From a phage: a stretch of DNA of 64,000 nt. Below are positions 1 through 64,000 of this stretch, piece by piece. A program made the translations under genes and the position numbers. The DNA is taken from the sequence record OZ346158.1. The stretch is one strand, 5' to 3'. Numbering within the stretch: position 1 is the first letter of the stretch; every line of letters starts with the position of its first letter. Below the pieces are notes generated by a model. That model had not been told where the DNA came from. It saw only the letters and a list, made by a program, of their open reading frames with translations, and did no database searches.

Positions 1-333
1 AATGAAGGCGGCGTTAGTTTCAAAAATGGGAAAAAACCAGAAGCGCTTTTGAAGCGGATTTTCGAAATGTGTACGCGAGAAGGTGATTTGGTATTGGATT
101 CATTCGGTGGTTCGGGAACTACTGCCGCTGTAGCTCACAAGATGAAAAGACGTTGGATCTCCATCGAGATTGGTGATCATTGCCATACCCATATTATTCC
201 GCGCTTGGAAAAAGTGATCGATGGGGAAGATCAAGGTGGTATTTCTAAGTCTGTAAACTGGCAAGGTGGTGGTGGCTTCCGTTATTACAAACTTGCCCCG
301 ACCTTAATTGCGAAAGATAAGTCTGATCAATAA
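1..333 (+). CDS. DNA methyltransferase, C-terminal fragment (gene starts upstream of window)
   Basis: Frame open from nt 1; translation ...PEALLKRIFEMCTREGDLVLDSFGGSGTT... matches the AdoMet-binding motif I (D-x-F-x-G-S-G-T-T) found at the C-terminus of beta-class N6A/N4C DNA methyltransferases. Confidence 0.7.
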   Translation, partial: NEGGVSFKNGKKPEALLKRIFEMCTREGDLVLDSFGGSGTTAAVAHKMKRRWISIEIGDHCHTHIIPRLEKVIDGEDQGGISKSVNWQGGGGFRYYKLAPTLIAKDKSDQ

Positions 334-346
334 AGAGTACAATCAA

Positions 347-652
347 ATGATGAAACGTTATAAACCATACACTTTTGAAATCGATTTCGAACTTGACGAT
401 ATGTTCACTGTAGAAGCTCAGGCAGTTGTCCAGTTGCCAGACCCGGAGTGCCGTGATTCTGATGTTGACTATTACGGATTTAGACAGATCACTGATGTGC
501 ATGTTTACCACAACGGTGAAGAGGTGGACTTCCACCAACTGCCAAACGATATTCGCCACTCAATTTACAAACGTGCAGCCCGTGAACTAGAGTCCTATCT
601 GGATGCAGCGACGACAGCAGCTGCATTTGCCGAAGAAGTGGGAGGTTTCTGA
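347..652 (+). CDS. hypothetical protein
   Basis: ORF track 308..652; internal ATG at 347 lies just past the upstream stop (MMKRYKPYTFE...). Confidence 0.5.
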   Translation: MMKRYKPYTFEIDFELDDMFTVEAQAVVQLPDPECRDSDVDYYGFRQITDVHVYHNGEEVDFHQLPNDIRHSIYKRAARELESYLDAATTAAAFAEEVGGF

Positions 653-1050
653 TGATTACAGGTGTGAAGATTCTCCAATACCACTTAACCAAATTGGAAG
701 ATGCTGAAAAAGAGCTTGCAGAAGTTCTGAATAGTGGATATACTTTGCTATCATGCGCCTGCTCAGACACCTACGTTGTGTGGACACTTATCCGGAAGGA
801 AGAGCCTGCAGGGATCTTGGTGCCAAACCCTAAGATTATTAGTGAGGTGGATGACTATTCCCAGGACGGCCTGCCAGAAGGCTGGGAAGTATGGGAAGGT
901 GGTGAAAACCCTGCACCAGGTAAGTGGGTAAAATATAAACTACGTAGTGGTGCACAGTACGCTGACTACTCTGATGACCTAGACTGGAGTCATTCTTCAC
1001 CAGGATCGTCTGCAAGTTCATATGATATCGTTGCTTTTCAGGAAGAATAA
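652..1050 (+). CDS. hypothetical protein
   Basis: 132-aa ORF; start overlaps upstream stop (tgATGa), same-strand gene chain. Confidence 0.55.
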   Translation: MITGVKILQYHLTKLEDAEKELAEVLNSGYTLLSCACSDTYVVWTLIRKEEPAGILVPNPKIISEVDDYSQDGLPEGWEVWEGGENPAPGKWVKYKLRSGAQYADYSDDLDWSHSSPGSSASSYDIVAFQEE

Positions 1051-1062
1051 GGAGATAGTGTT

Positions 1063-1545
1063 ATGTCAGATTTTATGTGGAAAGTAGGTTACGCAGCTCC
1101 TGAAATGTGTGAGGCTTGCTTTGTGAAAATAGGCCGCGAGGATATCGACAAAGTGATCCTTAAGTTTCGTGATGTGGCTGTGATCGGCAACCGAGTGCTT
1201 AAGCACTTAAAGAATCTGAAGCTCACCAAAAAGAAATTCTTCGGGCTTTTCGAAGAGAAAGTTGATGCTTGGACCCATTGCATTCAGGAAGCTAAATCTC
1301 ACTACAGTGCTATCGTTACCCCAGAACGGGTAGCCAAGATGGAAGGACTCATCAACAGCACAGAGTTTGAGTGTCTGAAAGCTGCACTCGATAGTTATCC
1401 GAAATGCCTCAAGCACTTGGACAAGTATGTAGAAAAGGATGGGGAAATGTATCTCACCCTGGACGCATATTATGAGATGCAAGAAATTTTAAATTTAGAT
1501 TTGACATTGGTATCCACCGAGTATACAATAGGTATCCGGGTTTAA
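1063..1545 (+). CDS. hypothetical protein
   Basis: 160-aa ORF preceded by aaggag RBS-like sequence; followed by terminator hairpin. Confidence 0.55.
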   Translation: MSDFMWKVGYAAPEMCEACFVKIGREDIDKVILKFRDVAVIGNRVLKHLKNLKLTKKKFFGLFEEKVDAWTHCIQEAKSHYSAIVTPERVAKMEGLINSTEFECLKAALDSYPKCLKHLDKYVEKDGEMYLTLDAYYEMQEILNLDLTLVSTEYTIGIRV

Positions 1546-1550
1546 CACTA

Positions 1551-1578
1551 GGCCCTGCCCGAAAGGGTGGGGCTTTTT
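1551..1578 (+). terminator. rho-independent terminator (GCCCTGCCC-GAAA-GGGTGGGGC + T5)
   Basis: 9-bp stem with GAAA tetraloop followed by TTTTT; identical core recurs at about 13180. Confidence 0.7.
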
Positions 1579-2361
1579 GCATTAGGAGACAGCAAATTGA
1601 AATTTATCTACAAAGAACACTACCACAAAGGTGTTGTGTGGAGCCTATTTGACGGATCTGGTGGTGCAGTCATTGACTGGGCAAAAGCTGGATATCTGTG
1701 CCTGTGCTTTAACGCAGAAGGTGCTGACCACGGCAGTTATGCAGAGGTGATCACCGATCATCCAAATATTCACTATGTAGATTATTGGATTGATCCATGG
1801 TTCCCTCAGGAAACTTTCTGCATGTACCCAGCTCCGGACTTTGTTCTTGCATTTCCTCCGTGCACCCACTTAGCGGTGTCAGGTGCTGCACACTTTAAGA
1901 AGAAGCTGGCTAAGGACCCGTTGATCCAGATTAATGCTGTAAAGGATGCTCGGGTTGCAGAAGAGTTGGGAGAGATTTACGATTGCCCGTGGCATGTAGA
2001 GAATCCTGTGGGTGTTATGTCCACACTGTGGCGCAAACCTGATTACCGTTTTCACCCTTCTGACTATGGCGGGTATTTACCGGAGGATGATGTAAACCCC
2101 TGGTTTCCTGAATTTATAGCTCCACGTGATGCCTATCCAAAAATAACTTGCGGCTGGATAGGTAATGGATTTATAATCCCGGCCACAAAACCTGTCCCGC
2201 AAATAGTTGACGCGGTTAGCGGGTATTCCATGCAACACGCCAAGCTGGGTGGAAAGAGTGCAAGAACGAAGATGATCCGAAGCCTCACACCACGTGGCTG
2301 GGCAAAAGCCGTATTCTTAGCAAACGAGCCTGTAGTAAGGAGCAGAATTAATGGGAAGTAA
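1567..2361 (+). CDS. DNA (cytosine-5)-methyltransferase-like protein
   Basis: LFDGSGG (motif I FxGxGG), FPPCTHLAVSG (motif IV PC-type), VENPVG (motif VI ENV-like); true start may be TTG near 1597 after aggaga. Confidence 0.6.
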   Translation: MGLFALGDSKLKFIYKEHYHKGVVWSLFDGSGGAVIDWAKAGYLCLCFNAEGADHGSYAEVITDHPNIHYVDYWIDPWFPQETFCMYPAPDFVLAFPPCTHLAVSGAAHFKKKLAKDPLIQINAVKDARVAEELGEIYDCPWHVENPVGVMSTLWRKPDYRFHPSDYGGYLPEDDVNPWFPEFIAPRDAYPKITCGWIGNGFIIPATKPVPQIVDAVSGYSMQHAKLGGKSARTKMIRSLTPRGWAKAVFLANEPVVRSRINGK

Positions 2362-4429
2362 ATTTATGGCATCTGCATACAACCGTTTCGGTGAGCCAAA
2401 CCCGAAAGCAACTAAGTATAAAAGTGGGGGAAGTGTGAAACGAGACTATCGTGATGAAAAAGAGGTTGAAACTGTAGAGACTGTTTTAGAAAATACTAAA
2501 ATTGTCCCTGTTCCACAACAAAATATCGGTCTGATGGCTGCACAATATTTTGGTGTGCGATCAGCATTGTCTCAAGAAGACGGTGTGACAGTTACTGCAA
2601 CATATTTCCCATATTACGACCGCTACGGAAATCTGTCAGGTTTCAAAAAGCGTGACTGGACGATTCCTAAAGAGCAAAGGGGCCATTTCTCAGTTGTTGG
2701 CATAGTAAAGGCTAACTCTCAGATGTTTGGGCAAAAGCTGTGTGCATCTTCCAACAACCGTAAGCAAATTAACGTTTGTGAGGGGGAAGGTGATGTTATT
2801 GCAGCATGGCAGGCTGCATATCAGATACAAGTAAAAGGGATTCTCACCAACGCTAAAGCCCCGGCAAAGGTGAAGCAGTGGGCTAAAGAGGTCCAGGACG
2901 GGATCGATGCAGTTATCAACGGTGGTGATCTGGCAGGAAAACCCTGCCTACCTTTTGTTGGAATTAACTGTGGATGTGCAAACGCAGTAGATACTTTTGC
3001 AAACAATGAGAAGTTTATCCGTAGCTATGGAACAGTTGTGCTGGCAATGGATAACGATGCAGCTAACGAGGTAGAGAAGCAAAAACACGTCATTAAAGGT
3101 GTCGAGGCCACGCACAATATCGCAGCATTTTTGATGGCTGATAACGTTTACCACGTAGAATACCCTGGTGAAGTAAACGACCCTGACGGTGTAAAAGATA
3201 TCCGAGACATGCTGAAGGCTAAAAAGCTGGAAGATATTGTCAACATGTTCCGGCATCCTGTTAAATATGTGCCTGATGCTGTGTCGGATTTAGAAGACTT
3301 CTCTATCGAGTCTTTGCGGAAAAAGACTTCCAACGGGGTAGATATCAGCGCAGAGTTCCCAAAACTGCAAAAAATGCTAAAAGGCTTGCACAAAGGTACA
3401 CTCGTAATGCTTACAGGCCCATCAGGTGGCGGTAAAACAACCGTAGCTAAAAAACTGGAACACTGTATTGCAAGATACCTAATGGACCCGACATGCCCGA
3501 AGGCTGATGACTATGAAGAGGATGATCGTCTATGTATGATCCATCTTGAGGAGGACCCAGAGGAAGCAATTAACTCCTTGTATGCAAACCAGTTAGGGTT
3601 TGATGTTAAAGAGTTTGTTGAAGATCCTAGCCAGTTTTTAACTGATCAAGAACACGCAGAGATTCATCAGTCATGGGCAAAAGCTGGAAAAATCAAAGTG
3701 TTCAAACATTTCGGGTCTATTCCGGTGGATGAGTTGATTACCAAGCTTAAGCAAATGGTTTGCCTGTACCATTGCCGTTATATTGTGCTGGATCACCTGT
3801 CCATGGTAATTTCAGGGCTTAATGTTAAGGATGAGCGAAAAGAACTGGACATGGCTATGACCCAACTGGCTGCGTTTTGTAAGCAGTTTAATGTGTTTAT
3901 CTTGGTGATCGCTCACCTCAAACGTACAGAGATTGTGCCTCCTAAGGACAAGGATGGTAACCCGTTACCTTTCTGGTATCCTGTGCGAAAAGAGAATTTG
4001 CGAGGATCGGCGGGGCTTGAACAGTTGAGTTGGGTAGTCATAGGTGTCGAGGCCGAAGAAATGGTGGATCGTTCTCGTGGACGTGTCCGTCTGGTAGGTC
4101 TTAAAAACCGTCCAGCAAAAACTCTAGGTATTGCTGACACTTTGGTTATGGACCCGCACACAGGTAAGTTCCATGATGCCAGTAATTGGTACTGGGACAA
4201 AGAAATGCAAATGTTTACAGACGGAGAAGGTGGGGAGGTTGTTTGGAGACCTCAGGCTATGTTTGAGGATCAGGAGCATGCAGTTGTAGAAACACCTATG
4301 GGCAAGGTTGTGGCTGATAAGGTTGTAACACCCACTGTCAAGCCTATTGACACGCAGGAAGACCTCCAATACGATGATCCATCCTCTGATCCGGTCCCTG
4401 GTTTTGAGGATGATGAAACACCTTTTTAA
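2351..4429 (+). CDS. DNA primase/helicase (T7 gp4-like; TOPRIM + DnaB-type helicase)
   Basis: CEGEGDVIAAW (TOPRIM E-G-x-x-D), Walker A LTGPSGGGKTT, 692 aa, immediately upstream of DNA polymerase. Confidence 0.75.
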   Translation: MGSKFMASAYNRFGEPNPKATKYKSGGSVKRDYRDEKEVETVETVLENTKIVPVPQQNIGLMAAQYFGVRSALSQEDGVTVTATYFPYYDRYGNLSGFKKRDWTIPKEQRGHFSVVGIVKANSQMFGQKLCASSNNRKQINVCEGEGDVIAAWQAAYQIQVKGILTNAKAPAKVKQWAKEVQDGIDAVINGGDLAGKPCLPFVGINCGCANAVDTFANNEKFIRSYGTVVLAMDNDAANEVEKQKHVIKGVEATHNIAAFLMADNVYHVEYPGEVNDPDGVKDIRDMLKAKKLEDIVNMFRHPVKYVPDAVSDLEDFSIESLRKKTSNGVDISAEFPKLQKMLKGLHKGTLVMLTGPSGGGKTTVAKKLEHCIARYLMDPTCPKADDYEEDDRLCMIHLEEDPEEAINSLYANQLGFDVKEFVEDPSQFLTDQEHAEIHQSWAKAGKIKVFKHFGSIPVDELITKLKQMVCLYHCRYIVLDHLSMVISGLNVKDERKELDMAMTQLAAFCKQFNVFILVIAHLKRTEIVPPKDKDGNPLPFWYPVRKENLRGSAGLEQLSWVVIGVEAEEMVDRSRGRVRLVGLKNRPAKTLGIADTLVMDPHTGKFHDASNWYWDKEMQMFTDGEGGEVVWRPQAMFEDQEHAVVETPMGKVVADKVVTPTVKPIDTQEDLQYDDPSSDPVPGFEDDETPF

Positions 4430-4487
4430 TGTTTAACAAAGAGTGGGAGGGGTAGTACAACCGCCTCCCCTTTAAGGAGAACTGTAT

Positions 4488-6881
4488 ATGAGCATGTGGT
4501 CGTTCGACTTTGAGTCATCCGGTTTGCTGGAAGATCCAGATCTTTATTATCACTGCGGCCTGTTTAAAGAGCTGAATAAGAACCGTTTTATGCTGTTCCT
4601 TCCTCTAAATGACCGCACACACTACTCCGAAGAGGATATAGAGAAGGCTAAGAACTTTATTCTGGCAAAGAAAACTCTTCATAAAGATTTTGAAGTTCGC
4701 ATAGCAGATTTTTCGGAGTTGGAAGGTTGGCTTACAGGCAATTCCGACTGGTCACCAACAGCTTTGAACTGCCATAACTGCTACAGTTATGACTTTATGC
4801 TGATGGAAAGATTATCCGGTATTCATTTTGATATGTTCCGTGATCCTAAATGCATGGGGACTATCAACGACCACCAGGTTAACCTGTTTGATACGTTGGC
4901 TATGAGCCGAATCTTGTGGCCTGATCGCCCTTTACCAAAAGGTTGTCCGGACGCTGTATTCAACCCGGTTACTAAGAAAATGCAACCTGTTGGTCCTCAC
5001 GGCCTTATGGCATGGGGCTACGCCCTTGGTAACCAGAAAGTTCAAATTGATGACTGGCGCGATCTTCCGCTGTGGAAATATGTGGATCGTGTGTTCGAGG
5101 ACGTTATCATCCAGGAGTTGCTCTGGAAAGAGTTGGTAGCGGAATCAAAAGGTGTATTCTACGGCAAATCTGACATGCAGAACTTTATGTATGACCCTGC
5201 CAAAGAGAAGCCTAAAGGATTCAAGAAGATTACCTGGAAGAATGCATTACGCCGAGGCATGCTGCAGCATTTCCTGATGGAGCTGCAGGCTCGACAGGGT
5301 GTGTATTTCGACATAGATGGGGCTATTGCTTTACGTGACCGCTGCGATGCGTGGATGAAAGAGATCGCTGATCGTGTTGAACCACAACTTCCTTTAAAAG
5401 AGTTATCAATGTCTCAGCGGCCTAAGTTCCCTGAAAAGCCGTTTAACCAGGATGGGACAATCTCCAATAATGGTTGGAAATGGTTAAAAGATAAGCTTGG
5501 CTATCCTGTAGACATGAGCGCTTTAGAATTCAAAGCCCCGCCTAAGCGAGCATTTACCTCCACAGGAGATGTCAGCAAGATGGGGATAAAATGGTGCGAA
5601 GAGATGGGCTGCAAAGACCCCGACAAGATGGCTGATTTCTTGAGAGGTTATATTAAGGGCACCTCCACACCACAACCTTTACCTAAAGAGCTGATGGATC
5701 AGGCAATAAGTGATCTGCAGCAGAAGCGAATGCCTGACTGCAAGATACCTATGAAAATCAGCAATCAGGACGACATTAAGCGATACCTGATCAGTGCTGG
5801 TTGGCTTCCGACAATGTGGAGAACTAAGGATGTAACTAAGGACAGCAAGAAGAAAGCTCTACCTGATGCAGATGTTGATGCACGAGTATATGCATACATG
5901 GACGAGCTTTTAGAGTCAGAGTATTGTGACCTAATTATCAACTTCTGGAACAAAACTGATGCTAAGTTTCAGACAACAGTGCACAAGTTCCGAAGCTTTC
6001 CTAACTCCGAAAGGATTAAAAAGGAAGTGTTCGGGAAAATACGCAGAAAAGCCAGGGCACTTATTACTTCTCCGCAACTGAAAGATACGTTTGGACACCT
6101 ATGTCCGAATCTTGAAAAATTGAACGGAGAGATGGCTAAAGATATCGTCTTGTGGTTATCATTGCGAAACCGCAGATCGGTCCTTGATCCAATCAAGGAG
6201 GATAAGGTTGATACTGGTCTTCTTAATCACCCACGTTTGAAGATTGACCATAAGCTTCCTGCTAAAAGCTCTGGATTAACAAACACTTCCCGACAGAAAC
6301 ACAGTATTTGTGCAAACATGCCTAAACCATCTCCTAAAGTGGTTATGGGTAAAGAGATGCGTAGCTTGTGGGGTGTTCCTCCTGGATACTTTGAGATCGG
6401 TATTGACGGGTCCAACTTAGAGCAGCTTATCGGGGCTTGGGGTGCCTTTGAGTTCGACAACGGCTTGTACTATGATGTTGTAAGTAACGGGGACGCACAC
6501 CAAAACAATGCTGAGGCATATACAAAAGTAGCAGGCAGAGAGGTGTCTCGTAACGACGGTAAACCTATCACGTATGGGGTTATGTACGGGGCACAAAAAG
6601 ATAAAGTTGCAGATATGCTGGATATCTCCCCAGAGTTGGGGCAAAGGGTGATCGATGCACTTTGGGATGCCAACCCCGGTCTTAAGGGGCGCAAAGAGGA
6701 TCTGGAGAAATTCTGGGAAGCAACGGGTAAGAAGTTTATCTACTCTTTTGATGGTCATGCCATCTGGACCCGATCTAAACACTCTTTACTTAATGCATAC
6801 CAACAGAATGGTGGTGCATCGCTGTGTGACTTGGTTGGGATACTTATGCACCACCAAATGGTGAAGCGTGGGTGGTACGAT
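4488..6881 (+). CDS. DNA polymerase, family A (T7-like), exon 1 (ORF runs to in-frame stop at 6917 inside the intron)
   Basis: N-terminal 3'-5' exo motif FDFESSG; KPITYGVMYGAQ resembles motif B; tail GASLCDLVGILMHHQMVKRGW aligns with the segment just upstream of motif C in T7 gp5 as recalled. Confidence 0.85.
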
Positions 6882-7753
6882 GAAGGTGTTCGTCGTATTA
6901 TTTATTACCATAAATAACATTGTGGCTTCGTGCAGTGATGCACGTCGAAAACCTCTTTAATTGACGGGAAGGCTAAGTTGACTTTTACACCTAAACATGG
7001 TAAAAGCTCAATATGCTAATCCGCAGCGAAGACTAAAGGGGTGTAGTTAAAATGGCTAGATCAGTTGATTATCACGGATATACCGTGTTTGATGATGGAA
7101 CAATACCTTTATCGAAACGTGATCATACAACAATGTTCTGTTTTGATAATGGTCGAGGTTACCTTTGCGTAACCATGTTCATCGAGGGGAAGCAGTGCAC
7201 AAAAGGTGTCCACCACTTGGTTGCTGAATGCTTTGTATCAAACCCTGATCCTGAAAGGCTCACATGGGTGAACCATAAGGACGGAAACAAATACAACAAT
7301 GCATACTGGAACCTTGAATGGACCACCCCTGGTGGAAATATCAAACACGCTTATGATAATGACCTCAGAGTAAGGCCAGTCGGTGAGTATAATGCCAACG
7401 CTGTACTGACCGAGGATGAGGTAACGGAGATTTGCGAACTGTTACAAAGTGGTTTACGACAATGCGAGATTAGGGATCTTGGGTATCCTTATGAGACGGT
7501 CAGAGCCATAAAGCAAAGAAGACAGTGGAAACATATCTCTAAAAACTACACCTGGTAGTAACGTTCAGAGACTATCGAAAGCATAGCGCCAACATAAATT
7601 GGTGCGAAGAAGCGAGTAGAGTAGGCCAGCAAGTGCGGTCGAAATGGGAGGTGCCTTGGTAACAAGGTAGTGAGATAGTCCGATCCATACAGGAAACTGT
7701 ATGGCTGTGCACGTAATGGTGCGGGGTAGCTTAACGACCTACCTGAACTATTG
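6882..7753 (+). mobile_element. group I intron in DNA polymerase gene (boundaries proposed)
   Basis: Conserved core elements read directly: P-like AATTGACGGGAAGG (about 6958-6971), Q AATCCGCAGC (7018-7027), R GTTCAGAGACTA (7563-7574), S GAGATAGTCCGATCC (7672-7686), P9 hairpin with GAAA loop (7685-7704); in-frame stop just after the 5' junction; HNH ORF between Q and R. Confidence 0.8.
7052..7558 (+). CDS. HNH homing endonuclease (I-HmuI-like), intron-encoded
   Basis: VHHLVAECF...VNHKDGNKYNNAYWNLEW HNH motif; own RBS aaagggg; lies inside the polymerase intron. Confidence 0.85.
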   Translation: MARSVDYHGYTVFDDGTIPLSKRDHTTMFCFDNGRGYLCVTMFIEGKQCTKGVHHLVAECFVSNPDPERLTWVNHKDGNKYNNAYWNLEWTTPGGNIKHAYDNDLRVRPVGEYNANAVLTEDEVTEICELLQSGLRQCEIRDLGYPYETVRAIKQRRQWKHISKNYTW

Positions 7754-8107
7754 GATGAGTACCAACTTCAGGTCCCTGACACACCTAAGTATAAGACTGT
7801 GTACACCTTCGACACAATTGAAGAATTGGAAGCATTTAAGGCAGAGCAGGAGGCCAAACTTCATGTGTTCGACGGTCATAAGTACAAAAAGGCACGCAAG
7901 GATGAAAACGGAAACGAAGTGGTTGACAGAGACGGAAACACGGTGTACGATCCTATCCTGAACGATGACGGAAAGCTTGAACTTATCTGGAGCCCTGTGG
8001 GTGAAATGGTGGTGCATTGCTTCTGGCAAGCTTCTAAAATGATGGGCGTTCCATTCCAGATCACAGGTGAATACTTGTGCGGTCGTAACTGGGGTGATTG
8101 TCACTAA
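7754..8107 (+). CDS. DNA polymerase, family A, exon 2 (C-terminal part)
   Basis: Ends ...GRNWGDCH, the family-A C-terminal signature (T7 gp5 ends NWAICH as recalled); proposed junction gives ...KRGWYD|DEYQLQV resembling motif C WVHDEIQV. Confidence 0.7.
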   Translation, partial: DEYQLQVPDTPKYKTVYTFDTIEELEAFKAEQEAKLHVFDGHKYKKARKDENGNEVVDRDGNTVYDPILNDDGKLELIWSPVGEMVVHCFWQASKMMGVPFQITGEYLCGRNWGDCH

Positions 8108-8156
8108 TGTAAACTATCAGCACAGGGAGGTGCTGTTGAGCAAAGAGGAGACTTTT

Positions 8157-8441
8157 ATGGTAGTAGAGCCAACAAAAACATTTACATCCATGACCATTCC
8201 TGTTATTATGCAGGTGGAGTGTGTTCAGGTATCTCAAGTGTGGCCTGGCACCAAAATCCCAACAGGGCCTGATTTCTTTCAGGTTGGGAAAGTGTACAAT
8301 GTCTGGAAGGCACCAGATTGTTACCCTTTCATTAAAGATGACCGTGGGATGCTGTGGTATCTTGGAAATGACTTGACACTGCACCTTGGGAATGCTATTA
8401 TTGCAGTATTCAGACTTAACAAGAAGGAGACCGATCAATGA
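8157..8441 (+). CDS. hypothetical protein
   Basis: ORF track 8067..8441 overlaps polymerase end; internal ATG at 8157 preceded by aagaggag. Confidence 0.5.
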   Translation: MVVEPTKTFTSMTIPVIMQVECVQVSQVWPGTKIPTGPDFFQVGKVYNVWKAPDCYPFIKDDRGMLWYLGNDLTLHLGNAIIAVFRLNKKETDQ

Positions 8442-8665
8442 CGACTTTGGTTAAAGCTACCTTTGTAGAAGAAAAGATGACAGACCTGTCATTCTTTAAA
8501 GAAGGAAAGACCTACGAGGTTTATTACGATAAAGCTCGTGCAAACAAAATGATTAAAGACGAGGAAGGGGTTGCCTGGTATATCTCTCACCTGGCAAACG
8601 GTGAGTATCATATCTACGGAACCACTTTGCTTGCCAAGTTTGTAGTTGTTGAAGAGGACCTATGA
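8438..8665 (+). CDS. hypothetical protein
   Basis: 75-aa ORF, start overlaps upstream stop (ATGA). Confidence 0.5.
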   Translation: MTTLVKATFVEEKMTDLSFFKEGKTYEVYYDKARANKMIKDEEGVAWYISHLANGEYHIYGTTLLAKFVVVEEDL

Positions 8666-8856
8666 AAGTAAAGTATCTTGCTGAAGGTATGAATAGGTAT
8701 TTTACCCTTGGTGAAGAATATTGGCCCTTTACAAACAACGGTGATGTCTACGTGAAAGATAATTTCGGCACGCCGTGGTTTCTGCACTCTAATGGGCTGG
8801 GATACTCCATTTACTGCGGTGCAGTGAACAACACAACTCTTGCAGAGTTCGTTTAG
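8662..8856 (+). CDS. hypothetical protein
   Basis: 64-aa ORF, start overlaps upstream stop. Confidence 0.45.
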   Translation: MKVKYLAEGMNRYFTLGEEYWPFTNNGDVYVKDNFGTPWFLHSNGLGYSIYCGAVNNTTLAEFV

Positions 8857-8866
8857 AGGAGGTAGG

Positions 8867-9238
8867 ATGTTAGTAAAAGGTACCCATACAGTCAAACAAC
8901 GTATTGAAGTTGAGATTGATGATTGTGAGCTGAAGCATATTTTACGGTCATGCTCCAACGTTTTGCTCCTTAGTATTCTCCAGGAGCGAGCGGAGAACGA
9001 GTTCTTAAATGCACTGGCAGGCCGCCCTGGTGATTTCTGTGTGCGTAAGCGTGGTGACAACAAGTCATGGCTGTGGGAGATAGACGCAGAATGGGATTAC
9101 CATAAAAATGAGGGTATAGATGAACCTATTCGTGAATTGACGGACAACGAGGTTCAGATGTACAATGAAGTTTGTCAGTGGGCAAAAAGTCAACAAACTT
9201 ATCTTGATCCTTGGTGGATGATCGAAAATAGTCGTTGA
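8867..9238 (+). CDS. hypothetical protein
   Basis: ORF track 8840..9238; ATG at 8867 preceded by gaggaggtagg. Confidence 0.5.
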   Translation: MLVKGTHTVKQRIEVEIDDCELKHILRSCSNVLLLSILQERAENEFLNALAGRPGDFCVRKRGDNKSWLWEIDAEWDYHKNEGIDEPIRELTDNEVQMYNEVCQWAKSQQTYLDPWWMIENSR

Positions 9239-9314
9239 CAGGAAGTAAGATTAGATATAAGATGCTTCACACAAACAGAGCGTTGATTGTTTAACACTTA
9301 AGGAGACCGCTAAG

Positions 9315-9569
9315 ATGAAAATTACTCTGAAGCCAGAATGCGTTGAAAATGACCGAGCTTTTAAAGATTGCACAATCGGTGCAATTTATGAAGCAGAGTT
9401 TTGTGAGAACCCTTTGGTAAAAGCCCTTCTGGAAGAAGGGGCCCCTTTATCACAAGAAGAGATCGATGAGCTGGAAAACTCAGCACAGTGCCTTACCTTT
9501 AAAGATGATGAAGGAGACTCTGTCTGGTGCACTGTTAATGAAGTCGTTTTTGTAAAACCTGAACATTAA
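9315..9569 (+). CDS. hypothetical protein, paralog A (D-x-AF-x-DCT family)
   Basis: 84 aa; shares KPE/DY-x-E-x-D-x-AF-[KR]-DCT and D-[DE]-G-D-x-V-[WC]-CT with next gene; RBS aaggagac. Confidence 0.55.
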   Translation: MKITLKPECVENDRAFKDCTIGAIYEAEFCENPLVKALLEEGAPLSQEEIDELENSAQCLTFKDDEGDSVWCTVNEVVFVKPEH

Positions 9570-9632
9570 TACTTGACAACAGCGATAGGACCTAATACAA
9601 TGGTCCTATCAAAACGAAAGGGGACCACAACA

Positions 9633-9905
9633 ATGACCAAACAATACCAACGAATTAAAGCCAAGGTTAAGCCAGACTATCTGGAGAAGGACTCTGCTTT
9701 TCGGGACTGCACAGCTGACAAAGTTTACACAGGGGCCGTCCTGCTGAACGATGAACTTGAAGTAGATATTCTTGGTAAAGAGGCCACTATTAAGGACGAC
9801 CAAGGCGATTATGTTTGCTGCACCACACGTGAGCTAGAAATCTTAGAATACTTCGGTGAAATCTTCACCTCTCTTGATGATTACTTAGATGATGAGGAAG
9901 CGTGA
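9633..9905 (+). CDS. hypothetical protein, paralog B (D-x-AF-x-DCT family)
   Basis: ORF track 9573..9905; ATG at 9633 after gaaagggga; sequence similarity to 9315..9569 product. Confidence 0.5.
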   Translation: MTKQYQRIKAKVKPDYLEKDSAFRDCTADKVYTGAVLLNDELEVDILGKEATIKDDQGDYVCCTTRELEILEYFGEIFTSLDDYLDDEEA

Positions 9906-10294
9906 TGAAAAATATTTGGGATATCGATATCTTTGAAGCCTCTAAGCTTGATGGTGCTGATGGAGTGATTATGGTGTCTGATGGCAAGGCAACACTAACT
10001 TCTGGGGATATCATCTATGCCTTGGACGAGCTGGCGCTTCTGAAATCTACCGGTAACACTTTAGAGGAGCGTCTTCAAGGCTTCGCCTTCAAAGAAGGCA
10101 CAAATACCGCCATGATGTGCACCACACGGACAGTTCAAGTTGGTAACGGTGTCTATATGATCATTGCTGTGTGTCCTAAATTCAGCAACGTCAACAAAGA
10201 TGATGCTGACGCTGTCAACGATGTGGTTGTTCTCTTCGTGGGTGACGCTATGGCAGATCTGATGAATGCAGGAGAAGCAGCAAATGAAGACTGA
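9902..10294 (+). CDS. hypothetical protein
   Basis: 130-aa ORF, start overlaps upstream stop. Confidence 0.5.
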   Translation: MMKNIWDIDIFEASKLDGADGVIMVSDGKATLTSGDIIYALDELALLKSTGNTLEERLQGFAFKEGTNTAMMCTTRTVQVGNGVYMIIAVCPKFSNVNKDDADAVNDVVVLFVGDAMADLMNAGEAANED

Positions 10295-10586
10295 AAACAT
10301 CACCCCCGCAGGGTTCTTAAAAGTATACCGTGAACTGCTATATACTACAGAGGACAGTGTTCTAGAGTATCCAGAATATCTTTTGCTGTATAAGTATCTG
10401 CAGGAGGCTGGTGAAAATCTGCCAGTTAGTGCAGAAGGTGGTCCGAACTGGATATACAGCGCATGGAGAAAGGTTGACATTCTCCCCGACCCAGGTAAAG
10501 ATATGGTAGTTTGGCAGCTTATTAACAACATCGGGATTCCAATCTTTGATGAAGCTGTTAAAATCTATTTTGAACTTGACGATTAA
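10284..10586 (+). CDS. hypothetical protein
   Basis: ORF track 10266..10586; ATG 10284 after ggagaag. Confidence 0.5.
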   Translation: MKTENITPAGFLKVYRELLYTTEDSVLEYPEYLLLYKYLQEAGENLPVSAEGGPNWIYSAWRKVDILPDPGKDMVVWQLINNIGIPIFDEAVKIYFELDD

Positions 10587-10603
10587 TATCAGGAGACCTT
10601 AAG

Positions 10604-10849
10604 ATGACTGAAGTAGTTGCTCGCGCAGGACAGAAAGTACGTTGTGTTGAAGTAGGTTTTGGTGGCAAAGGGTGTCAAAACTTGACTCAAGGTAAGGAAT
10701 ACGCTGTTATTTCTGGTGGTGGCGACGAAAGTATTGTGTTCGAGGGCCACATCCTGGATGCTGAAAACTTTGAAATCTTTGACGACGATGGGGATCCGAT
10801 CACCTGCCTGCTGGACGGGAATTGGGGAACTTTCGAAGTGATTGGCTAA
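10604..10849 (+). CDS. hypothetical protein
   Basis: 81-aa ORF after caggagacc RBS. Confidence 0.5.
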   Translation: MTEVVARAGQKVRCVEVGFGGKGCQNLTQGKEYAVISGGGDESIVFEGHILDAENFEIFDDDGDPITCLLDGNWGTFEVIG

Positions 10850-10932
10850 CAAATACCTATTGTAATTTACAGAAGGGGATGCTAAAATAGTGTCTCCTTC
10901 TATGTTGTTCAAATAAAATCGGAGATTCCATA

Positions 10933-11298
10933 ATGGAACAAATGAACGATCAAGCGTCGGTTGCGATGAACGAGCAAGAACAACCTCAAGAATTTTTCTT
11001 AGGGTTAAGTAAAGATCAAGTGTCTCTTTTGCTAGTGCTTTCTTCTTTCATGGGAAGACTTCAGGAGCTCACACAACAACCGGAGGCTGAACAATTATTT
11101 CAGGCTCTGCGTGAAGAAGAAAAATATCGTCGTTTGGACTATGCCTTAGGTTGGGTAGCTCAACAACGAGATATGCTGATGGCCCTCTCTGGGACCACAA
11201 GTTTTGCAATGGGCCTGTTGGCTCAAGTTCAGGACAAATTAATTCAAGCAGGGTTTGCACACACGGCAAACACTAACGAAGAACAAGGAGACAAATAA
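10933..11298 (+). CDS. hypothetical protein
   Basis: 121-aa ORF after atcggagatt; no recognisable motif. Confidence 0.5.
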   Translation: MEQMNDQASVAMNEQEQPQEFFLGLSKDQVSLLLVLSSFMGRLQELTQQPEAEQLFQALREEEKYRRLDYALGWVAQQRDMLMALSGTTSFAMGLLAQVQDKLIQAGFAHTANTNEEQGDK

Positions 11299-12569
11299 TG
11301 AGCGTTATTCAACAATTCGCTAACCCGATGAATCCGCGTGAAACTGTTTTACTGGCTCACGGCATGATTAAACGCGTCAGCATCAAGCCTATCAAAGGTG
11401 CTGATCCTACAACAGGTATTAAAACCACTGTGTGGCAAGGTAAGAAAATTGAGTCCAGCCACACCATCTCTTTACTGATTTCTGAACTGGATTCCTCTGA
11501 TAACCTGCTTCAAGGTGGTGAAGAAGTCTGGATCAGCATGGGTGATAAACTGCTTAAACCGGGTCATCAAGACTCTGTCTCTGTTAAGATTGATGACAAG
11601 TGGGAAACCGTAACGCCAGGATGGATCGTAAATATCCCTTTGAAGGCAAACGAGCATAACGGTAAGACCTACTACAAGGGCTCACTGGCTAAGATGGTTA
11701 AGCTGGGTGCAGGGGAGGCTCCAGCAGCGACTCAGCAGCAAAAACAGCAACAAGGTGCACAATCACAAGGCCAGAAGCAGAAACCTCAGCAGAATGCCAA
11801 TCAGGACGTTTTACGCATCTATGGCGATGTGACTCAGATTGTTGGCAACGTGGTTACTGTTAATGACCACAAGATTGGCGAAGGTGCTATGGTTGTCACT
11901 GATGAGCAGCTTAAAGACCTGGTGGTAGGTGGTCGTGTTGCAGCCATTGTTGACAAAGACACCGGAAACATTATCAGTGGTTTCAAAGCCTACCCACCTA
12001 AGGCAGAGAACGGCACTCAAGGCTCTGGTGGCAAGCGTAAATCCTCTTACGACCCTATTGGTGTGGAGACGGGACATAGCATCAATGCGTTGCAAATCAT
12101 CCTGGATCGCGGGTTTAAGGTAGACGACCCACTAGGTGTGGCTAAAACACTGCACGTAGTCACCATTGAGCTTAAGAAAGAGTATGCTCAAGCCACCAAC
12201 CGAACTGAAGATGAAGTAGGTGCCAGTGTCGGTAATGCGGTGTTGAACGCTTGTCGCCGTATTGACAAGAAAACGAAAGTTGATGATTTTGCAGCGGCAA
12301 TTACTGCAGAAGCAAAAGATGTCTTGACTAATCTGGCTGAGCCGTTGTACGATTGGATCAAGAACGGTGCTGGGTCCACTGACCATCAAGAACCTCAAGC
12401 TGCCAAACAGGAAGCTGCTTCACAGCAAAATACTGTAGACGCTCCTCCTGTAAATGACGAGGAAGATGACCCAATGGATCAGAATCCAGCACAGTATGAC
12501 TTCTGTGATGACATACCTTTCGCTCCGGTGGGTTTGCAATATGGCAAAAGTAGAATCCACGCATTGTAA
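11298..12569 (+). CDS. putative ssDNA-binding protein with SSB-like acidic DDIPF tail
   Basis: Q/G-rich low-complexity linker ([20 protein letters not shown]) and C-terminal ...DFCDDIPF... resembling the bacterial SSB C-terminal DDDIPF tip; RBS aaggagac; in replication module. Confidence 0.4.
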
Positions 12570-13164
12570 GAGGTGCATCAAGTGTGGAGAGGTGAAAAAC
12601 CTCTCCGAGTTCTACAAACATCCAAAGATGTCTGACGGTCATCTTAATAAGTGCAAAGAGTGTTGCAAGAAGGCCAGCAGGGAGGCTGACCAATTTTCCC
12701 ACGACTCTTCAGAAAAAGGTGTGATCCGCGTGTTGTACAAGACTCAAAAGTGCAACAGTAAGAAGAGAGGTCACCCACCTCCGACTTACACCAAAAAAGA
12801 GTTTAAGGAGTGGCTATACCTAAACGGTTACAAAGAGTTGTATGATCAATGGGTAGCCAGCGGATACGACAAAAGGAAAAAGCCTTCTTGTGACAGGATA
12901 GATGATTTCAAAGGGTACTCTTTTGATAATATCCGTTTAACGACTTGGGGAGAAAATAAAGACAAGCAGACAGAGGATATTCTGTTACATAGAAGCACCA
13001 GCGGTAGACGGTGCAAAAATGTAAGGAGGTTGGACATGAATGGTAACGTTCTTAAAGAATGGGTATCCCACAATTCTTGCCGAAGAGAAACAGGGATATG
13101 TGTTGATTACTACATTCATGAAAAAATTCCAGCTCCCGATGGATACCTCTATGAATACTTCTAA
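12541..13164 (+). CDS. zinc-ribbon protein, possible degenerate HNH-type endonuclease
   Basis: N-terminal C-x2-C...SEFYK...C-x2-C arrangement common in phage freestanding HNH endonucleases; [12 protein letters not shown]...N...W resembles an HNH core with His replaced. Confidence 0.35.
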
Positions 13165-13179
13165 CATCTAGTTAACATA

Positions 13180-13208
13180 GCCCTGCCCGAAAGGGTGGGG
13201 CATTTTTG
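13180..13208 (+). terminator. rho-independent terminator (same hairpin as 1551-1578)
   Basis: GCCCTGCCCGAAAGGGTGGGGC followed by ATTTTT. Confidence 0.7.
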
Positions 13209-13226
13209 TATAAGGAGATCTGAAAA

Positions 13227-13643
13227 ATGACATTAGAAGATATCATTGTTAAGCCTGAGAACTATGACCAATACAACCTGTCAACTCAATCTGTAGACCT
13301 TGGATGCGCCACGGTCAGTGCGTGGCTGGTTAACGGAAAAGAGCTGGATAAATGCTTAGAAGCTCACATGTCTATTAACAAGTTTCTGGATGAAAATACT
13401 CACTGGCTTGAGGGTGCAGGCGTATATGCTTCATGGTTGGAGAGTATGGGATTCGACTACCAATCTGAAGAGGGGTGGTGGAGCTATTTAGCTATCTGCC
13501 CAGAGACGCTGCAATGCTTCATGAAATATTCTGAAGATTTAGAGTATCGCGCTGTGGTTGACAGTGCTATTGCCCGTTATAGCCGTAAACCTTTTTCCCA
13601 CGACATTAAAACTGTGGAAGAGTTTGTTGAAGTTTTCTGTTGA
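13227..13643 (+). CDS. hypothetical protein
   Basis: 138-aa ORF after aaggagatc RBS. Confidence 0.5.
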   Translation: MTLEDIIVKPENYDQYNLSTQSVDLGCATVSAWLVNGKELDKCLEAHMSINKFLDENTHWLEGAGVYASWLESMGFDYQSEEGWWSYLAICPETLQCFMKYSEDLEYRAVVDSAIARYSRKPFSHDIKTVEEFVEVFC

Positions 13644-13738
13644 CACAGGTTGAAAGGTGTGCAATTATAACTTCATAGACGGGAGGACGTGATGAACGAA
13701 GAAAACTGGGATGTATAACTAACAGGAGGCCACTGCCC

Positions 13739-13936
13739 ATGATTTATCGAATCCGTGTAAGAGAAGATGCACCAGGCTGTTACTTTGACTGGCGTGGGTG
13801 GTGGTTTCTCCACCCGATGGATGGACTCACAGATAGAATGCTGGATGCTGCCCTTTATACAGATACCGACATAGAATATAATCTCTATCTGAAGGACGGT
13901 ATAGATAACGGTCTATTTGAAGCAATTCCTGTGTAA
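13739..13936 (+). CDS. hypothetical protein
   Basis: 65-aa ORF after aggaggcc RBS. Confidence 0.45.
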   Translation: MIYRIRVREDAPGCYFDWRGWWFLHPMDGLTDRMLDAALYTDTDIEYNLYLKDGIDNGLFEAIPV

Positions 13937-14004
13937 GAGACTGTGATAGCCATGTTTTATGATCTTCCTGTAGCACCACCACCTGTTGAACCCGGAGAAC
14001 TAAG

Positions 14005-14430
14005 ATGATCTATGAAATGCCAAAACTGATTCGTGATGATGCCCAAAACGCTCACACCATTATTATGGGCAAACGTATGGATATTATTTGTCATAAAGAT
14101 TTCTGGGAAGGAAGTTACTTCACAGAGTATTTTGGTAAACTGGACAATGGTCTGCTGATCCAGTTCTACACCGATGCGGAAAACAACATTCACTGGGAGT
14201 TCGAAACTGAAGATATCCATAAACTTTTCACCTTCCTCGGTATTAAGGTCGAGGCCAAGTTTGAAGAAGGTGAGTGCGACGATTGTGGATTCTATGAGGT
14301 AACAGATTTCTACCTTCCAAGTGGTAAAAATCTCTACTACGAAAGCCACTTCGGCAACTCAAATATGCCACAGGGTTGGGATGAGTTTTTGGAAATTGCA
14401 GAAGAGGAGCTGGAATACCGTGATTATTGA
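14005..14430 (+). CDS. hypothetical protein
   Basis: 141-aa ORF after ccggagaac. Confidence 0.5.
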   Translation: MIYEMPKLIRDDAQNAHTIIMGKRMDIICHKDFWEGSYFTEYFGKLDNGLLIQFYTDAENNIHWEFETEDIHKLFTFLGIKVEAKFEEGECDDCGFYEVTDFYLPSGKNLYYESHFGNSNMPQGWDEFLEIAEEELEYRDY

Positions 14431-14878
14431 TACTGTAAAGGGAGATCTAATCTCCATTTTCAAGAAAGGGTCAGGCCACATGATCCACGGTTGTAACTGC
14501 TTTCACACAATGGGTGCAGGTATAGCGAAAGATATTGCCCGTGAGTTCCCTCAAGCACTGGCAGCCGACAAAGAGACTGCTTATGGTAATCTAGACAAGC
14601 TGGGTATGTTTTCTTGTTGGGAGCATTTTGCCAAGGCCAGGGTCGTATATGGAATCAACCTGTATACCCAGTTCTACCCAGGGCCCAATGCTGAATACTT
14701 CTCAATCATGAAAGGTTTTGAGCGAGTCAACGAGGTATTCAAAGGTATGTCATTGCCGTTCTACATTCCTAAAATCGGATGCGGTATTGGAGGTCTAAAG
14801 TGGAAACATGTAGAAGATGTAATTAATCTTGCAACCACAGATATTGATGTGGTTGTAGTAGAGTACAAAAAGTGTTGA
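14420..14878 (+). CDS. macro-domain protein (ADP-ribose binding / ADP-ribosyl hydrolase-like)
   Basis: VIIDTVKGDLISIF...HMIHGCNCFHTMGAGIAKDIAREFP, the macro-domain N-terminal signature; GTG start at 14420 after gaggag. Confidence 0.65.
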   Translation: MIIDTVKGDLISIFKKGSGHMIHGCNCFHTMGAGIAKDIAREFPQALAADKETAYGNLDKLGMFSCWEHFAKARVVYGINLYTQFYPGPNAEYFSIMKGFERVNEVFKGMSLPFYIPKIGCGIGGLKWKHVEDVINLATTDIDVVVVEYKKC

Positions 14879-15129
14879 CGACCATCTTCTGAGGTGATAT
14901 AGTTTCCACAACAACTAAGAGAGGAGAGCACTGTGGAGACTAAAATCTTAATTCTTGCTGTGGTAGATACAACCGAAGGAGCTATATTCGAATCTGCAGG
15001 AGGGTATTTCTACCTACCATACGGAAAAAGAACTTCCGAGCCAAGTAAAGATTCAATCCTCAAAGTGTTCCCGTGTGCTTTCTGGCTGGAGATTTTGGTA
15101 TAAGATTGCAGATGATTTGGGAGAGAATT

Positions 15130-15324
15130 ATGAGAAACAAGAAAGAACTTTACTCTGGTGAGTGGATCAACGATCAACAGGTGGGAGAGGTAACCTGCTT
15201 CCGATGTTTTACCAGGTACAATCTTAAAACTGCACCAAAAAGTGTTCCAAAGACTGATGGTTATTATATAAAAGAACCTCATTGCCCAAAATGTAAATGC
15301 CGATTGTACTGGAGCAATCTGTAA
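15130..15324 (+). CDS. small zinc-ribbon protein
   Basis: CFRCF...CPKCKC paired CxxC; ATG 15130 after gggagag. Confidence 0.45.
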   Translation: MRNKKELYSGEWINDQQVGEVTCFRCFTRYNLKTAPKSVPKTDGYYIKEPHCPKCKCRLYWSNL

Positions 15325-15328
15325 GAGG

Positions 15329-15356
15329 TTGACATCTGAAAACTGCAGTGTATAAT
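15329..15356 (+). promoter_or_regulatory. sigma70-like promoter (TTGACA-16-TATAAT)
   Basis: Perfect -35 and -10 hexamers with 16-nt spacer upstream of gene 15388. Confidence 0.6.
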
Positions 15357-15387
15357 ATACGCATAAACTAACAGAGAGCGATGTATT

Positions 15388-15579
15388 ATGGTAATTTTTA
15401 ACCGAGATGGTATCATAGTTAGACAGCACCCGTTCCTTGAATACTATCAAATTGAGCAATGGTGCTACGGGGATTGCAGTCACTCCTATGGGCAAAGTTG
15501 GGGATACCGTACAGTTTTTGAATCCACAGACCTTGACAAAGTAAGACAGAAAGTTTTAGAACTTATTAACAACAAGTGA
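15388..15579 (+). CDS. hypothetical protein
   Basis: 63-aa ORF downstream of consensus promoter. Confidence 0.5.
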   Translation: MVIFNRDGIIVRQHPFLEYYQIEQWCYGDCSHSYGQSWGYRTVFESTDLDKVRQKVLELINNK

Positions 15580-15586
15580 GTATGAT

Positions 15587-15919
15587 ATGGTAACATTAGA
15601 AAGACGTAAAGCTATTGCCGCCACACTGGCAGACATCTTTTGGGATTGTAATTTAAAATCTACCCGAAATTGTGGCGCATCTGTAGATGTATTATTCCCA
15701 CGGCCTACTATTGTTGCAATGGGCAACCTTCTTGATGTGGTATATGGAGCATGGGACAAGGAAGGTGGATTCTATATCTGGCAACCTGACTACGGGACTT
15801 GGAAAGAGGTTAGTGGTTCTACGGACTTCACTCCTGCAGTGGCTAAAATGGATGGCTGGAAAATCTATGTCGGTAACGACATGGAACTGAAAGGCGAAAT
15901 TGTTTACTGGTTACCTTAA
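15587..15919 (+). CDS. hypothetical protein
   Basis: 110-aa ORF. Confidence 0.5.
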   Translation: MVTLERRKAIAATLADIFWDCNLKSTRNCGASVDVLFPRPTIVAMGNLLDVVYGAWDKEGGFYIWQPDYGTWKEVSGSTDFTPAVAKMDGWKIYVGNDMELKGEIVYWLP

Positions 15920-15939
15920 GAAAGTGCAGGAGATAAAGT

Positions 15940-16185
15940 ATGAACAAAGGGTGGACATTTGTAGACGGCGTTGAAAACATGCCTCTAGGAAAGTATATTG
16001 TAGCCATGGCAGATGAGAATGGCAAGGTTGATTTCGGAGCTTGCGAGATTGTTCTTGCAGGATCTGGTGACCATGTGCACAAAACTGGGATAATTAACGG
16101 TCATTTCTACTTTGATTACAACCCTGTTGTGGCGTATATGGCTATGCCAGAGTTAGAGCTCCCAAAGGAGGGTGCAGATGTTTAA
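15940..16185 (+). CDS. hypothetical protein
   Basis: 81-aa ORF after caggagata. Confidence 0.5.
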   Translation: MNKGWTFVDGVENMPLGKYIVAMADENGKVDFGACEIVLAGSGDHVHKTGIINGHFYFDYNPVVAYMAMPELELPKEGADV

Positions 16186-16375
16186 GCTTAAATCTGCATG
16201 GAACATCGCTGTGGGGGATGAGATCCGCATCCCAGGTGGAAAGACCATTATGAAGATATCACGTATCGAGTATGAAGGTGATCGTGTATTTCATATCTTT
16301 GCAGAAGATGGTCGAGAAATTTATATACAGGCAGGCTCTCACATCTATATCAGTAAGAAAGGGGACGACAAATGA
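16178..16375 (+). CDS. hypothetical protein
   Basis: ATG 16178 after aaggaggg. Confidence 0.5.
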   Translation: MFKLKSAWNIAVGDEIRIPGGKTIMKISRIEYEGDRVFHIFAEDGREIYIQAGSHIYISKKGDDK

Positions 16376-16704
16376 CAGAGATCATCGTTTCAACTGCAGG
16401 GTATGTATTCCTGACAATCATTGCGTTGGCTATTCTGGTGGCGGTGTATGGATTTGTTATCCTGCCTATTCTTGAGACATTTAGCTTGTGTCGGTGTTGG
16501 AGAAAAGCTTACGGACCACAACCGTGGAAAGACTGGTTTCATTTGGTGCGTATAGCGTTCTCTTATGCCTATGATCACTCCAGCAGTGCATGCGTAACCG
16601 GGTACCATGCCTACAACTGGAACTGGGAAGGGCTTGGGAGATGGACTGTTACAAAAACTATACCCTTACGGTTGTATAAAGGAAAGAACACACTGGGAGC
16701 CTGA
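16372..16704 (+). CDS. hypothetical membrane protein
   Basis: Hydrophobic segment AGYVFLTIIALAILVAVYGFVILPIL; start overlaps upstream stop. Confidence 0.5.
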   Translation: MTEIIVSTAGYVFLTIIALAILVAVYGFVILPILETFSLCRCWRKAYGPQPWKDWFHLVRIAFSYAYDHSSSACVTGYHAYNWNWEGLGRWTVTKTIPLRLYKGKNTLGA

Positions 16705-16739
16705 TATTTTAAGTTATCAGATTGCCAGAGATCAGGAGG

Positions 16740-17200
16740 ATTTCTAAAATGGATTTCCTCCTTTTGATATTTTACCTACCAGGATATTTTAAAATCCTTA
16801 GAAAATCAGAAAATGGATCGAAAACTAAAATGGATTTTTCAGAGCAGGCACGACGAGATGAACCACTCATCCTATCGTCTGCACCATATTCCAGACCACC
16901 ATTACAGATTTCCCGCACATGCTCACATCCTTCTACTAGAACTTCCCCCACTTACCCTTGACCTTTTATAGTAATAATCCAACCACTACCTTGAAGTTGT
17001 GGCGCAGCTTTCCAAGTACTCGATCTGTTTTTCGTTTCAAAGATTTAATTTTCTGAAAATTTTTCTCGATAAATTTCTCAGTACTCGATCTGTTTTTCGT
17101 TTTCTGAATCGGATTTTCTGGAAATCGTTCCGGCTCTCGACCTGAAATTTTTGGGGACGAAATCGATTTTTCGTTTTCAGAAATGGATTTTTAAAATTTC
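16740..17200. repeat. AT-rich iteron-like direct-repeat region (AAATGGAT and (T)CTCGATCTGTTTTTCGTTT families)
   Basis: AAAATGGAT at about 16747, 16811, 16827, 17192; CAGTACTCGATCTGTTTTTCGTTT exact at 17014 and 17079 with degenerate copies through 17180; no ORF. Confidence 0.6.
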
Positions 17201-17295
17201 TATATGGGAATATTTTAGTGGATACTATTTTATAGGAAATTGTTACGGAGGGTAATTAGCGTGCTAATTAAATTTATTAAATGCGAGGAGTTCTC

Positions 17296-17530
17296 ATTTA
17301 GAATTTTGAATGATAATCATTCTCGTTTGCAGAATAACGGGCAGGCCCGGTGATTGTCTCCCGGCCCCTACTGCCCCGGCTTGTTATTATAGTAACACAC
17401 AGGACAAAGAAAGCAAGAAGTTTTTGCATAAATTTTTAGACGATAATGATAATCGTTCTCATTTCATGCAGCGCCCATCCCCGGTGGTTGTCTCCCCCGT
17501 CACCGGTGCCTGCCGTCCTTTCAATAGGTA
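17296..17530. repeat. duplicated structured GC-rich element (core CCGGTGATTGTCTCCC)
   Basis: Two direct copies (about 17296-17380 and 17440-17520) each with GATAATC..TTCTC..TTT..TGCAG leader and CCGGTG(A/G)TTGTCTCCC core; inverted third copy near 26461. Confidence 0.55.
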
Positions 17531-17706
17531 TATTTTGCCACCTGGCGGGGCCGCTGTCAACACTTTTCAAAAAAAAAATTCTAACCTGATGCGCTGACCG
17601 CTGCAACCTGGCAGGGCCTAACTGACCAGGTAGGAGAGAATGAAGGCTTGCAAACCTGGTGGGCCTATGCTATAGGATAGGTAACAATTGAAGAGGAGGT
17701 ACAAAA

Positions 17707-17883
17707 ATGGAAGGTAATATGATCCCCCTGGAAAATGTAGCTATTAATGACGCTGAGGCTATCGCCCTGGTTGAAAAGGCTATGGCGGGAGCGTTGGAAC
17801 ATAAAGAAGAGTACGAAAAAATGGTGGTTAACCTGGCAGGGGCGGCGGCTGGAGAATTCTACCCAAAAAATAATTTTAACTAA
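17707..17883 (+). CDS. hypothetical small protein (58 aa)
   Basis: ATG after gaagaggagg RBS; below ORF-track cutoff; TTGCAA-17-TATAGG promoter-like upstream. Confidence 0.45.
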   Translation: MEGNMIPLENVAINDAEAIALVEKAMAGALEHKEEYEKMVVNLAGAAAGEFYPKNNFN

Positions 17884-17968
17884 TGGTTGACAGCTCGGAC
17901 AGTTCTTGTTATTCTTATCCTCGCAAGGTGAACAACACCACACCAATTAACAGAGAGGATAAAAAATC

Positions 17969-18166
17969 ATGAACGCCTACGGAATTAAAGTACGTCGCAA
18001 CACTCGCCAGGTGGTCACCAATCAAGTGATTTGCCGGGTGGATGTAACCATCAACAACGGGCAAGGCCTTTATAAATTTCGTCGCGGTCATAGCTATACC
18101 CTGCAACAGCTTAACCGTTGCGCCCTGACAAAAGGTCAGATCAACCACTGGTTTAATAAAAAATAA
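17969..18166 (+). CDS. hypothetical protein
   Basis: 65 aa; RBS agagaggat. Confidence 0.5.
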   Translation: MNAYGIKVRRNTRQVVTNQVICRVDVTINNGQGLYKFRRGHSYTLQQLNRCALTKGQINHWFNKK

Positions 18167-18168
18167 TG

Positions 18169-18197
18169 TTGACATAGGGTCTGACACAAAATACACT
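18169..18197 (+). promoter_or_regulatory. sigma70-like promoter (TTGACA-17-TACACT)
   Basis: Upstream of gene 18230. Confidence 0.5.
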
Positions 18198-18229
18198 GAA
18201 ATCACAAAAGACACTAAGAGGATAAAATC

Positions 18230-18628
18230 ATGAAAACCACTACCTTTAATTTTGATAATGCGGACTTTTCTTTTTCTGATGTCAAGAACTGCCGCCGTGA
18301 TCGTGGATTTTACAAGGCTTATAATCTGGTGGGCCTGGACGATGACAATAATTTGCACGAAGTAGCTGAGATCCGGTATTATGCCGCCGCCAGTGGTAAC
18401 ACTCACTACTGCGTGTTTTGGATTCACGACAACAAGAACAATAAGTACGGTTATACTGGCGGCAAGGCGAGCGGTCACGGTTACGATAAAGCTAACGCAG
18501 CACTTGAGAGCGCATTAAATGCTATGGGGATCACTGCCGACGGCTGGATCTACGAAGAAGAGTTTTTGTCGGCACTTGCTGACCACCTGGGCTATAAAAA
18601 GCACATTGTGACATGCGCCCACGAATAA
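18230..18628 (+). CDS. hypothetical protein
   Basis: 132 aa; RBS aagaggat. Confidence 0.55.
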   Translation: MKTTTFNFDNADFSFSDVKNCRRDRGFYKAYNLVGLDDDNNLHEVAEIRYYAAASGNTHYCVFWIHDNKNNKYGYTGGKASGHGYDKANAALESALNAMGITADGWIYEEEFLSALADHLGYKKHIVTCAHE

Positions 18629-18711
18629 AAATCATTGACACGCTGCAAAATTTAAGTAAACTAGACACAAAAGGCGGGAATGTTTCCCGCCAGCACAAAG
18701 GAAAAAAGATC

Positions 18712-19107
18712 ATGAATAAGAACGTACGCCGCATCATGAACGAACTGGCAAACGATGAAAAAATTATTGACATGCATTTAGTCAACATTTGCCGCCGTTG
18801 TGTAACATATAACAACCGCGCCGCAAAAGCGCGTGAGATGAACGCAAAAGGCACCTTAAAGCCCTTTCAGGTGGTTGTAAAATCTATAACCAGTGCAGCA
18901 GGCCAGGCGCATGACCACAACAACGGGAGCACTAATATTGATCCGTCTTACGTAATGAAACGGATCCGGACTTGCAAGAATAAAGAGCAGGTGTATAATG
19001 TCATAGACTGGTTGGATTCTATGGGCGATGTGGTTTACAATAGGTTTTCTGCAGCTATCGAGATCCAGCTTGACAGGTTGGACGGTAAAGTACTGAAAAC
19101 TTACTAA
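18712..19107 (+). CDS. hypothetical protein
   Basis: ORF track 18613..19107; ATG 18712 after aaaggaaaaaag; upstream TTGACA at about 18635. Confidence 0.5.
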   Translation: MNKNVRRIMNELANDEKIIDMHLVNICRRCVTYNNRAAKAREMNAKGTLKPFQVVVKSITSAAGQAHDHNNGSTNIDPSYVMKRIRTCKNKEQVYNVIDWLDSMGDVVYNRFSAAIEIQLDRLDGKVLKTY

Positions 19108-19155
19108 GATTATTTTTAGATGGCCTTGACTTCAGGGCCATCAATAAAGTAAACT
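19107..19155 (+). repeat. 48-bp intergenic cassette copy 1 (hairpin GATGGCC-TTGACTTCAG-GGCCATC + AATAAAGTAAA)
   Basis: Near-identical sequence at 19737-19788 and 23478-23527, each directly after a stop codon. Confidence 0.7.
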
Positions 19156-19308
19156 AATCCCAGTTAAGCGAAAAAGGAGGCTTGAAGATGAGCACTACAC
19201 GCCAACACACAAAGGTAACGATTATCGTTTGCATCATTGGTTACATCCTGGCGCAAATGTTGATGGGTAGCGCCAATGATTTCGCAAAATTTTTCTTAGA
19301 CTTTTAAT

Positions 19309-19335
19309 TGACAAGCTAACTTAAATCAGTATAAT
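19309..19335 (+). promoter_or_regulatory. sigma70-like promoter (TTGACA-16-TATAAT)
   Basis: Consensus hexamers upstream of gene 19388. Confidence 0.6.
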
Positions 19336-19387
19336 ACTAAGCACATAAACGGGAAAACTTCCCAGAACACCAAAAGGAGAAAACATT

Positions 19388-19738
19388 ATGAATACTTCCA
19401 TCACTATGACCGCCGAAGAAAAAGCCCTGCAGATCGCCGCTCTGAAAAAACAGATTGCAGAACTTGAAGACAAGATCGACAATTTTGAAATCGACGAAGA
19501 CAAGTACGACGATAAATATGATGAATGGTTAGACGAGATCTACGGCGAAATTATGATCGGAAACATTTCTTTTCTTCCGTCGCGTATCCTCAAGGAGCTA
19601 GATCCTATCGCTTACCGCTGCGGATTTAGCGACTACATCGACAGCCTGGATATTGAGGACGATGAAGAATACCAGGAATTACAGACAGAGTTAGAAGAAG
19701 CAAAAGAAGAGCTTGCAGAACTGGAAGAAAACGAGTAA
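19388..19738 (+). CDS. hypothetical acidic coiled-coil protein
   Basis: 116 aa, highly acidic (E/D-rich), RBS aaaggagaaaac. Confidence 0.55.
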   Translation: MNTSITMTAEEKALQIAALKKQIAELEDKIDNFEIDEDKYDDKYDEWLDEIYGEIMIGNISFLPSRILKELDPIAYRCGFSDYIDSLDIEDDEEYQELQTELEEAKEELAELEENE

Positions 19739-19788
19739 GATTATTTTTAGATGGCCTTGACTTCAGGGCCATCAATAAAGTAAACTTT
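19737..19788 (+). repeat. 48-bp intergenic cassette copy 2
   Basis: Identical hairpin plus AATAAAGTAAACT as copy 1. Confidence 0.7.
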
Positions 19789-19827
19789 ATACTGTTAACA
19801 CTGAACTAATGCATAGGAGTTAAAACC

Positions 19828-20073
19828 ATGGCAGCACTAATCACCAAATATTATGCCCCTACCAACACCAAAAGCGCCCGTATCATGGTAAAAGGCTTCG
19901 GACGTAAAAAGGTGTACACCTGGGATTATGCCTTAGACACGGAAGACAACTACACCAACGCGATGACCGATTTTATTAATGATCTGAACACGCGGATCTT
20001 GACAAATTATAAAATTACCGATATTGCCTATATAGGGGAAGGCGGGATCTGTTTTGTCGGTATCGTCAAATAA
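19828..20073 (+). CDS. hypothetical protein
   Basis: 81 aa; RBS ATAGGAGTTAAAACCATGG identical to that of gene 24445. Confidence 0.55.
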   Translation: MAALITKYYAPTNTKSARIMVKGFGRKKVYTWDYALDTEDNYTNAMTDFINDLNTRILTNYKITDIAYIGEGGICFVGIVK

Positions 20074-20148
20074 GCTGTTTTTTCGGTGGTCCTGGTAGCA
20101 GGGCCATCTATAAAGATAGTTTATCAATACAATGAAAGGAGAAAGTAC

Positions 20149-20502
20149 ATGATCAGCGGGGCAAGTTTTATTATTGGCGCTATTGCTACGGCTTTAATTG
20201 TAAACAAGATCCAATCTAAAAACGAAAAAGATAGCAACGCCCTTACAGAATACCCGTTTTGGGTATTCAACGACAATGAAGACTATATTATCAAGTACAA
20301 GAATGAGAAGGGCGACCAGGTAACACCTCGACCGATCCCGGCTTACAAGATGCAAGAAACACTATACCGCCTAAAGGCTGGAGGCGCAAAAATCGTAGAC
20401 TTTTGGGGATACGATCACACAGATCAGGAAGTTATAAAGCGCCGTATCCGGGCTATTCAGGCCAATATTGAAGTTAGCAAGGGGGGAATATATGAAGATT
20501 AA
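20149..20502 (+). CDS. hypothetical membrane protein
   Basis: ATG 20149 after gaaaggagaaag; N-terminal TM helix ISGASFIIGAIATALIV. Confidence 0.5.
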   Translation: MISGASFIIGAIATALIVNKIQSKNEKDSNALTEYPFWVFNDNEDYIIKYKNEKGDQVTPRPIPAYKMQETLYRLKAGGAKIVDFWGYDHTDQEVIKRRIRAIQANIEVSKGGIYED

Positions 20503-20689
20503 TTTTGAGAAGATTGTAAAGCGATCTCATGCTTCCGAAGAGCTGCCGGAACGCCGCCAGCGCAACAATAAACTGAATAAGCCAAAAAGATTTGGGAAGA
20601 TCTGGCGGAATCATTATGATCGCAAATTACCGGGCCTGCTTTTGGAACGTGAACGACAGGCGGAACGATACCGCCACAAAGGCAAATAA
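20492..20689 (+). CDS. hypothetical basic protein
   Basis: ATG 20492 after aagggggg; Arg/Lys-rich. Confidence 0.45.
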   Translation: MKINFEKIVKRSHASEELPERRQRNNKLNKPKRFGKIWRNHYDRKLPGLLLERERQAERYRHKGK

Positions 20690-20695
20690 CAACCA

Positions 20696-20725
20696 ACGCC
20701 CCGCCATTGTGCGGGGCTTTTTATT
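20696..20725 (+). terminator. rho-independent terminator
   Basis: GCCCCGC-CATTGT-GCGGGGC followed by TTTTTATTT. Confidence 0.7.
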
Positions 20726-20871
20726 TCTATCCTACAAATAGCGCCCCTGGTTGGCCCTGTAAGCGCCAAAAAGGCCCCACCTATGCAATCGCCCCCCCTT
20801 TAACCTGAAAACATCGCTTAGGGCCGTTTTATGGCGTTAAAAATATCATTGACAGTGATTTTATTTAAAGC

Positions 20872-20899
20872 TTGACATCTTAAACAGGTTAGCTATACT
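20872..20899 (+). promoter_or_regulatory. sigma70-like promoter (TTGACA-16-TATACT)
   Basis: Upstream of gene 20932; second TTGACA at about 20849. Confidence 0.55.
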
Positions 20900-20931
20900 A
20901 ACCACATCAAAGAGAGAAAGGAGTAAACGCC

Positions 20932-21192
20932 ATGCGTAAATTAAAAAATTTTGATAAAGTTGATGTTGTCCTGAATAATTTTTACTACTGCAACAACAAG
21001 GCCATTTGGTGGCGTGATAGTTCCACCGATAAAGTCAAGGCGCGCTTTCTCCAGGGGCACTGGCAAGGCCGCCCAGTGATTAAAATCATGGGGCAATTGG
21101 TAGCGTTTAAAAATTGCCGCCGTGTTGATGACGTTGAAGAGATCTTGAATATTTTACGCCACAATAATTTAAAAAATAGTGTTGACAAGTAA
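20932..21192 (+). CDS. hypothetical protein
   Basis: 86 aa; RBS aaaggagtaaacgcc. Confidence 0.55.
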   Translation: MRKLKNFDKVDVVLNNFYYCNNKAIWWRDSSTDKVKARFLQGHWQGRPVIKIMGQLVAFKNCRRVDDVEEILNILRHNNLKNSVDK

Positions 21193-21209
21193 ATCTCAAT
21201 AAGTATACT
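21182..21209 (+). promoter_or_regulatory. sigma70-like promoter (TTGACA-16-TATACT)
   Basis: Overlaps 3' end of gene 20932; followed by GGCGGGAAGTTTTCCCGCC hairpin and gene 21267. Confidence 0.55.
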
Positions 21210-21266
21210 TAAGCACACAGGCGGGAAGTTTTCCCGCCACTAACAAAGAAAATAGGAGAAAATATC

Positions 21267-21890
21267 ATGACCACCGTTAACATTACCACAGGTTGCAATT
21301 TATCTTTCGACGTGCTGACCGACGAACAAAAAGAAAAAGCTATTGAAATGGTCCGCGAAAGAGAAGAACACAGCGGAGAGGATTTTTTCGCAGAAAGTGT
21401 AATTGAATATTATAAAGAACAAGTTTTTCCAGAGTACGGCCTTGAAGATACCGATGTACATTGGTCCGGCTTTTGGTGTCAAGGCGATGGCGCGTCAATT
21501 AATGCTGAAAATGTAGACTTAGAGAAATTCTTGCGTAAAGTCAAGGCCCTGACCAAGTTCCGATCAATTCGTCACTTGTTCGGCACAATGCACGATGGCG
21601 AACTATCAGCCAGTGTTGAACGCGACAAGTACAGCCATTACAGCCATGAAAACACTGTAAGCGGATATATTGATACTACCTGGCTAGATCTGACCGCAAA
21701 ACAAGAAAATAAAGTAGAAGATCTGGAAGAGCTGATCACCGAGACGGTACGGGAGCTATCCCGCAAGGTTTATGTAGACCTGGAGGAGGCCTATCTTGAA
21801 CAGTTTACTACCGAAAACCTGATCGGCCTTATTGAAGCCAATGATTGGCGGTTTGATGTGGATGAATATGGAGAAATGAGTTTTTCATAA
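21267..21890 (+). CDS. hypothetical acidic protein
   Basis: 207 aa; RBS ataggagaaaat. Confidence 0.55.
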   Translation: MTTVNITTGCNLSFDVLTDEQKEKAIEMVREREEHSGEDFFAESVIEYYKEQVFPEYGLEDTDVHWSGFWCQGDGASINAENVDLEKFLRKVKALTKFRSIRHLFGTMHDGELSASVERDKYSHYSHENTVSGYIDTTWLDLTAKQENKVEDLEELITETVRELSRKVYVDLEEAYLEQFTTENLIGLIEANDWRFDVDEYGEMSFS

Positions 21891-21981
21891 ATAAAGTGTT
21901 GCAATAATCTAAAAACCTGCTATATTAAAACTTAAGGGGGAGAGATGACTTGCCCCCACACAAAACAAAGAGGAAAACATC

Positions 21982-22362
21982 ATGAAAAACACTACTAAAG
22001 CTATTGACACCGTTATGTTTAACCTGGTTACATTCCGTGAAGATATGAAAGATCTTCCACGTGAAACAGTGTGCGACCATATCGAAAACTATCGCAAACT
22101 AATCAAAGAGTTGCCTTTAAAACGTGACCAGTACGCGGCTAACGCTATGCTTAACGCCATGATCAAGAAAATGATTCAGTGCGATTTGACTTTAGCTTAT
22201 GATTATGCAGGTGGTCGTTTTGCAGTATACAATCAGCCCGTGCCTGGTATGAGCACCACAGAAGAATTGCACGCGTTAAATCTAAAACAAGACGTATGGG
22301 ATAACATGCCCCGCGTGGTGGTGTGGGCAGAAAGCGGAAAGATTTACGGCGATAATTTTTAA
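21982..22362 (+). CDS. hypothetical protein
   Basis: 126 aa; RBS aagaggaaaac; followed by terminator hairpin. Confidence 0.55.
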   Translation: MKNTTKAIDTVMFNLVTFREDMKDLPRETVCDHIENYRKLIKELPLKRDQYAANAMLNAMIKKMIQCDLTLAYDYAGGRFAVYNQPVPGMSTTEELHALNLKQDVWDNMPRVVVWAESGKIYGDNF

Positions 22363-22371
22363 TCAGGTAAC

Positions 22372-22398
22372 AGGCGGCATATTTGCCGCCTTATTGTT
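22372..22398 (+). terminator. rho-independent terminator
   Basis: GGCGGCA-TATT-TGCCGCC followed by TTATTGTT. Confidence 0.6.
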
Positions 22399-22426
22399 AA
22401 ACAGAACTGCAAAAGAGGTACATAGA

Positions 22427-22798
22427 ATGGAATTTATTATTTTGGCTGTAGTAGTTGCCTTGTTCAACGCCTGGATCGCTGGCAAGATAGGTAGATCCGC
22501 TTTTCTATGGTTTGTTATATCTATTTTCCTGGGAGTGGTTGCAACTATTGTATTGGTTATCCTTGCAATTGTTGACAAGGGGAATAATAGAAAGGGTAAA
22601 GTATTTTCAGACCTGTACGACGCTCAAACGTTTGTCAACGCCTATTATAGTGATCTTCCAGTCTCCCTACGTTGCAGCCTTGCACAACAGGTTTTCGATG
22701 AAGCTAAAACCAGAGATCACGCCCATGAGATTTGTTTAACTGAGGCGGATCGCCTATTTGAGAGGAATAGAAAATATGTGGACCAGCCGTTTAAATAA
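22427..22798 (+). CDS. hypothetical membrane protein
   Basis: ATG 22427 after aaagaggta; two predicted TM helices. Confidence 0.5.
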   Translation: MEFIILAVVVALFNAWIAGKIGRSAFLWFVISIFLGVVATIVLVILAIVDKGNNRKGKVFSDLYDAQTFVNAYYSDLPVSLRCSLAQQVFDEAKTRDHAHEICLTEADRLFERNRKYVDQPFK

Positions 22799-22851
22799 TG
22801 CCACGTTAATTAACCCCTTTAGTGAAGATTTGAAGCCAGCCGCCTGGCGGG

Positions 22852-23136
22852 ATGGATTCAATAACGAAAGCTTTATTTTCAGGCCTGATCTTAAGGAATT
22901 TTATAACAATGGATCGAACAACGACAGAGATAATTTTTCTTGTAATGTGCGTGGTGATAATACTCCTGGGGGCCATTGCAAACCACGTCACTGCTAACAG
23001 GAGGAAAGGGGAGACGATGACACCCAAGGATAAGCCCCGTACCGATAAGGCGCGCCGTGTTATGGTATGGCTTGAGATCATCGCCCTTGAAATATTGTTA
23101 GGCGTAGGGATGTATTTTATCGCTGTAAGTAATTGA
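22852..23136 (+). CDS. hypothetical small membrane protein (start uncertain)
   Basis: Hydrophobic segments; best RBS aggaggaaagg precedes internal ATG near 23016. Confidence 0.35.
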   Translation: MDSITKALFSGLILRNFITMDRTTTEIIFLVMCVVIILLGAIANHVTANRRKGETMTPKDKPRTDKARRVMVWLEIIALEILLGVGMYFIAVSN

Positions 23137-23276
23137 TAACGGCCCCGATCCCTGGGGCCTAACTTTTCAAATTTTTTTCTCCCTGAGTGTTGCAATCCGA
23201 TCCAGAATATGGATAATAACAATCAACGGGGAGACACTCCCCACCGCATAGACAAAGTTCCAAAAGGAGAAACAAA

Positions 23277-23477
23277 ATGAGCAACAATATCCGCGTTATT
23301 AACTTCAAAAAAGAAGAAAAAATTGCCGTGCTGATTGACGGTCAAGAAATCTTTAAAGGTGATTATGAAGATCATCAAACGGCGATTAGTATCACTCGCG
23401 TGATTGGTTACCATAATTTTTACCCTCAAGGCGCTGAGGCAGCAGTAAAACGAATTAAAGAGATTGTAGGCCTGTAA
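23277..23477 (+). CDS. hypothetical protein
   Basis: 66 aa; RBS aaaggagaaac; preceded by GGGGAGACACTCCCC hairpin. Confidence 0.55.
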   Translation: MSNNIRVINFKKEEKIAVLIDGQEIFKGDYEDHQTAISITRVIGYHNFYPQGAEAAVKRIKEIVGL

Positions 23478-23527
23478 AATTTATTTTTAGATGGCCTTGA
23501 CTCCAGGGCCATCAATAAAGTAAATTT
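23478..23527 (+). repeat. 48-bp intergenic cassette copy 3
   Basis: GATGGCCTTGACTCCAGGGCCATCAATAAAGTAAAT, one mismatch relative to copies 1 and 2. Confidence 0.7.
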
Positions 23528-23568
23528 AAACCCTGTTAAAATAATCAGTGCAAAAAGGAGTAATGATC

Positions 23569-23868
23569 ATGTTTATCCAGGCTAATAATCTTTATTTCTT
23601 TGATGGTCAGATCGTAGACGGCGTGGAGGTGGAAATCACCGGGTGCCCTGGCGGTCAGGTTATGACTTTTCGGAATAATGCCTTTGATGATTCTCATATC
23701 GTTATGAGAATGGAAGTTAGTAAGCTGGATGACAAGAAAACACTCATTGATTATTCCGTGAAAGATCATCCAGACTACCACATGATCTATGGTGATTTGT
23801 GCATTGTTGACCGTGACAAGGTGGGCGGCATTGTGATCGCTATTGTGAACGATGTTTTCTCAAACTAA
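23569..23868 (+). CDS. hypothetical protein
   Basis: ORF track 23548..23868; ATG 23569 after aaaggag. Confidence 0.5.
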   Translation: MFIQANNLYFFDGQIVDGVEVEITGCPGGQVMTFRNNAFDDSHIVMRMEVSKLDDKKTLIDYSVKDHPDYHMIYGDLCIVDRDKVGGIVIAIVNDVFSN

Positions 23869-23885
23869 TTTCAGCAGGTGATTTT

Positions 23886-24236
23886 ATGAAAGTAAAACTA
23901 TATTACCTTAATGAGCTTAACCCCCTTGCCCAGGTCCGCGCCATGGCTAATACCTTGATTTGTGAGAAATCTGTATATTGTGTTGAGCTTAACTCCATGC
24001 GTGAACGTCTCAAAGGTGGTTACTTTGACATCCATGCTGCAATCAACGGCCTGAATATGGAATTTATCCGCTTACGTAACAGCCGCCAGAATCTGGGAAG
24101 AATGGAACAAGATCCGGCCCACCTTCGTAAGCTGGTTATTGAAAATCATCTAATGTTTAATGCCGATGGTGATTATTACCATTTTCACCGTAAACGCTGG
24201 TACCGTAGCGGCAATATAGGAAAGAATGCAAAATAA
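23886..24236 (+). CDS. hypothetical protein
   Basis: 116 aa; followed by terminator. Confidence 0.5.
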   Translation: MKVKLYYLNELNPLAQVRAMANTLICEKSVYCVELNSMRERLKGGYFDIHAAINGLNMEFIRLRNSRQNLGRMEQDPAHLRKLVIENHLMFNADGDYYHFHRKRWYRSGNIGKNAK

Positions 24237-24271
24237 GGCCCCTGGCAGGGCCTGCAGCGATATAATCACAT

Positions 24272-24306
24272 AAAGGCTATGCGGTTGCATAGCCTTTATT
24301 ATTTTG
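24272..24306 (+). terminator. rho-independent terminator
   Basis: AAAGGCTATGC-GGTT-GCATAGCCTTT followed by ATTATTTT. Confidence 0.7.
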
Positions 24307-24444
24307 GCGTTACAGCGGCCCCCAAGGCGCTTAAAAAAATTTTTAAAGAAGTACTTGCATCAAGTCCTACAATATGGATAATAAAGGGTGTCGGGGGGGC
24401 GGTGAGGCCTCCAATCATTAACCGGATAGATAGGAGTTAAAACC

Positions 24445-24729
24445 ATGGCTATTGTTACCGTTGGCGATGTAGTAGAAATGGAAGCCAAATACTTAAAAGC
24501 TGGTATGCATATCATACGGAATGATCAAGAATTGTTATTAACCATGGTTGAATATAATCCCGGTCAGGATTATCCAAGCATTGACTACTTTTTCCAGTAT
24601 GTTGATGAAGAATTAAAAGAGGATGAGGCTTATCAGGGTGAATTTTGTAATTTCTTTTGCCCTGATGAGGTTGTAAAAGTTATCTATCAACCTGGCGTAC
24701 CTTTCCCGCTGCACGCTATCAACAAATAA
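24445..24729 (+). CDS. hypothetical protein
   Basis: 94 aa; RBS ATAGGAGTTAAAACCATGG. Confidence 0.55.
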   Translation: MAIVTVGDVVEMEAKYLKAGMHIIRNDQELLLTMVEYNPGQDYPSIDYFFQYVDEELKEDEAYQGEFCNFFCPDEVVKVIYQPGVPFPLHAINK

Positions 24730-24784
24730 ACCTGGCGGGGCCGAAAAGGCCCCCAATTATGAAAATAAAGAGAGGCAAATCATC

Positions 24785-25018
24785 ATGATGGAACAAATTA
24801 AACGCGCCGAGGCTATTAATGGCAACGTGATCTATTTTGTCAGCAAAAACGAAAAAGGCGTACCCTATGCGGCGGTAATAGTACAGCCTGACGGCGATTA
24901 TTGGTGTACTGTGTACGGCGCTTATTCTTTTGGGCGTCCAGTGCATGATAAAATTTTGAAAGTAGCGAACCCTACCGGGAAAAATATCACAGCAGAAAAA
25001 TTTTTTGAAAATAGTTGA
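24785..25018 (+). CDS. hypothetical protein
   Basis: 77 aa; RBS aaagagaggcaaatcatc. Confidence 0.55.
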   Translation: MMEQIKRAEAINGNVIYFVSKNEKGVPYAAVIVQPDGDYWCTVYGAYSFGRPVHDKILKVANPTGKNITAEKFFENS

Positions 25019-25042
25019 CATGACCATATAAGACTGTAGTAT
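25015..25042 (+). promoter_or_regulatory. sigma70-like promoter (TTGACA-16-TAGTAT)
   Basis: Upstream of a 59-aa ORF at about 25090..25269. Confidence 0.5.
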
Positions 25043-25779
25043 ATAAATCAAAGGGGCAAGCCCCACCAACCACAAAGAGGATAAAAATCATGGCTATTAT
25101 TGCAAAGACTGAGATCGTAGGCTTGGATTCTATTCTCCTCGCATATGAGGAAGCTATAGAAATGTATGTGGTTTCCTATGGTGAGTATATCCGTGAATAT
25201 AAATCTATTGATCTGGCTTTTGAATGTTATATTCGCCAGGTTAATAAAGCGTACGATGATTATCGTTAAAATAGTTTGAAAACAAACAACCATCTTACAA
25301 AGCATAATACATAAGGCGGTGGAATGGTCCGCCACCTGGAACAAGAAGAGGAAAACAAAATGAAACAGAAATTAATTGATGCGGTGATCCTGGTTATTGC
25401 CCTGGGTATTGGCCTGATTGCAACCATGGCTAATGTGATCTTGTCTTCCAACGGTATCGGGTGAGGTTGGCAAATGATCACTAACAAAACAGGCAAGCGG
25501 AATTTTTACTCAACTTACAGATCGGCAAGCCTGAGATCTGGTATTGCACTAAAACACCACGTGACGAAATGAAAGACTTCACCGCCACGCTGCAACGGGT
25601 AAAGATATCCATCACGCAGAAAAAGGCCTTGATAGTGGTGGAAGGTGAGATCCCTCAAACCGTTGTTATAGTTGAGCGTACAGCATAGTTTAATTTATAC
25701 CGATACCCGAAAATTAACCAACAAAGCATAAACAGGCGGTTACCGCCGCCTTAAACGTAGCAGAAAGAGGATAGACACA

Positions 25780-26064
25780 ATGAAAAAGATGATCGCAGTG
25801 GTTGCCCTGGTTGTTGGACTTAATGCGCCTGTAATGGCTAAAGAGCTGGCAAAAGAGGTTAATCTAACGGATATTCATGCCGTCAATCGAATCGGGGTTA
25901 CTTATCGCTTATGCCTTGCCGCTAAAACTTTTAAGGACGGCACGACAGAGTACTACGGATTCGAAGGTGTCCGGTGCGGTGAACTTGCTCGCGACCTTAA
26001 GGAAGATCCAGACCTGGAGGATCTGCCCATCACCGTAAACGGGAAAACTTACGTAAACCGTTAA
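25780..26064 (+). CDS. hypothetical secreted protein (signal peptide)
   Basis: N-terminus MKKMIAVVALVVGLNAPVMA is signal-peptide-like; RBS aaagaggat. Confidence 0.55.
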   Translation: MKKMIAVVALVVGLNAPVMAKELAKEVNLTDIHAVNRIGVTYRLCLAAKTFKDGTTEYYGFEGVRCGELARDLKEDPDLEDLPITVNGKTYVNR

Positions 26065-26212
26065 CCATGATAAAGATAATCATCACCTTGGCATCGTGGC
26101 GGGATCGCTGGCGCTCTTTCTCCTTATGGTTAGGTATGTGCTGATCGGTATTGTCCTGGTAGTCAGTGATCTATTGGAAACGGTTGGCACCTTGTTTTAA
26201 AGAGCGGTAAAA

Positions 26213-26404
26213 ATGAATATCGAACAAGTTAGAAAGGTATTGGCGGTACTGCGTTATCATAATCATAGAAAGGTCATAGACGATCCTGATTATGTCGATT
26301 CAAGCCTGGAAGGGGATACACTACAAGCCATAAGTAACATGCAAGAATTGCTAAAGCGCATGACAGAGAAAAACCGACCGGACTACATAGGCGAAAAAAT
26401 ATAA
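26213..26404 (+). CDS. hypothetical protein
   Basis: 63-aa ORF. Confidence 0.45.
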   Translation: MNIEQVRKVLAVLRYHNHRKVIDDPDYVDSSLEGDTLQAISNMQELLKRMTEKNRPDYIGEKI

Positions 26405-26615
26405 TCCTTATAAACTACAAAACAGGGCTTGCAATGGTCCTGTTTTTTGTTATACTTGTTTCACGGCAGGCGCCTGGCGACGGGGGAGACAATCACCGGG
26501 TGTGCCTGCTATATAAAAACTATAAAAACCGTTGACATCTGCCAGGTGGTGGGGTAGCATTTATCTCGAAGGGGGCAAAAGCGCCCACACAACAACCGGA
26601 AGAGAGGAAAACGCC

Positions 26616-26888
26616 ATGTTAAGCTGGATTAACCAAGAAGTTGAATCACGTTTCAATGCTATTTGGGATCTCATCGAAAAAGAGGACGGAACATCAAGCC
26701 CTTATCTCAATAATCTTGAATTCCATTTCGTGGAAGCGATGAACGCAGAACATGATCACGAAGGTGGTGCGGATGAATTCGCTAAAGGATATGGCTTCAA
26801 CAATGCCAACGAAATGATCGAGGCGGTTGTACTCCAGGCTGAGGAAGATTATCAATTAAAAACGCTTGAATTCTGCCGCCGTAAGTAA
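26616..26888 (+). CDS. hypothetical protein
   Basis: ORF track 26532..26888; internal ATG after gaagagaggaaaac; upstream TTGACA at about 26532. Confidence 0.5.
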   Translation: MLSWINQEVESRFNAIWDLIEKEDGTSSPYLNNLEFHFVEAMNAEHDHEGGADEFAKGYGFNNANEMIEAVVLQAEEDYQLKTLEFCRRK

Positions 26889-26950
26889 TAAGATAATGAC
26901 ACGGGCCAAAAGGCCCACTAAACAAAAACCACATAAAGAGGAAAAACATC

Positions 26951-27214
26951 ATGAAACGTCTTGATCAGCTCAAATTAGTTCAATATATGGCTTATCGTGT
27001 TCTTGAAGTCCAGAAAGGTAGCAAAAAAGAGGTTTGCGAGAAAGCTTATAAGATCTTCACTCGCAAAAAAGATGATTGGATGTTACGCCAGACCAAAAAA
27101 GCCGATATCTTGGGGTACCTGGAAGAAGAGATCCGGCTTGAAGAGCAAGAAGAGATCCGCCGCAGTGAGGCAGATTATCAGGCAGCTTGGGAAAACTGGA
27201 TGAATAACAAATAA
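26951..27214 (+). CDS. hypothetical protein
   Basis: 87 aa; RBS aaagaggaaaaac; preceded by GGGCCAAAAGGCCC hairpin. Confidence 0.55.
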   Translation: MKRLDQLKLVQYMAYRVLEVQKGSKKEVCEKAYKIFTRKKDDWMLRQTKKADILGYLEEEIRLEEQEEIRRSEADYQAAWENWMNNK

Positions 27215-27280
27215 TACAACAAGTTACATGGTCAGGGGCAATAAAGCCCCTTGATCACATAAAAATTATGCCATCCTTGG

Positions 27281-27309
27281 TTGACAGGGATCGGCAGTTT
27301 TGCTATATT
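27281..27309 (+). promoter_or_regulatory. sigma70-like promoter (TTGACA-17-TATATT)
   Basis: Upstream of gene 27359. Confidence 0.55.
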
Positions 27310-27358
27310 CTTTTTTGAAGGGAAGTTGTAAGAAAATTAACTAAGAGGTAAAAACACC

Positions 27359-27778
27359 ATGAACATTAAATCTAATAATCCGGCATATAGCTTTGATAAC
27401 GCTTTTTGTCACGGTCCGGCGGCGAAAGGATTCGAAATCGATGGTAAACTAGTTATTGTCAATGTTGACGGGGAAGAGGTTGCAGTATATCCGGTGGCAG
27501 ACGTTAAAAGCCGTCTACAATGCCGCATCGATGTTACCGCCTACCAGCTTGATCCGGTCCGGGTAGTTGCCCTGGTCCTGGAAGAAGAAATTAAAGCAAT
27601 GCACCACAGCAACAAGTTTATTGGTGACGCTCAAGATAATATGAAGGTGTGCCGCCATAAAGTTAATGAAGTGCTTAAAGAATATGGCTTTAAAGATCTG
27701 ATGATCAAACGTGAGGAAAAATTCCGCTACCGTAACGACCTGGCAAATCGGATTTTTGAAATATACGAATCATTATAA
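27359..27778 (+). CDS. hypothetical protein
   Basis: 139 aa; RBS aagaggtaaaaac. Confidence 0.55.
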   Translation: MNIKSNNPAYSFDNAFCHGPAAKGFEIDGKLVIVNVDGEEVAVYPVADVKSRLQCRIDVTAYQLDPVRVVALVLEEEIKAMHHSNKFIGDAQDNMKVCRHKVNEVLKEYGFKDLMIKREEKFRYRNDLANRIFEIYESL

Positions 27779-27796
27779 TTTCTTAACTGAATTATC

Positions 27797-27824
27797 AAGG
27801 GGCTTAAAGGCCCCTTTCTTTTTG
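27797..27824 (+). terminator. rho-independent terminator ending the + strand block
   Basis: AGGGGC-TTAAAG-GCCCCT followed by TTCTTTTTG. Confidence 0.7.
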
Positions 27825-28544
27825 TCTGCTCTTCTCCTACCATAAACGGCCCTACCTGGCAAGTGGAATAATTGACTAGCCATCAATCCCACATACTGTA
27901 CAAATATACATGGAAAATAACTATTGCATAATTTTTCATTGTGTGGTAGCAAGTCCATTTTTACCCGTTTTCTCTCCCAAAAGTGCACGTAATGCCGCTA
28001 TTGCACAAATTTTAACCTGATGCACATCTCCAATATCTTGTCAACAACTAAAAATCTTTATAAGTCATACACTTACACAGCATCGAAAGCGTGTTCTACG
28101 CGAAAAATCGAGTATAACTATAGCCGCCAGATCTCAGAATTCACGTACGCACGCCATTCTATAGCCTGCAAAGTATTTATTCCAACCACAGAATAACGGA
28201 ATAGTCAATACCTGCATAAAATAATTATTCGTGTAAACTGCATAACATAAATCAGCTCAGGTGTCAACATTTTTCGTAAACAGTCCGAAATTATCACGAT
28301 GAGTTATCATAAACAGAGAAATCTTTAGTCGTCTAATGTTTACTGTACATTACTATACTGACTGGAATCATTAGATGACTAATACAATAGAACAAATTAA
28401 TAATGTAATTATTTTACCTGTAACAATAAGGCAACTATGCAAACGAATGGCATGGCGCGACGGAGTCGCGACATAATATAAAAGCAGTAACCATCACCCC
28501 CGTGATAGTTTGTCTGCAAACTATTAATCAGATCATAGTTGCCT

Positions 28545-28584
28545 TGTATTTAGTTAATCATGACATAACAAGCAAGGCAACTAT
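28545..28584. repeat. 12-bp perfect inverted repeat ATAGTTGCCTTG / CAAGGCAACTAT with third copy at about 28429
   Basis: Read directly; hairpin or operator-like, at the 3' end of the - strand gene block. Confidence 0.6.
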
Positions 28585-28591
28585 AGATATA

Positions 28592-28849
28592 CTAAACCAT
28601 AGCTTCAAAAGGAGTCATGAACGAATAAACGGCATCATCATCTGCTTCAGGGAATGCTCCCAAAGACTTCATATCTGAACCCTTGACAAATACAAGGTTT
28701 TGATCAAAGGCTTCTTGGGGGTCAATCCGATACATATTTCGTAGAATATCGCTTACCTCCTCATCAAGAGGTGAGTATGCTGTGCACGTTTTTCCGATCA
28801 AGCTTTGAGAATCAGGGTATCCACCTGAAGTTTTAAAATAAACAATCAT
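28592..28849 (-). CDS. hypothetical protein (possible distant member of small paralog family)
   Basis: 85-aa ORF. Confidence 0.45.
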   Translation of the reverse strand: MIVYFKTSGGYPDSQSLIGKTCTAYSPLDEEVSDILRNMYRIDPQEAFDQNLVFVKGSDMKSLGAFPEADDDAVYSFMTPFEAMV

Positions 28850-28940
28850 ATAGTATCACCTCTGGTAAGAGATTGGGATTCCTTTCCCACAAATAATTAC
28901 AAATCTTCCTTATCGAGGAAGTATGCTAATCCAAGCAGGA

Positions 28941-29210
28941 TTATTCCTCTACAATCTCATACACATCAGGAGTTACAATCAATTCTTCTCCGTTACCCGG
29001 TGCAACAAACACCACCAAACCTTCAGGTGTGTGCTTTTTAGCCATCTCGATAACATCTTCTCGCAGAGCTGGCTCCATCAGATCAAAACCTTCACCCAGG
29101 GCATCACGAACCACCTTCATATAGTCCACTGGTTGTGCTTCAACAATCATGCCTTCAACCAGTCCACAGTTTTTGTCTGCCAGCTCAGTTTTGAATAATT
29201 TAATTTTCAT
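28941..29210 (-). CDS. hypothetical protein, MK[VI]K-x-[LF] paralog family member
   Basis: Starts MKIKLF, ends EIVEE; RBS gaggag; family resemblance to 30467, 30711 and 34360 genes. Confidence 0.55.
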   Translation of the reverse strand: MKIKLFKTELADKNCGLVEGMIVEAQPVDYMKVVRDALGEGFDLMEPALREDVIEMAKKHTPEGLVVFVAPGNGEELIVTPDVYEIVEE

Positions 29211-29347
29211 TTAGAGGTCTCCTCAATTATTTGATATTAATAGCCGTAACCTAACACATTAACTACAACTGCGATTGCAAACATAATTTCAAAGCATGCA
29301 ATCTCTACATTTGGGACTAATTTCTTAATCACACCCATTGTAGCACC

Positions 29348-29665
29348 TCATTTTCCAAAGTCAATCTTTACTTTGCCTTTCCCCTTACCTTTCTTTCCAC
29401 CGCATTTAGCCAGCTGACGTGCTGCAACATCTACCATACGGTCAGTTGCCTCGTAAGCATCACTACCTTTAGCCTTGGCAATAACTTCTTTTCCAGAATT
29501 GTCAAAAATGAACGCCATAACTTCCTGGTGATCATTTTCAACTTTTACACTCACACGTGCATAGTTGGCAGAGGGGTGCAAACGCTCCAGTTTAGACATT
29601 TTGTTGGAAATGAAAGACACCATACCTTCAGTGATTTCTACGTTGCCAGTGATTTCAATTTGCAT
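29348..29665 (-). CDS. ribosome hibernation-promoting factor / RaiA (YfiA) family homolog
   Basis: MQIEITGNVEITEGM...KLERL...ARVSVK...D...ARQL parallels bacterial HPF/RaiA (MQLNITG...EITEAL...KLE...KHK) as recalled. Confidence 0.7.
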   Translation of the reverse strand: MQIEITGNVEITEGMVSFISNKMSKLERLHPSANYARVSVKVENDHQEVMAFIFDNSGKEVIAKAKGSDAYEATDRMVDVAARQLAKCGGKKGKGKGKVKIDFGK

Positions 29666-29747
29666 AACGTGTTCCTTTTAAAGAAGAGGGAACCAAACCC
29701 TCTTTGAAAACAATGATACTAAATCTGAAGCGTTGTGTCAACAGTTT

Positions 29748-30038
29748 TTACAGATTGTTGTCGATAGTTTTTAAAATATCCACAGCAAGATCTGCCATTT
29801 TTCGAACATACTCTGCAAACTCAACAGGATCCTTGATCAAAGAATTCACAGGGTCGTACCCTAGAGCGTTCAAAATGGCTGCAGCATCTACAACCTTCTC
29901 ATCATTTGCGAAGATCTCTCCATCAAACTTGTAGGTCCATTTTGAGTCAATCTTGGCAGGGAAGGATTGGTCAACGCTTGTTACACCATCCTTTTTAAAC
30001 GCTCCGGTGTTATCAGTGTCCAGAACTAAATCCATCAT
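29748..30038 (-). CDS. hypothetical protein
   Basis: 96-aa ORF. Confidence 0.5.
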   Translation of the reverse strand: MMDLVLDTDNTGAFKKDGVTSVDQSFPAKIDSKWTYKFDGEIFANDEKVVDAAAILNALGYDPVNSLIKDPVEFAEYVRKMADLAVDILKTIDNNL

Positions 30039-30055
30039 GTTAGTACCCCACTGTT

Positions 30056-30454
30056 TCAGTTTAGCTTTTCTTCAACAACCCCATAGCTCGGGACAGAGTC
30101 AAGAGCTTTCTGGTTTAAAAGTGGTGTAGCAGAATCTGCAAACGGTGTCCAAGTTTTTGTTCTGGCATTCCAGTAATGCTTCACTCTGGAATCTGGATGC
30201 ACTATAACAAAAACTTTTTCACTTGTCAACACATTAATTTCTTCTACACCCTTGCTGATAATTTCTCCGTCATAGCCCCCAGTCTGGTATCCTTCGTACC
30301 AGGTTCTTGCATAGGCATAGCCAGCTTGCCAGCATGCAGCCTCCTCCGAGGTGGAGACTACGTAGAAGTCTTTCTCAAATTCTGGAATACGCCCTTGCTT
30401 TATGCTCCAAGCTCCGCGAATTTTCATTGTAACTTTGAACAGTTTATTTTTCAC
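30056..30454 (-). CDS. hypothetical protein
   Basis: 132-aa ORF. Confidence 0.5.
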   Translation of the reverse strand: MKNKLFKVTMKIRGAWSIKQGRIPEFEKDFYVVSTSEEAACWQAGYAYARTWYEGYQTGGYDGEIISKGVEEINVLTSEKVFVIVHPDSRVKHYWNARTKTWTPFADSATPLLNQKALDSVPSYGVVEEKLN

Positions 30455-30466
30455 AACGGTTACCCA

Positions 30467-30721
30467 TCACAGCTCTACAATATTTGCATCTGACCCTACC
30501 CCAAAGGCATAATAGGACTCTTCCCCGAAATAATATTCAGGTGCACCAGCGGTGATCAGGTCTGCTCCTAAGATAAACACTACGTTGTGGCCTACATAAC
30601 TGTGATGTTGCCGAACAGGATCATCCCACGGCAACCCTTCAAAGTATACCGCAGGAACGACCTTTCCCTTCAGGAAGGATTGTCCCAAGTAGACGTTAGA
30701 ATCAAGAATTTTAACCTTCAT
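30467..30721 (-). CDS. hypothetical protein, MKVK-x-L paralog family member
   Basis: MKVKILDSNVYLGQ...GADLITAGA...IVEL. Confidence 0.55.
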   Translation of the reverse strand: MKVKILDSNVYLGQSFLKGKVVPAVYFEGLPWDDPVRQHHSYVGHNVVFILGADLITAGAPEYYFGEESYYAFGVGSDANIVEL

Positions 30722-30938
30722 GATTGTCCTCCACTATCTCTACATCCTCACCTAGGGCAAAGTTGTAGGTCCACTGACTGTCAAAGCATTCCTGAGATGC
30801 ACCAGCGGCAATAAGATCTGCCCCTTTTATTTTTAAAAGGTCGGGGTAATCTTCGTTAGGGACAGCAGTAAACACTTTCCCCACTAAGGGCTCCTGACCA
30901 ATATAGAAGCTCGAATCTAAAACTTTAACTTTCATCAA
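30711..30938 (-). CDS. hypothetical protein, MKVK-x-L paralog family member
   Basis: MMKVKVLDSSFYIGQ...KGADLIAAGA...EIVED. Confidence 0.55.
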   Translation of the reverse strand: MMKVKVLDSSFYIGQEPLVGKVFTAVPNEDYPDLLKIKGADLIAAGASQECFDSQWTYNFALGEDVEIVEDNHEG

Positions 30939-31222
30939 CGGTCTCCATCAGGTGGTTGTGGGACGTAAACACTGTTACGAATATCGTCCGCAGTATAGTA
31001 ATAAGTGTCTCCAACCCTATCTCTGGCTGCAATGTACTCTGCTATACCAATAAGTGCCATTGATTTGGTGGCGTATCTTCCCCACTCGTTAGCTCCCCAG
31101 TAGAATTTAGACCAGTAAGGAATAAGACCGAACAAATATACCTTTTGACGAACTTCCCAGTAAGTGCCTTTTCCGACAAGTTTAAACTCGACTTCACTAC
31201 TGTTAATCTTTTTCATTATCAA
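30935..31222 (-). CDS. hypothetical protein
   Basis: 95-aa ORF in overlapping-stop chain. Confidence 0.5.
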   Translation of the reverse strand: MIMKKINSSEVEFKLVGKGTYWEVRQKVYLFGLIPYWSKFYWGANEWGRYATKSMALIGIAEYIAARDRVGDTYYYTADDIRNSVYVPQPPDGDR

Positions 31223-31515
31223 TCTCCCTCTACCGTGGTAGGATTGTCAGTAAGAAATTGAGCATTGGCTGGAGGCACGCCTGACATTTTCCACACAACC
31301 ATAAGTTTGTAACCAGGCACTCTATTAAGTGCAGATCGAGTAGAGTTTGTGCACGTATACTTTCGCTTTCCAAACCCGTTCTCCATCATAATCCAGTACC
31401 CAGTATCTTTGTCACCAGGTATCGGTAGACCACCTTCATCAACCCACTGAATGGACCACGGCACGATGGCTACAGCTTTATATTTAAACTTTTTAAACCA
31501 CTCAAAAAGTTTCAT
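31219..31515 (-). CDS. hypothetical protein
   Basis: 98-aa ORF. Confidence 0.5.
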   Translation of the reverse strand: MKLFEWFKKFKYKAVAIVPWSIQWVDEGGLPIPGDKDTGYWIMMENGFGKRKYTCTNSTRSALNRVPGYKLMVVWKMSGVPPANAQFLTDNPTTVEGD

Positions 31516-31610
31516 AATTCAGCCTCGCATAGACATAATCACTATAAACAGGCAAACAATGAATCCGAATGCCACGCCACCCATAAACGTTAATATTGAT
31601 GCAATCATAG

Positions 31611-31796
31611 TCAATCAGCCTCGCTTGGCAACTCTTCTACCTTAACATGCCGAAAAGTGTTACCGTAATGGTTGATCCATGACATCAGCTCGCTTTCTTG
31701 CTCTTCCTCTGGGATGAACTCTCGAATGCTGACAAGTTTTAAGAAAACCCAATCACAATCTGCACCCATTCTACCAGACAGGCAATAGTGCTTCAT
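31611..31796 (-). CDS. hypothetical protein
   Basis: 61-aa ORF. Confidence 0.4.
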   Translation of the reverse strand: MKHYCLSGRMGADCDWVFLKLVSIREFIPEEEQESELMSWINHYGNTFRHVKVEELPSEAD

Positions 31797-31814
31797 AAAA
31801 CCCTCCCGCCTGGT

Positions 31815-32009
31815 TTAGAATATTGCTTCTTCCATTGCGCCTGAGAGCAACAAAGAGGTGATCTGGCTAACATTCATCTCAGACTCTACTTCCTCCCCTT
31901 TGAAAGGTTCGCGGCAGAATAGGACTGTTTCAGGACTTTTACTTCGAACAATATAATACAAATCATTCAATGTGTTGTAGTAATAAGTGTTAAAACGTAA
32001 GTTTTTCAT
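31815..32009 (-). CDS. hypothetical protein
   Basis: 64-aa ORF. Confidence 0.4.
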   Translation of the reverse strand: MKNLRFNTYYYNTLNDLYYIVRSKSPETVLFCREPFKGEEVESEMNVSQITSLLLSGAMEEAIF

Positions 32010-32293
32010 TTTCTAGTCCTCTTCTTAGATTTTTGGGGAGAAACGCTTTCTGCAATACGAGACAGACGTTCTTCTGAAGCCTTACCTACTCCAGGTTTTT
32101 TGAGTGGATTATCTTTATGACCACAATCCAACTGGATATTGGATACCTCTCCAACTTTGTAAGTCAATTCTAGCAAAAGGTTGTCGTCCTTGTCAAATGT
32201 TTTTACGATAAATTTTTTATCGTTCTCCTGAACTTCATATCTGGTACCTGCAGTATACAGCATGGTGCCATCAGCATAGGATATCCAAATCAT
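32006..32293 (-). CDS. hypothetical protein
   Basis: 95-aa ORF, start/stop overlap with neighbours. Confidence 0.5.
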   Translation of the reverse strand: MIWISYADGTMLYTAGTRYEVQENDKKFIVKTFDKDDNLLLELTYKVGEVSNIQLDCGHKDNPLKKPGVGKASEERLSRIAESVSPQKSKKRTRK

Positions 32294-32637
32294 TGAGCCT
32301 CCTTTTGCTGCAACAGCATTAACTCTTTGTTAGAAATCTTTACTGCTGTTTTTATTGTTCCATCTTCACGAAACCACGACCAGAACTCTACAGTGTCACC
32401 ACTATCAAGTAAAGCATGCCCATGGTAAAAATCTTTGTCCTTAGACAGTTTCTCATCTATATCTGCATCAACACATTCGTGATCCATAGCATTTTGCCTG
32501 AACGCATCGGTTATGCCAATGCACGCCTTGCTCTCAAGACTGGTATATCCGATATCTTTTAATTCAGTTTCCCAAGTCCAGTACCCTATAAAAGCTAAAA
32601 CAGCTACCCACAGTAATAACGTTTTAATCTTTGGCAT
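32290..32637 (-). CDS. hypothetical protein with N-terminal signal/TM segment
   Basis: MPKIKTLLLWVAVLAFIGYWTW hydrophobic N-terminus. Confidence 0.5.
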   Translation of the reverse strand: MPKIKTLLLWVAVLAFIGYWTWETELKDIGYTSLESKACIGITDAFRQNAMDHECVDADIDEKLSKDKDFYHGHALLDSGDTVEFWSWFREDGTIKTAVKISNKELMLLQQKEAQ

Positions 32638-32699
32638 TCTCTCTACCTCTTTCTTAGTTTATTTCACTATGGCACATCCTTTGTGCCATATCTCAACTA

Positions 32700-33170
32700 C
32701 TACTTAAATAGTAGTTCAAAATAGTGCAAAATTAACAGAAGTTGAACTACACCTAGTGCAACGGCGAGTATGTTAATCTTAGAATCGAAAAACTTCTTAA
32801 CTTTTACTCTAAAAGGTTCCTTAATGTCCTTTACGATCCTATCTATAGATGACCTCATATCTCTGATTACCATCCTGAACATTAAAGACGGATGCTCCCC
32901 CATCTCTGTAACGGAATCGAAAACATACTCTCTTCGGTCATAAGGGCCGCCAGCTCTGCGTATTAACCTCTCCACAGAGACCTCGAACGTCACACCTGTA
33001 ACGTAATCATCTATAACAAGTCGTGACGGGTCTTTACCTTTACTGTCAAGAGGTATCAAAGTTATCTTTCCAGATTTTGTTAAAATTTCCCCTTTTTCAA
33101 GCAAGGTGTACCAATGCTCTCTGCCAAGACTGTTGAGGCACGTTTTTACATATTTAACAAACATCGTCAC
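32700..33170 (-). CDS. hypothetical protein with C-terminal TM segment
   Basis: 156 aa; C-terminal LAVALGVVQLLLILHYF. Confidence 0.5.
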   Translation of the reverse strand: MTMFVKYVKTCLNSLGREHWYTLLEKGEILTKSGKITLIPLDSKGKDPSRLVIDDYVTGVTFEVSVERLIRRAGGPYDRREYVFDSVTEMGEHPSLMFRMVIRDMRSSIDRIVKDIKEPFRVKVKKFFDSKINILAVALGVVQLLLILHYFELLFK

Positions 33171-33370
33171 CCCTCATCACACGTCTGATATAACCACTCT
33201 ATGAAATCTTGATACCATTCGCCCTCTGAGCGCTCCGTAGGCCAATAATCTTCACCCTCTCGTGCATTAAAATCTGAGTATTCAACTTTCCACTCCTTTA
33301 CCAGCTCGTGGAGAAGGTTTTCAGCCTGTTCTAAAGATTTATTTTTTACCATTGCTGTCTCCTTTTTCAA
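33167..33370 (-). CDS. hypothetical protein
   Basis: 67-aa ORF; a likely ATG start lies a few codons in, after aaaaaggagaca. Confidence 0.45.
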   Translation of the reverse strand: MKKETAMVKNKSLEQAENLLHELVKEWKVEYSDFNAREGEDYWPTERSEGEWYQDFIEWLYQTCDEG

Positions 33371-33571
33371 GATAGTTATACATCAGAACTGCACCACCTA
33401 AGATGGCTACCAGTAACAATATCCCAGATAGCATCTCAATAAACATGGCTTGAAACACTGGAAGGTCTCCCTAAATTAACGCACCATTTTAAATACATGC
33501 TCTTTTCCCATAAAGGTGCCTGGCTAAGATCTGCGTAGAACGCAATCTCTTTAAGAACAGTATAGATAGTT

Positions 33572-33799
33572 TTAGGTGCGGTCTCCATCCCTACTCTCCT
33601 TCCTGATATTCTTGTAGTAATCAACTAGGCACATTATTACGATGAAGATAACAACAGGCCAAAAAGGTGCAGCAGTGATGATGGTGATAAAATCATCAAA
33701 CTTCACCCTTCGTCTGGACACGATGCATACACCTGTCAAGAATACCGCTGTTATAACGGACATTACCAGGTAACCTATTAGCACAACATTTATACTCAT
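33572..33799 (-). CDS. hypothetical small membrane protein (2 TM)
   Basis: Two hydrophobic helices (VVLIGYLVMSVITAVFLTGVCIV, AAPFWPVVIFIVIMCLV). Confidence 0.5.
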   Translation of the reverse strand: MSINVVLIGYLVMSVITAVFLTGVCIVSRRRVKFDDFITIITAAPFWPVVIFIVIMCLVDYYKNIRKESRDGDRT

Positions 33800-33829
33800 T
33801 GGTCCTCCCTTTGTAGGTTAAATTGTATA

Positions 33830-34363
33830 CTACAAATGGTCGCTGAGGGTGTCAAGAAAATTATCCCGTTCTTTCTCAGAGTTTTCATGTGTGTAGCTGA
33901 AAAACATATCGAGAATAACCTTATTGATATATTCCAGCTCCTCTGTGTTCAGATGCTTAGCAGGATCTACAATGACATCCCAAATATCATACAGACCACA
34001 CTCATGATACCCATAACGCCACTCAATTGTCAAGCTGAGCGGCAAATCTTTACCTTCACAAACAACCTTCCATCTACATATGTTGGTATCTGGTCGTACC
34101 TGTGCACGGTACACCTGCACAAAATCCAATTTGAATTTGAGGTACTCGTCATACAATTTAAGCACAAAGCTCTCGATTTGTGGAGACACTTTTGCAGCAA
34201 ACTGTGCGTATTTGTACTTGCACTGGATGATCTTTCTGCGTTTTGCAGTTAAATTTTTTGCCGCCAGTTGTTCTTCAGTGTATCTCCACCTACGATCAAC
34301 AAACGCAACAGGGTCTTTGTCCCCATAGAGGTCTTCCCAGTTAATCAGAAGCATACCTGTCAC
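33830..34363 (-). CDS. hypothetical protein
   Basis: 177-aa ORF. Confidence 0.55.
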   Translation of the reverse strand: MTGMLLINWEDLYGDKDPVAFVDRRWRYTEEQLAAKNLTAKRRKIIQCKYKYAQFAAKVSPQIESFVLKLYDEYLKFKLDFVQVYRAQVRPDTNICRWKVVCEGKDLPLSLTIEWRYGYHECGLYDIWDVIVDPAKHLNTEELEYINKVILDMFFSYTHENSEKERDNFLDTLSDHL

Positions 34364-34593
34364 TCCTCCACAACTTCAAGGCCTTTACCGCCTCGCTCTG
34401 GCAGATTACTTAAAGATAGGTAATACATATAATCAGGAGAGATCCTGCCAGACTCTGCACCTGCAGCTAGTAAATCCTTCCCTTTAACCAGGACAACATT
34501 CTCGTTTGCAGATAGCCGTTTTGCTTCCACAATTTTACCAACACAGTCAACCAAGGAAGGGTACCCTAAATCTGTAAGAAATTTAACTTTCAT
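34360..34593 (-). CDS. hypothetical protein, MKVK-x-L paralog family member
   Basis: MKVKFLTDLGYPSL...KGKDLLAAGA...EVVEE. Confidence 0.55.
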   Translation of the reverse strand: MKVKFLTDLGYPSLVDCVGKIVEAKRLSANENVVLVKGKDLLAAGAESGRISPDYMYYLSLSNLPERGGKGLEVVEE

Positions 34594-34630
34594 GCTACCT
34601 CCTACCTACCGTCCCTGGTAAGATAAATTA

Positions 34631-35029
34631 TTACTGAACAGAGCGCGGTGCTGGGAAGGATAACTCTTCTAAAGAGAAGATTTCATTTCCTACCACCCAA
34701 GTTGCTGGGTCATCTGGATCAACAGGTTGGATAATCATTACCTCATCCGCCTCGCACACACGTTTCCCACCCATAGTAGCGTCAGCCACTAACATACGCG
34801 GCTCTTCAGAAATGCACAGGTAGCCACCTCGGCCCACTGTTCCTTCCACGGGATCCTGCCCTTTGACCACAATGAATACCTTCTCTCCTGTGGAGATATT
34901 ACTTTTCACACTAACAGTTTGACCAACTTTAGATGTACCGATCTTGGTGGCTTCAAACATTAAATCCCGAATTACTGTTGCATAGTTGCCGGACACTTTC
35001 TTACCTTCTTTAGTAATCTCAATCTTCAT
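34631..35029 (-). CDS. hypothetical protein
   Basis: 132-aa ORF. Confidence 0.5.
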   Translation of the reverse strand: MKIEITKEGKKVSGNYATVIRDLMFEATKIGTSKVGQTVSVKSNISTGEKVFIVVKGQDPVEGTVGRGGYLCISEEPRMLVADATMGGKRVCEADEVMIIQPVDPDDPATWVVGNEIFSLEELSFPAPRSVQ

Positions 35030-35301
35030 AATCTAGGCTCCTTAAATGAATCTATGTAATCAATTAAATCCCAAGCATCGCGATGGGCTGTCAGAGGGTA
35101 TACTTCTCCGAGAGGGATCATAGCAATAAGTCTATCAAAAACCCAGTCTGGACGCAACATTTTATGGTGATATTCCCACTCACCTTCCACAGATTTTTTC
35201 TGAGTGATCAGGATCTCTGTGTAGTGTTTCGCCTGTCTTGAGTAGATTGAAAATGACTTGTACATAAATGACCCCCTCTTGTTGAAAACAACAATACACA
35301 A
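35026..35301 (-). CDS. hypothetical protein
   Basis: 91-aa ORF. Confidence 0.5.
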   Translation of the reverse strand: MCIVVFNKRGSFMYKSFSIYSRQAKHYTEILITQKKSVEGEWEYHHKMLRPDWVFDRLIAMIPLGEVYPLTAHRDAWDLIDYIDSFKEPRL

Positions 35302-35616
35302 CTACCAGGTTACTGTCAAGTAGGCAACCGTATTATTTTTCTCTGGGGAGATGCCAACAACATCTACCTGCAGACCTCCTGCCCTTAAATCTCCAACAAT
35401 GTGCGGGAAGTAATCTGAGAGATGCGAGGGTAGATTTATCGAAAATCCGCACCCCAGAAAGCCTGCTAACGCTTTATTTTGTATCTCCCCTACAATCGCA
35501 TCATAAATGGAGTTAAGCTCGTCAGGGAGCGTTACAGGGCGTTTTAGCGCTAGCTGGTGTAATTTGTCCTTAGCACTCATTTTCATTTCAGGTCTACCTC
35601 TGGGGGTGCCAACCAC
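35302..35616 (-). CDS. hypothetical protein (start probably internal, near 35586)
   Basis: ORF overlaps upstream gene by about 34 nt; internal Met codons available. Confidence 0.45.
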   Translation of the reverse strand: MVGTPRGRPEMKMSAKDKLHQLALKRPVTLPDELNSIYDAIVGEIQNKALAGFLGCGFSINLPSHLSDYFPHIVGDLRAGGLQVDVVGISPEKNNTVAYLTVTW

Positions 35617-36116
35617 ATAAACGGCGGCAAGTCTAAACGGTTTTTCTTATCCCACACAAAATATGCATATGCTTGCCCGTCAGTTCTGCCGTTTGATTGA
35701 AATGATGGACGCTTAGATATTGTGATCACAGTAGTAGGTGCATTATCAAGCCACCATTCAAATCTGGCTTTGCTTTCCAGAAAATTAAGACGCAAAAGCA
35801 TAATAACTACGTCAGCATCTTTCAACGCCTTGTCTACAAACTCACGAGCCAGGCTGTATGGTGGGTTGGTGATAATACAGTCAACATGGTTGTATTCTGT
35901 ATTCAGATAGTCAACACCTTCTTGTATTTCTCCCCATGCAGATCCTAACGGCATACGGGAGTAGAACACACCTGAGGCACTATTCCTGCAAGGCTCTAAG
36001 TAGGTCCAGTCTTCTGGGAACGGAATAAGGTCATACAGCCCTTCTGCACACCACTCCGGTGTCACATACTCATCGTAGGCGTTACGTTGTTCATCAGGTT
36101 TTCTAGCACAAGTCAT
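35583..36116 (-). CDS. DNA N6-adenine methyltransferase (small phage Dam-like)
   Basis: IITNPPYS (motif IV NPPY) and LEPCRNSASGVF (AdoMet-binding region). Confidence 0.7.
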   Translation of the reverse strand: MTCARKPDEQRNAYDEYVTPEWCAEGLYDLIPFPEDWTYLEPCRNSASGVFYSRMPLGSAWGEIQEGVDYLNTEYNHVDCIITNPPYSLAREFVDKALKDADVVIMLLRLNFLESKARFEWWLDNAPTTVITISKRPSFQSNGRTDGQAYAYFVWDKKNRLDLPPFMWLAPPEVDLK

Positions 36117-36167
36117 GCAAATCTCCAGATCATAAAAGCCCTCCGAAGAGGGCTTTAGAATTAATGT

Positions 36168-37217
36168 TTAAGCTTCTTCGACAATTCCTGCACCCAGGAT
36201 TTTTTCATTGAGCTCTTTTGCTGTTTTAATAATATTGTCCACCAGACGCTTGCGAGTCTTATCTTTCACCTTAACCTCTTCACCGCCGTTCAGAGTAGTC
36301 TTCAATTGAGACAGAATATCCTGAAGTTCAACGACAGAGAATCTCTGCAGATCTTCTGAAGTAATCTCACTCAGGGCAATTCTGACGGTCTCGCCACTTT
36401 CCATCTGCAGATTCAGGAACACAGTGTGAACATCACCTTTCGAACCACCCGCTTTTGCAGATTCAACAGCATGAACTAACTCATCTAAAGATGTGCACTG
36501 GTGAATCTCCGGAAGACCTGCTTCACCTAACACGCCTTCTTCATCACCTTTTGCCAGAAGCTTTTTCGGTTTTTGTCCGTTCTGGATGCGTTGTATGTTG
36601 CCTTCATCCAGAATAATAGCTCCAGTGCGTGCTGCCAGCTCTTCTCCGTCCAACCACACTTCGCCACCAGCTGTGATGGATGCGATCTCATCTTCTGTCA
36701 GCACCCCACCGTAGTATTTTTCGATCAGGCGTTCAAAACGTTTTTTCCAGTAGCTGACCTGAGTATTCATGTTCACACCGTTACCATAAGTGCCACCTTG
36801 ATAGTAGTGGAACATAAACTCTGTGTCCGGAGCCACAGTACGTTCTTTACAACCAAGCCATAAGATTGTTCCAGCAGAGCAGCACATCCCTTCAGCATGT
36901 GCAACAACGCTTGCCTGAGACTCTCGGAATGCCTGCAGATAAGCCATTGCAATGTGCACGCAACCCCCAGGACTATTGATGATCACCCGAATGCTTTCTT
37001 CCGGCTGAGCCATACGGATCGTCTGCAGACGAGACATATGATCTTGTAAGTCTTCCAAATCGTCGATATAAAGAACGTGGTCAACAACAGGTGTTGGGTA
37101 GCTGTATGTTTCCATGATACCGCCCGGCATACCGAACATTTTATTACTCATAGGTTCGAAACCGTTCTGTTTTTCTTTCATGCCGTGTACCATGGTTCTG
37201 CGAGGTGTTAAATTCAT
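36168..37217 (-). CDS. ClpP-like serine protease
   Basis: IINSPGG and GMCCSAGTIL match ClpP catalytic-region motifs (INSPGG ... G-x-AAS-x-G); long C-terminal extension. Confidence 0.7.
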   Translation of the reverse strand: MNLTPRRTMVHGMKEKQNGFEPMSNKMFGMPGGIMETYSYPTPVVDHVLYIDDLEDLQDHMSRLQTIRMAQPEESIRVIINSPGGCVHIAMAYLQAFRESQASVVAHAEGMCCSAGTILWLGCKERTVAPDTEFMFHYYQGGTYGNGVNMNTQVSYWKKRFERLIEKYYGGVLTEDEIASITAGGEVWLDGEELAARTGAIILDEGNIQRIQNGQKPKKLLAKGDEEGVLGEAGLPEIHQCTSLDELVHAVESAKAGGSKGDVHTVFLNLQMESGETVRIALSEITSEDLQRFSVVELQDILSQLKTTLNGGEEVKVKDKTRKRLVDNIIKTAKELNEKILGAGIVEEA

Positions 37218-37277
37218 GAGAAATCCTTAATATTGGAAGTTGAAAGCTATTTATTTAAACCTGATTCACATTTACCT

Positions 37278-37589
37278 TTATTTAGCAATCACTATGGAAT
37301 ACTTACGATTGTCAGAAGCATCACAACTCAATGATTGCCAGTCTACCACATACCACGTATCATTGTCAACAATTACTTTATCGCCTGTTCTGTAGCAAGT
37401 GCTGCTTTCAATAATTCGAGACTCGATAAAGAATCTGTGTCGGCGCTCACGTAGCAACGCTAAGTTAATTATATTACCACCGCTGTCCTTGGTCCACACA
37501 TTCTTGGATCCCTTATTTGCCAAAATTGTCTCGCCGTTATAGACAAACAGGCAGTATATTTTATTCAGTTTCTCTTGTATTGTAGCCAT
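37278..37589 (-). CDS. hypothetical protein
   Basis: 103-aa ORF. Confidence 0.5.
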   Translation of the reverse strand: MATIQEKLNKIYCLFVYNGETILANKGSKNVWTKDSGGNIINLALLRERRHRFFIESRIIESSTCYRTGDKVIVDNDTWYVVDWQSLSCDASDNRKYSIVIAK

Positions 37590-37690
37590 ACTGTCCTTCT
37601 CTCTGTTTTGTCCGATAATAATATCTAAAGCTTACCTATTTGTCAACAACTGTTTTAGATATTTAAGGGTGGAATAACCACCCTTCTGTA

Positions 37691-38479
37691 TTACTCGGAA
37701 ACAGGGGTCCAAATATGATTTGCACGATCCTCAATAAGATTGAGTGCGATCTGACGACCCAACCCAGAACGAACGACATCGTCTGGACTATCAAAGCTGA
37801 TCATTCCAACCTCAGGATCTGGATGACGAGTAAAGAAATCCGTCACCCATGCAAGGCCAGATTTACCAGGGATGTCACGTTGGCTATTATCACCCATAAT
37901 TACAAGGGTGGCTTGATCAGAGATCCTTGTGATAATTGACAACATTTCTTCAGGGTTAGTTTGCTGTGCCTCGTCAATCAGGACAAAGCATCGCTCATCG
38001 AAACTACGACCACGAATGCTTTCAACTTCACAAATCTCGATACGGCTGTTCTGACCGTCTCCCAGCATTGCGGCAAAAGCACCTTTGCCAACACGACGAC
38101 AAATCGTGTCCATCATGCTTCGAAGATAGGGCCACAGTTTCTGCATTGCATTTCCAGGTTTAAATCCTGAAGTCTTTCCTGTCTGAACGTAAGGACGTGC
38201 AACAATAATCTTATCAATCTCGTTCTTACGCAGAAGATCACCTGCATATGCAGATGCCATGAATGTCTTACCGGATCCAAACACACCGTTTACAATAATA
38301 ATCTTACGTGACCCTAGATAATCAAGATACTTTTGCTGCTTCTTATTCATTGGTCGGAGAGCTGGAGCGGTGTGCTCTCTTTCGTCAGCAAATTTCTCAG
38401 CAGCCTTACGCAGGCGATCAGATTTGCGAGCCTCTCTAGCTTCATCACGCATGCGTTTTGTTTCTTTAGCTCGACCCAT
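37691..38479 (-). CDS. phoH: PhoH-like ATPase
   Basis: Walker A GVFGSGKTF, Walker B-like VLIDEAQQT, PhoH-type length and layout. Confidence 0.8.
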   Translation of the reverse strand: MGRAKETKRMRDEAREARKSDRLRKAAEKFADEREHTAPALRPMNKKQQKYLDYLGSRKIIIVNGVFGSGKTFMASAYAGDLLRKNEIDKIIVARPYVQTGKTSGFKPGNAMQKLWPYLRSMMDTICRRVGKGAFAAMLGDGQNSRIEICEVESIRGRSFDERCFVLIDEAQQTNPEEMLSIITRISDQATLVIMGDNSQRDIPGKSGLAWVTDFFTRHPDPEVGMISFDSPDDVVRSGLGRQIALNLIEDRANHIWTPVSE

Positions 38480-38517
38480 GTTGGGACTCCTTTCAGATTG
38501 AGATGTGCCAAGTACTT

Positions 38518-38868
38518 TTACTGCAACAGTTTTTCAATAGCCGCTTCCATGCTGCTTGCAACAGCCTGAACTCGGATATTCATCTCTTCTTGGTGGATCA
38601 GCTCCTTAAGCTCTTTAATGGTAAATTCTTTAGAGAAACCTTCCACCATAATCTTGTGCAAGGCTTCTTGCGTGTCTACTTGCAAGAACTTTTCCAGTTT
38701 GTTGGCAGAGGCTTCTAAATCAGCCCGAATACGAGGGTCATCTGTGCGATTCAGCATTAGGCGTAAGCCATCAAGATTAGTAGAAATAGCATCTGCATGT
38801 TGAGTAACTAACCGTGGCAAAATGAGATCTACAAACTTATTAGCCAAATCGATACGTTCTTGTGTCAC
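38518..38868 (-). CDS. hypothetical protein
   Basis: 116-aa ORF; GTG start overlaps stop of upstream small ORF (GTGA). Confidence 0.5.
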   Translation of the reverse strand: MTQERIDLANKFVDLILPRLVTQHADAISTNLDGLRLMLNRTDDPRIRADLEASANKLEKFLQVDTQEALHKIMVEGFSKEFTIKELKELIHQEEMNIRVQAVASSMEAAIEKLLQ

Positions 38869-38978
38869 TGTTGCACCCCCTCTTCATCTTCATGATGTTT
38901 CTTTTCACGCTTGTGTTTTTTCTTAAGCTCAAGCGCAATCTCTTTCTTGTACGCCTTCTTCAAGGCTTTTTTAGCCAT
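38865..38978 (-). CDS. hypothetical small lysine-rich protein (37 aa)
   Basis: ATG preceded by agaggagg; MAKKALKKAYKKEIALELKKKHKREKKHHEDEEG; below ORF-track cutoff. Confidence 0.35.
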   Translation of the reverse strand: MAKKALKKAYKKEIALELKKKHKREKKHHEDEEGVQQ

Positions 38979-39040
38979 TTGGCACCTCCTCTGCTTTCAT
39001 TACGGCAATTATAACCAACTCAACAAAGCTTTGTCAACAA

Positions 39041-39514
39041 CTAGTCTACCTGAACCCAACCGCCTGATACTTTTTTAAACATTCTTTGGTTATCACTGCC
39101 TCGGAACGGTTTCTTGGTTGGTAAATCTTTTACATACTTACCGTCAATGATGATATCAGCCAGTTTAAGAACATCACTAGAGATATGGTCAAATGTGAAC
39201 CCAGTATATACAAGAATAGTTTTCTTGTCACCAAATTTTTCCTTAATTTTCTCCATCAGGCTAATAATATCTGGCTCATTATAGTATGCTAAGGGTTCTC
39301 CACCCAGCAGAGAGATACCGCACACAGACGGGTTATCTAAATCTGACAAGATTTTTTGCAAGTCTTCTTCAGTGAACTCCCTCCCCTTATCTTTTGACCA
39401 AAATGCCTGATTAAAGCAACCAGGGCAAGCGTGTGGGCACCCAGATACCCACAAGGCAGTTCTAATACCTGGTCCTTCGGTGTAAGATATTTCTGTGTAT
39501 CCAGCAATGTTCAT
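39041..39514 (-). CDS. nrdG: anaerobic ribonucleotide reductase activating protein (radical SAM)
   Basis: CPHACPGC radical-SAM cluster motif, 157 aa, adjacent to nrdD. Confidence 0.85.
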   Translation of the reverse strand: MNIAGYTEISYTEGPGIRTALWVSGCPHACPGCFNQAFWSKDKGREFTEEDLQKILSDLDNPSVCGISLLGGEPLAYYNEPDIISLMEKIKEKFGDKKTILVYTGFTFDHISSDVLKLADIIIDGKYVKDLPTKKPFRGSDNQRMFKKVSGGWVQVD

Positions 39515-39690
39515 AGATACTCCGCATCACATTTAGGGCAATGCCAAATAAAATCGTCTAGTGCCTTGCACCAACGAAGATTACAACTACAGCCGCACTT
39601 GCAAATTTTATAAATACCTGATGACATACTGCACCTCCTAGCTCACTGTGTGTCAATAATATGCCACATCCTTGTGGCTTTTGTCAAGAA

Positions 39691-40935
39691 TCAGCAACCA
39701 CAACTTCCGTAGTGCTTAACTCGCTCGATAACTTCCGCTTGCTTACCTTTATTGTAAGGACGGGAGTTAGGACTGGAAAGGTATCCAGACACACGTCGAA
39801 TTACACTGATCGTTCCCTCTTCATGGTTTCCACACTCTGGGCATACAAAGCCTTTAGCTGTTGCACTGAACTCACCAGAGAAACCACACTTGAGACATTT
39901 ATCCACAGGTTGGTTAATACCAAAATACATAATGTGTTTATACCCGAAGTCAACAAGAGCCTCTAAAGCATCCAGGTTGTTTTTCAGGTTAGGTGTTTCT
40001 ACGTATCCGATGTTGCCACCAGAGGAGATCATAGCAAAACCTTCCTCATACTCCCACTTATCAAAAGGAGAGCTATTTATCCATACTGGCTGATGGAAAC
40101 TGTTGGTGAGATATTCATGCTCGTGCTTCAACACTTCCGGATATTCACGATCCAGACAGGTTGCAGCTTTATAGCATAGACTCTCAGAAGGAGTGCCGTA
40201 CAAGCTAAATGCTAGTCTACTTTCCTTCTTGTATCGCTCACAAGCATCTCTCATGTGCTGAAGGATTCCAAGAGCTAAAGCCTTGTCACCCTCTCTGCCC
40301 AAAATCTGACAGGTTTCATACACACCGATATACCCAATACTGATGGAAGCGTACCCGTCATAGAAGAGTTTATCAATACTCTCTTCAGGATCCAGGCGAG
40401 CAAGAGCGCCTTCACACCACATGATGGGGTTCTGCCCTGCCTTTGTTCCTTTTAGACGATTAACCCTTACAAGGTGAGCCTCGTATGCAAGATCCAAGTA
40501 TTCGTCAAGAACTGCAAAGAAATCAACACCTTCCGTCTTGGCTTTTGCCGCAATCATTGGCAGGTTAAGGCTAACAACGCCTAAGTTAAATCTGCCAAGG
40601 TATTTCTCCTCGCCTGTTTCCAAGTCATTGTATTTGCTAAGAAAACTCCTGCAACCCATGCTAGTTACTTTGCCATCTGTCGAGCCTGTCACTTTTCTAT
40701 TTAGTGGTACAGATACGAAGTCAGGATAGATACGTTCTGCACAGCATTCCAGAGCTAATCGTTTCAAATCATAGTTAGGATCCCCAGGGTTCATGTTGAC
40801 ACCCTCTTCCAGGAAGAACAGCACTTTAGGGAACACAGGTGTGATACGTTCTTCACCAAGACCCATTTTGTGGACTTTCAGGTAGTTTTTGGTAATCATT
40901 CTACCAAAGACCGAGGTATCCAGTCCTAAACTCAA
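39691..40935 (-). CDS. nrdD: anaerobic ribonucleoside-triphosphate reductase, exon 2 (C-terminal part; 5' end approximate)
   Basis: FSLYGTPSES, C-terminal Cys cluster and glycyl-radical motif IRRVSGYL; frame continues from intron. Confidence 0.85.
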   Translation of the reverse strand: MSLGLDTSVFGRMITKNYLKVHKMGLGEERITPVFPKVLFFLEEGVNMNPGDPNYDLKRLALECCAERIYPDFVSVPLNRKVTGSTDGKVTSMGCRSFLSKYNDLETGEEKYLGRFNLGVVSLNLPMIAAKAKTEGVDFFAVLDEYLDLAYEAHLVRVNRLKGTKAGQNPIMWCEGALARLDPEESIDKLFYDGYASISIGYIGVYETCQILGREGDKALALGILQHMRDACERYKKESRLAFSLYGTPSESLCYKAATCLDREYPEVLKHEHEYLTNSFHQPVWINSSPFDKWEYEEGFAMISSGGNIGYVETPNLKNNLDALEALVDFGYKHIMYFGINQPVDKCLKCGFSGEFSATAKGFVCPECGNHEEGTISVIRRVSGYLSSPNSRPYNKGKQAEVIERVKHYGSCGC

Positions 40936-41747
40936 TGTGATGAATGGAGTCTGCTGTCTCCTCCCTGTGTTTCCACAGGGCCAGACTATCTCTTACTCTA
41001 CTTCAATAAGATAATAACCCTTTATTGTGAGATGCTTACCTTCGGCATTTCCTTCGATAGCCCTATGAACGTTACCTACGTTCAAATTTAAGGCTTTTGC
41101 ACAGGCATAGAGTGAAGGATATTCACCAACCAAGGTTTTACCTTTGTATGCCTGCACTTTCCTATAGCACTTACCTGGACAAAGTCCTGTTCGGAAAGCA
41201 TGTCTCTTATTATCTTCCGGCAAAACCCACTCTAGGTTAGACGGATGATCATTCAATGTATTGCCATCTTTATGATTCACTTCCCAGTTTTCAGGGTCTA
41301 CTGGGACATCTGGCAAACAATACAAGGCAACAACCCTTGAGGTTTGGATTCGAATCTTTTTGCCTTTGTGGTTGAAAGAGTACATATAACGGCGTTTAAC
41401 ATGCTTGTTACCTTTTCCATAACCTCCCCACAATATTGGGTGTAGCATTCCACGTTTTCCGTATACGTTTCCAACCTCATCAATCACATAGTTTGATTCT
41501 TCACCATTAAGAATGATCTTTTTCATAGAGCCTCTCCATTTCGAAGTTAGTATTTCAACTAACCCCTACACTACTTGGTTCAGAAATGTTTGTCAAGCAT
41601 CTCTGCCTTTCGTTAGTCGTTACAACCGTTCCAACTCCTGTAAGAACTAGTCACGGGATTGGCATAGCTTTCGCCTTAGCGTTCCCCGTTAGCCGGATTT
41701 ACCGACCCCTCTTATGAGGTTAGGAGAGTTTTACAACGGCCAGTTTG
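40936..41747 (-). mobile_element. group I intron in nrdD (boundaries approximate)
   Basis: On - strand: R-like GUAACGACUAAC (about 41610-41622), S-like GAGAUAGUCUGG (40981-40992), P9 hairpin CCCTGTG-GAAA-CACAGGG (40963-40980); HNH ORF embedded. Confidence 0.7.
40993..41526 (-). CDS. HNH homing endonuclease, intron-encoded
   Basis: SRVVALYCLP...VNHKDGNTLNDHPSNLEWV HNH motif; RBS ggagagg; between the two nrdD segments. Confidence 0.85.
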   Translation of the reverse strand: MKKIILNGEESNYVIDEVGNVYGKRGMLHPILWGGYGKGNKHVKRRYMYSFNHKGKKIRIQTSRVVALYCLPDVPVDPENWEVNHKDGNTLNDHPSNLEWVLPEDNKRHAFRTGLCPGKCYRKVQAYKGKTLVGEYPSLYACAKALNLNVGNVHRAIEGNAEGKHLTIKGYYLIEVE

Positions 41748-42611
41748 TTAACCGTTGACAGAAGTTAACGTATTGATTTGATAGAGCAAAGTCTGCATGC
41801 TGTCAAATACGTCTTTATCTGTCATTTGCATTGCAACAGTCTCAGCATCTGGCAACCAATGTTCCTGGCAAAATTTAAGGTTCTTCTCATAGGTCGCTTC
41901 AGCATACTGTGCCAGATAATGATCAATATGGCTCATAGTCTGACCACCATATTGAGCACTAGCTACCGCACTAGAGATTTGGCTAAGGATTGTTGTTGCA
42001 ACCCCTATTGACTTCGGCTTACTGACATGGGCGTTACCAATGTTGAATCCGTTTTCCAACATATCTGGATAATTTACCAAACAACAGTTTGTTAACGGAC
42101 TGATCAAGTAGTCAAGATCATGCACATGGATGAATCCTTTATTGTGCTCTTCGGAGACACGGTCTGGCAGGATCTGTGTTGATGCAAGGTGTTTGCTAAG
42201 AATACCTGCAAGCAGGTCGCGATGAGTGTGTACATGATTAGTAGGCTTATTTGCGTTTTCTTTTGTAAATTCATCACAAGTTCGATCCAAGAAGCCACTA
42301 ATATCTGCAAGCAGTTTTCCACCTGCCTCTCTGTTATTATCTCTTGTCTGTCTATACTGGATGTATTCTCTGGCTGCACATTTTAAACCCATATCCATAA
42401 GAGCATCTTCAACAAGGATATGGATATTTTTTACAGAGATCGTGCACTGGTCGGTTGGTAGATTGTTAGCAACAACTTCATTAACCGCGCAGGCGATCCG
42501 GTAAGCTTCTTCTTCAGTATGTCCAGACTCAAGTAAGGCGGACTCTGCCGCCTTGATCACCTTAATTCCGTTATAGAACTCTTCTCTACCGTCCCGTTTT
42601 ACAACTTTCAC
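41748..42611 (-). CDS. nrdD: anaerobic ribonucleoside-triphosphate reductase, exon 1 (N-terminal part incl. ATP-cone; 3' junction not pinpointed)
   Basis: ATP-cone start MKVVKRDGREEFYNGIKVIKA; ORF ends at a stop just inside the intron. Confidence 0.8.
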   Translation of the reverse strand: MKVVKRDGREEFYNGIKVIKAAESALLESGHTEEEAYRIACAVNEVVANNLPTDQCTISVKNIHILVEDALMDMGLKCAAREYIQYRQTRDNNREAGGKLLADISGFLDRTCDEFTKENANKPTNHVHTHRDLLAGILSKHLASTQILPDRVSEEHNKGFIHVHDLDYLISPLTNCCLVNYPDMLENGFNIGNAHVSKPKSIGVATTILSQISSAVASAQYGGQTMSHIDHYLAQYAEATYEKNLKFCQEHWLPDAETVAMQMTDKDVFDSMQTLLYQINTLTSVNG

Positions 42612-42886
42612 TTTTTCTCTCCAAAACCATTCTTAACAAAAGAGATGAAATCGTCGGCACCGCCTATATGGACACTGTCAAGATCGCTTTCTAAGAAGAT
42701 CTGCGGCAACGTTCTGGGGACAATTGGACTGCACTTCTCAATAAGCTCTTCTTTTGTGTAGCCCTCGCCAAGTGTCTTATATACAAAAGGCAGACCTTTG
42801 CTGATTGCAAATTCTTTTGCTCTGACACAATGTGGGCAGTTATCCTTACCGTAAATGATGATGAAAAAAGATTTTTCGCAGCTCAT
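42608..42886 (-). CDS. glutaredoxin / NrdH-like redoxin
   Basis: CPHC active site in IIIYGKDNCPHCVRAKE; 92 aa; between nrdB and nrdD. Confidence 0.75.
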   Translation of the reverse strand: MSCEKSFFIIIYGKDNCPHCVRAKEFAISKGLPFVYKTLGEGYTKEELIEKCSPIVPRTLPQIFLESDLDSVHIGGADDFISFVKNGFGEKK

Positions 42887-42889
42887 ATA

Positions 42890-43978
42890 TTAAAACTCCC
42901 AAATTTCTTCTTCAGCGTCGTTAACAGTTGTGTTGACGCGGTAGTCAGTGTTCGACATTTCTTGGTTCGCCGTCTGTTGTAATGAAGGTTTCATCCACAC
43001 CTGCATAAACGGTAGCGGGTCCTTTGTTGGCGGCACAAAGTCTTTGTCGATGTCGTAGTAATCATAAATCGGTGAGCAGTTATAGTCAACCCACTCTTTA
43101 AGCAACGGTGAGTTAAGACCTATAATCGCTCTTCCTTCGCTGAAAATATAGTCACTCCAACCGTACTCTTTGGTTCGTACTTCATCAAGAATCTCTTTTA
43201 ACTCCCCCTTTATCTCAAGGAAGCTTTTCTCCCATGCGGGATCATTAAGCAAGATATCAATGATGGCAAAATCACCTTTCGAATGTAGCATTTCGTCAAG
43301 CATGATTTTTTGAACAAGCTGCGCCACCTGAACAAAGATACCCTGTTCAGCTACTGCGAAAGTGCATGCAAAACTTGCAATAAACTCAATACTTTCCAGA
43401 GCTAAAAGCGCAAAAAGCGCTCTAAGAATGCATTTCCGCACAATATCTTCTTCAACACTAGAAGGATCCAGGCGGTATTTTGCACCAATAACCTCAAGCT
43501 CTTGCATGTATTTGACAATAACGCCGGATCTGCTCAGAACGTTTTGGTTTTCCTGAATCTCTTCTATAATCTCACGGGCATTGGGGAGGCATTGTCTAAC
43601 AATCTCTGAGTAAGTTAGTGCGTGAAGAACTTCAATCTCTGACTGTTTCATCAATAGAGTGAAAAGCTCACTATTAGTGATGAATGGTGAAAAGAGGCAG
43701 ATGATCGATCTTGCCGCAACGCTATCAGCCTCCCATTGCCACATCAAGGTCTGCACCATCACGTCATAAGTTGACTTTGAGCATGTTACAAAATCTGAAA
43801 TAGATTGCGACAAATCCACTTCATCCTCTGCCCAATCTTGCTCTTTTTGTTTTTTGTATAGTTCAAACAGTTGTGGATATTTTTTGTTGATAGAGTCGTA
43901 CATACCCATTTGCTGTCCCAGAAACAGCGGATAGTCACCAGTTTTATGAGCGGTGTTCTCAGCATTAAATACAGCCAT
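42890..43978 (-). CDS. nrdB: ribonucleoside-diphosphate reductase beta subunit (class Ia R2)
   Basis: Ferritin-like R2 fold with E-x-x-H pairs; ATG at 43978 after gaggt avoids overlap with nrdA (ORF track 42890..44038). Confidence 0.85.
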   Translation of the reverse strand: MAVFNAENTAHKTGDYPLFLGQQMGMYDSINKKYPQLFELYKKQKEQDWAEDEVDLSQSISDFVTCSKSTYDVMVQTLMWQWEADSVAARSIICLFSPFITNSELFTLLMKQSEIEVLHALTYSEIVRQCLPNAREIIEEIQENQNVLSRSGVIVKYMQELEVIGAKYRLDPSSVEEDIVRKCILRALFALLALESIEFIASFACTFAVAEQGIFVQVAQLVQKIMLDEMLHSKGDFAIIDILLNDPAWEKSFLEIKGELKEILDEVRTKEYGWSDYIFSEGRAIIGLNSPLLKEWVDYNCSPIYDYYDIDKDFVPPTKDPLPFMQVWMKPSLQQTANQEMSNTDYRVNTTVNDAEEEIWEF

Positions 43979-44016
43979 TATTCTACCTCTAAAATGGGGC
44001 CGAAGCCCCTTTAAAA

Positions 44017-46332
44017 TTATAGTGCACAGCTTTCGCAATACGGATCTTCAACTGAACTATCTGCAATCAAAGGATAGTTCTTTCTGGTTTCATCTTCAGC
44101 CTGTTTCTTGGCATGAAGTTCCTCTGCCAAGGAGTCACCAGCACCAACCCTAGAGTTTAAATAATACCATGTCTTCATCCCGAATTTAGTGGCACGGATA
44201 AGGTACCCTAACTGCTCCTTCATTGAAATTTTACCATCTTTCAACTTGGTGTAGTCTATGTATAAATCCGCGCTGATTGCCTGACCTGTGAATTTTTGAA
44301 TCACGGCATACATATCGATCATGTCGTTAGTATCAACGTCCCAAGCCGAGGTATAATACTCTTTCAACTCATCATAGTCAGGAACGATAAACAGCACCTG
44401 CCCTTGTGGCGACTTTTTAAAGATAATGTGCTCACGGACAGGATAAACCCCGTTAGTGGTGTTTGTTGCCAGCGAAGAGCTTTCATTAGGCATATATGCT
44501 TCAAGAACGCTATTACGTAGCCCACCATTCTCAATGATTTCTTTACGTAACCCTTCCCAATCCTGTTTAAGAGAAGGATCTTTCACCACGCTATCGACCT
44601 CTTTGTTATAGGTGTCGATTGGTAACCAACCTTCTGGATATTTTGTTTTATGCATCCACTCGCAGACACCACGCTCTTTTGCCAACCGTAAACTTGCCTT
44701 ATGCAAGCTGTAGCTGTGAAGTTCTGCAAGATCGTGAACGAGCTGTTTACTTTCAGGAGACCCGTAAGTAACCTTGTGGCTGGCAATAAAATGTGCAACA
44801 TTGGTAAGGCCAACCCCGATGGATCTGCGTTTTTTAACTGTGCTTTCCATATTTTCATACGGATATGTCATGATTTCCATAACATTGTCAATCATAAGCA
44901 CCGTATAGTATGCAACATCCTCATACTCCTCTGGAGTAACCCTCCCAGCTACAAGAGATGACAGGAAGCACAATGCAACCTCTCCATCATCAGCATCGTA
45001 CTTGAAGATATTACGCATATCTGAATAGCCTTTTGTCGGGAGGGCTATTTCTGCACACAGGTTGCTTGAATAGATCACATCTTTAAAAGGTGTATGTCTA
45101 TTCATCTCATCTGTCCAGTATACGTACAGCCTTCCCACCTCAGTGCGCTGCGTGATCAGTTCAACAGCAAGATCTCTAGCTCGGATCCATGTTTTAGGAA
45201 TACTGTCATCTTTAGCAATACGATCAACCTCTGCATCAAACTCCTCCATAGACATGGTGAAGATACCCTCATGCAGTTGAGGCGCGTGCTTATAAGAAAC
45301 AAGCATCCAATCTAAATTCTTAGCCACACGGTTGATAAACGACCTATTAATACCGATGGAGTAGTCCATGGTGTTGATTCTTTTTGAAGCAACAGTCATA
45401 GGGTTTCTCAAACGGATTAGCTCATCAATCTGCGGGTCCAGTGCAAGGAATGATACTGTTGCAGAACCACCACGTGATTGTTGTCTGTTCTCCTTAACCC
45501 CAGCATCAATACCTCGATAATATGGAATCTTACCCATATGTTTAATAGTGTTACCACGAACACCATCGCCTGCAGATCTTGAGGATAAGTAGTAGCCGAT
45601 ACCTGCTTGGTTAACCGTCATTGTGTACGCAACTTCACGTGCCACACCAATAGATTTTGCTGTATCGTCAGCTTTTATTACACAACAAGATGCATACCCT
45701 GTCTTACCTGTGCGCAGCCCGTTTAAGTACGGTGTTGGGGCATTGATCTTTAAGTCGGACAGATAAGTGTATAATTTTACAACATCGTTGATACGACGTT
45801 CTTTCGGCATATTCTTCATGACAGCCATTGCTATCCCCATAAACATCATCTGGGGAGATTCAAACAAGGTGTCTTTAAGAGTATCCTTGATCCCGTATTT
45901 GTCGCGAAACTGTTTAAGGACTGCATAGCCATAACCGAGATCTTTACTGTGGTCAATAACAGCGTCTAAAGTGTTTAGCTCGGTAAAGCTATAACCCATA
46001 TCCTCCCAATAACCTTTCTCAACCATGTCATTGTAAAATGATGGTAAGGAAGGGATCTTTGTAAACCCTCCAAAAGCCTCTTTATAGATCTGACCAATAA
46101 GAACACGACCAGCCATACGGGAATGTGCTTCGTCTTTACGGCTAACACAAGAGTCTATAATAGCTTGGTTAACTTCTTTGGTTGTACATCCATCATACAA
46201 CCGCTTGTAGGCATCCAGTGCAATATGTGACCAATTGCCGTTACCATCGTCACCGAAAATAGCTGCCTTATTTAAACGTTCTGGATCGAATGCCACTTCA
46301 CATCCGTTGCTTTTAATTACCTTGGTGATCAA
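44017..46332 (-). CDS. nrdA: ribonucleoside-diphosphate reductase alpha subunit (class Ia R1)
   Basis: ATP-cone N-terminus, active-site SNLCAEIALPT, C-terminal CESCAL, 771 aa. Confidence 0.9.
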   Translation of the reverse strand: MITKVIKSNGCEVAFDPERLNKAAIFGDDGNGNWSHIALDAYKRLYDGCTTKEVNQAIIDSCVSRKDEAHSRMAGRVLIGQIYKEAFGGFTKIPSLPSFYNDMVEKGYWEDMGYSFTELNTLDAVIDHSKDLGYGYAVLKQFRDKYGIKDTLKDTLFESPQMMFMGIAMAVMKNMPKERRINDVVKLYTYLSDLKINAPTPYLNGLRTGKTGYASCCVIKADDTAKSIGVAREVAYTMTVNQAGIGYYLSSRSAGDGVRGNTIKHMGKIPYYRGIDAGVKENRQQSRGGSATVSFLALDPQIDELIRLRNPMTVASKRINTMDYSIGINRSFINRVAKNLDWMLVSYKHAPQLHEGIFTMSMEEFDAEVDRIAKDDSIPKTWIRARDLAVELITQRTEVGRLYVYWTDEMNRHTPFKDVIYSSNLCAEIALPTKGYSDMRNIFKYDADDGEVALCFLSSLVAGRVTPEEYEDVAYYTVLMIDNVMEIMTYPYENMESTVKKRRSIGVGLTNVAHFIASHKVTYGSPESKQLVHDLAELHSYSLHKASLRLAKERGVCEWMHKTKYPEGWLPIDTYNKEVDSVVKDPSLKQDWEGLRKEIIENGGLRNSVLEAYMPNESSSLATNTTNGVYPVREHIIFKKSPQGQVLFIVPDYDELKEYYTSAWDVDTNDMIDMYAVIQKFTGQAISADLYIDYTKLKDGKISMKEQLGYLIRATKFGMKTWYYLNSRVGAGDSLAEELHAKKQAEDETRKNYPLIADSSVEDPYCESCAL

Positions 46333-46559
46333 TTTGCTTCCTCCACTTCACTAACGTATTTATCAAGGCAGGTATCAGTATCTTGCTGGATAAAAGTATC
46401 CTCTTCTACAGAGATATTTATAATTTTACCTGTATACTCGTCATAATAGACATCATCATACATTTTAATATCGTTTGTCAGGCCATTGAACCAAAGCCAA
46501 CCAACATACTCTGCCCGACTTGCAAAACCAAGATCCTTCCACTTGGAGTTATGACTCAT
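46329..46559 (-). CDS. hypothetical protein
   Basis: ORF track 46329..46637; ATG 46559 after aaggtgg avoids overlap. Confidence 0.5.
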   Translation of the reverse strand: MSHNSKWKDLGFASRAEYVGWLWFNGLTNDIKMYDDVYYDEYTGKIINISVEEDTFIQQDTDTCLDKYVSEVEEAN

Positions 46560-46569
46560 CTTCACCACC

Positions 46570-47070
46570 TTAGCTTTCAATACCGAATAATTTTTCCAGG
46601 CGATGCAGATCTTCAAAATTGAAAGGTTCATCAACAATATGAATATCTTCAGCCTTTTCAGATTGTTTTGTATACTTTCTTACATTAACACGATCCTCTA
46701 CGGGGATATCATACGGGAGATCTTGAACAAGCATTGCCTCACCAGGTGCTTTATCTACATCTAAAATATCTACACCGTTATACATTTGTGGGTATCTAAA
46801 GTCTGCACGCATGACACCAGCAAATACATCTGCCTTTCGATAATGTGTTGGCTTATTTTTGCATCGAACGTTTTTTCCACGAAGAACATCAATACTTTTT
46901 AAATCAAACCCTACGGCAAAGAGTGCAGCTCGGAGACCGTTTCGTGTGCGAACGTTAAACCCGGGGACGGTAGATAGAAAATCTAAAGTAACTGAAATAA
47001 ATGTCTTTTTAGGAATCATAACATTACTCATATCTGTCTCCATTTCTGGCTCACCAACAAAGTGAGCCAT
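46570..47070 (-). CDS. hypothetical protein
   Basis: 166-aa ORF. Confidence 0.5.
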   Translation of the reverse strand: MAHFVGEPEMETDMSNVMIPKKTFISVTLDFLSTVPGFNVRTRNGLRAALFAVGFDLKSIDVLRGKNVRCKNKPTHYRKADVFAGVMRADFRYPQMYNGVDILDVDKAPGEAMLVQDLPYDIPVEDRVNVRKYTKQSEKAEDIHIVDEPFNFEDLHRLEKLFGIES

Positions 47071-47129
47071 TATTATAGATTATCTAATACTATTAGTCAA
47101 CACAAAAGTTACCTATCGCTGTGATAGGA

Positions 47130-48113
47130 TTAACCTTTCACGAAGTGGTTATTAAGCAGTTGTCTGTGCTGAACCCACCCACAAAAGTTGGCAGACCAGA
47201 ATTTACCATCACGGTCTTGATGGGTTACACCTTCCTGCCAAGTACTGATGTCTTGTGTGATTTCACATGAAGACAGGTAGTAGTTTAAACGTTCCATTGC
47301 GTTATCGTGATCCATAGGTGTTGCCTGGTGCTCGTAAGGGCTTGCATGAATACGATCCCCACCAATCAATTTTTTAGCCACACTATCTGCCTTTTCAAAC
47401 GTGCTGTCAATATTTCGATAAGATACTTGTGCACAGCAACTAGCACTGATAGACAGAGCTTCTTTAGTATCGAGAATGCAGAGCTTTCCTTCTGTGTCAC
47501 GTACAGCGTAGTTAAACTCTCCGTCCAAATAAACGTGCTCTACATATGGGGTGTGCCATTGACCCGGTTTAAGGATTTCAGGAGTGCTATTCTCAAGAGC
47601 CTCCCACATACAATTAGCTAACATCTGAATCGTAGGATCCGCATCGTGCCAGCAACGGAGGTGGAAAAAATTATTCCACTCGGTGCTTGTTACAACTGTT
47701 TTCATGCGCTGGAACGGCTCCACTAAGCGGTTACATACTTGCTTATGGTAACCAGCAAGGGCGAACTTCTCTGCATGCCAAGCGGCGTTTTTTGCAGCTT
47801 CTTTCCAAAACTCTTCAGGAGTTAGCTCCATGTCAGTGTACTCTACACGGATCTTTTGATCGTGTTCCCCACCATCTTCCATTCCTCGCTTATTTACACC
47901 GAAGCGAACTGGCATTGCCGGATTCTCCACAATCTGTTGCAGCATCTTGCCGACAGGTACTGCACGGGAAGACATGGCGTTTCGGCTGAACACTCGGTGC
48001 GTCATAAGCTCTGAGTGAATAATTCGAGGATACTCTAGTTCAAAAGTGGTGATACGCTTACCTTTCTCGGAAATGCTGTCAGCAATAATCTTTGCAGTGC
48101 ACAGTTTTAGCAT
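47130..48113 (-). CDS. thyX: flavin-dependent thymidylate synthase ThyX
   Basis: ThyX signature HRVFSRNAMSSRA (R-H-R-x7-S). Confidence 0.8.
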   Translation of the reverse strand: MLKLCTAKIIADSISEKGKRITTFELEYPRIIHSELMTHRVFSRNAMSSRAVPVGKMLQQIVENPAMPVRFGVNKRGMEDGGEHDQKIRVEYTDMELTPEEFWKEAAKNAAWHAEKFALAGYHKQVCNRLVEPFQRMKTVVTSTEWNNFFHLRCWHDADPTIQMLANCMWEALENSTPEILKPGQWHTPYVEHVYLDGEFNYAVRDTEGKLCILDTKEALSISASCCAQVSYRNIDSTFEKADSVAKKLIGGDRIHASPYEHQATPMDHDNAMERLNYYLSSCEITQDISTWQEGVTHQDRDGKFWSANFCGWVQHRQLLNNHFVKG

Positions 48114-48313
48114 TATTTAGCTCTCCTTGTTTTAATTTTGGAAATTTCGTCTGGGTTTATGTTGGCCTTAAATGCAAGGTATCTGTTGAACATGTCAGAG
48201 CACATATCTTGGGTGATCCTAGAGGCATACACTAGCTTACCTCCTAGATCATACACCTCTAGCCAGTCACCGTATCTGACTACAGGATCGCCACCTTTAG
48301 AACATCTGCCCAT
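48113..48313 (-). CDS. hypothetical protein
   Basis: 66-aa ORF. Confidence 0.45.
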   Translation of the reverse strand: MGRCSKGGDPVVRYGDWLEVYDLGGKLVYASRITQDMCSDMFNRYLAFKANINPDEISKIKTRRAK

Positions 48314-48314
48314 T

Positions 48315-48908
48315 TCAAATACCTTCTAAAAATTTTCCTATTTTATACCAGCTATTAGCGGTATAGTCAACACTGACCTTTAACTCCTCGAATTGCTCAT
48401 AAGGCGTATCTTTTAGGATTTTAATAACTTCAGGTCGTGAAGCGAATTGGTTCAGGTATTCATGCCTGTCGTCAATTATAACATCTACAGCCACATTCCC
48501 TTTGAAATGTGTGGCGTAGAAGCCGTGGCCCTGGGTGTGATCGTCCAGATCCATAAAATCACTGGTCCAACGCTTTAAGAACCTTGATTTAGATGCAAGG
48601 TGACCTTTCTTGCATACCGAGATAAATGCAAGCTTGTGACCACGAGCCACCAAATCTTTCATAACCTCAATAGCCCCCTCTTCAGGCTTAAGGAAGTCGT
48701 AGAGGAACGGATCACTCCAGAAATCAAAAGGTCCTATGATGTTTTCTTTGGGACGATCAGGCCAATACTTTGACAGATCGTAATACATTAGCCCATTAGA
48801 AGGTTTAGCTACTGTCTTACTGGCTGGACCATACAAACGCTCCAACCACTCCCACCATGCTGTTCCTGAATCTACCAGTGTCAGATCTACATCAATTCCG
48901 ATTAACAT
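48315..48908 (-). CDS. HAD-family hydrolase, putative 5'(3')-deoxyribonucleotidase
   Basis: N-terminal IGIDVDLTLVDS (HAD motif I D-x-D-x-T), later VIIDDR. Confidence 0.45.
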   Translation of the reverse strand: MLIGIDVDLTLVDSGTAWWEWLERLYGPASKTVAKPSNGLMYYDLSKYWPDRPKENIIGPFDFWSDPFLYDFLKPEEGAIEVMKDLVARGHKLAFISVCKKGHLASKSRFLKRWTSDFMDLDDHTQGHGFYATHFKGNVAVDVIIDDRHEYLNQFASRPEVIKILKDTPYEQFEELKVSVDYTANSWYKIGKFLEGI

Positions 48909-49516
48909 TCTTCTTGGGCCTCTTTAGCATCAATATACTTGCACACAATCTCCGATGCACACTCCCAAGGTGCACCTTCAGGGTTTACAACATCAAACTC
49001 AACCCCTTTTATTCCGTTCTTTTCCAGACTTAGATAGGTTCTGGAATCATTTCCCCAGTCATATCCTACACGGTGAATACGGAACAACAACAGATCTCCA
49101 CCTGTGCTGTATGCGTACTCGCTAAGGCATGCCAGCTCCTCTTTGAATCCCCCATCGGAGTAAACAATAACCCCTTTACCTTCAGGGAAATCTTTCTTCA
49201 AAGATGCGACTGCGGCTTTACCGAAAGCATCTTCACCAAAGATAGGTTTAATCAGATTTTCACTACAATGGATCATCCATTCTCGCGGAGAAACATGCTT
49301 GCCGTCTATCATTAAGAAAGGGCAAGGCTCTTCTTTGTAGTGGCGGTCATAAAGTGCATTCCAGAGTTGAGGAGTTACACCAGCTGCCTTAATTGCCACA
49401 CTGAAGAGCATTTCCTTAACCTCACGGTGGTGTGAGTTAGGAATAGCTTCCAACAAGAGATCTGCAATGTGATCCTTACCACTGCTGGGTGGGGCGTTAA
49501 GAACAATAATATCCAT
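48902..49516 (-). CDS. P-loop dNMP kinase-like protein
   Basis: IIVLNAPPSSGKDHIAD resembles the T4 gene 1 dNMP kinase P-loop (SGKD); nucleotide-metabolism neighbourhood. Confidence 0.45.
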   Translation of the reverse strand: MDIIVLNAPPSSGKDHIADLLLEAIPNSHHREVKEMLFSVAIKAAGVTPQLWNALYDRHYKEEPCPFLMIDGKHVSPREWMIHCSENLIKPIFGEDAFGKAAVASLKKDFPEGKGVIVYSDGGFKEELACLSEYAYSTGGDLLLFRIHRVGYDWGNDSRTYLSLEKNGIKGVEFDVVNPEGAPWECASEIVCKYIDAKEAQEEC

Positions 49517-49719
49517 TAAAAACCTCCGTGGTATTCTTCAACTGCATCAATAATACTTTTACACTTATCTACCAGCTCGTTAGCCACTACAGCATCGTCT
49601 TCCCAAACAGCCTCCTCAATCTGATCAAGCAATGATCGCATCTTACTCATCATTTCTGGGATAAAGTTTTCTGAAAAGCTGTCTGGAATTGTTAACTCTA
49701 GTGTCATTTCGGTCTCCAA
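49516..49719 (-). CDS. hypothetical protein
   Basis: 67-aa acidic ORF. Confidence 0.45.
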   Translation of the reverse strand: METEMTLELTIPDSFSENFIPEMMSKMRSLLDQIEEAVWEDDAVVANELVDKCKSIIDAVEEYHGGF

Positions 49720-49734
49720 TCATACTATGCGTTA

Positions 49735-50193
49735 TTAGAAGTTTGTTTTTACACGTCCCTTCTCATCAACCTCGTTGTTAGCTAAAAGCGTTACAAAGTC
49801 TGTGAAACGAACATGAAGAACCCTTTTCTTATCAAGGTATCCTAAAGCCACCCCTGAGAAATTTAGCATCAAAGGGGCTAAAGAAGCTCTGGCACTGAAA
49901 TGCTGTTGTTCTACCCTTCCAACACCCTTAGTGTAGGATGGGTTAAGATTGTAAGTTCTGAATCCCAGTTTTGTTGGAGCTTTAGAATTAAAAACGACTT
50001 TATAGCGTTTCTTACTCAACTTATGCTCCAGGATAAGCATTCCCTTATCACCTTTGATAAGTTGAAAATCTGTAAAGTGCTCTTTTAAGACGAAAGGTAG
50101 TGCCAGTCCCATCGCCTGTCCTCTTTGTACCGCTGTCTCACCAAAAGCTTTTGCATCAGTAAGTTCTTTGGTCAAGTCTATGCTTTTGATCAT
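49735..50193 (-). CDS. hypothetical protein
   Basis: 152-aa ORF. Confidence 0.5.
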   Translation of the reverse strand: MIKSIDLTKELTDAKAFGETAVQRGQAMGLALPFVLKEHFTDFQLIKGDKGMLILEHKLSKKRYKVVFNSKAPTKLGFRTYNLNPSYTKGVGRVEQQHFSARASLAPLMLNFSGVALGYLDKKRVLHVRFTDFVTLLANNEVDEKGRVKTNF

Positions 50194-51004
50194 ACCTGGT
50201 CTCCAAAATGTATTGTAGTTCTTTCTTACCTATACTCTTCATTCCAGCAGTCTTACCTGCTTCTTCTTGAAAAGAAGAATAGCATTCAGCAAACACTCTG
50301 TCAACACCGTTAACTAAAGATTTTATGAAATATGTTGATTCTTCAGATTTTGGGTCATCATCCCCCAATACTTTTCCAGCATTATACCCAACACGTCTTA
50401 CACAGAAGTCGTAGTCATCTGGTGTGCTAAAAGAAAATAACTTATTCTCTCCAATCTCTACAGGATCCCTATTGCACGCCTTTTTCTCCCAAATTTGGAA
50501 AACACATGGCACGTCATAAGGTTTGCCATTAAGTAAAAACGAATTCTTAGGGCACCTTTCGCTGTAGACAAGGTGCATCGACATGTCCAGTTTGTTTGCA
50601 AAAAATATTTTTTCAAATGTCCGTGGCAAGATGAAGGCTATAGCCCCTCCAAGCTCTAGCAATGATGCACAATGGTTAAAGAATTTGCAAGCTAAGGATG
50701 AATTCTTGCCAAATGGTGGGTTACCTATGAAGACATCTGCCTTGGGATGCACCTCCAAGAAGTTTGCCTGAATGCACGGTGTTGGTCCTTCAAATTCAGG
50801 ATCTGGTACTAAATCGTACGACAGTATCTCTGAAAATAGTTTTGAAAAAGAACCCCTTCCAGCAGAAGGCTCAACGTATGCACAATTCCCATACTTATCT
50901 TTTACTTTACCAACAAGATATTCTGCATACTCAGGGTTTGTGTAGTATTTGTCGTTGGACTCTTTCTTGCTCAAAGTGCCTCCAAAAGGAAAAGGGAGGC
51001 GCAA
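50156..51004 (-). CDS. DNA N6-adenine methyltransferase
   Basis: YVEPSAGRGSF (motif I) and FIGNPPFG (motif IV NPPF). Confidence 0.7.
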   Translation of the reverse strand: MRLPFPFGGTLSKKESNDKYYTNPEYAEYLVGKVKDKYGNCAYVEPSAGRGSFSKLFSEILSYDLVPDPEFEGPTPCIQANFLEVHPKADVFIGNPPFGKNSSLACKFFNHCASLLELGGAIAFILPRTFEKIFFANKLDMSMHLVYSERCPKNSFLLNGKPYDVPCVFQIWEKKACNRDPVEIGENKLFSFSTPDDYDFCVRRVGYNAGKVLGDDDPKSEESTYFIKSLVNGVDRVFAECYSSFQEEAGKTAGMKSIGKKELQYILETRYDQKHRLDQRTY

Positions 51005-51019
51005 GCCTCCCTATAATTG

Positions 51020-52003
51020 TTAGATTATCTGAATCAGGGTATTTTTCATTTCTTCTCTGGTGCGGATGTTGTTACGGTCACGAACAACAGATCCACAACC
51101 TTCGCAGCGGTATGTTTTAAATGCACTCAGTTGAGTATACGCCAAAGCTTCTTCCTCGTGAAGGTGTTCTCCACCACAGCGTGGGCAACGAACTTTTGGC
51201 TCCTCATCCTGGTAGTACAATGACATGTTGGGGTGCTGCTTAGCAAACGGGCGAGCCAGCAAATACAGGCCTTCCAGAGATAGGATATCGCCAACATTGT
51301 ACTCCCGCATCTGTTTAAACGCCTCAAGATCACCGTGAACACACTTGATCCACATTTCAAATGTGTGGTCAATCAGTTTCTGTCGGGCAAGTTGGAAGTA
51401 TTTGCATGCATACTCCAAAGTGTTTGCATTCAAACGGAATGCCTTCTTGATCATTTTAAGGGTGTCAACCTCTTTGTAGGGGCTTGTTGGAGGCAATCCG
51501 TGAAATGCAAATCGTTGGTTGGCCCACCCACAGTCAAAACCTGAATTGTGGGCTACTGCGACATCACATTTATCCAGATAATACCACAAATCCTGAATCA
51601 ATTCGAGATCATTGTGAATATCCTCATCCCACATTTTGTAATCAGGAAGAGCGCAGTCAACCACACTAGGACTGTCTAACCACTTACCTGCGAAAGTTAG
51701 CATGTAGGGCATAATTTCAATACCGCAGGTTTGAATGTTGGTCTTATAGTGCCCAAAGAACCAGCCGTTTGTTGGAGATGTCTCTGTATCATACACCCAA
51801 ACTTTAGCACCTTTGTGCTCTTCAAGGAAGCGCTCCGTTGCTTCTCCTACAATCTCTGACATATTCTCTTGTGCACGTTTAAGCTGTAGTCGGATCCAGC
51901 TCTCACGTGACTCACGGCCTAAAAATTCACGAGCAATTTGTCTATTAGTGTATCCCTGTTGCTTTAGTGTTAAAATTTGCTCAAGAGTTAACTTTGTCAT
52001 CAT
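51020..52003 (-). CDS. DnaQ-like 3'-5' exonuclease with N-terminal HTH and C-terminal zinc ribbon
   Basis: VYDTET (Exo I), AHNSGFD (Exo II), DEDD-type; N-terminal LTLKQQGYTNRQIAREF HTH-like; C-terminal CPRCG...CEGCG. Confidence 0.6.
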   Translation of the reverse strand: MMTKLTLEQILTLKQQGYTNRQIAREFLGRESRESWIRLQLKRAQENMSEIVGEATERFLEEHKGAKVWVYDTETSPTNGWFFGHYKTNIQTCGIEIMPYMLTFAGKWLDSPSVVDCALPDYKMWDEDIHNDLELIQDLWYYLDKCDVAVAHNSGFDCGWANQRFAFHGLPPTSPYKEVDTLKMIKKAFRLNANTLEYACKYFQLARQKLIDHTFEMWIKCVHGDLEAFKQMREYNVGDILSLEGLYLLARPFAKQHPNMSLYYQDEEPKVRCPRCGGEHLHEEEALAYTQLSAFKTYRCEGCGSVVRDRNNIRTREEMKNTLIQII

Positions 52004-52015
52004 CGTTAAGATTCC

Positions 52016-52237
52016 TTAGTAAAACTGAAGAATGTCTTTTAAAGCGAAGTCACGATATTCGCCCTTGTCTACATCGAAGGCACGCATCAACCACTGCTCT
52101 TCTTTATGATACTCTGTAGAGCCAAACCATAAATTAGGCTCAGTAACGCAGCGATCTGCAACAACACCTTTCCAGTTACGGTATTTCATCCTGATCAGAA
52201 CTGAATCGCAAGGATTGAATACCTTTTTCATCCCCAT
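52016..52237 (-). CDS. hypothetical protein
   Basis: 73-aa ORF. Confidence 0.45.
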   Translation of the reverse strand: MGMKKVFNPCDSVLIRMKYRNWKGVVADRCVTEPNLWFGSTEYHKEEQWLMRAFDVDKGEYRDFALKDILQFY

Positions 52238-52781
52238 AGAAATCTCTCTCCTCAGTTTTCTTTATAAACTCCTGCATGTAGAACTCAATAGCCTCATGCT
52301 TGGTGCACTCCGGATTAATGACAAGATTGAGATCTGATTCTGCTCGTGCAATGATCGTAGCTTTAGAGCATCTCCTCAAGAACTTTGTCATATCATCTCT
52401 GTAGTTTTTGTGGAGCGGGAAGTCGCTGTAGTCTTTCTCCAAATAGTCAGCCATCCGGCGCAACGCCTCTGATAAACTGCAATCTGTATACTCGTTACAG
52501 TATTTCATCCAGTATTTAAGCACATACCCCTCAAAGGTATTAGTGCATTGGGACAAAACACCCCTGCAACGACCAGTCAGATGGTCATGATCCAAACAAG
52601 GCTTACGAAGTGGCTCGCACAAGATAGGATCAAGACCATCCTGCTCCTCTGACAATTCTTTTCGAAAGTTGGCTATGTCCTTAGAATCTTTTAACCACCC
52701 GTTATGAACGGGGGCTTTGACAGCTTTCTTTCTTATTTTACGCTTTGCGATAATCCCTCCAGATGCGCCCTGCCTATCCAA
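52176..52781 (-). CDS. endonuclease VII-like junction-resolving nuclease
   Basis: CLDHDHLTGRCRGVLSQCTN matches the Endo VII zinc-binding/catalytic signature (DHDH-x-TG-x-x-RG); start uncertain. Confidence 0.6.
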   Translation of the reverse strand: MDRQGASGGIIAKRKIRKKAVKAPVHNGWLKDSKDIANFRKELSEEQDGLDPILCEPLRKPCLDHDHLTGRCRGVLSQCTNTFEGYVLKYWMKYCNEYTDCSLSEALRRMADYLEKDYSDFPLHKNYRDDMTKFLRRCSKATIIARAESDLNLVINPECTKHEAIEFYMQEFIKKTEERDFYGDEKGIQSLRFSSDQDEIP

Positions 52782-53362
52782 TAAGCATCTGCGAGATCGG
52801 CCTTACCTTGTACCAAATTGATCCCATCTAGGAACCCAGGTTCAGATACTTCGCAGGCCTTAACCATCAACTTTTTATCCATCGTAACAGGTTTCTTCAC
52901 AGTATGCTCTTTACCTGTCTTTTTGTCAAGCTTTTTCTTCTCCTCGAAAGCAAGTTCCTCAGGAAGATGACCACGAGCAAACTTTTTGGCAGTTGTTGGT
53001 GTCACTGTGTGGACCTTAAACAGGCCGTCATTTTCACAATCAGCTAAGGCATCCCAAAGCATAACTTCAAGACCGTAAAACAACCCAGCCAGTTCACGTG
53101 TGGCATCCCCGCGTGATCCAAAGGAAAGCCCTTCCATAACTACAGTGTCAACGCCGTGCGTGTGGATATAATATCTGACCTGTTTGCAGATCCAGTCAAT
53201 ACGCTCAGCAGCTGTTGCAAAAGAAACCGTCCCTGGTTTCTTCTCTTTTGCAGATGAGCTTTGAGTTCGTAACACAACCTTATGAACAGGCTTTCCATCG
53301 TCCCATACAACGCAAGCTGTGTGTGTCAACGACTGGTCTATGGATAATAGACGCTCTCTCAT
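52733..53362 (-). CDS. RuvC-like Holliday junction resolvase
   Basis: LSIDQSLTHTACVV (RuvC motif I-like), ...ADLADAYWIGRAHL C-terminal catalytic Asp region. Confidence 0.55.
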   Translation of the reverse strand: MRERLLSIDQSLTHTACVVWDDGKPVHKVVLRTQSSSAKEKKPGTVSFATAAERIDWICKQVRYYIHTHGVDTVVMEGLSFGSRGDATRELAGLFYGLEVMLWDALADCENDGLFKVHTVTPTTAKKFARGHLPEELAFEEKKKLDKKTGKEHTVKKPVTMDKKLMVKACEVSEPGFLDGINLVQGKADLADAYWIGRAHLEGLSQSVK

Positions 53363-53694
53363 GCTTCCTCATCCTCCTCTCCTTCATCAGGAGCATAAGC
53401 CTTATCTTTGAACAATACGAGAGAGCAAAGCTTAACATCTGTTTCCACACTGGTGAACATGCATAACCGCTCGCCCTCAATCAGCTCACAATCCTCTTTT
53501 AAAACAGCAGACCATACACGGTCATCTGCGTAATCATCCGTGTACAGGATGTATGAAATGGTGTCATCTTCATACAACCGCCACATACCTGTGGCAACAA
53601 CGAATGTATTTTTTGTTTTAAGTGTCCCTGTTGTGTGATCATCCTCAAAAACAGCTTCCATAATTGCGTTATCTACAGAATTTTTAGTCATCAA
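53359..53694 (-). CDS. hypothetical acidic protein
   Basis: 111-aa ORF with acidic C-terminus. Confidence 0.5.
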   Translation of the reverse strand: MMTKNSVDNAIMEAVFEDDHTTGTLKTKNTFVVATGMWRLYEDDTISYILYTDDYADDRVWSAVLKEDCELIEGERLCMFTSVETDVKLCSLVLFKDKAYAPDEGEEDEEA

Positions 53695-54830
53695 ATTGCT
53701 CCAACATTTCTAAGAACGTTAACAAGTTTTGTTTGATCATTGAATGTTCGCTTCATATACAAACAGTCAAAAATTATACTCATCCATTGACCTACAGAGA
53801 TTCTACGATCAATACCATTGAAGTCAGTATACTTAACAACACCTTTCGGGAACCACTTCTTGTACTGATCAATAATAGCCACCCACATCTCCTTTGGAGT
53901 GCTGCACTGAGACAGTAGGTAGAATGCTGAGGCATCTCCGAACTTACCCTTACCGATAAGTCCTTGATACGGCTTGATGTTGTCAGCAGAGTCACCACAC
54001 AGCATTTGGTATCCGAAGAACAGCATTCCGTAACCACCAACCTCTCCATTAGGCTTCATGAAGATGTTCCCCATACCGTTATCGATCAGCATAGGGGTTT
54101 CCCTTACAAAATCTCCCTTATCGTTTCGCATGGGATCGAACACAAGCCCCGGTAGTGTTCTTTGGTCCTTATCAATAGAGATAATAAACTTGTTGAACTT
54201 ACCTGTTTTTTGGTAGTGGTTCCAACCTTCAAATTGCTGGATAGCTAACCAGTCATCAGCCTCGATACCGTTGATCACTTGAGCATTATACTGCTTTTGG
54301 AGATACTGTCTTGCATCTCCAAGCAGCAGTGGTCGAAGAGTATTGTTACGGTTGGCTTTGTATCTTTCCGGCATTGGAAGATCTAGTCTGAAGTTACCTG
54401 TGCCTCCCAACACCCCGACACATCGCTCTTCCGGAATACCAAGATAGTTAAGAACTGCATTTGCCTTACATTTTATTGTGTGCAAGCAGTTCTCTACAGG
54501 GTCAGGTGTTTGGATATCCAAGACATCAAAATCTTCACGTGTCCACGGAATAAACTCCTTACCAGACTTTTTACATGCGGCTTCACGGTTGGTATTCTCA
54601 GCTTTTAGCCAACCACCAACGGTGTTCTTCTGCCGCCCCCAGAACTCTGTTCGTGTTTTAAACATCTTCTTACGTCCGGAGGCTTTGTGTGTTACCTCAA
54701 TTGTCCTTTTTTCACAACTTGCTGCAGCTTGATATGCAACCTGATCGAAGTCATAATAAACTATAGCGTCAGGTTCAAGAAGATCAGCCAGACAATCTAT
54801 GGACTCAATAAGTGGATATTCTCTACTCAA
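53691..54830 (-). CDS. 5'-3' exonuclease / flap endonuclease (FEN family)
   Basis: GIEADDWLAI (G-x-EADD) and LCGDSADNIKPYQG (GD-x-SDNIPG-like) FEN motifs. Confidence 0.7.
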   Translation of the reverse strand: MSREYPLIESIDCLADLLEPDAIVYYDFDQVAYQAAASCEKRTIEVTHKASGRKKMFKTRTEFWGRQKNTVGGWLKAENTNREAACKKSGKEFIPWTREDFDVLDIQTPDPVENCLHTIKCKANAVLNYLGIPEERCVGVLGGTGNFRLDLPMPERYKANRNNTLRPLLLGDARQYLQKQYNAQVINGIEADDWLAIQQFEGWNHYQKTGKFNKFIISIDKDQRTLPGLVFDPMRNDKGDFVRETPMLIDNGMGNIFMKPNGEVGGYGMLFFGYQMLCGDSADNIKPYQGLIGKGKFGDASAFYLLSQCSTPKEMWVAIIDQYKKWFPKGVVKYTDFNGIDRRISVGQWMSIIFDCLYMKRTFNDQTKLVNVLRNVGAI

Positions 54831-55131
54831 AGACCCTCCTGTTAGTTATTCTGCAAGATGGTTGGATGCTGTAATGGAATGCATCATCACTCTCTGCAAT
54901 AAGTGACTCAACATCCCAATACTTTTCAAAAAGGAACGGATTAGACCCCCAGTGGTGGGTTATTTTCATCAAGGAGTCTGGTATCATATAACCACAGATC
55001 TTAATTACATCGCCAGGTTGAATTGTGTTTTCATGAAGGTTGCTTGCCTTCTTCAGAATCATACCTTTATGATTCTCGTTTGCATACAACTGGACAATAT
55101 CTTTATCTTCAACAATAAAAATTTTAAGCAT
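54823..55131 (-). CDS. hypothetical protein
   Basis: 102-aa ORF. Confidence 0.5.
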   Translation of the reverse strand: MLKIFIVEDKDIVQLYANENHKGMILKKASNLHENTIQPGDVIKICGYMIPDSLMKITHHWGSNPFLFEKYWDVESLIAESDDAFHYSIQPSCRITNRRVFE

Positions 55132-55190
55132 ACCTAGTTCTCCTAGTTTATAGATATCTGACCGATAATATCAGATTAATAACACTTTTG

Positions 55191-55484
55191 TCAAGACTTT
55201 TTAGTCTTTCTTGGAGAGCTTTTTGTTGATCTTTTCCTTTTGTGGTAGATTCCAAGTGCAGCGTTTTCTTGGGCGCACGTTTTAACAGTTCTCAGACAAG
55301 AACTTTCAGCTTTAGGCAGGTTTAACTCCCACCAACCAAGCCAGTAAAGTTCTGATTCAGACAACTGCTCAGATTCAGCCTTCCGATACAAGGATTGCAT
55401 ACCTCTGATGATGTCGTCCAGAGGTGTATCGAATACAAAAGCTGTCTTATCAAATTTCTCTTTTAAAGGTTTCTTAGCCATCAA
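55191..55484 (-). CDS. hypothetical protein
   Basis: 97-aa ORF with basic C-terminus. Confidence 0.5.
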   Translation of the reverse strand: MMAKKPLKEKFDKTAFVFDTPLDDIIRGMQSLYRKAESEQLSESELYWLGWWELNLPKAESSCLRTVKTCAQENAALGIYHKRKRSTKSSPRKTKKS

Positions 55485-55938
55485 GGTAACCCTCTATCCA
55501 CGAAAAGTCAGTCTTCCATTCTGGAACTTTACTAAGCTCACGCCACTCTGCAAAGCAGTCTCGGTAATACGCCTCTGCCATACCCTTGGTGATCTTATTC
55601 ACCTTAGCCAACTGACTAACTGCCTGAGCATACTTTCCACGGATATTTGCTAACCCAGGATGCACAGATGTGTGACAATCTGGGCACAACGCTATCAGTC
55701 CGACAAGCCGGATCACTCCCTCTTCGAAAGTGTAAAGTTCATGACACTCCACTGGGTGTTTGCTGCCTTTACCGCCGCACACCTCACAGGTGTAGTTGGC
55801 TTCTCTATAGCACTTCTTGCGGATCTTATCCCACTCACTCTTCTTTACAGCGTTTCGGAGGTTATTATACCAAGCTGTTTCTGGGATCAGTTGCACAATA
55901 AGCCTGCGTTCAGACTTCATTAAACGTCCGTCTTCCAC
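55474..55938 (-). CDS. hypothetical zinc-binding protein
   Basis: CEVCGG...H...CPDCH metal-binding arrangement. Confidence 0.45.
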   Translation of the reverse strand: MEDGRLMKSERRLIVQLIPETAWYNNLRNAVKKSEWDKIRKKCYREANYTCEVCGGKGSKHPVECHELYTFEEGVIRLVGLIALCPDCHTSVHPGLANIRGKYAQAVSQLAKVNKITKGMAEAYYRDCFAEWRELSKVPEWKTDFSWIEGYLDG

Positions 55939-55947
55939 GTATCCCCC

Positions 55948-56154
55948 TTATTCAAAGAAATGGGTGCGAGGGCAGGAACCTGCCTCGCCTTGTTTCACAA
56001 GCTCGTAGAGCTCACCTTGGCTTGTCTCATAAAGGCAAATACGTTTACCATTGTCCCGATATACATCGACAAGATACGCTGTTTCACCTGCAAACACGAC
56101 ACCACAGGCCAGACATGCTGCCATGAACAAAATTGCCAACAGAAAATCTTTCAT
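55948..56154 (-). CDS. small signal-peptide/lipoprotein-like protein (spanin candidate)
   Basis: MKDFLLAILFMAACLACGVVFAG hydrophobic N-terminus with Cys; near endolysin. Confidence 0.35.
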   Translation of the reverse strand: MKDFLLAILFMAACLACGVVFAGETAYLVDVYRDNGKRICLYETSQGELYELVKQGEAGSCPRTHFFE

Positions 56155-56222
56155 GGTTAAACCCTCCCTAACATTGTATGAGGTAACAATACCACGTCCG
56201 TGTGGTCATGTCAATGATACTG

Positions 56223-56921
56223 TTACAATCTTTCAGCAAGAGCCTTTGCGTAACACGCTTCAGCAGACTCTTTGGTGTCAAACCTGCCTAGCGTTTTTCC
56301 TCTGAAAGTTACTTTCCATTTGCCCCTATCTGCTTCAAATCTGACACCTCTAGATTTATCCCTCCCTAAAGGCTGTCCACGATATTCCCTGACAAACGTG
56401 CCACTTTCAAAAGACTTTTGAGCAGCAAGGGCCTCTTCTAAGGTATCGTATTCTCCTAGGTCTTTCTTATAGTAATGACCTACCTTACCAAAAGCAGCAT
56501 ACCTTCCAGTTCTAGCATGAAAATATACACCCAAGTGTCCAGTGTTAGATTTAGGTATCTTGCGTGCCAGGCATCCGTCATCTGCCGCCTTTTTTGCGTT
56601 TTCTTCTGGTGTTAACAGTTGTAGGTTTTCTATCCTGTCATCAGCAACACCATCGGAATAGAAAAGTGGCTTTATGTGATCAACTTCGTACCCTTCTGGA
56701 ATTGGTCCATAATGCATCTCCCACACCAATCTATGCCTGTAGTAATGCACGCCGCGATAGATTATATCCCTGTACCCGTCCATGTTAGTACATCCAGCCT
56801 CCTTTCCCATCAGTTGAGGTTTGTTTTTTGGTGGGGACTTCCAAAACAACCTTCCAGTGCCTGTATCGTATCTAAAGACACTCCACCAGTCAATCCCGTT
56901 ACTCATCTGTAACAACTCCAC
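56223..56921 (-). CDS. HNH homing endonuclease with tandem AP2 DNA-binding domains (freestanding)
   Basis: HRLVWEMHYGPIPEGYEVDHIKP...ENLQLLTPEEN HNH core; two AP2-like repeats (GVYFHARTGRYAAFGK..., GVRFEADRGKWKVTFRGK...). Confidence 0.8.
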   Translation of the reverse strand: MELLQMSNGIDWWSVFRYDTGTGRLFWKSPPKNKPQLMGKEAGCTNMDGYRDIIYRGVHYYRHRLVWEMHYGPIPEGYEVDHIKPLFYSDGVADDRIENLQLLTPEENAKKAADDGCLARKIPKSNTGHLGVYFHARTGRYAAFGKVGHYYKKDLGEYDTLEEALAAQKSFESGTFVREYRGQPLGRDKSRGVRFEADRGKWKVTFRGKTLGRFDTKESAEACYAKALAERL

Positions 56922-57387
56922 CTGCCTTCTTAAAGATCTCCAGCATCTTGTCTATACTTTCTGCTCGCTGATTGTACAGCTTTCCAGCCCCTGGCGGTGG
57001 TGGGAAGCTTGCCCAGCGGCTGCGGCATTTATAAATGGCCTGATGAATACGCCCTTCATCAATGTCGGCGAGAGCCTTGCACTCACGGATCAGTTGCAAC
57101 GCAATCTTGTCCTGACTGTCAGGGCCAAAATCTGGTAATCCTAACTGTTTCATGTAGTGTTTAGCAAACTTCTCCAAAACCTGGTAACGCCCAGCAGCGG
57201 AGGAGGTAAGTTTAGCATTTAGCTTAACGTAAACACCGGGATGCTTGCTGTAATCGCTGAACAGCTTGCCTCCGACTATGACATCGTACCCCCGATCCTT
57301 GGTAGGTTGTCTACCATTATCTGTGCCTTCCGAATATGCGATCATATCCAAGAAAGCTTTTCGTTGAACATTTTTATCAAGTTTCAT
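56899..57387 (-). CDS. endolysin (lambda R-type lytic transglycosylase)
   Basis: QRKAFLDMIAYSEGTDNGRQPTKDRGYDVIVGG...FSDYSKHP nearly collinear with lambda R (QRKAFLDMLAWSEGTDNGRQKTRNHGYDVIVGG) as recalled. Confidence 0.85.
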   Translation of the reverse strand: MKLDKNVQRKAFLDMIAYSEGTDNGRQPTKDRGYDVIVGGKLFSDYSKHPGVYVKLNAKLTSSAAGRYQVLEKFAKHYMKQLGLPDFGPDSQDKIALQLIRECKALADIDEGRIHQAIYKCRSRWASFPPPPGAGKLYNQRAESIDKMLEIFKKAGGVVTDE

Positions 57388-57511
57388 TTTTCATACTCTC
57401 CAGTTTACTCATAACTAACCCGATCAACAACACTGCATAGTGTGGTTATGTAGGTGCCAATTGAAAAACCATCATTCAATTGGCTACCGTTACCTACTGA
57501 ACCTCCCTACA

Positions 57512-58795
57512 TCATTCCAGCACCTCCCAAGTGTCTGGGTTAACATTTCGGACGCAGATACCGACAGGGAATTGGTAGTTGTTGTCTTCTGTCCTTGCTT
57601 GATATTTGAAGGTGACAAACTTGCCGATCATTTCCTGCATCCTGTCATAGCTACGCTCCTCGTGCGTGCCTTTCATCTTCATTTTAACAATAACACCTTC
57701 CTTGTCAACACAGATAAGAACACCTTCATCATTCTTATCTTTCTCAACGTCAATAACTTTCACCTCTGCGTCGTTGAACTTTTTCCATTTCAATGCTTCA
57801 GATGTTCGCTGACCGTACTCGTATTTACCGCAGAAATTACGCATGATAGTACCTTCATATCCTTCGGACATGAATATACCAACAGATTCTTCGCAATGAT
57901 CAACTGTGTACGCAAGCTCTGCGTCAACAACCTTGATATGGTCAAGCATCAGAGTGGTAACGGTATCCTCTGCATCCATAAGATCCTTGCAGCGTCCAGA
58001 CTCTGTTTCTGGATCCCACCACACCTTGTCGCTAGGAATATCAAAAATGTGATACTCCAGATCGTAGCTACAGTACCCACCGTAACGCAAATCATCACGA
58101 ACAGGCTCAACATCGACAGGAATATCTACCTTGTTGAAGTTTTTGTATGTTGATAAGCCTGCCTTAATTGCTGCATGACGGCGTTTTTTATCTGCCTCAT
58201 AGTCTTTATCGATCTCGGCCTGAATCTCTTCCTGTGTGCGCCACCGTTTAGCAAGAGACACTATTTTCTGCAAAGGAAGACCATGAATGTATAGTTCCCC
58301 ATCAAGTTGTTTAATCCCAGTGGTAGAATGGAAAGAACGAAGTTGCTCTAAAAGCTTTCCTTGAATAGGGTAGGACTTATTACCACGGGAAATAAATTTA
58401 GGCTCACCATTTTGGAAAACAACAAGCAGACGAAGGCCATCTAACTTACGCAAGATCCAGCAAGGTAATTTAAGTGCCTTGCCACGCTTCAGGTAGTCAT
58501 GCACCAGCATGGGTAAAAGATCAACACCCTGCTCGCAATCTTCCATGTTTTCAACATACCCCAGACGGACTTGTTTTTCCCACTTGCTGATAGCCTCAAG
58601 CTCGGCCTGTTGCTCAGCTGTAGTCTCGTTGGCACGACCTACGTTCTTAGGTGTGCATACCGTCTCTTTGTACTGCAGTTTACCATCAAGCTTGCCAAAC
58701 TCTACGATAACCTTATCACCATCCGTGAATACTTTCCACTGTTGGTAGCTGCCATCTTTATTCAGTGCGTACAGTGTTGTTTTGATCTGATGCAT
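57512..58795 (-). CDS. ATP-dependent DNA ligase
   Basis: Motif I KLDGLR (K-x-DG-x-R), DGELY, EGTIM, KWKKF nucleotidyltransferase motifs. Confidence 0.85.
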   Translation of the reverse strand: MHQIKTTLYALNKDGSYQQWKVFTDGDKVIVEFGKLDGKLQYKETVCTPKNVGRANETTAEQQAELEAISKWEKQVRLGYVENMEDCEQGVDLLPMLVHDYLKRGKALKLPCWILRKLDGLRLLVVFQNGEPKFISRGNKSYPIQGKLLEQLRSFHSTTGIKQLDGELYIHGLPLQKIVSLAKRWRTQEEIQAEIDKDYEADKKRRHAAIKAGLSTYKNFNKVDIPVDVEPVRDDLRYGGYCSYDLEYHIFDIPSDKVWWDPETESGRCKDLMDAEDTVTTLMLDHIKVVDAELAYTVDHCEESVGIFMSEGYEGTIMRNFCGKYEYGQRTSEALKWKKFNDAEVKVIDVEKDKNDEGVLICVDKEGVIVKMKMKGTHEERSYDRMQEMIGKFVTFKYQARTEDNNYQFPVGICVRNVNPDTWEVLE

Positions 58796-59064
58796 TACTC
58801 GGCCTCTTCCTTAAAAATTTTAAACATCTCTTCTTTACTCATTACCAACCAGTCTCCCATAAAGTCAACTAGCCAATCTCCCTGGTACAAGACAAGGTTA
58901 CCAAAAGGCTCGACAAGCTCACACATGCGACGAAGATCTCTGGTCCGAACAGGTGACGATGTAAACACACCTGTATCAATCCACCGTTGCAGATCAGATA
59001 CTGATGAAGAGCTTCCGTCAAACTGATGTGCTTCTACAGGTTTAGCAAGATTAAATAACGGCAT
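58795..59064 (-). CDS. hypothetical protein
   Basis: 89-aa ORF. Confidence 0.5.
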   Translation of the reverse strand: MPLFNLAKPVEAHQFDGSSSSVSDLQRWIDTGVFTSSPVRTRDLRRMCELVEPFGNLVLYQGDWLVDFMGDWLVMSKEEMFKIFKEEAE

Positions 59065-59359
59065 TGCAGTCCTCCTTCTGTAGTAGGTCTTTTATAGGAT
59101 AAACAAGTAAGTGTGGGTCGTAATAACGTATAGTCCTATTCTGCCACACTATGAACTTTATTACAACCAAATTTACAATATCTTTATCACCATGTAGCCC
59201 AACACACACATTTGTCCATATTTTGTGGTTGAAGACCTTGCTATCGATGTAGATTTTAGTGTCAAACTTATCTTCCATTCTACCAATAAGTTTGATCAGC
59301 TCCTTCATCTGGTCGCCAAACACAGCATCTTTTTCAAGATCTCTGGAATGCTTGTACAT
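59051..59359 (-). CDS. hypothetical protein
   Basis: 102-aa ORF. Confidence 0.5.
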   Translation of the reverse strand: MYKHSRDLEKDAVFGDQMKELIKLIGRMEDKFDTKIYIDSKVFNHKIWTNVCVGLHGDKDIVNLVVIKFIVWQNRTIRYYDPHLLVYPIKDLLQKEDCNAVI

Positions 59360-59421
59360 AACTGACTACCTCACTGCATACTTTCCATAATAAGTAAAGC
59401 CGGGTAATCCCGGCTATGTTG

Positions 59422-60135
59422 TTAAATATACTCTGTTACATCCTTGAAGCTCGAAGGCTTCATAATCTTACCTTTACTGTCAAGGAATATAATAACTTTA
59501 TTGCCGTTGTAGAACTCCTCTTTAGCAACGAAACCTTCGTAGCGACCACCAAAACGACGCTCAAGATCTTTAATCTCCAACTCGATGAGTTGTTCAGCAG
59601 GCATATCTGCACTGGCACCGTGTGAATGCCGTAGATGGTTGATCCGTGCAAACTTACTGTCATTAGATTTTAGAACCTTCCGCATCATCCCACACACATC
59701 CCCGCTAAGCTGGAACAGCAAAGCTGTTGATAACTCCGCTAGTCGGTAAGCTGACGCTCTTTGCTTGGATGTGTTTTTCGCAGCGATCAGTGTATCATAG
59801 AACTCACCGATCTTGAACTTAAGACCTCGCGGATTATCAAACAGGTTTGACCACTTTTCGTGGTTATCATTAACAAGATAAGCTGCATAACTTGTGACAA
59901 CGTGAAGATCGCAGGCCTCTTTTAGCAGGTGATCTCCACCATCACCTTTCTCCAGCTCTTCCAAAACCTCATTGAACTCTTCCTCAATGAAGCTAAGCTG
60001 TAATTCGAATGGTGTGTATGATTTTTTCACTTTAGCTGCCACACGGTTCCAGTTTTCCACCCAGTTGGCAGACCAAAGGTAGTTTTCAGGCTGGGACAGT
60101 TTTTCCAGGTTGTCGATCAGTTTAGTATTCAGCAT
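59422..60135 (-). CDS. putative MazG-like nucleotide pyrophosphohydrolase
   Basis: EEEFNEVLEELEKGD resembles the MazG E-E-x-x-E metal-binding helix; weak. Confidence 0.35.
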   Translation of the reverse strand: MLNTKLIDNLEKLSQPENYLWSANWVENWNRVAAKVKKSYTPFELQLSFIEEEFNEVLEELEKGDGGDHLLKEACDLHVVTSYAAYLVNDNHEKWSNLFDNPRGLKFKIGEFYDTLIAAKNTSKQRASAYRLAELSTALLFQLSGDVCGMMRKVLKSNDSKFARINHLRHSHGASADMPAEQLIELEIKDLERRFGGRYEGFVAKEEFYNGNKVIIFLDSKGKIMKPSSFKDVTEYI

Positions 60136-60148
60136 TAAAGGTCTCCTT

Positions 60149-60910
60149 TTAAAGTTCCATAAAGTTTTCTACAGTTTCAATAAATGCTTTATCAGAGAAA
60201 GCGTCAACAGCACCGTTAAACCATACAGGGATCCCGCGATCCTCATATTGATAAAGGTCGCTACGTGAAATGCCACTTCCATCTGCACTCTGCGAATCAT
60301 ACTTGTTTACAATCAGCAGTTTTGTGCCTTTACAAGTAGCAGGAAACAATTCCCAGTTAAAATTAATAACTGTGTTAGAACAACCTACCAGGATCACCAT
60401 ATCATTGCTTGTGAGAGATGTCAACAGGTCATACATGTCTGTATACTTAGGAGCAACCTCACCGAAGAACACTACATTGGGCTTAACCCAGGTATACTTG
60501 CCTGTATCTACCTCCGTGTATCCGATATTTTTAATTACATCATTACCTTCAGCATCTTCGTAGGTGATTTCAGGCAAATACCCGTGGACATGTAAAATAT
60601 CTTCATGTTTTACACCAGCACGCTCCAGCAAATCATCTACATTGGTAGTAAGGTTGATCACACGACCAGACCAGCGGGAATACCACTCAGCGATCCGAAG
60701 ATGTGCAAGGTTAGGATCAACACTGCCCAGAGCTACACGACGTGCATTGTAAAAGTCATGCACCTTATAGTAGTTCTTGGCAAAGGTGTGGATGTTGCAC
60801 ACCTCATCGATGCTGAAATTCTCCCACATTGCAGTGCTACCAGATCGGAAAGTGGGAATACCAGATTCAGCGCTCAAACCAGCACCGGAGATAATAATCA
60901 GTCGTCGCAT
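60149..60910 (-). CDS. Sir2-family NAD-dependent deacetylase-like protein
   Basis: ISGAGLSAESGIPTFRSG (Sir2 NAD-binding G-A-G-x-S-x-x-S-G-I-P-x-F-R) and ...HVHGYL. Confidence 0.8.
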   Translation of the reverse strand: MRRLIIISGAGLSAESGIPTFRSGSTAMWENFSIDEVCNIHTFAKNYYKVHDFYNARRVALGSVDPNLAHLRIAEWYSRWSGRVINLTTNVDDLLERAGVKHEDILHVHGYLPEITYEDAEGNDVIKNIGYTEVDTGKYTWVKPNVVFFGEVAPKYTDMYDLLTSLTSNDMVILVGCSNTVINFNWELFPATCKGTKLLIVNKYDSQSADGSGISRSDLYQYEDRGIPVWFNGAVDAFSDKAFIETVENFMEL

Positions 60911-60918
60911 AAGTGTCC

Positions 60919-61269
60919 TCAGTAGATGTTTTGTTTAATCTCTATTCCAAACTTCTTGAATGAGTCAGCAGCAAGCATAAATTTACGAGCTGCCGATGGA
61001 TTAGAAGTATGCACGAAAATAATCACGTTGTCAATAAGTGGTGGCTTTCCGAATACAAGTTTCTCCTCTAGCGCAGAGAAGCAGTCGTACCCTTCAAGCA
61101 CTTCACCTAGATCATTGTCAAAATGCCACTCAGAAACGCGCCTGTAGAGCTTTCTATTATCGTTAATAAAATCCATGAACTCAGAAGAGTTCTTCAGCCA
61201 AAGAGCATCTTGGATTCCGTAATTTGACGGATCTCTCAAGTCATCTAGCCACACAATCAACTTCTTCAT
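60919..61269 (-). CDS. hypothetical protein
   Basis: ORF track 60919..61299; ATG at 61269 overlaps RNA ligase stop (ATGA). Confidence 0.5.
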   Translation of the reverse strand: MKKLIVWLDDLRDPSNYGIQDALWLKNSSEFMDFINDNRKLYRRVSEWHFDNDLGEVLEGYDCFSALEEKLVFGKPPLIDNVIIFVHTSNPSAARKFMLAADSFKKFGIEIKQNIY

Positions 61270-62201
61270 TGCATATAGTCCTCGTTGTGAAAATAGCAAT
61301 CAAGTATCTCACGGCGTTCCTGCTCCAGGAGGCAGTTCCACACATCTTCTGTGTAATTGCTACGAATGAAGTTTACCATGCCATAAAACTCTTCGTCAAT
61401 ACGTTTAAAGATATCATCATCCCAAATCTTCCAAGCTTTACCCCTCATTACGGCCTTCCGTGCCAAATAGTATGGAGACTTGATCTTCAGCTGCAGGTCA
61501 TAAGGGTAGTAAGGCTTACGGATCATATACCCTTCGCCCCTTGTTTCTGCAGCTAATTCTTTTGCATAGCTGAACGGGATTTCACGCAAAGTGTGAGGAC
61601 GTTTTGCACCAAGGTATTTGGCAATCCCATCTAAAGCTGCTTCTGGTAGCATTATTCCAGAATCATTATATCTGCAACCTATCAAATATGCGCCATGGTC
61701 TTCTTGAACAATATGCGGATCTGAAGGGTGACAAATTTCAAACATGAATGTCATGTTTTCATTGCCCATAACCTTCTTGATAAGATCTAAATTACCACAT
61801 TGCTCTTGGATGGTTTCCTTTGCAAGGTTACAATATGGAGAATCAAGAGACCCGGTTGTTGAGAACAATAGGTCACCTTTATGAGATGATACCACACCAA
61901 GGAATCCGTTCTTTTTCTCTACCGCAGTCACAAGCTTATTGTCAGGCAGGTTGGTGGAGTTTTCTCCCAAGTTAAACACTTTTGTGAAGGGCCATGCCAC
62001 AACATTTCCTTCATTACCTACAACAATGCCTCGGCACTCCAGTAAACGAGGGGACAAATGCCATAAATTGTTGTAAAATACTTTTCTAGCATATTTATAG
62101 ATCTTTAACCCGAGATCTGGGTAATACCTACTGGTTACAAGACCTTTGTCAACTAGGTCGTCTGCATTAAAATACTTCATCATACGTTCCTCATTTGTCA
62201 T
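61266..62201 (-). CDS. RNA ligase, T4 Rnl1-like
   Basis: LLECRGIVV / KVFNLGEN / KKNGFLGVV parallel T4 Rnl1 ALECRGIMF / KFFNLNEN / KEDGSLVST (motif I K-x-[DN]-G) as recalled. Confidence 0.75.
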   Translation of the reverse strand: MTNEERMMKYFNADDLVDKGLVTSRYYPDLGLKIYKYARKVFYNNLWHLSPRLLECRGIVVGNEGNVVAWPFTKVFNLGENSTNLPDNKLVTAVEKKNGFLGVVSSHKGDLLFSTTGSLDSPYCNLAKETIQEQCGNLDLIKKVMGNENMTFMFEICHPSDPHIVQEDHGAYLIGCRYNDSGIMLPEAALDGIAKYLGAKRPHTLREIPFSYAKELAAETRGEGYMIRKPYYPYDLQLKIKSPYYLARKAVMRGKAWKIWDDDIFKRIDEEFYGMVNFIRSNYTEDVWNCLLEQERREILDCYFHNEDYMQ

Positions 62202-62244
62202 TTTGTCAGTCTATCCTGCCACACAAATAACCTAGTGTCAACAC

Positions 62245-62273
62245 TTGAAATTAACAAAACAGTTAGATATACT
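62245..62273 (+). promoter_or_regulatory. sigma70-like promoter (TTGAAA-17-TATACT) in divergent intergenic region
   Basis: Upstream of + strand kinase gene; - strand RNA ligase diverges from the same region. Confidence 0.5.
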
Positions 62274-62301
62274 ATCGTTGAAATTAAAACGGAGGGTCAC
62301 T

Positions 62302-62712
62302 ATGTCTAAAATGCTATATATCGTGCGTGGTCTACCAGGGTCTGGCAAATCAACACTGGCAAATGCGCTATCTTTAGAGGGTCTGTATCCACATTTTGAG
62401 AACGACATGTTCTGGTATGACGATGACGGCAATTACAACTGGGATGCAAGTAAAGTAACACTCGCAGCGAAATGGTGCAAAGATAACGTAGAAGATATGA
62501 TGCGTATGGGATACGACCGTATCGTGGTAAGTAATACGTTTACAAAAGAAAAACATGTGCAGGAATATGTTGACATGGCAATCAGTCATGGGTATAGTTA
62601 TACCGTGATCGTGGTTGAAAACCGCCACGGTAATAAAAGCATTCATGATGTTCCAGACAAGGTTGTGGATCGTATGGAACGCCAGCTTAAAAACTGCATT
62701 AAACTTAAATGA
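62302..62712 (+). CDS. P-loop polynucleotide kinase-like protein (AAA_33-type)
   Basis: Walker A GLPGSGKST near N-terminus; ATG 62302 after ggaggg (ORF track 62245..62712); next to RNA ligase and phosphatase. Confidence 0.55.
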   Translation: MSKMLYIVRGLPGSGKSTLANALSLEGLYPHFENDMFWYDDDGNYNWDASKVTLAAKWCKDNVEDMMRMGYDRIVVSNTFTKEKHVQEYVDMAISHGYSYTVIVVENRHGNKSIHDVPDKVVDRMERQLKNCIKLK

Positions 62713-62719
62713 GGAATGT

Positions 62720-63274
62720 ATGAAATACTTTGTAACAAGCGACACACACTTTCTCCACCAGCGGGTCATGGAGTTTGATTCATGTCAAAAACACAGATCT
62801 CAGTATGATCACAATCTTGACAGTATGAATGCGGGAATCATCGCCGAATGGAACTCTGTTGTGTCACCTGCAGACACTGTGTTCCACTTGGGAGATATTG
62901 CGTGCACTAATGATAAGAATATCAACAACTTACTTCCAGATATTCTAAATATGTTGAACGGACATATTATTCTTGTTCGTGGCAACCATGACACACGGAC
63001 GACTGTCAGAATTATGAAAGAGTTCGGTCATGAGGTTGTAGATTATTACGAGCTTCGCCACAACAAGAATTTGATCTGTATGAGCCATTACCAATTTGCA
63101 AAGTGGAACAGAAAGCCTCACGGATCAGTCCAACTGTTCGGTCATGCTCACGGAACCACACAACAGTTGTTTGGCAGGCAGCTTGATGTCGGTTGGGATG
63201 TGTGGGGGAGACTCTTACCATTAGAAGAGGCATACCGTATTGCAATGAGTCTTGCTATTGACAGCGGGGAGTAA
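62720..63274 (+). CDS. calcineurin-like metallophosphoesterase
   Basis: VTSDTHF, GDIACTND, RGNHD, GHAHG metallophosphatase motifs; ATG 62720 (ORF track 62615..63274). Confidence 0.65.
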   Translation: MKYFVTSDTHFLHQRVMEFDSCQKHRSQYDHNLDSMNAGIIAEWNSVVSPADTVFHLGDIACTNDKNINNLLPDILNMLNGHIILVRGNHDTRTTVRIMKEFGHEVVDYYELRHNKNLICMSHYQFAKWNRKPHGSVQLFGHAHGTTQQLFGRQLDVGWDVWGRLLPLEEAYRIAMSLAIDSGE

Positions 63275-63321
63275 TCCCTGCTATTTTAAAGAAAATTGCC
63301 ACACAAGGAGAATCAGGAGAT

Positions 63322-63672
63322 ATGAAAGATGGGGATAAGCTGCTATATCTTAAAGTCCCCCTTGAAATACTGTCTATGTCAAAAGTTTTGAATGACACAA
63401 CTGGGGAGGTTGTTGTTCTTGACTTGTATGACAAGATCGTATACTGCTACCTGCACAACTGGTATAAGCTTGGAGGAAGTTCACGCTTCACACCCAGCAC
63501 AAGGAAAATTGCAGCAGATGTTGGGATAAAGAAAACAAAAGCAGCAGCGTGCGTTAAAACTTTAGAATGTGCAGGAGTGGTTGAAATATCCACACAAGGG
63601 AGAGGTAAAAGATGCACATTTTCCAAAGTTTTGCCACCAGAAGAGGTTATTCGAATGTCAACAACTGGTTAG
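63322..63672 (+). CDS. putative HTH DNA-binding protein
   Basis: STRKIAADVGIKKTKAAACVKTLECAGVV helix-turn-helix-like segment; followed by iterons. Confidence 0.45.
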   Translation: MKDGDKLLYLKVPLEILSMSKVLNDTTGEVVVLDLYDKIVYCYLHNWYKLGGSSRFTPSTRKIAADVGIKKTKAAACVKTLECAGVVEISTQGRGKRCTFSKVLPPEEVIRMSTTG

Positions 63673-63749
63673 ACCAGTAAAAACTTAAATATCTGTACTA
63701 TAAGGATTCGTATGTTTTATGTTCGCTCTGGAACAGAGGTTAGTAACTG

Positions 63750-63830
63750 TCCGTGATACGGACACTACTGTCCGTCACGCGGACACATCTGCCCGTAATA
63801 CGGACACTAACTGTCCGTGATACGGACACA
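63750..63830. repeat. four tandem palindromic iterons (CTGTCCGTGATACGGACAC family) followed by AT-rich tract
   Basis: CTGTCCGTGATACGGACAC at about 63757 and 63808 (exact), variants CTGTCCGTCACGCGGACAC and CTGCCCGTAATACGGACAC between; each has GTCCGT/ACGGAC dyad. Confidence 0.7.
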
Positions 63831-64000
63831 TAAAGAATATAACTAAAATAACTAAATAATAAAAAATAAAAGATCTAGTACTTATGGTACTAAGTACATA
63901 TACTTAACTTATGTAGAATATACTAGATCCTAAGTACCATGTTTTAAATTTATTACTTACTATGGGTAGTGTCGGCCCTTCATTGGCACTCGCCTACGAG

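Follow-up and report, generated by a model that had tools for sequence, protein, structure and literature searches.

Staphylococcal RepA_N initiators bind tandem semi-palindromic iterons as dimers, and those of pSK41 and pTZ2162 (PDB 4PTA, 4PT7, 4PQL and 5KBJ) consist in their N-terminal part of a DnaD-N-like winged helix preceded by a beta-hairpin; the origins of these plasmids lie within repA and their hosts are Firmicutes. At T4 oriF and oriG, the T7 primary origin and ColE1 RNA II, the origin adjoins, or is transcribed into, a structured non-coding RNA. A further initiator is RepA of the Vibrio cholerae satellite PLE, the N-terminal domain of which is PDB 4RO3 (PMC7145576). PLE replication requires this protein, which binds to repeats of the PLE origin, and it was classed as RepA_N-type by its structure, with no BLASTP similarity to the staphylococcal RepA_N initiators (Barth et al. 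2019, PMC7145576). In phage lambda, each iteron of the origin is bound by a dimer of the N-terminal winged helix of the O protein, a neighbouring AT-rich tract unwinds, and transcription through the origin can activate it (PMC7466680, PMC3985674).

Our analysis of a 64-kb window (the whole stretch of 64,000 nucleotides of phage DNA examined, from sequence record OZ346158.1) identified a locus at its right-hand end that resembles these systems in some respects and departs from them in others. Over positions 63200-64000 the sequence matches Escherichia phage APCEc02 at 100% identity and over 100 rV5-like phages (genus Vequintavirus) at 98% or more, and by this sequence identity the window is Vequintavirus DNA. 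Flanking sequence was taken from NC_041869 as locus L002 (window coordinate = L002 + 57199), and a genome of ~131 kb was reconstructed from the APCEc02 ends and the window. The preliminary description had set the region at 63322-64000, an extent that is cut short by the window end: the full intergenic region is a non-coding gap of 660 bp that separates the 116-aa ORF from one of 192 aa, and it crosses the window end near its middle, with ~330 bp more lying beyond. The features of the locus are, in window coordinates:

63258..63287, + strand: predicted sigma-70-like promoter TTGACA-18-TATTTT, from a promoter scan (L002 6059-6088)
63322..63672, + strand: gene for a winged-helix protein of 116 aa, intact ORF
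63673..63747, no strand: linker from the stop codon to the first repeat, poorly conserved
63748..63828, no strand: four repeats TGTCCGT-N3-ACGGACA, 17-bp palindromes
63748-63764, 63769-63785, 63790-63806 and 63812-63828: repeat copies 1 to 4
63829..63963, no strand: AT-rich tract of 135 bp directly after the repeats, candidate unwinding element
63863..63875, - strand: GATCTTTTATTTT, perfect match to the E. coli oriC 13-mer consensus GATCTnTTnTTTT
63964..64000, + strand, continuing as L002 6765-7035: GC-rich structured element of ~270 nt, reaching ~235 nt past the window end

We propose that the repeats, the AT-rich tract and the 116-aa protein make up an iteron-type theta replication origin, in which the binding protein would be reduced to its DNA-binding domain; judged from sequence comparisons, this is the reading that we consider probable, if far from certain. 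It would be a predicted origin for Vequintavirus, a genus for which none has been described: our literature search found no paper that connects iterons, RepA_N or an origin with this genus, and in two GenBank records the repeats are entered as 'repeat_region' with nothing further said about them. The rV5 genome encodes a gp4-like primase-helicase, a family-A DNA polymerase and a PIF1-type helicase; no other initiator was reported, and the origin was left undefined after a skew analysis in 2013 (PMC3606486). In the window, the cumulative GC-skew minimum falls at ~62260, 1.5 kb from the repeats, and since it coincides with the switch in transcription direction, GC skew is uninformative on replication here (PMC3606486). 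The rV5-like phages are widely isolated and have been proposed for the biocontrol or therapy of pathogenic E. coli, and a candidate origin of ~600 bp would be of help in phage engineering, in replication studies and for origin-based tools.

The four tandem inverted-repeat sites that had been noted downstream of an HTH-like gene are confirmed, with four copies found against 0.05 expected and none of 100 dinucleotide shuffles of the 64-kb window reaching four; Tandem Repeats Finder reports them with a period of 21 and 4.0 copies. Copies 1 and 4 are perfect, a single mismatch occurs in each of copies 2 and 3, the 3-bp centres are GAT, CAC or AAT, and the start-to-start spacing is 21, 21 and 22 bp, or about two helical turns. 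They are direct repeats with inverted sub-repeats: the 19-bp form CTGTCCGT-NNN-ACGGACAC in which they had been presented holds as a direct repeat, whereas as a palindrome its symmetry is limited to the inner 17 bp. The array begins 75 bp past the stop codon of the 116-aa gene and in another frame, whereas the lambda origin lies inside the O gene, between the parts encoding the DNA-binding and the helicase-loader-binding domains; in both phages four dyad-symmetric iterons (~18-19 bp in lambda) are followed by an AT-rich tract. The PLE repeats are of a different make, with long arms around a poly-A centre in place of 7-bp arms and a 3-bp spacer; iterons of the RepA_N family are direct repeats in which inverted sub-repeats meet at a poly-A tract. 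No further repeat site was found at up to two mismatches in the ~131-kb reconstruction, and this single locus excludes a global regulator.

Conservation is about eight times stronger in the repeats than in the linker next to them. When APCEc02-type phages are compared with those of the Aya clade, the linker differs at 16 of its 75 positions, the repeats at 2 of 81 and the AT-rich tract at 8-9 of 135 (6-7%). Where the repeats of relatives deviate, they do so in the 3-bp spacer, at position 7 of an arm or, now and then, at position 3, and in one clade copy 2 has become TGTCCGC-CAC-GCGGACA, which restores perfect symmetry. The repeats are kept in all 119 matching phage records (119/119) and in metagenomic relatives. 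Conservation of the sites extends to a 70%-identical homologue of the protein (P0017, locus L022), where the linker is unrelated and the palindrome TGTCCGTcacACGGACA is nevertheless kept: TGTCCGTCACACGGACA follows the unrelated linker, the next copy comes 21 bp further on, and the putative recognition helix of the protein is nearly unchanged.

The extremely AT-rich segment with dyads that had been noted after the repeats is indeed present, and nearest-neighbour energies make it the least stable stretch of 60, 100 or 130 bp both in the window and in the ~131-kb reconstruction. Its GC content is 19% over 63829-63963 and 15-22% in windows of 60-100 bp, with 22-28% also measured along it, and over 100 bp its stability is -102 kcal/mol, compared with -110 kcal/mol for the runner-up. 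The next least stable stretches of the window lie at ~28300-28420 and 17180-17290 (24-25% GC over 100 bp). Within the tract are four GTAC-based dyads (63876-63940), including the dyad TAGTACTTATGGTACTA quoted earlier (63876-63892), and two GATC sites. The tract also contains the only perfect match to GATCTnTTnTTTT in the 64-kb window; as a single occurrence, this oriC-type 13-mer is suggestive only. DnaA and IHF sites occur in many plasmid origins and are not universal; the 660-bp gap has no DnaA box at up to one mismatch and no IHF consensus, which counts against the origin reading.

For the 116-aa protein, the description as HTH-like holds in that the ORF at 63322..63672 is intact and encodes a winged helix, but not in the sense of a generic HTH regulator, since its closest relatives are initiators. 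A profile built from 18 members of its family matches PDB 4RO3 with an E value of 1.2e-11 (7.4e-6 for the single sequence), and PHROGs assigns the protein to family 12838 ('replication initiation protein') and matches it less strongly to other initiator families, the matches to 'replication initiation O-like' being weak (E 0.03-0.14). Its Pfam matches are all sub-threshold (DUF6945, 24.9 bits with a cut-off of 28; HTH_36, 22.8 bits with a cut-off of 25); neither RepA_N (PF06970), at E up to 10, nor Phage_rep_O is matched, and this too speaks against an origin. The alignment-based AlphaFold model (pLDDT 80.4, pTM 0.77; a single-sequence model with pLDDT 43 was discarded) has a beta-hairpin, three helices and a wing, directly after which the chain ends. 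Its six best Foldseek matches are to 4RO3, 4PQL, 4PT7 and 5KBJ ('Rep-DNA complex'), and 4PTA was also found. By sequence and by this model, the protein resembles the N-terminal domain of a RepA_N-type initiator, with the same DnaD-N-like winged helix and N-terminal beta-hairpin as the pSK41 and pTZ2162 proteins, although it belongs to an E. coli phage, has no Pfam RepA_N match and is encoded outside the putative origin. With this protein, PLE-RepA-like (RepA_N-type) DNA-binding domains, which occur in satellites and Gram-positive plasmids, would also be represented in a large virulent coliphage.

PLE RepA has a C-terminal domain and that of lambda O recruits P-DnaB, whereas in the phage protein, by sequence and model alike, there is no C-terminal domain and the DNA-binding domain stands alone. 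As this part is thought to recruit replication factors in RepA_N proteins and lambda O, its absence is an argument against an origin, and the domain-only form poses the problem of replisome recruitment. The family is rare: its 119 phage records are all Vequintavirus, 18 of them under the name Campylobacter phage, and it is otherwise found in a few metagenomic clusters; a protein search of IMG/VR returned no relatives. Longer members (143-217 aa) add just a tail with an acidic end and no C-terminal domain. Their acidic tails have a terminal or near-terminal aromatic residue (PPWEA, EEPF, DEAPF, GEDF). The C-terminal tails of SSB and T7 gp2.5 bind replisome proteins, and the tails of the 143-217-aa members resemble them; the rV5-type protein has no such tail. 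Another relative, P0012 (L020 4001-4687), is a fusion of a GIY-YIG nuclease domain with the DNA-binding domain of the family, and its gene directly follows that of a stand-alone DUF6945 protein (156 aa, L020 3522-3992).

The relation between protein and repeats is also seen in a 137-kb relative (L027), in which the phosphoesterase is 88% and the downstream ORF 83% identical to those of the phage, and in which the slot between them is occupied by a different winged-helix protein (143 aa, 27% identical, E 7e-6). Four to five different palindromes (CTGATACATATTTGCATCAG), with an AT-rich 6-bp centre, start on the stop codon of this protein and are followed by another AT-rich tract (14-30% GC) and then by the same downstream element. 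By this comparison protein and repeats have been replaced jointly, as is expected of a specificity pair, be it initiator and iterons or repressor and operators. The module is specific to Vequintavirus, since in other Vequintavirinae, namely Mydovirus KB57 and a related Salmonella phage, the ~118-aa protein encoded after the phosphoesterase is unrelated to the 116-aa protein. More distant homologues (30% identical; L017 and L018) are encoded after a 500-bp divergent intergenic region which contains the least stable DNA of the locus and 13-bp palindromes TACCT-N3-AGGTA; with 1-2 copies against 0.3 expected per locus, these are weakly above chance and suggestive only as binding sites.

The joint replacement would also fit a local transcriptional switch, in which the protein represses or activates a promoter in the AT-rich tract, with the palindromes as operators, and the promoter drives the structured element and the rightward gene block. 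Downstream of the gap, this block comprises small ORFs, a tRNA cluster, lysis genes, the terminase gene and the structural genes, all on the + strand, and the position of the repeats at its head, directly before a conserved non-coding element, suits an operator and so weighs against an origin. Many winged-helix regulators are structurally close when the core fold alone is compared, the protein is named 'putative transcriptional regulator' in some GenBank records (RefSeq has 'replication initiation protein', assigned automatically), and the divergent promoter region of L017 and L018 has its candidate palindromes ahead of a good TTGACA-17-TATAAT promoter serving the operon that encodes the homologue. 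However, no sigma-70-like promoter was found in or beside the repeats or in the AT-rich tract, and the rV5 late-promoter motif TGGTAAAATA is unmatched in both. The closest relatives by sequence and by full-length structure are initiators, not regulators, and four in-phase sites next to the least stable 130 bp of the genome exceed what an operator needs. We regard such a switch as the main alternative, though an unlikely one. The preliminary description had proposed an origin or an auto-regulated operator, and it is the first half that we favour, on the strength of the initiator homology, the unique phased repeats and the unstable tract. The second half, in the form of classical autoregulation, is unlikely, because ~460 bp separate the repeats from the predicted promoter of the gene upstream of them, and this promoter has no repeat site. 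This promoter, which has a TG upstream of the -10 element and precedes the winged-helix gene, is annotated as P76 in the rV5 record.

If the locus is an origin, as we favour, the 116-aa protein would be made early from its own sigma-70-like promoter and would bind the four palindromes as dimers, which the observed two-turn spacing would align on one face of the DNA. The resulting nucleoprotein complex may strain the 135-bp AT-rich tract, the low stability of which would allow it to open, and phage replication proteins would then load at the opened tract. As no terminator-like site was found between the promoter and the repeats or AT-rich tract, transcription may run through the region as it does at the lambda origin, and could aid the opening of the tract, to which the structured element may also contribute. 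In support of this model are, at the level of sequence, the kinship with initiators, the phased, unique and conserved repeats, the least stable tract and the joint replacement of protein and repeats and, by analogy, a group of satellite-like plasmids that appear to provide a parallel replicon with iterons, a least stable tract, the structured element and a RepA-like gene.

The structured element (53-59% GC) is non-coding and is followed by the 192-aa ORF. Rfam gave no credible match for the intergenic region (E up to 10) or for the satellite and variant loci (E up to 1), and ARAGORN detected neither a tRNA nor a tmRNA in the region; a tRNA-like stretch suspected in L027 is likewise not a tRNA according to ARAGORN. 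Parts of the element match, at ~85% identity, non-coding DNA in small, satellite-like E. coli plasmids and in metagenomic contigs (L023, L024, L035 and L038); the satellite copies have two to five 'TGTGTGGG plus hairpin' modules before the shared core. Between phage and plasmid, three of the six pairs of the core helix are changed on both sides with all cells remaining paired, compared with pairing in 12-57% of cells in slid controls, and the 5' hairpin shows two further compensatory changes, a covariation that comes from essentially two lineages. The G-U pairs fit the + strand only. These compensatory changes and + strand G-U pairs, together with the lack of an Rfam match, suggest that the element is probably an undescribed structured RNA or else a signal in folded single-stranded DNA. 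It may serve as a primer or activator transcript, as a leader RNA, or as a signal for helper recognition that satellites have copied. Transcript-assisted origins of the T4, T7 and ColE1 kind need no iteron-binding initiator, and their likeness to the phage locus is a lead only. Small ORFs (33, 31 and 56 aa) annotated inside the gap in some records were rejected as genes, one because it is the repeats read in frame and the others because they lie inside the structured element, where substitutions keep base pairs and not codons.

Among the plasmids carrying the element, NZ_CP020521.1 (L025, 13.7 kb) encodes a major capsid protein that shares 24% identity with the rV5-type head protein (E 3e-12), as well as baseplate and tape-measure proteins and a 303-aa RepA-like winged-helix protein. 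As it has no full set of phage genes, it resembles a phage satellite maintained in plasmid form, in agreement with the account by Barth et al. (PMC10055350) of putative E. coli satellites whose RepA_N initiators are modular. Its own iterons (CCCCGGTAAATATTTCCG, at least four copies) are followed in order by its least stable tract, the shared element and the RepA-like gene. The least stable tract contains three 26-bp palindromic repeats (the positions concerned being L023 350-460 and 560-720). The shared element thus offers a sequence handle on the helper functions that satellite-like plasmids exploit.

PLE is a satellite, whereas the rV5-like phages are themselves of the helper type. The module might be seen as one of phage-satellite conflict: a captured or decayed satellite or plasmid replicon, or a decoy that occupies the RepA-type origins of satellites, and not the origin of the phage. 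RepA_N-type domains are passed between phages and satellites and are turned by phages on satellite origins (PMC8263062, PMC10055350), P0012 has the architecture of Odn, the origin-directed nuclease of ICP1, the 116-aa protein looks like a truncated initiator, and the structured element is common to the phage and the satellite-like plasmids. Yet it is the phage's own genome that carries the cognate repeats, every matching record and the metagenomic relatives have kept them, and a decayed module would not keep its sites eight times better than the neighbouring DNA. The satellite-like elements that we examined carry different iterons (CCCCGGTAAATATTTCCG), and no E. coli genome was found with similar protein-coding DNA or repeats. 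On balance, such a conflict module seems to us improbable.

A packaging site, at which the protein would act as a small terminase subunit or packaging accessory on repeats beside bendable AT-rich DNA, is in our view very improbable. These records have no annotated small terminase, the gene for the large terminase is found ~4-5 kb downstream, and satellites, which must copy the packaging signal of their helper, have the neighbouring element in common with the phage. Nevertheless, it is only the structured element that they have, without the phage repeats or protein, and the compensatory pairs in this element indicate a folded single strand and not a duplex recognition site. Neither sequence matches nor fold points to small terminases, and the distant homologues adjoin DNA polymerase or RNA ligase genes, not terminases. 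A bolder version of the origin model, which we put forward tentatively and think doubtful, is a composite origin consisting of an exchangeable protein with its cognate repeats and a fixed RNA of ~270 nt, which would be recognised by the phage replisome or a helper function and copied by satellites. If this were true, satellites with their own RepA and iterons would exploit rV5- or phi92-like helpers via the RNA.

Upstream of the 116-aa gene lie genes for a polynucleotide-kinase-like ATPase and a phosphoesterase. Besides the E. coli phages, the 18 records labelled Campylobacter phage and CP057073.1 (137.6 kb, filed as an E. coli plasmid) are rV5-like and at least 97% identical in this region; these 19 records are probably mislabelled, contaminants or carrier-state phage.

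The same palindrome is found in other genomes. A scan of viral contigs for pairs of GTCCGT-N3-ACGGAC sites (spacer N7 between sites, N6 in the scan of bacterial genomes) gave seven loci, four of which (L028, L029, L030 and L034) have two to five copies at ~22-bp spacing in the middle of an initiator-like gene, with two copies in L034. The four genes encode an N-terminal Pfam HTH_36 domain (E 1e-9 to 1e-15) with the array just after it, and in L028 an ORF for a DnaB-like helicase follows the array-bearing gene. These loci have the lambda layout, with the origin inside the initiator gene, and provide an independent link between the palindrome and winged-helix initiators. The scan of bacterial genomes returned 122 loci, among them 92 single palindromes, which are at chance level, and 18 arrays, one of which is tied to an HTH_36 gene (by a crude HMM); that most of the bacterial arrays are not tied to an initiator gene is a point against the origin reading. 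These 18 arrays (among L044-L160) have three to eight GTCCGT-N3-ACGGAC sites, mostly with a 21-bp period, and occur mostly in high-GC bacteria (Planctomycetota, Armatimonadota, Myxococcota and Streptomyces).
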